A DNA stretch of 26,054 bases from Candidatus Poseidoniales archaeon (lineage in GTDB: Archaea; Thermoplasmatota; Poseidoniia; Poseidoniales; Thalassarchaeaceae). The stretch's first letter is position 1; every line of letters starts with the position of its first letter. The notes beneath the pieces were generated by a model that worked only from the letters and a program-made list of their open reading frames with translations, was not told the DNA's origin and searched no databases. The position numbers were made by a program, and so were the translations under genes. Positions 1 to 26,054 of the stretch are shown piece after piece. The stretch lies in assembly GCA_022447885.1 (NCBI GenBank), contig JAKUTA010000001.1:1-26054 (forward strand), written 5' to 3'.

Positions 1-309
1 ATCGACGTCTGCCTCATCGACAGCAGGCTCATCCTCAGGCGCCTCGACAACCTCCTCGGGCTCAGTCTCTTCCGCAGGTTCCTCCTCGGACTCCTCTTGA
101 TCGCCACCATCGTCCAATGCCTCAGCCGCAGCCGGCACGTCGGGAGTATCGTCCGACCCCTCGCCATCTTCCTCGGCAGCGGGTGCATCGACGCCTGCCT
201 CATCAAGACGGGCGATGAGATCTGCCTTCTTGCCACCGAGATTCAGTCCACGCTCTCGCAGGAGATCCTTGAGCGCGGAGACTGTGAGTTCCTGGTGCTC
301 ATCACTCAT
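1..309 (-). CDS. Partial CDS (3' end outside window): N-terminal SAP/HeH domain plus long acidic linker; by synteny probably an N-terminally extended Spt5/NusG
   Basis: Not in the ORF track. Manual translation from ATG at 309 (GGAGG SD upstream) is open to position 1: MSDEHQELTVSALKDLLRERGLNLGGKKADLIARLDEAGVDAPAAEEDGEGSDD...DEADVD. The first ~36 aa fit the SAP consensus. The Spt5 identity is inferred only from the position after ftsZ-secE; no NGN/KOW domain is visible in the window. Confidence 0.75.
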   Translation of the reverse strand, partial: MSDEHQELTVSALKDLLRERGLNLGGKKADLIARLDEAGVDAPAAEEDGEGSDDTPDVPAAAEALDDGGDQEESEEEPAEETEPEEVVEAPEDEPAVDEADVD

Positions 310-363
310 ACATCATCCCTCCTCAGTTCTCCTCTTAGACAAACAATTACTCCTTACAGGGTC

Positions 364-639
364 TCAGGTGACAATCCAAGCGAAGAACTTGGGGAGCACG
401 GTGTCCATCGCCAACAGAATGATGAAGCCGACGAACCCGAGGATGAACATCCCGATTCCGCACACCCAGATGGTCTGGCGGAACTCCATCTTGGTCGGCT
501 TGCGCGCCATTCTCAGAATCCTCGCCCACGAGCCCCTCCCGAGTTTGCGCACACTGGTCTCGATGTTGTCCTGGATGTCCTGCACCCGCTCCTCGAACGA
601 GGCGTCGCCGCCACCGAATCGAGAGTCTCCACTGGCCAC
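364..639 (-). CDS. secE: Protein translocase subunit SecE / Sec61-gamma
   Basis: RILRMARKPTKMEFRQ motif followed by one TM helix (GIGMFILGFVGFIILLAM); directly downstream of ftsZ. The ORF track starts at 660, but GTG 639 fits the TATA spacing better. Confidence 0.93.
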   Translation of the reverse strand: MASGDSRFGGGDASFEERVQDIQDNIETSVRKLGRGSWARILRMARKPTKMEFRQTIWVCGIGMFILGFVGFIILLAMDTVLPKFFAWIVT

Positions 640-675
640 GTCTGAACCCCTAGGGTTCACCCCGACCTAGAGTCC

Positions 676-683
676 TATTTTAA
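676..683 (-). promoter_or_regulatory. Candidate TATA box for secE-(spt5)
   Basis: TTAAAATA on the minus strand, an AT island in GC-rich DNA, 37 nt upstream of GTG 639. Confidence 0.55.
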
Positions 684-701
684 GCACGCCGGAATGGTTG
701 C

Positions 702-722
702 GGGTGCATCGAACCTGCACCC
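702..722 (-). other. 7-bp hairpin downstream of ftsZ (possible terminator or processing signal)
   Basis: Minus strand GGGTGCA-GGTTCGA-TGCACCC, 57 nt after the ftsZ stop; no U-tract. Confidence 0.3.
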
Positions 723-778
723 ATGGTAAATGACCGGACGAGACCGCCCACGATAGAGTGCTGCTGAGCGCTCCCATC

Positions 779-1897
779 TCAGTTGATGAACTCGAGGTCG
801 CGGGTGCGCATGTTGCGCATCTGCTGGTGCGCGGCCGCCCCGAATATCTGCTCGCTCTTGACTCCCGTCAGCACGAGCAGCACGCGGATGTCGTTGCCGA
901 GCGACTCATCGACCGTGGCACCCCAGATGATGCGGGCATACGGGTTGATCTTGTCGCGGATGTACTGGGCGCAGGACTCCGCTTCACCGAGTGTGAGCGA
1001 CTGCCCACCGACGACGTTCACGAGTGCGCCGCGGGCGTCCGAGACATCGATGTCCAGCAGTGGTGAGGTGAGCGCCTGGTCCGTTGCTTCCAGGGCGCGG
1101 TCGGTACCAGATGCCTCTCCGAGTCCGATCATCGCCATTCCACCGCCGTTCTCCATCACGCTGCGCAGGTCCTCGAAGTCGAGGTTCACCAGCCCATCCT
1201 TGGTGATCATCTCGGAGACACCGGCGATCGAGCGCATCAGCACTTCGTCTGCTACGCGGAAGGCGGACTCGATCGGCAGGTCCCTGACTCCTTCGACCTC
1301 GAGCAGCTTCTCGTTGGGGAGCACCACGACGGTGTCGCAGATCTCGCGCAACCGCTGTAGTCCCCATTCGGCATTCTGTCGACGCAGCGTCCCCTCTGAC
1401 TCGAATGGATAGGTCACCACTGCGATGGTGAGTGCCCCCGCGCTCTTGGCGAGTCGCGCGATCACATGCGCACCGCCTGTACCGGTTCCCCCACCCAGAC
1501 CAGCGGTCACGAACGCAAGGTCGGAGTCGACGATCGCCTTGGTGAGCGTACGCTCGGATTCATACGCGGCCTTCTCCCCCTTCTCGGGGTCGCCACCGGC
1601 ACCGCGCCCGCGGGCGGTTCTTCCGATGAGGATCTTGTGTGTCACCTTCGAGCGCAGCAGGTGCTGAGCATCGGTGTTCACGGCATAACCGAGCACCTGG
1701 TTCTCATCGAGCAGCCCCTCTTCTCCCAGTCTCTGGACTGTGTTGCAACCGCAGCCACCACAGCCGAACACGCGGATGCGCGGCTGCAGACTCTCCAACA
1801 GACGATGCAGTTCGCGGTCGTCCTCATTGGGCTCGGTATCCGTCTCGGCTACCTCACTCTCCTGCAGTTCAAGCACCCGGTCAATCAGATGGCGCAT
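779..1897 (-). CDS. ftsZ: Cell division protein FtsZ (FtsZ1 type), 372 aa
   Basis: GCGGCGCN loop, AVNTDAQHL, tubulin signature GLGGGTGTG, T7 loop GLVNLDFED and archaeal FtsZ1-like C-terminal DLEFI; linked to secE. Confidence 0.98.
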   Translation of the reverse strand: MRHLIDRVLELQESEVAETDTEPNEDDRELHRLLESLQPRIRVFGCGGCGCNTVQRLGEEGLLDENQVLGYAVNTDAQHLLRSKVTHKILIGRTARGRGAGGDPEKGEKAAYESERTLTKAIVDSDLAFVTAGLGGGTGTGGAHVIARLAKSAGALTIAVVTYPFESEGTLRRQNAEWGLQRLREICDTVVVLPNEKLLEVEGVRDLPIESAFRVADEVLMRSIAGVSEMITKDGLVNLDFEDLRSVMENGGGMAMIGLGEASGTDRALEATDQALTSPLLDIDVSDARGALVNVVGGQSLTLGEAESCAQYIRDKINPYARIIWGATVDESLGNDIRVLLVLTGVKSEQIFGAAAHQQMRNMRTRDLEFIN

Positions 1898-1921
1898 GCG
1901 CCGAGGCTCGCTGAAGGTGGC

Positions 1922-1925
1922 TTAA
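1922..1925 (-). promoter_or_regulatory. Weak candidate TATA core for a leaderless ftsZ transcript
   Basis: GGTTAAGC on the minus strand, 25 nt upstream of the ftsZ ATG; no SD in front of that ATG. Confidence 0.3.
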
Positions 1926-2092
1926 CCGTTCCGTCACGCCCAAATCGAGCACGCAGGTTATCTCACCCTCGTCCACACGCCACGCACCAGTCCATCCGCC
2001 CGCGCACGCACGCAACCGATGGACTGAATCGAAGCGGGGTTCACCTTGCTCCAGCGTGCAGAAAGAAGAGCGCAGTGAGTCACTCGCTTTGG

Positions 2093-2099
2093 TTAAATA
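2093..2099 (+). promoter_or_regulatory. Candidate TATA box for the rpl11-rpl1-rpl10-rpl12 operon
   Basis: TTAAATA about 42 nt upstream of ATG 2141; SD GAGGTGA at 2130-2136. Confidence 0.6.
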
Positions 2100-2140
2100 G
2101 AGGGAGCAGGTCGGCGAGAACCCCCTGATGAGGTGACCTG

Positions 2141-2443
2141 ATGTCAGACAACTGGACTTCCCGGCGCATCCGCACGGCGGTCATCGGCAAGGGCATCAAG
2201 TTCAATGGCTCGTGGGAGGGTGAGATCGACATCCCATCCGACCCCAAGGTGCACAACATCACACTCGATCAGGTCATCGAGATCGCCAACGCGAAATCGG
2301 AACTCACGGGCAATGATGTCAAGGCACGTTCACTGGAGGTGATGGGCACCTGCGTGTCCATGCGCTGCCACATCGAGGGTCTGGTGCCCAAGGAGTTCAT
2401 CAGCAAGGTGAAGGAAGGAGAATACGACGGACGATTCAACTGA
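2141..2443 (+). CDS. rpl11: Ribosomal protein L11 (uL11), C-terminal rRNA-binding domain only, 100 aa
   Basis: HNITLDQVIEIANAK...EVMGTCVSM...EGEYD matches the archaeal uL11 C-terminal domain; lies immediately before rpl1. SD GAGGTGA present; in-frame TGA at 2129-2131 excludes a longer N-terminus. Confidence 0.85.
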   Translation: MSDNWTSRRIRTAVIGKGIKFNGSWEGEIDIPSDPKVHNITLDQVIEIANAKSELTGNDVKARSLEVMGTCVSMRCHIEGLVPKEFISKVKEGEYDGRFN

Positions 2444-2451
2444 TCACGGAT

Positions 2452-2480
2452 TGCGGGAGAGGGAAACCTCGCCGACCGCA
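2452..2480 (+). promoter_or_regulatory. Putative L1-binding mRNA autoregulatory structure
   Basis: UGCGG-GA-GAGG-GAAA-CCUC-GCCGA-CCGCA: two stems, a GNRA tetraloop and an asymmetric GA / GCCGA internal loop like known uL1 target sites; abuts the rpl1 SD (GGGGUGAGG, 2481-2489). Confidence 0.65.
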
Positions 2481-2493
2481 GGGGTGAGGAAAC

Positions 2494-3141
2494 ATGCAGA
2501 CACACATTCGGGAAGCGGTGAAGAAGGCGCTCGATGAGGCTCCTGAACGGAACTTCGTCGAGAGCGTGGAACTCGCGTTCACCATCCGCGACGTCGACCT
2601 GAAGAATCCAGCCAACCGCATCCAGGAGGAGGTGCGCCTCCCACGGGGCCGCGGCAAGACGCTGAGCATCGCCATCTTCGCCGGCGGCGAGATGGCCATC
2701 AAGGCGCGCGAAGCCGGACTCGAGATCATCGACCCGGCGCAAATCGAGGATCTCGGCGGCGACCGCCAGAAAGCGCGCAAACTGGCGCGCAGACACGATT
2801 TCTTCCTCTCTGAGGTTCCGCACATGACCGACATCGGTCGCCACCTCGGTGTGGTGCTCGGACCACGCGGCAAGATGCCAAGGCCAGTGCCGCCGAATGT
2901 GGACCCAGGAAACATCGCGCAGGCGCTGCAGAGCACGACTCTGGTGCGCAGTCGTGACAATATCACATTCCACACGGTCGTGGGCGCGCGCAACCAAGGC
3001 GAGGAGGCGATCAGCGAGAACGCCTACGAGGTGTGGAACAGGGTCACCGGCAAGTTGGAGCGGGGAGCGGGCAACATCCGTTCACTCTACGTCAAAACCT
3101 CGATGGGTCCCTCGATCAGGGTGCAGGTGGACTTCTCATGA
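2494..3141 (+). CDS. rpl1: Ribosomal protein L1 (uL1), 215 aa
   Basis: RNFVESVELAFTIRDVDL, LPRGRGK, LGPRGKMP and YVKTSMGPS motifs. Confidence 0.98.
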   Translation: MQTHIREAVKKALDEAPERNFVESVELAFTIRDVDLKNPANRIQEEVRLPRGRGKTLSIAIFAGGEMAIKAREAGLEIIDPAQIEDLGGDRQKARKLARRHDFFLSEVPHMTDIGRHLGVVLGPRGKMPRPVPPNVDPGNIAQALQSTTLVRSRDNITFHTVVGARNQGEEAISENAYEVWNRVTGKLERGAGNIRSLYVKTSMGPSIRVQVDFS

Positions 3142-4070
3142 TGGCCAAAGCCACGCAGTGGAAGGTCGATCGCGTAGGCGAGTTGACAGAACTACTCAGC
3201 AGCGACGGTATCATCGGCATCGTCGACGTTGCCGGTGTGCCAGCGCAGGCGATGCTCGAGATGCGCAGCACCCTGCGGACCGGCATGACACTCACGATGG
3301 CAAAGAAGTCGCTGTTCAGGCGGGCGTGGAACGAGGCCGGCCTGCCTGAGGAGCAGCTGGAGACGATGTTCGAGACCGCCCAGCAGCCGATGATCGTGCA
3401 TTCCAAGTCGTTGAACATCTCCCAGTTGTTCCAGCAACTCGACCAGACCCGCACCGGCCGTCCCGCCAAGGCGGGCGACATCGCGCCCGAGGACATCGTT
3501 GTCTCGCAGGGGCCGCCCGAATTCGCACCGGGTCCGATCGTCGGCGAGTTGTCAGCGGTGGGCATCCCCGCTAAGATAGAGAAGGGCAAGGTGAACATCA
3601 TCAAGACGGTCACGGCGGTGAAGGCCGGAGAAGTGATCGACGGCGACCTCGGGCTGATGCTCGACAAGCTGGACATCAAGCCGATCGAGATCGGCATCAT
3701 CCTGTGCGGCGTCATCGTCGACGGCGTGGTCATGCCTCCCGACGTGCTCTCGATCGACACGAACGCACTGCTGGCGCAGGCGGTCGCTAACGCGCTCGCA
3801 GTCGCCATCAACGCCGGCATCAGCAACAGCGGCACCATCCCGCTGTTCATCGCCAACGCCAACGCCCACGCGCTGGCCCTCGCAGGTCAATTGGATTCCT
3901 CGGCTCTGGATGATGAGCTGGTAGCCGCCCTCGAGGCGACACCGACCGTCACCGAGGCTGCCCCGACAACCGACGCAGGTGCCGATGAGGCATCCAGCGA
4001 GGAGGCAGCCGAGGAGGAGCCCGAGGAGGAGGAAGCCGAATTCGGTGGACTCGGAGATTTGTTCGGTTGA
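3138..4070 (+). CDS. rpl10: Ribosomal protein L10 / P0 (uL10), about 310 aa
   Basis: WKVDRVGEL...GVPAQAMLEMRSTLR, APEDIVVSQGP, PGPIVGEL, acidic hinge and C-terminal GLGDLFG. ATGA overlap with the rpl1 stop; the ORF-track start at 3033 is too far upstream. Confidence 0.97.
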   Translation: MMAKATQWKVDRVGELTELLSSDGIIGIVDVAGVPAQAMLEMRSTLRTGMTLTMAKKSLFRRAWNEAGLPEEQLETMFETAQQPMIVHSKSLNISQLFQQLDQTRTGRPAKAGDIAPEDIVVSQGPPEFAPGPIVGELSAVGIPAKIEKGKVNIIKTVTAVKAGEVIDGDLGLMLDKLDIKPIEIGIILCGVIVDGVVMPPDVLSIDTNALLAQAVANALAVAINAGISNSGTIPLFIANANAHALALAGQLDSSALDDELVAALEATPTVTEAAPTTDAGADEASSEEAAEEEPEEEEAEFGGLGDLFG

Positions 4071-4088
4071 AACAACAAGGTGAGAGAA

Positions 4089-4391
4089 ATGGAATATGTG
4101 TACGCTGCAATGCTGCTGCACTCGGCAGAGAATGAGATCAACGAGAAGAACGTCAACGCGGTGCTGAAATCCGCGGGCGTGAAGGCTGACGACGCGCGTG
4201 TGAAAGCGCTGTGTGCAAGCCTGGAAGGCGTGGACATCGGTGAAGCGATGACCAGCGCGGTGGCCGCTCCGGCCGCCGCAGCGCCAGCCGCCGCCGGCGG
4301 TTCCGAAGCCGAAGCCCCAGCCGAGGAGGCTGCGGCCGAGGAAGAGGACGATGCGGCGGGCTTCGAAGGTCTCGGATCCCTGTTCGGGTGA
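4089..4391 (+). CDS. rpl12: Ribosomal protein L12 (aP1 / P1-P2), 100 aa
   Basis: [12 protein letters not shown]-terminus, Ala-rich hinge, acidic tail and [10 protein letters not shown]; SD AGGTGA at 4078-4083 supports ATG 4089. Confidence 0.98.
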
Positions 4392-4419
4392 GCGGCGAGC
4401 CGGTTCGAGGCGAAGCCGC
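4392..4419 (+). terminator. Hairpin immediately after the rpl12 stop (possible terminator or stabiliser)
   Basis: GCGGC-GA-GCC-GGTTCGA-GGC-GAA-GCCGC; no U-tract. Confidence 0.3.
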
Positions 4420-4507
4420 CCTGCGTTGCTGCTGGCGTCAGCCACGCTGCGGCACCAGACCGACCCTCACGCAAGCGATATGAGCGACTGCAGCAACAGT
4501 CGTCTCG

Positions 4508-5029
4508 ATGAGTGAGCGACTGCTGAAGTTGGAGACGAGCGTCACGCCGGCAACCGCAGTGCGCGCCCTCAGGCAACTTGCGACCAGCGCCGGCTGGAAC
4601 TGTCACAGAATATCCGGGAGCCGTCTGGTCGACCGCTGGGCGATCATCATGCCCATCGCCCAGGCCACCCGCTCGCTCGGCCTCGTCATCGATGACGGGC
4701 CATTGGCACCTCTCGCCGTTCAGGCACACTCCCACGTGCAGGGCTCGGCCGGCTCCATCTGCATCGTCGAATGGCTCATCCCGGATTCGATCGAAGGTGA
4801 CGACTGGAGACTGCTGCTGAAACACTGGGTGACCCGGCACCCTCGCTGCCCCTGGCGCTGGACCTTCCGCGAGCGCTCGCTCATCGGCTTCCTCCTTCCC
4901 GTATTCCGCCGTTCCCGACGTACCTTCAGCGACGAGGGCATCGCCACGGAACGCGGCGCATGGCCACCATCAGACACTCCCGCCTGGCCACCCACTGACT
5001 GGGACTTATCCACAGATGCAGAGGAATGA
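4508..5029 (+). CDS. Hypothetical protein, 173 aa (Trp/Pro-rich C-terminal half)
   Basis: Fills the gap between rpl12 and the next gene with plausible composition; no motif recognised. Confidence 0.7.
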   Translation: MSERLLKLETSVTPATAVRALRQLATSAGWNCHRISGSRLVDRWAIIMPIAQATRSLGLVIDDGPLAPLAVQAHSHVQGSAGSICIVEWLIPDSIEGDDWRLLLKHWVTRHPRCPWRWTFRERSLIGFLLPVFRRSRRTFSDEGIATERGAWPPSDTPAWPPTDWDLSTDAEE

Positions 5030-5063
5030 ACGCACCGTGGTGGCAGGTTGATAACTCTCCCAC

Positions 5064-5082
5064 GCCTCATCATAGATGAGGC
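5064..5082. promoter_or_regulatory. Perfect 8-bp inverted repeat upstream of the 5089 gene
   Basis: GCCTCATC-ATA-GATGAGGC, ending 6 nt before ATG 5089. Confidence 0.45.
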
Positions 5083-5088
5083 TGAGGC

Positions 5089-5760
5089 ATGGACCTGATG
5101 CAGAAGTTGTTCGGCACCCAGCGTGCCATCACGATGGTCGTCGTCTCGCTGATGTTCGCCATCGCCTTCCCAGCCTACTTCTCGGTCATGGGAGGGATGG
5201 TCGAGGTGATGGACGGCGGTTCCTCGGGCGCGGCGGGGAACTGGCAGGTCAACTTCACGACCACCGTCAGCGAGATCTCGGACAGCGCCATGCTCTCTGA
5301 TGGCGAGACCAACGAGTGGACCTACGAGTTGGACAGAACGAATCTCGGCGATGACGAGATGATCGCCTTCGTGAACATCACCGTGAGTTGTGATGACAAC
5401 GATGAGCCGGGGCCGACATCCAGAGACAGCGTGGATGCGGAGACGGATGTGTCAGGAGTCGAAGGAGGATTCGAGGACTATACGGGGTCAGGGAACTGCA
5501 ACGGCGACGCCGTGTCCTTCTCTTACATTGTCACCCCCGAATGGAGCGGCACGCCATATGTGGTGGAGGATGTGAGCAAGGGCGACATCCTGGCCAAGTG
5601 GGACGACGGCGGCAACGGCACCGGTGAATGGCTGTGCAGCGTGACCCTTGAGGTGAACAGCAACCCATTCCCCGGCCCCCTATTGGCTGACAACGACGAG
5701 GAAGTGACGGTGACCTGGACGGTGACCACCTACACAGTCGAGATAACCGCGCTCGAATGA
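5089..5760 (+). CDS. Membrane-anchored or exported acidic beta-rich protein, 223 aa
   Basis: One N-terminal hydrophobic helix (AITMVVVSLMFAIAFPAYFSVM), then a D/E/T/V-rich domain with 3 Cys; GAGG SD. Confidence 0.8.
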   Translation: MDLMQKLFGTQRAITMVVVSLMFAIAFPAYFSVMGGMVEVMDGGSSGAAGNWQVNFTTTVSEISDSAMLSDGETNEWTYELDRTNLGDDEMIAFVNITVSCDDNDEPGPTSRDSVDAETDVSGVEGGFEDYTGSGNCNGDAVSFSYIVTPEWSGTPYVVEDVSKGDILAKWDDGGNGTGEWLCSVTLEVNSNPFPGPLLADNDEEVTVTWTVTTYTVEITALE

Positions 5761-5778
5761 CCCGAATGACCTGGTGGT

Positions 5779-6528
5779 GTGCATTTGGGAAAGATCGGCT
5801 TCGATGAGCATCACATGGGGTCGTCGGTCGCCAATCCGGAGTCAGACGGACTCTCCCTGCTGGCGGGCCTACTGGAGGAGATGGGTCACGAGGTGGACAG
5901 AATAGAGGAGGAACTCCCTGTTGAGGATGGGCTGCCTTGGGACGTGATCGTACTTCCGTTCCCGAAACTCAAATTCACCACCGAGGAGATGCTCGCCTTG
6001 CACGAGCACATGCGCGCCGGGCGCGGACTGCTGCTGCTCACCGAGTGGGGCGACCTGTACTCACACGTTGACCACCTGAACGAGTTGACCGCACCATATG
6101 GCATCCACATCCAGAAGGACCGCGTGACCGACCTCGAGGAGCATGTGAGCCATCAGGTGAAACTGGGGGGAATCGTGCTCGACGAGCAACCGATGCCGCA
6201 TTACGTGCGCATCCGCAACTTCTCCGAGCACCCGATAACGGAGGGCCTTCAGGAGATCATCTACTTCTCCGGCTGCAGCCTCAAGACCAGCGAGCCCGCT
6301 GTGGCCGTCGCCTCCACGGCGGCGACCTCCTTCGGGGACCTCGATCTGGACATCGAACTCGACGATGACGAGGAGCAGGGCATCCTCACCATCGCCGCCG
6401 CCTCGGAGATGGAGGGGAGGATGCTGGTCGTCGGTGACAGCAACATCGCCGCCAACGGCTACGTCGAGCAGGGAGACAATCTCGCCTTCATCATACAGAC
6501 AATCGAGTGGTTGCTGCGCGAACGCTGA
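5779..6528 (+). CDS. GIFT (GldG/IFT52) / DUF4350-like protein, class I glutamine amidotransferase-like fold, 249 aa
   Basis: KIGFDEHH start, DVIVLPFPKLKFTTEEMLALHEHMRAGRGLLL, HPITEGLQEI, GRMLVVGDSNI and DNLAFIIQTIEWL match the family pattern. Confidence 0.65.
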   Translation: MHLGKIGFDEHHMGSSVANPESDGLSLLAGLLEEMGHEVDRIEEELPVEDGLPWDVIVLPFPKLKFTTEEMLALHEHMRAGRGLLLLTEWGDLYSHVDHLNELTAPYGIHIQKDRVTDLEEHVSHQVKLGGIVLDEQPMPHYVRIRNFSEHPITEGLQEIIYFSGCSLKTSEPAVAVASTAATSFGDLDLDIELDDDEEQGILTIAAASEMEGRMLVVGDSNIAANGYVEQGDNLAFIIQTIEWLLRER

Positions 6529-6579
6529 TGGCAACGCAATCGGGCGAAGGCTCATAGGGAACTACGAGCAGCACTGGAC

Positions 6580-7359
6580 ATGGCGGTCTCGTTCTTCGTG
6601 ATGGCCGCCGTCGCGTTCTCGGTGATGTTCTTCGCCGGCTCCTGCCTGCGCATCATCCGCCAATGGGAAGGGGCAGTCATGTATCGACTCGGTGTCTGTA
6701 AAGGTGTTCTGGGACCTGGAGTCAGGGTGGTCATTCCATTCATCGACCGACTGGTGCGCTGGGACCTGCGCATGCTCATCAACGACATTCCCGGGCAGTC
6801 GGTCGTCACCAAGGACAACATCTCCCTGTCCATCGATGCGATCGTGTTCTACAAGGTGCGCAACCCGATGGACGCCGTCAACAAGGTGACCAACGCCCGC
6901 GCATCGGTGGGAATGGCAGCCCAGGGCGCGCTCAGGGACGTGATCGGCTCGGTCCCGCTCGACACGGTGCTGCAGGAACGCGAGAAGGTGGTCGAGCGTA
7001 TCCGCATCAATCTCGACGATGCCACCGACCCGTGGGGAATCCATGTCCTCCATGTCGAGTTGACAGACCTGCAGCTGCCCCACGAACTCACGCGGGCGAT
7101 GGCCAAGGAGGCGGAGGCGGACCGTGAGGCGAAAGCACGCGTCATCAAGGCGAGCGCTGAGCGCGAGGCAGCGGTGAAACTGTCCGAAGCCCAGGAACTG
7201 TTCAGTCGCTTCCCGGCACTGATGGAACTGCGCCGCCTGCAGGTGCTCTCAGAAGTCGGAGCGGAGAACAACGCCACGCGCATCATGATGCTGCCCGACA
7301 CGCTGCTCGATATCTCCACAGGCCCCTTGGCCAAACTGCTCAAGGGAGGTGAGTCGTGA
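6580..7359 (+). CDS. SPFH/Band-7 stomatin-like membrane protein, 259 aa
   Basis: N-terminal TM, GPG...IPFID, VTKDNI, LRDVIG, AMAKEAEADREAKA coiled coil and LMELRRLQVL. Confidence 0.95.
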   Translation: MAVSFFVMAAVAFSVMFFAGSCLRIIRQWEGAVMYRLGVCKGVLGPGVRVVIPFIDRLVRWDLRMLINDIPGQSVVTKDNISLSIDAIVFYKVRNPMDAVNKVTNARASVGMAAQGALRDVIGSVPLDTVLQEREKVVERIRINLDDATDPWGIHVLHVELTDLQLPHELTRAMAKEAEADREAKARVIKASAEREAAVKLSEAQELFSRFPALMELRRLQVLSEVGAENNATRIMMLPDTLLDISTGPLAKLLKGGES

Positions 7360-8432
7360 TGGCGATCACCTGGATCATCCTCGAGTCTCTCTGCGGACTG
7401 CTGTGCGGGGGGCTGGTCGCGGCACTGATACTCGGGCTGAAGGCGGCTGGCGGCCAGTTCACCGCCTCCAGCGGCGACCCGACGGGATATTCTCCACGCG
7501 GCACGTGGCCTCGCCGCGGAGTATTCACAGTTCTCGACCAGTACGAGCGGGCGCCGAAGTTCACCTTCGGAAAGCCCGCGGGCGTCAACTCCGTGGGCGT
7601 CGCCATCCGCTTCCCATTCATCCAGGAATTCCTGCTCGTCGACATCCGCGACCGGCCGGAGAACATCCCCGGCCAGGTGTGCATCACCCGCGACAACGTG
7701 AGCATCCAGGTGGACGGCGTGGTCTACTGGAAGGTCATCGACCCGATGACGGCGGTGCTGGCGGTCAGCAATCCCTCAAACGTCATCAGGCAGATGACTA
7801 TGTCCGTTCTGCGCGTCGTCATCGGCGAGTACACGCTCGATGAACTGCTCTCGAAGCGGGAGGTCATCTCCCTCCGGATGGAGACGTTGCTCGACCGGTT
7901 CTGCCTGCCACTGGGCATCGACATCAGCCGCATCGACATCACCGACGTGGTCATCCCCACCGACATGCAGCGGGCGATGGCGCGCGAGGCTGAGGCGCAG
8001 CGCGAGCGAAGAGCGCGCCTGCGCCGCGCCGAAGGTGAGGTGGAAGCGGTGAAGAATCTCGCACACGCGGCGTACATCATGCAAAAGAACCCCGAACTGC
8101 TCGAACTGCGCCGACTGCAGACCGTCGGGGAGCTGGGTATGGAACAGCACACGCTCATCACGCTCGTGCTGCCCTACGACTTCAGCAACATCGGCGGTGG
8201 CGGTCGACACCTGCACTCATACACACTCGAGGAGAACAAAGACTTCCTCGATGCGCTCACACTCGCCGAGGAAGAGGCACTGAAAGCCGCCGAGGCAGCG
8301 GAAGCCGAGGCAGAAGCTGAGGATGCTGACGAATCCGAAGCGGAATCACCTGCTCCACCATCGCCGCCTGCGGAAGACGATCTGCCCCCGGCTCCCGACT
8401 TCGGTGACGAGGACGACCCCTTCGCCGATTGA
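7356..8432 (+). CDS. Second SPFH/Band-7 protein with N-terminal insert and long acidic Pro-rich tail, 358 aa
   Basis: N-terminal TM, FPFIQ, ITRDNV, LRVVIGEYTLDELL, AMAREAEAQRERRA and LLELRRLQTV; SD GGAGGTGA at 7345-7352; GTGA overlap with the previous gene. Confidence 0.93.
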   Translation: MMAITWIILESLCGLLCGGLVAALILGLKAAGGQFTASSGDPTGYSPRGTWPRRGVFTVLDQYERAPKFTFGKPAGVNSVGVAIRFPFIQEFLLVDIRDRPENIPGQVCITRDNVSIQVDGVVYWKVIDPMTAVLAVSNPSNVIRQMTMSVLRVVIGEYTLDELLSKREVISLRMETLLDRFCLPLGIDISRIDITDVVIPTDMQRAMAREAEAQRERRARLRRAEGEVEAVKNLAHAAYIMQKNPELLELRRLQTVGELGMEQHTLITLVLPYDFSNIGGGGRHLHSYTLEENKDFLDALTLAEEEALKAAEAAEAEAEAEDADESEAESPAPPSPPAEDDLPPAPDFGDEDDPFAD

Positions 8433-8469
8433 CGCTGCTCGGCATGCTCCGGGGTTACCCTGACGCTGG

Positions 8470-9756
8470 TCAGGTCTTGGCGTGGATCTTGACCACCGCG
8501 CCATCCTCGAGCTCATGCTCAGCCCCGATGATGCGGCTCGTGCGCGCATCGGTTGCGCGGATGAAGCCGTCTCCGAGGTCGGTATGCACCGCGTATGCCA
8601 GCCCTTTGGCGGTGGTTCCTCGCTTGATCAGCAGAGCGTCTGGGAGAACTCTTCCGTCCCCATCGGTCCAGTGGGTCTCGTCCTGCACAGGATGTGCCAC
8701 GATCTGCTCCAACCGGTCATACACCACCGCAGACAGCAGAGGGACGATTCCTGAGCCTCCCAAGCGTGACAGGCGGTCGGCCAGCTCATCGAGTCCCTGA
8801 CGCTGTGGTGCGGTCAGCCCCTCCTCACCAGCCGCGGTCAACTCGAACTCGGACTCCCCTGGAACGTAGGCGATCAATCCCGCCTTGGCTGCGCGGCGCA
8901 ATGCCAGTTCGGACTCGGCGGTCGTCGCCACCAGCAGCCCACCCTCCTCGGCCACCCTCGCCTCCAATGCCTCCCAGAGAGCGGGTTCGGCGAGGTCCGC
9001 CTTGTTGGCAGCCACGAACAGCGGAAACACCGCCTTGCGCAACTCGTCCGCCAACTCGCGCTTCAACTCCGCGCTCCACTGCCATGGGTTGCCCACGTCT
9101 CGGTTACGCTGATGGAATACTGCCAGCGCCTGCGTCACTTGAATCTCATCGGCACCGATTCCGCTCAACTGCTCATGCAGCCACTCGCCCATCGCTCGGT
9201 CTCCCTCCGACTGTGTCCTGCGCGTTCCCTTGTTCCAGCTCCCTGCCAGGATCCCCTCGATCCACGCCGCCAACTCGTCGACGAGGAACTCATGCTCCGC
9301 CAGCGGGTCACATGCTCCCGAGCCGCTCGGATTCCCTTCGAGGTCTGTCGCGCCAGAAGCATCGACGACTTGGATGAGGGCGTCGCAGGCGGCCAGGTCC
9401 GAGAGGAACTGGTTGCCTCGTCCGCGGCCTTCGTGCGCTCCGGGGACCAAGCCGGCGACATCGACGAGCGTCACCGGCACGAGGCGTGTGAACCCGTTGC
9501 AACTCCCCGTGTTCGGTTGGCAGATGCTCCCGCCTCGCTCGTCGTCATCAGTGGCTGGTTCGAGGCGTCCGTCGGCCTCGCGCACAGCGCGCAGTTCCGA
9601 GCAGGGACAGATGGTGGGTGAGGCGATCCAGGTGACGCCTACGTTCGGCTCGATGGTCGTGAAGGGGTAGTTGGCGATTTCGACGGTCGTCTCGGTGAGT
9701 GCGGAGAAGGTGGTCGACTTGCCGACATTGGGTTTGCCCACGAGTCCGATTCGCAT
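8470..9756 (-). CDS. ychF: Archaeal translation-associated Obg-family GTPase (YchF/Ygr210-like) with TGS domain, 428 aa
   Basis: GKPNVGKS (G1), NYPFTT (G2), DVAG (G3), NKAD (G4), Cys cluster and C-terminal TGS (VHTDLGDGFIRA...LEDGAVVKI); start at MRIGLVG. Confidence 0.93.
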   Translation of the reverse strand: MRIGLVGKPNVGKSTTFSALTETTVEIANYPFTTIEPNVGVTWIASPTICPCSELRAVREADGRLEPATDDDERGGSICQPNTGSCNGFTRLVPVTLVDVAGLVPGAHEGRGRGNQFLSDLAACDALIQVVDASGATDLEGNPSGSGACDPLAEHEFLVDELAAWIEGILAGSWNKGTRRTQSEGDRAMGEWLHEQLSGIGADEIQVTQALAVFHQRNRDVGNPWQWSAELKRELADELRKAVFPLFVAANKADLAEPALWEALEARVAEEGGLLVATTAESELALRRAAKAGLIAYVPGESEFELTAAGEEGLTAPQRQGLDELADRLSRLGGSGIVPLLSAVVYDRLEQIVAHPVQDETHWTDGDGRVLPDALLIKRGTTAKGLAYAVHTDLGDGFIRATDARTSRIIGAEHELEDGAVVKIHAKT

Positions 9757-9849
9757 CCCGATGCCCCCCTGACGACTCCCCGACTGACTCGGCAGAGCGG
9801 ACTGCACCTATGCCTGTTGCGCGGAACAGTGGACCTGCGGCTGTCCTGT

Positions 9850-11703
9850 TCAGGCGACGAGGCGGGCGATGATGTCCGCCTTCGTGCCACTGGACTCCTT
9901 GCCCAGCGAAGACGCCAGGTCGACTAACTCCGTCTTGCGCATCCTGTTCAGGGAGACGGCGTCAGGAACCTCGTCTGCTTCCACGTCCACGTCAGGGACC
10001 TCGTCAACCTCCTCATCCGCGTCGTCATCGACCTCATCGGCTTGATTGGCGAGGTCCGCCAGCGAGAGCCGCCCGCCATCATCGTCGCCGACGATGATCT
10101 CCGTGTCCACGCCGACGCCCGCAGAGAGCAGCCGGCGAATGCTGGTCGAGCCAGCGGTGAGGGTGTGGCGTACGGGTGTGGGACCTGCTGGCACAGCCAG
10201 GTCCTCCTCCACAGGCACTCCGCGGAAGATGCCCATGATCATGTTCTGCATCAACAGCAGCGAGCCGACCACCACACCGTAGAACATGACGGCGGCGAAC
10301 AGCGCCAGCGAACCGGCGAGGTCAGGAGCCGTCACCTCCGCCGCCTCGAGCGCCTCTGCGACCCCCTCACCGGCGAGCGTCGCATCGACGTGATCGACGA
10401 TCAACTGGCCTACGGCGAAGCCGAACACACCGATGATGAGCATCCAGAAGGTCCAGCGGCTCTTCGATTGGCTGAACAGTTGGCGACCCGAGGCATGTGG
10501 GAACATGCAGTGCGCGCCGCCGAGCGCGATCAGGCCCAACGCCGCCCAGATGGCGAGCATGTCGAGCGTGCCTGCGATGTGGCTGAGTTCGTCACCTCCG
10601 CCAAAGGCGGAGACGCTGGCGAACAGGCTCGTGAGGGCCACCGGGATGAGCAGCACGACACCGACCATCGTCATCGACGCCCCATGCGAGGTGGACAACT
10701 TCTGCCAGCCTCCGCTCGCCGTGGCGCAGAGATTGGCGACGGCTGCGATCAGCGGCAGCAGCGACAGCGCCAGGAAGATGCCGACCATCGCCTGCAGGAA
10801 CTCGCCCGCCTCGGACACGCCTCCGCTCGCCCCGAGCGGAGTCACCGTCAGGAACGTCCCGACGAGCGCGACCGTGGACAGGCTGCGGCTCCACAGCGGC
10901 CGGCCCAGCGCGGCTGGCACGACGTGGTGGGCGATACCGAGAGCGGTCGCCAGCAGCCAGCAGCCGAACACCACCTTCAGCATCCACCAGGCGAGCAACT
11001 GGTTCTCCCCTTGGAGCAGCAGCAGCCCCGCCGGTCCGATCCAGACCAGCGATGCGAGGCCGAGCACGAGGAACCACTGGGGAACGACAGGCGGGACTTC
11101 GTCCTCCGTGACGGTGAGCAGGTGGTTGATGAGCAACGGCAGGGCGATCAGGGAGAACACGAGGTAGTAGACCGGTGGCAGCTCGAACCAGGCGACCTCT
11201 CCGATGAGCGACGTGTGCGCGAGGATCAGTCCGACGAAGGTGGTCGCCGACCATGCCCACCCCATCAGCGCGCCGTTCGATTCGCTCGCCAGCGAGCCCG
11301 ATAGCCTCGACTGCACGAGCAGCCCCGCACCGATGAGCGTCATCGACAGGGCTCCGAACACGGAGACGAGGTGCAGCGCGGCGAGAGACTGGGCGTCGGT
11401 GGGTGCATAGCCGACGGAACCCAGTGATGCGAGCGCGTCCGGCTCGTGCGCCCTCCACAACGTGGTGAACGTCAGCGTGCTTGCGATGATGAACCACATC
11501 ACCCCGTGCAGCAGCCAAGTGCGCCCGGCGGAGCCGGGGCGGTTCTGGAACAGTTCGTTGGCCGGCCCGAGCGCCTTGCCGAGCATGAACTTGGACATGT
11601 CGCGGGTGAACGAGGAGAACGGGCCGAGGCCGCGCATGGTGAGGAAGCGCACCAGCAGCAGCCAGCCATAGAAAGAGAGCAGCGTGAGCACGATTCCGTT
11701 CAT
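9850..11703 (-). CDS. cbb3-type oxidase subunit I (CcoN)-like polytopic membrane protein, apparently metal-ligand deficient, with C-terminal acidic linker and SAP/HeH domain, 617 aa
   Basis: CcoN-like segments ALHLVSVFG, WFELP, PQWF, WWMLKVVFG, VP..LGRPLWSRSLS, SGGWQKL, LSH and FP..SGRQLFS...FW. C-terminal LNRMRKTELVDLASSLGKESSGTKADIIARL. SD GAGGTG. Confidence 0.8.
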   Translation of the reverse strand: MNGIVLTLLSFYGWLLLVRFLTMRGLGPFSSFTRDMSKFMLGKALGPANELFQNRPGSAGRTWLLHGVMWFIIASTLTFTTLWRAHEPDALASLGSVGYAPTDAQSLAALHLVSVFGALSMTLIGAGLLVQSRLSGSLASESNGALMGWAWSATTFVGLILAHTSLIGEVAWFELPPVYYLVFSLIALPLLINHLLTVTEDEVPPVVPQWFLVLGLASLVWIGPAGLLLLQGENQLLAWWMLKVVFGCWLLATALGIAHHVVPAALGRPLWSRSLSTVALVGTFLTVTPLGASGGVSEAGEFLQAMVGIFLALSLLPLIAAVANLCATASGGWQKLSTSHGASMTMVGVVLLIPVALTSLFASVSAFGGGDELSHIAGTLDMLAIWAALGLIALGGAHCMFPHASGRQLFSQSKSRWTFWMLIIGVFGFAVGQLIVDHVDATLAGEGVAEALEAAEVTAPDLAGSLALFAAVMFYGVVVGSLLLMQNMIMGIFRGVPVEEDLAVPAGPTPVRHTLTAGSTSIRRLLSAGVGVDTEIIVGDDDGGRLSLADLANQADEVDDDADEEVDEVPDVDVEADEVPDAVSLNRMRKTELVDLASSLGKESSGTKADIIARLVA

Positions 11704-11712
11704 GCATCCACC

Positions 11713-11979
11713 TCAATCATCAGCCACAAGCTCGCCCATGAGCGTGGCGAACAGCATCCCGACCCCCAGGAGAACGCCGAGAATGAAGAACCAGATCAGG
11801 CTCCCGCCGAGTTCTGAGAACAGCGGCAGGATGTCACCTAATCCGGGGAACTGCTGCTCAGGATATAGCACGCTGAACATGATCATGAAGGCGAGCGCAG
11901 CGACGCCGGCGAGCGTCAGAATGACACGTGACGAAGCGGGTTCATCTCCGCCTTGAGTGACCTCTGGCAGAACGGTCAT
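11713..11979 (-). CDS. Small 2-TM membrane protein, 88 aa
   Basis: MTVLPEVTQGG...; two hydrophobic helices; GGAGG SD 9 nt upstream of ATG 11979; ends 9 nt before the CcoN-like gene. The ORF-track extension to 12276 overlaps RaSEA and is rejected. Confidence 0.8.
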   Translation of the reverse strand: MTVLPEVTQGGDEPASSRVILTLAGVAALAFMIMFSVLYPEQQFPGLGDILPLFSELGGSLIWFFILGVLLGVGMLFATLMGELVADD

Positions 11980-12064
11980 CGGAAGCATCCTCCAGAGATT
12001 GCCATAGGCAATCTTGGCGAGAGATGAGCCGTCCTTAAGCGTTGGGCGCTCAAAGGTAGCCCAT

Positions 12065-13222
12065 TCAGGGAGAGAGGAGCGCCGCGACGACGTCGCCTCT
12101 CCGGTCGAGTCCGCAACCGAGCGGAATCGGCAGCGCAAGGTCGAGTTCACACTCGCACCGCCAGCGCGCTTCGCACTCGCACGCCAACCCTTCGAACTCG
12201 ACGAGGTCAGCGGATACCGAATAACGCTCGATGGCCGCAGCCACCCGCTTGTCGCAACTCCCGCAGTTGTGCGCACCGCGAATCTTGCCCGCCGCCGTCG
12301 GATGCACCAGAAGGCGTGTCACCGCTTCCGTTCCATTCGGGTTGATCACCGGATGGACTCTGCGAATCAGGTCGACCAGCGACCAGAGCCACGGAGGCCG
12401 GTACTCTCGGTGCCGGAACATGCGCTCGACGATCGTGCGCTTCTGGATGTTCATCGGATTGATGGATATCTCATCGCTCGCTTCGGCGGAGTCTGCGACC
12501 CAGCGAACGCAGTGTTCGAGCGCGTCACCCTCGGACATGAAGGGCGGCTTGAACAGCAGATAGGTCTTGACGCGCAGGTCGTTTTCGCGCAGGGTCTTGA
12601 CCGCCCGCTCCCATTGGCGGGTGGAGAAGCCCTTGTTGCAGTGGAACTTGAGCACCTCGTCATCGTATGCCTCGAGGCCGATGGCCACAGTGCAGCCGGG
12701 GTGTCGCTCGGCAACCCAGGCCATCTTGTCTGGCGTGCACATCTCGGCGCGGGCCTCGACGATCAGGTGGAATCCCCTCTCATGGGTCTCGGTGAGGATG
12801 GTCTCCTGCCAGTCGAGCGGATTCTCGCGGTCCTCGAAGAAGGTTCCCGAAGTGTAGACCTTCACCATCGAACAGCCTTCGAAATCGTTCGTCTTCCGCT
12901 TCGCATACTCCCATTGGGCGTGCAGGTTGTCGCTGGTCACGTCGTCGCGCACGTCGTTGAAATATCCGCAGAAGGTGCAGCCTGACTTCCACCACCAGAC
13001 GCATCCCTTGGTGCGGAAGATCACCGTCGCCGCCTGGCACTCCTCTCCGTTCGGCAGTCTCTCCGGGGTCACATACACCGTCGCCGGTTCATCCGCGTCC
13101 CACGATTCCCGAAAACTCACCGATGACTCCGTGTTCTCCGGTGCTTTCACCAGATGATGCACCTTGACCGTGCGATCCGGGTTGGGGAACGCGGTCGAGC
13201 AGCCGGACCCGCAGGAAGTCAT
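12065..13222 (-). CDS. Archaeosine biosynthesis radical SAM protein RaSEA, 385 aa
   Basis: FRTKGCVWWWKSGCTFCGY (extended Cx7Cx2C), KVYTSGTFFE, IGLE, KTYLLFKPPFMSE, YRPPWLWS and RGAHNCGSCD; GGAGG SD before MTSCG at 13222. Confidence 0.92.
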   Translation of the reverse strand: MTSCGSGCSTAFPNPDRTVKVHHLVKAPENTESSVSFRESWDADEPATVYVTPERLPNGEECQAATVIFRTKGCVWWWKSGCTFCGYFNDVRDDVTSDNLHAQWEYAKRKTNDFEGCSMVKVYTSGTFFEDRENPLDWQETILTETHERGFHLIVEARAEMCTPDKMAWVAERHPGCTVAIGLEAYDDEVLKFHCNKGFSTRQWERAVKTLRENDLRVKTYLLFKPPFMSEGDALEHCVRWVADSAEASDEISINPMNIQKRTIVERMFRHREYRPPWLWSLVDLIRRVHPVINPNGTEAVTRLLVHPTAAGKIRGAHNCGSCDKRVAAAIERYSVSADLVEFEGLACECEARWRCECELDLALPIPLGCGLDRRGDVVAALLSP

Positions 13223-13310
13223 CGTATCTCCTCCGACCCGCTGCCTGTCATCGCCGGTATCAACTTGACGAAGGGCCGGGAGATGTCTATGTGGGGCTGC
13301 TGGAGGCTGT

Positions 13311-14414
13311 TCAAGTGAGGGTGACGGTGAAGAAATCGGTGATACGCTGCTCGTATTCCTCGGCATCGGTGATGATCGCCTCTGTGTGACCGGTCCCCTC
13401 TACCAGCCAGCTGCTGGTGTTGACATCGAGGTCCGCGGCGAGTTCGAGCATGTCCTCGAAGTGGTGCGGGTCGACGCGGTCGTCGTCGGTTCCATGGGTG
13501 ATGAAGATCGAGCGGTTCCCAGCGTTCTCGAACCCGATGCGCGGGGAGGGTTCGAGCAGCGCCTCGCCACCGAACAGGAACGCCGCCCAGACCGTGGCTG
13601 GACCGAGCCAGCCCGGATAACCCTCGCTGACGAGCTCCTCGCGGACGATGTCCGCGAGATCGAGGTAGCCGGAGTCGAGAACGACGGCCTGGATGCGCTC
13701 GTCCTCTCCGAAGGTGATGGCGGCGGTTCCCGCTCCCATCGAGTTGCCCCACAACCCGATCATCTCCTCGGGGATCCCCTGCTCGTCGATGAGCCAGTCC
13801 ACGCCCGACATCACGTCGATGTACTCCTTCGTGCCGATGCTCACCCTGCCATCCTCCACCGTGCTCTTGCCGTGGTCGCGCAGGTCGATGAGCAGCACGT
13901 TGAATCCGTGTTCATTCAGCATCCCGGCGACCATCAGCATGCGGTAGCCGGCTTTCGAGGCGCGCAGGCCATGCACCAGCACCACAGTGGGCGCGGGCCC
14001 ATCCTCCAGTCCGTCCACGGGGATCCACCAACAGTCGAGGTCGATGCCCGCAGTGCGGCTGGCGATGGTGACGTTCTCGTAGTAGTCGACCTCGTAAGGT
14101 GAGGTGTCGTAGTCCGGATACTTGTCCCAGGTGACGTTGAACCCATCCGGGAAATTGCCCTCCTGGTCACCATAACCCGGGTCGGCGTAGGCCAGGGTGG
14201 TGTAGATCTTCCACCCGACTCCGAGATATGCTGCCAGCGGCAGCACGACGAGTGCCACTCCGAGCGACAACAGGATTCTGCGACCGCGCGTGAATCCGGT
14301 GGGTCGCGGCTCTGGATTGGGTTCTGACTCCACCTCAATGACCGCCGAATCGATGTCATCATCATCCTCTCCAGCGGCTGCAACAGCAGCATCCTCGTCG
14401 GACAAGTGGATCAC
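13311..14414 (-). CDS. Membrane-anchored alpha/beta hydrolase (esterase/peptidase S9/S33-like)
   Basis: Acidic N-terminus, one TM, VLVHGL, nucleophile elbow GNSMG, HGTDDDRV (Asp) and GTGHTEA (His). Start is GTG 14414 or TTG 14405. Confidence 0.9.
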   Translation of the reverse strand: MIHLSDEDAAVAAAGEDDDDIDSAVIEVESEPNPEPRPTGFTRGRRILLSLGVALVVLPLAAYLGVGWKIYTTLAYADPGYGDQEGNFPDGFNVTWDKYPDYDTSPYEVDYYENVTIASRTAGIDLDCWWIPVDGLEDGPAPTVVLVHGLRASKAGYRMLMVAGMLNEHGFNVLLIDLRDHGKSTVEDGRVSIGTKEYIDVMSGVDWLIDEQGIPEEMIGLWGNSMGAGTAAITFGEDERIQAVVLDSGYLDLADIVREELVSEGYPGWLGPATVWAAFLFGGEALLEPSPRIGFENAGNRSIFITHGTDDDRVDPHHFEDMLELAADLDVNTSSWLVEGTGHTEAIITDAEEYEQRITDFFTVTLT

Positions 14415-14420
14415 CCCCGC

Positions 14421-15083
14421 TCACTCTTCCGAGTCGTCTTCGGGAACTTCGACGGCCGTTTCCACCTCGGCGGCCGCTTCATCCTCTGCGGCGGCCTCGG
14501 CGGCCTCCTCAGCGCGGGCGTCGATGGCCTCAGCGAGGCGTTCGTTGATGGCTCGCTGCATGTGCTGGCTCTTGCGCTCGGCTTCAACCGCCGCTTCGAT
14601 CATCTCGTAGCGGGTCTTGATCGCCTTGTTCAAGTCCTCGAATATCTGCATGTGCTGGACGTACCAGTCGTCGCGCGCCTTCAACTCGGTGACGGCCAGA
14701 CGCAGGTCGTTGTCCAACTCCTCAGCGATCTCGAACACCTTGCCGAGCCGGTCCTTCTCACGAGAGAACTTCTCCTCCATCGTCTCCAGTTCCGGCTCGA
14801 GATGCTCGACCTGCTTCGAGCGTTTGGCGAGATTGAGTTCCAGATCACGGATGCGATGGTCCTTCTCACCGAGCAGTTGCTCCATCCCCTCGCGCTCGAT
14901 CTCCTTGTCGATCTGCATCTTCTCGAGGACCTCGATCTCGGCCTTGAGCTGGACGATCTCCTTCTCCTGCAACTCGTAGGCGTCGTAGAGTCTCTCCAGC
15001 CTCTGAGTCTCCTGCGTGAGGCTCTCCTCGAGTTGTGCAAGCCTCACCTCATCGGTGATGGTGCCTTCCTCATCGTCGGACAT
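14421..15083 (-). CDS. Coiled-coil protein with acidic C-terminal tail, 220 aa
   Basis: E/K/L-rich heptads over about 180 aa; GGAGAGG SD before MSDDEEG; TATA 36 nt upstream. Confidence 0.85.
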   Translation of the reverse strand: MSDDEEGTITDEVRLAQLEESLTQETQRLERLYDAYELQEKEIVQLKAEIEVLEKMQIDKEIEREGMEQLLGEKDHRIRDLELNLAKRSKQVEHLEPELETMEEKFSREKDRLGKVFEIAEELDNDLRLAVTELKARDDWYVQHMQIFEDLNKAIKTRYEMIEAAVEAERKSQHMQRAINERLAEAIDARAEEAAEAAAEDEAAAEVETAVEVPEDDSEE

Positions 15084-15118
15084 CGTGCCCTCTCCAGCGT
15101 GTCGACCTGCTCGCCCTT

Positions 15119-15127
15119 GATATAAAT
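15119..15127. promoter_or_regulatory. Candidate bidirectional TATA box
   Basis: Reads TTTATATC on the minus strand toward the coiled-coil gene and GATATAAAT on the plus strand toward the CPBP gene; lies in an 87-nt divergent spacer. Confidence 0.6.
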
Positions 15128-15170
15128 GACACCTGTGCAAAGCGACATGAGTCGGGACCGAGGGGTGAAG

Positions 15171-16229
15171 ATGGGTTCTGGAAGTGAGCACGGAAAGGAC
15201 GTGCTCGGCCGTGCTGATGCCCACTCACTCGCGCTGCTCACGTGGGTCTGGGCCTTGCTCGCCTTGCTGGTGACACCGATGCTGCTCGCCGCCTTTGTGT
15301 GGCAGAGCGCCGACTGGGGAGAGGGGGTGGCCTTGGTCATCCCCGACCCATGGAAACCGGAATGGACGCGCACGTTGGCCCTGCTCAGCGGTGGTCCGCT
15401 GGTGCTCTGGACGATGGCGACTCTGTCACTGGTGGCGATCTGGCTGGCCACGTCAGCCAAGTCCATCAGCACGGCAAGAGATGCAGGAAGGGCCGCCTGG
15501 CTGTGGCCGAGGGGGCATCAAGGAGCGGGTTGGCAGGGCGCTGGCAGGTTGGCCTGTGTGGGGGCGACTGCTGCGGCGATCCTGCTCGTCGGAATCGCTG
15601 CTTCCCTGCTCACGCTGGTGTCCGGGAGTGTCCCCGGGGCACCCGATGTCGCTGGCTTCGGGGAGGCGGAACTGTGGCTCTCGCTGTTCAGCGCGGCGTT
15701 CGTCGAGGAAGCGATCCATCGCGGCGTGCTGCTGACACTGCCCCTCTGGTTGCTCATGCGCGCCGGCTCGAGGGGGCTTGCGCGCTCGACCATCTGGCGA
15801 GGCGGACTGCTGGAGAGAGGCTGGTCGCTGGAGGCGGCGAGCGTGCTGCTGCTCTCAGCCGCCCTGTTCGCCTCGGTGCACGTGCCGCAGTACGGTGGCT
15901 GGAAATGGTGGCCGACATTCTTCTCTGGGCTCGCTCTCGGGTGGCTCGCGCTGCGCGCTGGCCTTGCGGCGGCGGTGCTCGCGCACGCGCTGGTCAACGT
16001 GAGCGTGTTCCATCTCGCCTGGATGACGGCGGCGCTGCCGATCTCCGCCGGTTCGTGGTGCCTGCTCGTCTCGCTGTTGACCGTAGGGCTCCTGTGGCAG
16101 GTCGTGCCGGTCGCCCTCAGCATCACTCGCTGGGAGTTGGCCAACGTCCGCAGAGACCTGTTCGCACCACGCAAGGATGACCAGCGATCCCGTGCGGTTG
16201 CTGCCGAGATCGCGCACGGCGAGGAGTAG
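15171..16229 (+). CDS. CPBP (CAAX/Abi-family) intramembrane glutamic endopeptidase, about 352 aa
   Basis: Multi-TM; motifs EEAIHR, FASVH and HALVN; SD GAGGGGTGA before ATG 15171. Confidence 0.88.
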   Translation: MGSGSEHGKDVLGRADAHSLALLTWVWALLALLVTPMLLAAFVWQSADWGEGVALVIPDPWKPEWTRTLALLSGGPLVLWTMATLSLVAIWLATSAKSISTARDAGRAAWLWPRGHQGAGWQGAGRLACVGATAAAILLVGIAASLLTLVSGSVPGAPDVAGFGEAELWLSLFSAAFVEEAIHRGVLLTLPLWLLMRAGSRGLARSTIWRGGLLERGWSLEAASVLLLSAALFASVHVPQYGGWKWWPTFFSGLALGWLALRAGLAAAVLAHALVNVSVFHLAWMTAALPISAGSWCLLVSLLTVGLLWQVVPVALSITRWELANVRRDLFAPRKDDQRSRAVAAEIAHGEE

Positions 16230-16231
16230 GC

Positions 16232-17644
16232 TCAGTCGCACATCGCGGCAAGCGCGGCGCTGACGCACTTCGTGACTGCCTTGGCCGTGGGCACGTGCAG
16301 CTTCTCGTCAGGTCCGTGGGCGTTGTTGCCCGGCCCGGCAGCGCCCGTCACCAGGTAGCGTGCATCCGGATAGGACTCCTGCATCATCGACATGAACGGG
16401 ATCGTGCCCCCTTCGTAGAACGGCATGCTGCCGTTGCCGAAGAAGCGTTGCGAGGCCGCATCGAGAGCCGCATCCACCGCCGCGGGTATCGGGGGCGCGG
16501 CGAATCCGTTCGCCGCCGTATCGAGCGTCATGCTCACGTGCGCCCCGTGTGGCGGGTCAGCCTCGAGCAGTCGTTTCAGTAGGGTGGCGGCCAGTTCCGA
16601 TTCGATGCCGGGAGGTATGCGCACGGACACCTTCAGGTCGGTGTGCGTCCGCAGCACGTTGCCCGCCTGCTCGAGCGCTGGCATCCCGCCCGCACCGGTG
16701 ATCGACAGGGTCGGACGCCAGTTCTGCGCCAGCAGGGCCTCGACCAGGTCGGTGCTCTGCGCCTCGACTCCATCGAGAAACGGGAAATCGTCGATGAGCG
16801 CTTGGCCGAGCACGTCGCAGATGCGCTGCGAATCGGCGCGCAACTCGTCGCTGATGTCGATGTGCAGCCAATCCGGCCTGAGTGCACCGGTGTCCTCGTC
16901 CTCCAGACGGGACAGCAGCTGGCGAGCGATCCTGAACGATGACGGCATCACACCGCTCGCCATCCCGGAATGGACTCCCTCGGCGGAGACAGCGACGGAA
17001 AGCGTGCCGCCGATGAGCCCGCGCAGGCTCTCGGTGATCCAGAGACGCTCGTAATCCCCCATGCCGGAGTCGAGCACGATGACGAGGTCAGGGGTGCCGA
17101 GATCATCCTTGCATTCGGCGAGGTACGCAGGCAGGTCGGGCGAGCCGGACTCCTCGCAGGTCTCGATGATGAAGCGACAGGTCGGGTGCGGGATCCCCTG
17201 CTGCTGCAGCGCCAGCACCGAGATGATGCCTGCATATCCGCCGTACCCGTCGTCGACACTTCCCCGTCCGAACAGCCAGTCGCCCTCGCGCACCGGCTTC
17301 CACGGACCCTTGCCCTCGGACCAGCCGGTGAACTCCGGTTGTTTGTCGAGATGTGAATAGAACAGCACCTCTCCGGGGGCGGTGCCCTTGACCTTGCACA
17401 GTATCAGCGGCGTCAGTCCGGCGAGTTGATGCACGTTCACGCTGAGTCCTTCCAACGGCACGGTGGCCAGCCAAGAGGTGAACAGGTCGATGGTGGCGTC
17501 GAGATGGCCGTTCGCGTTCCAGTCGGCGTCGAACGCGGGAGAGAGAGCGGGGATCTCGATGAACCGGTACAGATCCGGCAGCGCGGAGTCGTCCCACATC
17601 CCATCAACGAACTGTGAGAGGGCATCCCAGTCGAGTTCTGCCAT
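16232..17644 (-). CDS. M20/M25/M40 family metallopeptidase (ArgE/DapE-like), 470 aa
   Basis: HLDKQP, GRGSVDDG, EESGS, LDSG, GGTIPFM and NAHGPDE metal/catalytic motifs; SD GGAGGT. Confidence 0.95.
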   Translation of the reverse strand: MAELDWDALSQFVDGMWDDSALPDLYRFIEIPALSPAFDADWNANGHLDATIDLFTSWLATVPLEGLSVNVHQLAGLTPLILCKVKGTAPGEVLFYSHLDKQPEFTGWSEGKGPWKPVREGDWLFGRGSVDDGYGGYAGIISVLALQQQGIPHPTCRFIIETCEESGSPDLPAYLAECKDDLGTPDLVIVLDSGMGDYERLWITESLRGLIGGTLSVAVSAEGVHSGMASGVMPSSFRIARQLLSRLEDEDTGALRPDWLHIDISDELRADSQRICDVLGQALIDDFPFLDGVEAQSTDLVEALLAQNWRPTLSITGAGGMPALEQAGNVLRTHTDLKVSVRIPPGIESELAATLLKRLLEADPPHGAHVSMTLDTAANGFAAPPIPAAVDAALDAASQRFFGNGSMPFYEGGTIPFMSMMQESYPDARYLVTGAAGPGNNAHGPDEKLHVPTAKAVTKCVSAALAAMCD

Positions 17645-17674
17645 GCGTCGGCCAACCTCCTTCCAATCAAGGAT

Positions 17675-20600
17675 TCACCGGTGCAGCGGCCACCCCTCGG
17701 GCGCGCAGATGCGCACGTCCCCGAGGAAGAACGGACATCGATGGCAGGTCTCCTGCTGCTCCTCGGGCAACCGCGGGAAATTCGCCTCTTGCAGGTGGTC
17801 GGTCACCGACACCCGCGCCAACATCTCCAGATGGTCCGAGAATTCGCTGGCCACCTCCTCCCATTCCGCATCCGTCCACGTGATCATCCGGCCAGTGGCG
17901 CCGACCAGGATGACCGGGGGCAGCACGTCGCGCGACGCCAGTCCGGCGCGCTGGCGCATCCGCTCCAGGCCGAGCAGCGCCTGATGGTAGAGCTGCAGCT
18001 GGAATCGATACTTGCCGAGCAGCGAGGACTCCGCCTCGTTACGCGATGTCGGCTCGTCGGGCTCAGCGACCGGCTCGAACAGGGTTCCCGCGACATCAGC
18101 CGCATCCTCGGTGGTATCGTCGAGCAATCCGAGACAGGATTCGGTCTTCAGGTCGACCGCGCGGATGGTCGCTCGCTCACCCTCGCCCCGCTGGGTGCAC
18201 AGCACCAGGTCGGCGAGTCCATTGAAGTCGAACAGCACCCTGTCCACCGTGGCCGTATGCACATCTCCCGTGGGCGTCCAAGTGAACTCCTGGCAATCTG
18301 CGAGTTCGACGGGAACCTGCAGTGTGAACGGCCACTCGGTGCGCAGCCCCTCCACTCTGTCGTCGCCGACGACCTCTCCGGCGCACAGCCTTCCGAGCGG
18401 TCCTTGCTGAAGCGTGCGCCCCATCTCGAGCAGCAGGTCGCTGGTGGCGTCGCGGTCGACGTCCACAGGCAGCAGTTCGTCGCACACCGTGTCGATGAGT
18501 CCCAGAGAGGTGAGCATGCCTGGGTTTGCGCGCATCCACTGGGCGGGCAGCGGGACGAGCGGCCCTGATTCGGGTGGTCCGGGGTTCCCGATGCCGAGTT
18601 CGACCAGCCTGTGGAACAGTGAGCCGAGCACGGTAGGTTCCGGTAGGCGTGGCCCTTCCTCTTGCTCACCCTCATCCTGTCCGTCATCATCGAGCAGCGG
18701 CAGGCGGATCGGTTCGGACAGCAGCCCGATGTGCGTGCTGAGCCAATGCTGCCTGATGCAGCGGCTGGCTGTGTCAATACGGTGAGGAGCCATGCGGATG
18801 CGCCGAGTCAGATTTCGGGGCTGCTCGGCTGCCACCGGTTCAGGGTCGAGGCGAGCGCTGTCATGCAACCGTTGCATGGTCACCAGAGGAGCGACCACCT
18901 CGCGCTCTTCGAGCACGCAGTCCGGGTGGTGCAGGATGGGGAACGAGGTCAGGCCGTTCGGTGGCAGATGAGCGTCGGCGACGAGAGCGGCGGGACCCAG
19001 AGCGATACCACCGCTGAAGGAATGCGGTAACGGGTATGCCATCGCCTCATCCCCATCGAGCAACCAAGGCGAGGCGGCGTCCCCTGCTCGGCTGGACGAC
19101 TGGCGCAGCGCTTCGAGCCACATCTGACCGAAGTGAGGTGTCGGGCCGTACTTCCAGTCGATCTCGATCGATGCCGCCGCCGGCGCGAGCGCCGCGTTCC
19201 TGGGTGCGCCGGCCAAGATGAGCAGGTCCTTGGCGCGGGTGCAGGCGACGTAGAGCAGCCGCCGCGCCTCGGCCTGGACCTGTGCTTCCAACAGCCGGTT
19301 GGACAGCCGCCAGCTGCCGCTGTCCGGAGGCGGGCGGCTGCGCCATGGGTGGGTGCGAGGGCTGAACATGTCAGCGGTGATCAGCAACCTGTCCTTCAGC
19401 GACTGGGAGATGTTGCTCTGGTTCTCCGAGAACATCCCGGTCACTATGACGACCTTCGACTGCAGACCCTTCGCTCCATGGATCGTCATCAGCTGCACAG
19501 CATTCCCCGGGGGCAGCGCGGTCGAGGGAAGATGACGGCCGGCGACCTGTGACAAGCGATGCATCCTGTCAGCGAGCAGCACTACGTCGCCACCGGCCTC
19601 AGCGATCTGCTGGCTTACCAGCTCGACGAACTGCTCGGCATATTGTCGCTCCACCGGTGTCGGGTGCGCCAGCAGCAGGTCCGAATGGTCGAGAGTCTCT
19701 GACAGCAGGCGCAGCAGCCTCCCGCTGTTCGCCAGTTCCACCCAACGTTGCACGAGCGCCCGCTGGCCGTCGCTGACCGCATGCTCGACGAGGCGGACGA
19801 GCAGGTCCTCGTCGCCGTCCTCCTCGAGCAGGAACTCCTGCAGTTGCACATCAGAGTGCCCGATCAGCGGTGAACGGGAGAGTGCGGCGGCGTTGAACGG
19901 CATGAGTGGGCGGGCGACCATCTGCACCAACGCCATCAACGCCTGCACGACCGGTTGTTCCAGCAGTCCTCCCTCCTGGTCAGCGAGAGCCGGGACACCG
20001 AGCGCCGTCAGCCGGTGGACGAGGTCGGCCATGTGCGTACGCGACGGCATCAGCACCATGATGTCCCGCGGCTCGACCGCCTCGGCCGCCGGCAGTTCGA
20101 GCCAGCCGTCATCAGCAGTCGGATCATGAACGCGCATCGCGGAGCCATCCACCAGAGCGCGGATGCGGGAGGCGATCAGCTCGTTCTCGAGGTGCACCGC
20201 AGTCGCCCCCTCACCGAGGTCGAACGGATCGATGGCCACGGCCAGGTCCTCGGGCGGATCGCTCGCCGCCCCACCTGAGAGCGGCAGCAGCCATTCCAGC
20301 CCACCTCGCTCCTCGGTGCGGTGTGCCCTGAGGGCGCGTGCGCGTGCGTACCAATCACCCGGGAACAGGTCGTGGCGGGGAGCGAACAGGTCCTCCCACC
20401 ACTCATTCATCGTCTGCAGCAGGTCCCGGCAGGTCCGGTAGTTCGTCACCAGGTCGATGTGCCCCTGCGCCCTGCGTGCGGTATCGACGGCGCTGACCGG
20501 GTTGCCATCGTCATCGAGGTCGAAGCGGATCCACGCGTTCGCGGGGATCGGCCGGCTGTTCACCCATTCAAGAGCGGTCACGAATGACGATGTGTCGACG

Positions 20601-22666
20601 TGTCTGGGGTCTCGCGATGCTGCCCGTTTCCTGAGCGCCGGCGCCAGCAGCAGTCGTTCCTCGTTGGCGAATTCATATTCGTTCACACTGCGCAGGTGGG
20701 ATGTGTAGCGCGCCATCCCGCTGACCTGCGCTTGCCTGAAACCGTAGATGCTCTGCTTCTGGTCGCCTACCCAGCATACCGTCGGCTGCCAGGCGCTCTG
20801 CGGGGGATCCGGGTCTCCTTCCACTCGCTGACGGACACCCCACAGCCTCGAGAGCAGCAACCACTGCTGGATCGAGTTGTCCTGCGCCTCGTCGATGATG
20901 AACGCCCGGAAGCGCCGCCTGATCGTCTTCAGGGTGTGAATCCGCCGGGTCAGGTCATCTGCCACTTCTCGCATGGGCCAGTCGCGGAAGGCATCGCTGA
21001 TCACCCGCCTCTCGACTCCATCCTCCGCGATCACCTCGAAAGCGGACTCGACCAGCGCCATCGCCGCATCGAGGTGGGAATCCGTCCACGGATGTTCGAG
21101 GTCGAGCGCGTCCAATCGCTCGACCACCTCAGGGGGGTACCAGCGTCGACAGACGGAAGGACAGCGGGAGAGCAGCAGGTCTTCTGCCAGGGAAGCGACA
21201 TCATCGTGGTCGTGCATCCCGGCAGCCAGTTTCAGTTCGGTGAGCACATCTTGCGCCCCCGCATGCACCAACAACAGGTCCTCGAGCAGGCGTGCATCGA
21301 CATCTACGGTGAGCGCGGTGGGGGAACGGGCCTCGTATGCCGGGATGGGGTCCGTGAGCCTGACCGGACTGACTGTCGCATCAGCGGGGAGATGAGGTGG
21401 CTCGCTGGTTCCATCGAAGAGGTAGGCGATGATCGCACACGAGCGCATCCGTTGGCCAAGGAGCGTGGCGAACAGCCGGCGGGCGTCATTCATCGCTGCA
21501 TCCAGCCGAGCGGTCGTCGCAGCCTTCGCGCTGGCATCACGAATCGAAGCGAGGGTTGGAAGACCAGAGGGCCAACCATCCCCATTAGGCAGCCGACGGC
21601 CCGGGAACACGCTCGGATACAGATTCTCGCGGCCTGAGAGTGAGCAGATGGCGGTGAGCAGATGGTGCAGCCAGAGCAATTTTTCCCAGGTACCGGCGGG
21701 CGGACCTGTGCTCACCAGTTCGTCGACGCAGCGGTAGCGAGTCTGGGCTCCGAGAGCAGTGACCAGATCGAAGTCCGTCGCTCGCTCGCGACAGGCGTCC
21801 ACCCACTCGTCACAGATCAGATGCAGGTCGGCGCAGAAAGCGGCCACCTCGGCGTCGTCGAGCATCTCGGTGAACGCCGAGCGCAGCGACTGGGCATCGA
21901 TGCTCCCTGATGCACCACGCTCGCGCAGCGCCCGGCGGCAGGATACGACGAACACTCCGTTGCGCAGCAGCTTGGCGATGATCCCCTGGGCGTTGCTCCT
22001 GCCACCCAACTGTGACGAGATGCGATTACGGGCGTCGATGAACTCCCTCGCCGTCACGCTGCGCACCTTGACATCGCCTGCATGCCGCTCATTCTGGATG
22101 CGCCAGCAGCTGTTCAGCGCCCTGTCGAGCAGGAGCACCCGCTGGGCGTCGCTCACCTGATCATGGGTGGGCCGCTCACCGAGCTGGTTCCTGTGAGCGG
22201 TCACAAGGCGAGAGAGGAACGAATCGATCGTGCCGATGGGAGCCTCGTCGAGCAGCATCCCGAGTTGCTCCACCAGTCCTTCACGGCGAATCCGGGGGTC
22301 GTAGCGCAGCCCGTCCCGCTCACCGCGCGGTCCGGGGCGCAGCCTGCCGAGTTCACGGCGCATCCGGTCGCGCAGTTCCTCGGCCGCGCGGACGGTGAAT
22401 GTGAGCACGACCACCTCGGTAGGCAACAAGGCCCGCCATTCTCGCAGGTCCTCACGCTCACTGGTGGGAGCAGCCAGCAGCCCGCCGGAAAGATCGATGT
22501 CTCGCGGTCCGGGCGGCAGCAGGCGAGTCGCCCGCTGATCCTCGGACAGGTAATGCTCGAGCGTGCGCTGCACGATGCAGTGTGTCTTGCCGGTACCCGC
22601 TCCTGCATCGAGCACGATGTGCGCGTCGATGTTCAGCCCGAGCCGCTGACCGCGGTTCAACTCCAC
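17675..22666 (-). CDS. AddA-like UvrD (SF1A) helicase fused to a C-terminal RecB-type PD-(D/E)XK nuclease, 1663 aa
   Basis: AGAGTGKT (I), VLTFTVRAAEEL (Ia), IIDEAQD (II), VGDQKQSIYGFRQA (III), NYRT (IV), TIHGAKGLQ (V) and RRLLYVACTRAKD (VI); nuclease GLADLV...AVDLKT...QLQLY; Cys in SRCIR plus CHRC-x9-C. Confidence 0.93.
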   Translation of the reverse strand: MELNRGQRLGLNIDAHIVLDAGAGTGKTHCIVQRTLEHYLSEDQRATRLLPPGPRDIDLSGGLLAAPTSEREDLREWRALLPTEVVVLTFTVRAAEELRDRMRRELGRLRPGPRGERDGLRYDPRIRREGLVEQLGMLLDEAPIGTIDSFLSRLVTAHRNQLGERPTHDQVSDAQRVLLLDRALNSCWRIQNERHAGDVKVRSVTAREFIDARNRISSQLGGRSNAQGIIAKLLRNGVFVVSCRRALRERGASGSIDAQSLRSAFTEMLDDAEVAAFCADLHLICDEWVDACRERATDFDLVTALGAQTRYRCVDELVSTGPPAGTWEKLLWLHHLLTAICSLSGRENLYPSVFPGRRLPNGDGWPSGLPTLASIRDASAKAATTARLDAAMNDARRLFATLLGQRMRSCAIIAYLFDGTSEPPHLPADATVSPVRLTDPIPAYEARSPTALTVDVDARLLEDLLLVHAGAQDVLTELKLAAGMHDHDDVASLAEDLLLSRCPSVCRRWYPPEVVERLDALDLEHPWTDSHLDAAMALVESAFEVIAEDGVERRVISDAFRDWPMREVADDLTRRIHTLKTIRRRFRAFIIDEAQDNSIQQWLLLSRLWGVRQRVEGDPDPPQSAWQPTVCWVGDQKQSIYGFRQAQVSGMARYTSHLRSVNEYEFANEERLLLAPALRKRAASRDPRHVDTSSFVTALEWVNSRPIPANAWIRFDLDDDGNPVSAVDTARRAQGHIDLVTNYRTCRDLLQTMNEWWEDLFAPRHDLFPGDWYARARALRAHRTEERGGLEWLLPLSGGAASDPPEDLAVAIDPFDLGEGATAVHLENELIASRIRALVDGSAMRVHDPTADDGWLELPAAEAVEPRDIMVLMPSRTHMADLVHRLTALGVPALADQEGGLLEQPVVQALMALVQMVARPLMPFNAAALSRSPLIGHSDVQLQEFLLEEDGDEDLLVRLVEHAVSDGQRALVQRWVELANSGRLLRLLSETLDHSDLLLAHPTPVERQYAEQFVELVSQQIAEAGGDVVLLADRMHRLSQVAGRHLPSTALPPGNAVQLMTIHGAKGLQSKVVIVTGMFSENQSNISQSLKDRLLITADMFSPRTHPWRSRPPPDSGSWRLSNRLLEAQVQAEARRLLYVACTRAKDLLILAGAPRNAALAPAAASIEIDWKYGPTPHFGQMWLEALRQSSSRAGDAASPWLLDGDEAMAYPLPHSFSGGIALGPAALVADAHLPPNGLTSFPILHHPDCVLEEREVVAPLVTMQRLHDSARLDPEPVAAEQPRNLTRRIRMAPHRIDTASRCIRQHWLSTHIGLLSEPIRLPLLDDDGQDEGEQEEGPRLPEPTVLGSLFHRLVELGIGNPGPPESGPLVPLPAQWMRANPGMLTSLGLIDTVCDELLPVDVDRDATSDLLLEMGRTLQQGPLGRLCAGEVVGDDRVEGLRTEWPFTLQVPVELADCQEFTWTPTGDVHTATVDRVLFDFNGLADLVLCTQRGEGERATIRAVDLKTESCLGLLDDTTEDAADVAGTLFEPVAEPDEPTSRNEAESSLLGKYRFQLQLYHQALLGLERMRQRAGLASRDVLPPVILVGATGRMITWTDAEWEEVASEFSDHLEMLARVSVTDHLQEANFPRLPEEQQETCHRCPFFLGDVRICAPEGWPLHR

Positions 22667-25600
22667 TGGCGCTCACCTCCGACCGATGCCGCGAGTCCAC
22701 AGATCGCCTTCACGTCGCAATAACTGCAACTCGACTGTCGTGGGGTTGGGTGCACCAATCCCGCAGACGCCTGTTCTGATGCGAGCAGCGCCGCAGTGAT
22801 GCGATGACGTATCCACGAACGGAACGGGTTGCTCGTCACCGACGAGGCTTTCTCGGACGGCTGGCGATACACCTGCGCAACCAGAGAACCGACTGTTCCG
22901 AGACCGAGCAGCCTGACCTCATCGATGAAGTCGGGATCGACCTCCAGGTAATGGCCCGAGCGTTCTCCGACCTCCGTGATGCCCACGGCGATCACCCGAT
23001 CCCCGGGGTGGCAGACCTCCCACGCGCGTGCGTAGAGAGCGAGTTGGACATCCTCCATCAGATCGCGGCGGTGGCGCAATCCACCTTTGCCGGGGTTGGG
23101 TCCCTCGAGCGTCTTGAGGTCGCGGATGATGACGAGACGGCGGGCGTTCCACTCCTCCTTCTCATCGAGGTCCAGCGGGCAGACCTCCTCCACCCCGTCC
23201 TCGTCCACCCACACGGTCTGTTCACCGGTGATGGCCGAGCCACCTCCATGGGGGAAGAGTTCGACGCGGTCGATGTTGCCGCGCACGAGGATCGGGGCGG
23301 GGACGTCCTTGCCCTTGTCGGGTAACTCGAGTTTGACTCCGGGTTCCTCCTCAGAGCGCGGCAGCGACCATTCGAGGGCGAGCACGGAGGCTTCGGCGAG
23401 TGACAACTCCGCGCGCAGCAGGTCCCCGAAGCGGCCGACGGGAGCGATGGGCACCGGATTCGCCAGCCAGTCGGCCCACTCCGAGTCGTTCATGCCGACG
23501 AGGTCTAGGCGGCGGGCAGCGGCGACCCCGTCGCCGCGCCTGAGCCAGGGCGCATGCTCGTCAACGATGCTCAGCAGACGCTGCATCAACTCGGCTTCGC
23601 TCTCTCCGCAGACGGCGAGTGAATGCGGGGTGAAACTCGTGCGCTCTTCGCCCAGGGTGATCCCGAGCACGTCGCACAGCAGTTCGGCGTAGGCGCCGTG
23701 CAGCAACAGGCCGCGGGTACGGTTGTCGATGTCCTCCTCGAGGGACTCGAGCTGCGAGGCCTTCAGGCGCACCTTCAGCCACGCCTGGCGCGGGCAGGTC
23801 AACCATGAGCGGAGGCGACTCGCCGACCAGTGGCGGACCGTGCCGGTGGCCTTCGCCTCGAATCCGTGGCGGTGGTCGTTGTCGGCAATCGCAATCCCAG
23901 ACGGTGCCAACGGGCGGGGGTCGACACTGAGAGCGAACCTGCCGTTGGGCAGGCGCAGTCCGATGGTCGGCCAGGACGCATGCTCCCTCGGACTCGGGTC
24001 CTCGGTCGCCTTCGGTTGCAGCCGAAGCCGCTCTATGCTCACCATCCGGTGCTTCTCTGAGTCGGAAAGGAAATGCTGCTCATCGCTGCCGCGCAGCGGC
24101 TGACGGCGCAACCGGTCACGCATCAACGGCTCATCGAGCGGGACTGTCAACGCAGCCGGATTCAACGCGCCGCTGGCGGGTGCCCTCGCCGCGTGCAGGT
24201 CGATGCCGTCCCGCTGCCGCCGGTCACGGGCAGAACCGCCGGTGACCGCGATCTCGAACCTGCCCTCATCACGGTGGATGACGGCGACCGGACGGGCGAT
24301 CAGGTAGTCGGAGGTCGTTGAAGCCGAGGTCGTGAGTTCGTGCACCGCCCAAGCGGATTCAGCATCACCTTCGAGTCCGGCGACGTCGCCATGACCGAGG
24401 AAGGAGGGCAGCATCACCTCATCGACCACGGGGAGTTTCTGGAGCCATTCGGAGAGCGGCGCGGCGGGCTGACCGCTCTCGTCATCGGGAGCGTCGAGAA
24501 CCACCACCTCGGAAGCGGCGTGCAGCAGGTGGTGGAAGCAGTGGCGTGCTTGGCGCATTCTCGCATCGGGAGGTAGGATATCCAGTTCGGCACGCTCTTC
24601 GTCAGCGAGTCCGGGAATGCTCTCCGGGCGAAGGTCCCATGAGCCGGTGTCGAGATGTGTCAGGATGATCAGGTCAGCGGAACAACCGAGCGCGTCACTC
24701 GGCGTGAGCAGACGCACACGGTCGTCATCCCCGTCGCTCGCGGGGAATGTGAGACCAGCCAGCAGGTCGAGCAGTTCGAACACCCATTCACGGCCGTCGG
24801 CAGCCGGCTGCTGGCCGATCAATCGCTGCGAGCGGCGCAGGCCAGCGTGCGCTTGCAGCAGGTGCTGCAGTCCGGAGATCGAGGCTTGCCGTCCACCGTC
24901 GAGATGCTCGTTCCATCCGCTCCAGTCGATGTTCTGCAGCAGGTCGCGCAGCCAGGCATCACCATTGGCAGCCGCAGCGGGAAGTGGCAAGGGCTCGCCG
25001 CTGGAGCAACCGGTCACCAGCAGCGCCTCGTCGAGCACGGAGCGGTCATCACCGCGCAGCAGCGGACGCAGTCTGTTGGCGATGCTGAGCAGCCACCACT
25101 GAGTCTGTTCGTGGCGGCGATTCTGGATGTGCTCCGGCACGTAGCCTGAGTCGATCGGGCGGCGAGCGAGCGCCTGCAGCCAACGCCTGAGGGCGCCCGG
25201 ACCTCCGAGAAGATGGAAGCCGCGCGACACCTCCTCGAGCACATCGATGTCGGCGATGGGACGCCAATCCCCCTCTGTGGGGTGCTGCTCTGGACACAAC
25301 CAATCCGTCGAGAGCATCAGGGTACGTTGCATCGCCAACCCGCGCAGCCTGTCCAGGGACCACGCCTCCTCTCCGGTCGCCAGAGTCGCGAGTTCGGCCG
25401 TCCAGTGAACGGCGGGGCTGTCGAGCAGCGCGGTCACAGCTGTCGGACATCGAACACCCAGTTCTGCGAATGAACGACCCCAGGATTCAGCCCTCTCACA
25501 GAGGCCTGGATCGATGATGATCGCCGTGGCGGTCGGCTCGCTGTCCTCCAACCACGCTGCCACCAGTTCACGTGTCGCCAACTGCGCCTGCTGCCAGCGG

Positions 25601-26052
25601 GAGAGCAGAATGCGCACGCTGCGGGGCGGATCATCCTGCTCTCTGACAGCATCGAACGGAGGGTGAGCAGGCACCCACGCAGGCAGGCCTTCTTCGCTGT
25701 TCACCGGAACCTGCTCGTCGAGGTTGAGGCCGTGCACCCCCATGCGTGGGCTGCCCGGCTGACAGAGTTCATGCAGCGGCTTGAAGCGAGCCAGAGCGCG
25801 TAGCAGGCGGCAGCGGAGCGGCGAAAGGGTCGGCGGATGGTCGAGCAGGATGATTCCGTCCAGCGGTAGCAGGCCGAATGGAGGCTCGTCGGCTTCGAGC
25901 GCCTCGAGAGCGGTGACCAGCGCGTGCAGCTGCACATCGGCGTGCATCCCTCCGAGTCCGTCAGCGAGTCTGCGGATGACACGCCGGAAGGCGGACAGCC
26001 CCGGTCCTTCGAAAGCCGGTACATCCTGTTCGCGCAGTGTCCGATTCAGCGC
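22657..26052 (-). CDS. AddB-like subunit: degenerate helicase scaffold plus PD-(D/E)XK nuclease with 4-Cys Fe-S staple (5' end outside window, >1131 aa)
   Basis: WSASRLRSWLTCP, RGLLLHG, RGNIDRV, DLKT, QLALYA and CSYCDVKAIC; degenerate motif V (LLTPSDALGCSADLIIL). The frame of ATG 25947 stays open to the window edge (ALNRTLREQDVPAFEG...), so the true start is outside. The stop overlaps the AddA-like start by 10 nt. Confidence 0.9.
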   Translation of the reverse strand, partial: ALNRTLREQDVPAFEGPGLSAFRRVIRRLADGLGGMHADVQLHALVTALEALEADEPPFGLLPLDGIILLDHPPTLSPLRCRLLRALARFKPLHELCQPGSPRMGVHGLNLDEQVPVNSEEGLPAWVPAHPPFDAVREQDDPPRSVRILLSRWQQAQLATRELVAAWLEDSEPTATAIIIDPGLCERAESWGRSFAELGVRCPTAVTALLDSPAVHWTAELATLATGEEAWSLDRLRGLAMQRTLMLSTDWLCPEQHPTEGDWRPIADIDVLEEVSRGFHLLGGPGALRRWLQALARRPIDSGYVPEHIQNRRHEQTQWWLLSIANRLRPLLRGDDRSVLDEALLVTGCSSGEPLPLPAAAANGDAWLRDLLQNIDWSGWNEHLDGGRQASISGLQHLLQAHAGLRRSQRLIGQQPAADGREWVFELLDLLAGLTFPASDGDDDRVRLLTPSDALGCSADLIILTHLDTGSWDLRPESIPGLADEERAELDILPPDARMRQARHCFHHLLHAASEVVVLDAPDDESGQPAAPLSEWLQKLPVVDEVMLPSFLGHGDVAGLEGDAESAWAVHELTTSASTTSDYLIARPVAVIHRDEGRFEIAVTGGSARDRRQRDGIDLHAARAPASGALNPAALTVPLDEPLMRDRLRRQPLRGSDEQHFLSDSEKHRMVSIERLRLQPKATEDPSPREHASWPTIGLRLPNGRFALSVDPRPLAPSGIAIADNDHRHGFEAKATGTVRHWSASRLRSWLTCPRQAWLKVRLKASQLESLEEDIDNRTRGLLLHGAYAELLCDVLGITLGEERTSFTPHSLAVCGESEAELMQRLLSIVDEHAPWLRRGDGVAAARRLDLVGMNDSEWADWLANPVPIAPVGRFGDLLRAELSLAEASVLALEWSLPRSEEEPGVKLELPDKGKDVPAPILVRGNIDRVELFPHGGGSAITGEQTVWVDEDGVEEVCPLDLDEKEEWNARRLVIIRDLKTLEGPNPGKGGLRHRRDLMEDVQLALYARAWEVCHPGDRVIAVGITEVGERSGHYLEVDPDFIDEVRLLGLGTVGSLVAQVYRQPSEKASSVTSNPFRSWIRHRITAALLASEQASAGLVHPTPRQSSCSYCDVKAICGLAASVGGERQWS

Positions 26053-26054
26053 GG

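What the first reader, a model, noticed from the sequence alone, without database searches (positions are those of the whole stretch)
2141..2443. Ribosomal protein L11 lacks its entire N-terminal domain
Seen: a 100-aa ORF with its own SD and an in-frame stop four codons upstream. It matches only the uL11 C-terminal rRNA-binding domain, lacks the Pro-rich GPPLGPALGP helix, and has a novel segment (GIKFNGSWEGEIDIPSDP) in the linker region. Established: uL11 is about 140-165 aa, and its N-terminal domain contacts translational GTPases and stalk proteins and forms part of the thiostrepton site. Inference: either a ribosome with a remodelled GTPase-associated centre (predicting thiopeptide insensitivity), or a split L11 whose N-half moved with the inverted ftsZ-secE-spt5 block and would lie just left of this window.
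Basis: partly seen in the sequence, partly recalled or inferred. Interest (0 to 1): 0.7.

Follow-up and report, generated by a model that had tools for sequence, protein, structure and literature searches.

The report
Half-size ribosomal protein uL11 (MGII archaea)
This Marine Group II archaeon, like every sampled member of its order, encodes only the rRNA-anchoring half of the universal ribosomal protein uL11, so these abundant ocean plankton probably translate without the half that normally touches translation factors and forms the thiopeptide antibiotic pocket.

Summary
ORF 2141-2443 is a 100-aa uL11 that starts exactly where the C-terminal rRNA-binding domain starts. It has its own Shine-Dalgarno site, a promoter about 45 nt upstream and an in-frame stop four codons upstream.

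It is not an artefact and not a split gene. Ribosomal_L11_N was found in no genuine Poseidoniales (MGII) sequence among the three samples searched (30, 126 and 74 genomes, overlapping; two genomes closed). The one hit is a contaminating MGIII contig. The domain is present in 22/24 genomes of sister lineages and 219/226 other Thermoplasmatota. In relatives with the canonical order spt5-L11-L1-P0-P1, only 75 nt separate spt5 from the short gene. In this genome and a congener, a WD40 gene follows spt5.

The gene is single-copy, under purifying selection (dN/dS about 0.07-0.10) and folds as a uL11 C-domain. The "novel segment" is an 8-residue clade-specific loop insertion, not a linker.

New here: a Poseidoniales-only G in the 23S GTPase centre; a 29-aa deletion in P0 of this genus; and Met-initiated C-domain-only uL11 ORFs in DPANN lineages.

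This scan has already reported the same feature on at least six other MGII genomes. I found no paper describing it. Functional consequences are inferred.

The parts
2141..2443 (+). uL11 gene encoding only the C-terminal rRNA-binding domain (100 aa, stop included)
   Evidence: ORF. PF00298 at 33.6 bits, no PF03946. AF2 model pLDDT 81, top Foldseek PDB hits all uL11, e.g. 5d8h_C at rmsd 1.1 A over 63 columns. dN/dS 0.07-0.10.
2130..2136 (+). Shine-Dalgarno-like GAGGTGA, 4 nt before the ATG
   Evidence: Read directly from the sequence. A purine-rich GGAG/GAGG box is conserved at the same place in about 86 related loci.
2129..2131 (+). In-frame TGA stop four codons upstream of the ATG
   Evidence: Stop-to-stop frames in relatives are only 92-121 aa.
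2093..2118 (+). Promoter-like motif TTAAATAGAGGGAGCAGGTCGGCGAG (TATA box plus a conserved downstream block)
   Evidence: Conserved at a fixed distance upstream of the short L11 in about 86 MGII loci. It occurs only 1-2 times per genome, the other copies lying upstream of the uS13 and eL40 genes. Transcription therefore probably starts within about 30 nt of the ATG (inference).
2216..2239 (+). Clade-specific 8-residue insertion (EGEIDIPS) in the loop after C-domain helix 1
   Evidence: Alignment of MGII and MGIII uL11. The region has lower-confidence loop structure in the AF2 model, pLDDT about 66.
2494..3141 (+). uL1 gene
   Evidence: PF00687, E 9e-43.
3138..4070 (+). uL10/P0 gene (310 aa), lacking 29 aa after residue 209 (junction nt 3764/3765)
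   Evidence: PF00466 and PF17777. The deletion is shared by 5/5 species of the genus and by L053. AF2 predicts two long spine helices, 208-226 and 234-251.
4080..4391 (+). Stalk protein P1 (aP1) gene
   Evidence: PF00428, E 1.6e-14.
779..1897 (-). ftsZ, divergently oriented to uL11 (genus-specific inversion)
   Evidence: PF00091 and PF12327. Orientation compared in 18 loci.
364..660 (-). secE-like gene
   Evidence: PF00584, E 6e-4, 20.2 bits, below the 22.7-bit cut-off. The position matches secE in relatives.

Best explanation
The ORF is the genuine and only uL11 gene of a Marine Group II archaeon (Ca. Poseidoniales, family Thalassarchaeaceae).

In the common ancestor of the order, the first ~65 codons were deleted. 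These encode the N-terminal domain with its Pro-rich helix, plus the linker. What remains is a 91-101-aa protein consisting of the C-terminal domain. That domain is the part which, in all characterised ribosomes, anchors uL11 to helices 43/44 of 23S rRNA.

Shown here:
- The domain is not found in genuine sequence of any genome searched in the order, and is present in the sister lineages.
- There is no displaced N-half.
- The gene is single-copy and sits in the conserved position next to L1-P0-P1.
- It has its own promoter and Shine-Dalgarno site.
- It is under purifying selection.
- It is predicted to adopt the uL11 C-domain fold.

Inferred, not shown:
- The protein sits on H43/H44 as usual.
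- The GTPase-associated centre of these ribosomes works with rRNA, P0 and P1 but without the uL11 N-domain.
- The thiopeptide pocket, which needs the Pro-rich helix, is incomplete.

In this genus the stalk base is further derived. It has an 8-residue loop insertion in uL11 and a P0 that lacks what is probably the first of three P1-dimer-binding helices.
For: - **Taxon.** The closest loci are titled Ca. Poseidoniales, Thalassarchaeaceae or MGII.
- **PF03946 distribution.** In 30 relatives (3 families, 18 genera) the only hit over cut-off is G004:C36, a 2.2-kb contig whose 156-aa L11 is almost identical to an MGIII one, so it is contamination. In the class-level sample, MGII scores 0/49 and 0/77, against 20/22 and 2/2 in sister families. 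In the phylum-level sample, MGII scores 0/24 and 0/50, against 219/226 elsewhere. All 14 control genomes are positive.
- **Short homologue.** Found in 30/31 genomes in frames of 92-121 aa. 100 MGII loci give 91-107 aa and 13 MGIII-type loci give 156 aa.
- **Deletion boundary.** The alignment places it exactly at the start of C-domain helix 1.
- **No hidden N-domain.** An MGIII N-domain profile finds nothing in 5 good MGII genomes, two of them closed. The only E~0.1 hit lies inside L1, at its LGxxLGPRG motif.
- **Synteny.** Canonical order with a 75-nt gap in L051. A WD40 gene follows spt5 in this genome and in L044.
- **Selection.** dN/dS is 0.07-0.10 in three clades.
- **Fold.** AF2 pLDDT 81. 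Foldseek hits are uL11 only. PDB phmmer aligns residues 23-99 to H. marismortui L11 79-156.
- **Promoter.** A promoter motif shared with other r-protein operons lies about 45 nt upstream.
- **rRNA site.** A1067 and A1095 equivalents are conserved in all 30 MGII 23S sequences seen.
Against: - There is no direct evidence of the protein on the ribosome. The RNA evidence is weak: only small contigs from metatranscriptome-labelled runs, which may be DNA.
- A non-homologous protein, or an extension of another stalk component, could occupy the vacated site. I saw no MGII-wide insertion in P0, but I could not search for an unknown partner.
- This genome is only 70.6% complete, so absence here rests on relatives.
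- The rRNA and aEF2 changes that are specific to the order arose on the same single branch as the deletion. They cannot be shown to be compensatory.
Confidence: 0.85

Rival explanations
1. Replacement in trans. The N-domain's place at the stalk base is taken by a non-homologous MGII-specific protein, or by a changed surface of P0, aEF2 or rRNA. The centre would then be remodelled rather than simply reduced.
For: - Order-specific changes exist nearby. G at the E. coli-1083 equivalent of 23S occurs in 30/30 MGII genomes and 0/107 other Thermoplasmatota.
- aEF2 carries order-specific substitutions, including the domain V motif AETFGFSNxIRAAS against AEMFGFAxxIRSAT, and a 2-residue insertion.
Against: - No MGII-wide insertion or extension appears in P0.
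- All these changes map to one branch, so co-occurrence is not evidence of compensation.
- The 1083 position also varies (U, C, A) in lineages with full-length uL11.
- No candidate partner protein was identified.
Confidence: 0.1
2. Split gene. The N-domain is encoded separately elsewhere, for example downstream of spt5 after the inversion, and assembles with the C-domain protein.
For: The ftsZ-secE block is inverted next to the gene in this genus, and the window ends before spt5.
Against: - PF03946 and an MGIII N-domain profile find nothing in MGII, including two closed genomes.
- Uninverted relatives have spt5 immediately followed by the short gene.
- A WD40 gene lies downstream of spt5 in this genome and in a congener.
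Confidence: 0.03
3. Artefact or decay. The short ORF results from mis-assembly, a frameshift, a wrong start call, or a dying pseudogene.
For: The genome is a fragmented MAG (330 contigs, 70.6% complete).
Against: - The same short gene occurs in about 100 independently assembled loci, including closed genomes.
- An in-frame stop and a promoter lie upstream.
- dN/dS is about 0.1.
- The fold prediction is confident.
Confidence: 0.01

Closest known systems
Canonical archaeal uL11 (L11P; Pfam PF03946 + PF00298; NCBIfam NF002232), e.g. H. marismortui 1S72 chain I, M. jannaschii 5COL/5D8H, P. furiosus 4V6U
   Same: The C-terminal domain is the same in sequence and predicted fold. The gene sits next to L1-P0-P1, and in relatives directly after spt5. 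It is single-copy.
   Different: The whole N-terminal domain and linker (about 65 aa) are missing. The score is far below the equivalog cut-off (54.9 against 162 bits). There are lineage-specific loop changes (GSGEA to CNGSW or FNGSW) and, in this clade, an 8-residue insertion.
Laboratory uL11 loss or N-domain mutants: thiostrepton-resistant bacteria lacking L11 or mutated in the Pro-rich helix, and yeast lacking both RPL12 genes
   Same: They show that ribosomes can work without uL11 or with an altered N-domain. They also show that the N-domain's Pro-rich helix is part of the thiopeptide site (PMC2175356 and the references listed there).
   Different: Those are mutants with growth defects. 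The case here is a natural state, fixed across an order and kept under purifying selection in abundant free-living plankton.
Met-initiated C-domain-only or C-domain-first uL11 ORFs in other uncultured archaea (Micrarchaeota MEW6528931.1, Aenigmarchaeota MCK5039990.1, Ca. Tiddalikarchaeum VVB74334.1, Aigarchaeota MCS7142346.1, a marine Woesearchaeota/DHVE6-like lineage)
   Same: The ORFs begin at the C-domain start. On marine contig L159 the 89-aa gene overlaps the spt5 stop, which leaves no room for an N-domain.
   Different: They are different lineages with canonical loop motifs, so the events are probably independent. Some carry long Lys/Glu/Ala/Pro-rich C-terminal tails. I could not search their genomes for a separate N-domain.

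Membership tests
uL11 (ribosomal protein L11 family) | C-terminal rRNA-binding domain (Pfam PF00298) above the gathering score | tested here: met
   33.6 bits against a cut-off of 21.4. It is the only such locus in the assembly.
uL11 (ribosomal protein L11 family) | N-terminal domain (Pfam PF03946) with the Pro-rich helix | tested here: not met
   No match in the ORF, the window or the genome. Not found in genuine MGII sequence in any sample searched.
uL11 (ribosomal protein L11 family) | Full-length equivalog score (NCBIfam NF002232, cut-off 162 bits) | tested here: not met
   54.9 bits, covering only model positions 90-158 of 164.
uL11 (ribosomal protein L11 family) | Three-dimensional fold of the uL11 C-domain | tested here: met
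   AF2 pLDDT 81, pTM 0.76. Foldseek PDB top hits are all uL11, with 5d8h_C at rmsd 1.1 A and 41% identity.
uL11 (ribosomal protein L11 family) | Conserved genomic context (spt5-L11-L1-P0-P1) | tested here: met
   L1, P0 and P1 lie directly downstream. spt5 lies directly upstream in uninverted relatives.
uL11 (ribosomal protein L11 family) | Binding to 23S rRNA H43/H44 and presence in the 50S subunit | not testable with these tools
   This can only be inferred from the fold and from the conserved H43/H44 sequence.
Split ribosomal protein gene (two ORFs encoding the two domains) | A second ORF encoding the missing domain somewhere in the genome | tested here: not met
   Pfam and a sister-order profile both give negative results, including on two closed genomes. 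A WD40 gene lies downstream of spt5.

The most novel reading that the evidence does not exclude
The uL11 N-domain, treated as a universal part of the ribosome's factor-binding site, is dispensable in nature and has been lost more than once. It was lost order-wide in Marine Group II archaea and probably independently in several DPANN lineages. MGII ribosomes would run elongation with a GTPase-associated centre made only of rRNA, the uL11 C-domain, P0 and P1, with no replacement protein. They would be intrinsically insensitive to thiopeptides. In this genus the stalk would be reduced further, to two P1 dimers, through loss of one P0 spine helix.
Probability: 0.45. Interest if true: 0.8.

Novelty: new variant of a known kind. 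Interest (0 to 1): 0.7.

Why it matters
uL11 is one of the universally conserved ribosomal proteins. Its N-domain is described as a contact for translational GTPases and stalk proteins, and as half of the thiostrepton/micrococcin pocket. Marine Group II archaea are among the most abundant archaea in the surface ocean.

A natural, order-wide ribosome without this domain would be a ready-made experiment on several questions:
- What the domain is actually needed for in archaeal translation.
- How the GTPase-associated centre can be simplified.
- Whether loss of the pocket gives intrinsic thiopeptide resistance.

There is also a practical consequence. L11-based marker models and annotation pipelines will under-score or mis-name this gene. 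The NCBIfam score is a third of the cut-off, and some database copies are called 'hypothetical protein'.

Tried and rejected
- **L1-binding leader idea.** I asked whether the conserved sequence upstream of the gene is an L1 autoregulatory RNA. This is rejected. Rfam finds nothing in 1850-2650. The motif recurs upstream of the uS13 and eL40 genes, within 5-10 nt of the eL40 ATG, so it is an r-protein promoter or initiator motif.
- **Weak N-domain-like hit in closed MGII genomes (E~0.1).** It lies inside L1 at its LGxxLGPRG motif, so it is chance similarity.
- **Full-length L11 in G004.** It sits on a 2.2-kb contig and is nearly identical to an MGIII sequence, while the same MAG also has the short gene. 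It is contamination.
- **G at the 1061 equivalent of 23S.** It is shared with many lineages that have full-length L11, so it is not specific.
- **Expression.** One search for runs and one laying of reads gave only 4 runs with small Logan contigs. X4 (RNA-Seq) covers 2389-2534. X1 covers 2044-2235, but from a 'WGA' library that may be DNA. This is no usable evidence on transcript start or level.
- **P0 as a carrier of a compensating insertion.** None is shared across MGII.
- **Tool limits.** The metagenome loci L159 and L160 could not be used as genome handles. The DPANN forms therefore could not be checked for a separate N-domain.
- **Literature.** Six full-text searches and one preprint read found no description of a domain-level uL11 truncation in MGII or DPANN. 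The library does not cover most subscription journals.

Full report
**What is in the sequence**

The + strand ORF 2141-2443 encodes 100 aa. GAGGTGA lies at 2130-2136 and an in-frame TGA lies at 2129-2131, four codons before the ATG.

Pfam assigns only the L11 RNA-binding C-domain: PF00298, 33.6 bits against a cut-off of 21.4. The NCBIfam archaeal L11 equivalog matches only its positions 90-158 of 164, at 54.9 bits against a cut-off of 162.

The neighbours on the + strand are uL1 (2494-3141), uL10/P0 (3138-4070) and P1 (4080-4391). On the - strand are ftsZ (779-1897) and a secE-like gene (364-660).

The window is the whole of contig C1 of a 1.63-Mb MAG with 330 contigs, 70.6% complete. A six-frame search of that assembly finds one PF00298 locus, which is this one, and no PF03946.

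**Who it is**

Close relatives of the ORF in the species-genome collection carry titles such as Ca. Poseidoniales, Ca. Thalassarchaeaceae, Ca. Thalassarchaeum and Marine Group II. The window has 64% G+C.

**The truncation is a trait of the whole order**

| Sample | MGII (Poseidoniales) with PF03946 | Other lineages with PF03946 |
|---|---|---|
| 30 relatives (3 families, 18 genera, one closed genome) | 1 hit over cut-off (G004:C36) | n/a |
| Phylum level, genomes at least 85% complete | 0/24 and 0/50 | 219/226 (43 other Thermoplasmatota families) |

These samples overlap.

- The single hit in the first sample, G004:C36, is a 2.2-kb contig. Its 156-aa L11 is almost identical to an MGIII sequence, and the same 60%-complete MAG also carries the short gene. 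It is therefore contamination.
- The short protein is found in 30 of 31 genomes, in stop-to-stop frames of 92-121 aa.
- In the phylum-level sample, the few misses outside MGII are scattered across families, as expected from incompleteness.
- All 14 control genomes are positive in every search.
- From about 100 MGII loci I extracted short genes of 91-107 aa. From 13 MGIII-type loci I extracted genes of 156 aa.

**Where the cut lies**

I aligned MGII forms with MGIII full-length uL11. The MGII proteins start exactly where C-domain helix 1 starts. For example, Poseidoniaceae MPKPWTSELIKKALG aligns with MGIII ...VGTPPAASLVKQVLG. About 65 residues are therefore missing, namely the N-domain plus the linker.

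All MGII forms have CNGSW or FNGSW where MGIII has GSGEA. This genus and a neighbouring clade of 101-aa forms carry an extra 8-residue insertion (EGEIDIPS, residues 26-33) plus two residues.

**It is not a split gene**

- A profile of MGIII N-domains (alignment A1) was searched against five good MGII genomes, two of them closed. It gives only E~0.1 hits, and these fall inside L1 at its LGxxLGPRG motif.
- The inversion of the ftsZ-secE block relative to uL11 is confined to this genus, in the window and all four other species. Other Thalassarchaeaceae keep ftsZ-secE-spt5-L11-L1-P0-P1 on one strand.
- In one such relative (L051), spt5 ends 75 nt before the short L11 ATG.
- In a same-genus relative (L044), the gene after secE is Spt5 and the next gene is a WD40-repeat protein.
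- In the window's own assembly, the Spt5 C-terminus lies at the end of contig C73 and is followed by the same WD40-type gene.

**It is a live gene**

- Pairwise dN/dS (NG86) is 0.10 within the genus, 0.07 in the 101-aa clade and 0.07 among 92-aa forms.
- An AlphaFold2 model built on 55 sequences has mean pLDDT 81 and pTM 0.76.
- Its Foldseek hits in the PDB are uL11 chains only, aligned over the C-domain. Examples are M. jannaschii 5d8h_C (rmsd 1.1 A over 63 columns, 41% identity) and H. marismortui 4v9f_I.
- phmmer against PDB sequences aligns residues 23-99 to H. marismortui L11 79-156. All solved uL11 sequences matched are 133-196 aa.
- About 45 nt upstream of the ATG lies TTAAATA-N2-GRRAG-N-ARGTCGGCG. 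This is conserved in about 86 MGII loci.
- The pattern occurs only once or twice per genome. Its other copies precede the uS13 and eL40 genes, and in eL40 loci the ATG follows within 5-10 nt. It is therefore a ribosomal-protein promoter or initiator motif. It implies that the uL11 mRNA starts too close to the ATG to encode anything more. That last step is inference.

**Surroundings of the missing domain**

*23S rRNA.* I read the H43/H44 core from 137 Thermoplasmatota genomes with a pattern search.
- The A1067 and A1095 equivalents are kept everywhere. The numbering is my own alignment to the E. coli 1051-1108 sequence, from memory.
- All 30 MGII sequences have G in CCUU**G**AAAG, the 1083 equivalent.
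- None of 107 other genomes has G there (they have U, C or A), nor does the sister family f5.
- Because that position varies elsewhere, and the change shares a single branch with the deletion, I treat it as a lineage marker and only a candidate for co-adaptation.

*aEF2.* Three MGII sequences were compared with six outgroups (five usable after dropping a wrong-strand frame). They show order-specific substitutions, including AETFGFSNxIRAAS against AEMFGFAxxIRSAT in domain V, and a 2-residue insertion. The same caveat applies.

*P0.* There is no MGII-wide insertion that could stand in for the N-domain.

**How it most likely works**

Established knowledge:
- The C-domain alone anchors uL11 to H43/H44.
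- The N-domain is mobile, contacts translational GTPases, and together with the two rRNA loops forms the thiostrepton cleft (summarised in PMC2175356; also the PMC3505967 abstract).
- Yeast without uL11 is viable but very slow (PMC2175356 abstract).

From this I infer three things. The MGII protein stabilises the H43/H44 fold. Factor recruitment relies on P0/P1 and rRNA. The thiopeptide pocket is incomplete. None of these was tested here.

**Beyond MGII**

I searched 1.84 billion representative proteins with a profile of the short forms. Besides canonical 156-165-aa uL11, where the match starts near residue 68, the search returned Met-initiated ORFs that begin at the C-domain. Source names place some of them as follows:

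| Length | Source | Accession |
|---|---|---|
| 93 aa | Micrarchaeota | MEW6528931.1 |
| 138 aa | Aenigmarchaeota | MCK5039990.1 |
| 194 aa, with an Ala/Pro/Lys-rich tail | Ca. Tiddalikarchaeum | VVB74334.1 |
| 100 aa, on a 733-kb contig | Aigarchaeota | MCS7142346.1 |
| 89 aa, seen on 141 contigs | Tara Oceans marine samples | n/a |

On one marine contig (L159) the order is ftsZ-secE-spt5-L11(89 aa), and the L11 ATG overlaps the spt5 stop. Its FtsZ is closest to proteins named Woesearchaeota, DHVE6 and Nanoarchaeia.

C-domain-only uL11 genes therefore probably arose more than once.

**Earlier work**

This scan has already reported the same order-wide feature on at least six other MGII genomes. 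My independent tests agree with those reports. One unfollowed first-reader note concerns a 90-aa form related to the marine DPANN type.

Six full-text searches and one preprint on non-essential ribosomal proteins gave no description of this truncation.

**Verdict**

The split-gene reading is refuted, and the reduced GTPase-associated centre is supported genomically. It is a new variant of a known kind. It would be surprising to ribosome specialists, and it is testable.

Noticed in passing
window 3138-4070 (junction at nt 3764/3765): uL10/P0 of this genus (window plus L044-L047, 5/5) and of the L053 lineage is 305-310 aa. It lacks 29 residues that other MGII and outgroup P0 have, aligned to P. 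furiosus P0 at about 210-238. AF2 predicts only two long C-terminal spine helices (208-226, 234-251). From my knowledge of the P. horikoshii P0(P1)6 complex, canonical archaeal P0 has three, each binding a P1 dimer. This stalk may therefore carry two dimers.
   Followed up: partly
window 2093-2118; also G069:C1:53531, G020:C1:1569860, G002:C20:16409: The conserved motif TTAAATA-N2-GRRAG-N-ARGTCGGCG occurs 1-2 times per MGII genome, upstream of the uL11, uS13 and eL40 genes. It is a candidate ribosomal-protein-operon promoter or initiator element of the order.
   Followed up: partly
L127 (G069 23S, around 2646), L128 (G020 23S); 30 MGII genomes: The 23S rRNA GTPase-associated centre has G at the E. 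coli-1083 equivalent (CCUUGAAAG) in 30/30 MGII genomes. None of 107 other Thermoplasmatota has G there. The A1067 and A1095 equivalents are unchanged.
   Followed up: partly
L139-L141 (aEF2 of G002, G020, G069): aEF2 carries MGII-specific substitutions (e.g. domain V AETFGFSNxIRAAS, TKIWMDPHAGE, RSAAAGVT) and a 2-residue insertion, relative to outgroups from six families (five usable). G069 also has a 19-residue insertion in the G domain.
   Followed up: no
window 1-309 (- strand); L044 3289-4392; L051 4976-5926; L161: The ORF at the window's left end starts with a SAP domain (E 1e-11) followed by an acidic linker, and is cut by the contig end. It is not homologous to the N-terminus of Spt5 at the same position in a congener. 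MGII Spt5 proteins carry an N-terminal extension of about 150-200 aa with no Pfam match.
   Followed up: partly
L147, L148, L149, L152: In MGIII-like genomes (G031, G038), family f5 (G047) and f43 (G270), the full-length L11 gene is not followed by L1-P0-P1. Those genes lie elsewhere. MGII keeps the cluster.
   Followed up: no
L159 5001-5270 (metagenome contig Ga0181575_10003189); proteins P0059, P0064, P0074, P0141, P0169: Met-initiated C-domain-only or C-domain-first uL11 ORFs occur in DPANN-type lineages (Woesearchaeota/DHVE6-like, Micrarchaeota, Aenigmarchaeota, Tiddalikarchaeum) and in an Aigarchaeota MAG. Some carry long charged C-terminal tails.
   Followed up: partly
G004:C36 (L003): A 2.2-kb contig in a 60%-complete same-genus MAG carries an MGIII-type full-length L11. 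This is evidence of cross-lineage contamination in that bin.
   Followed up: yes
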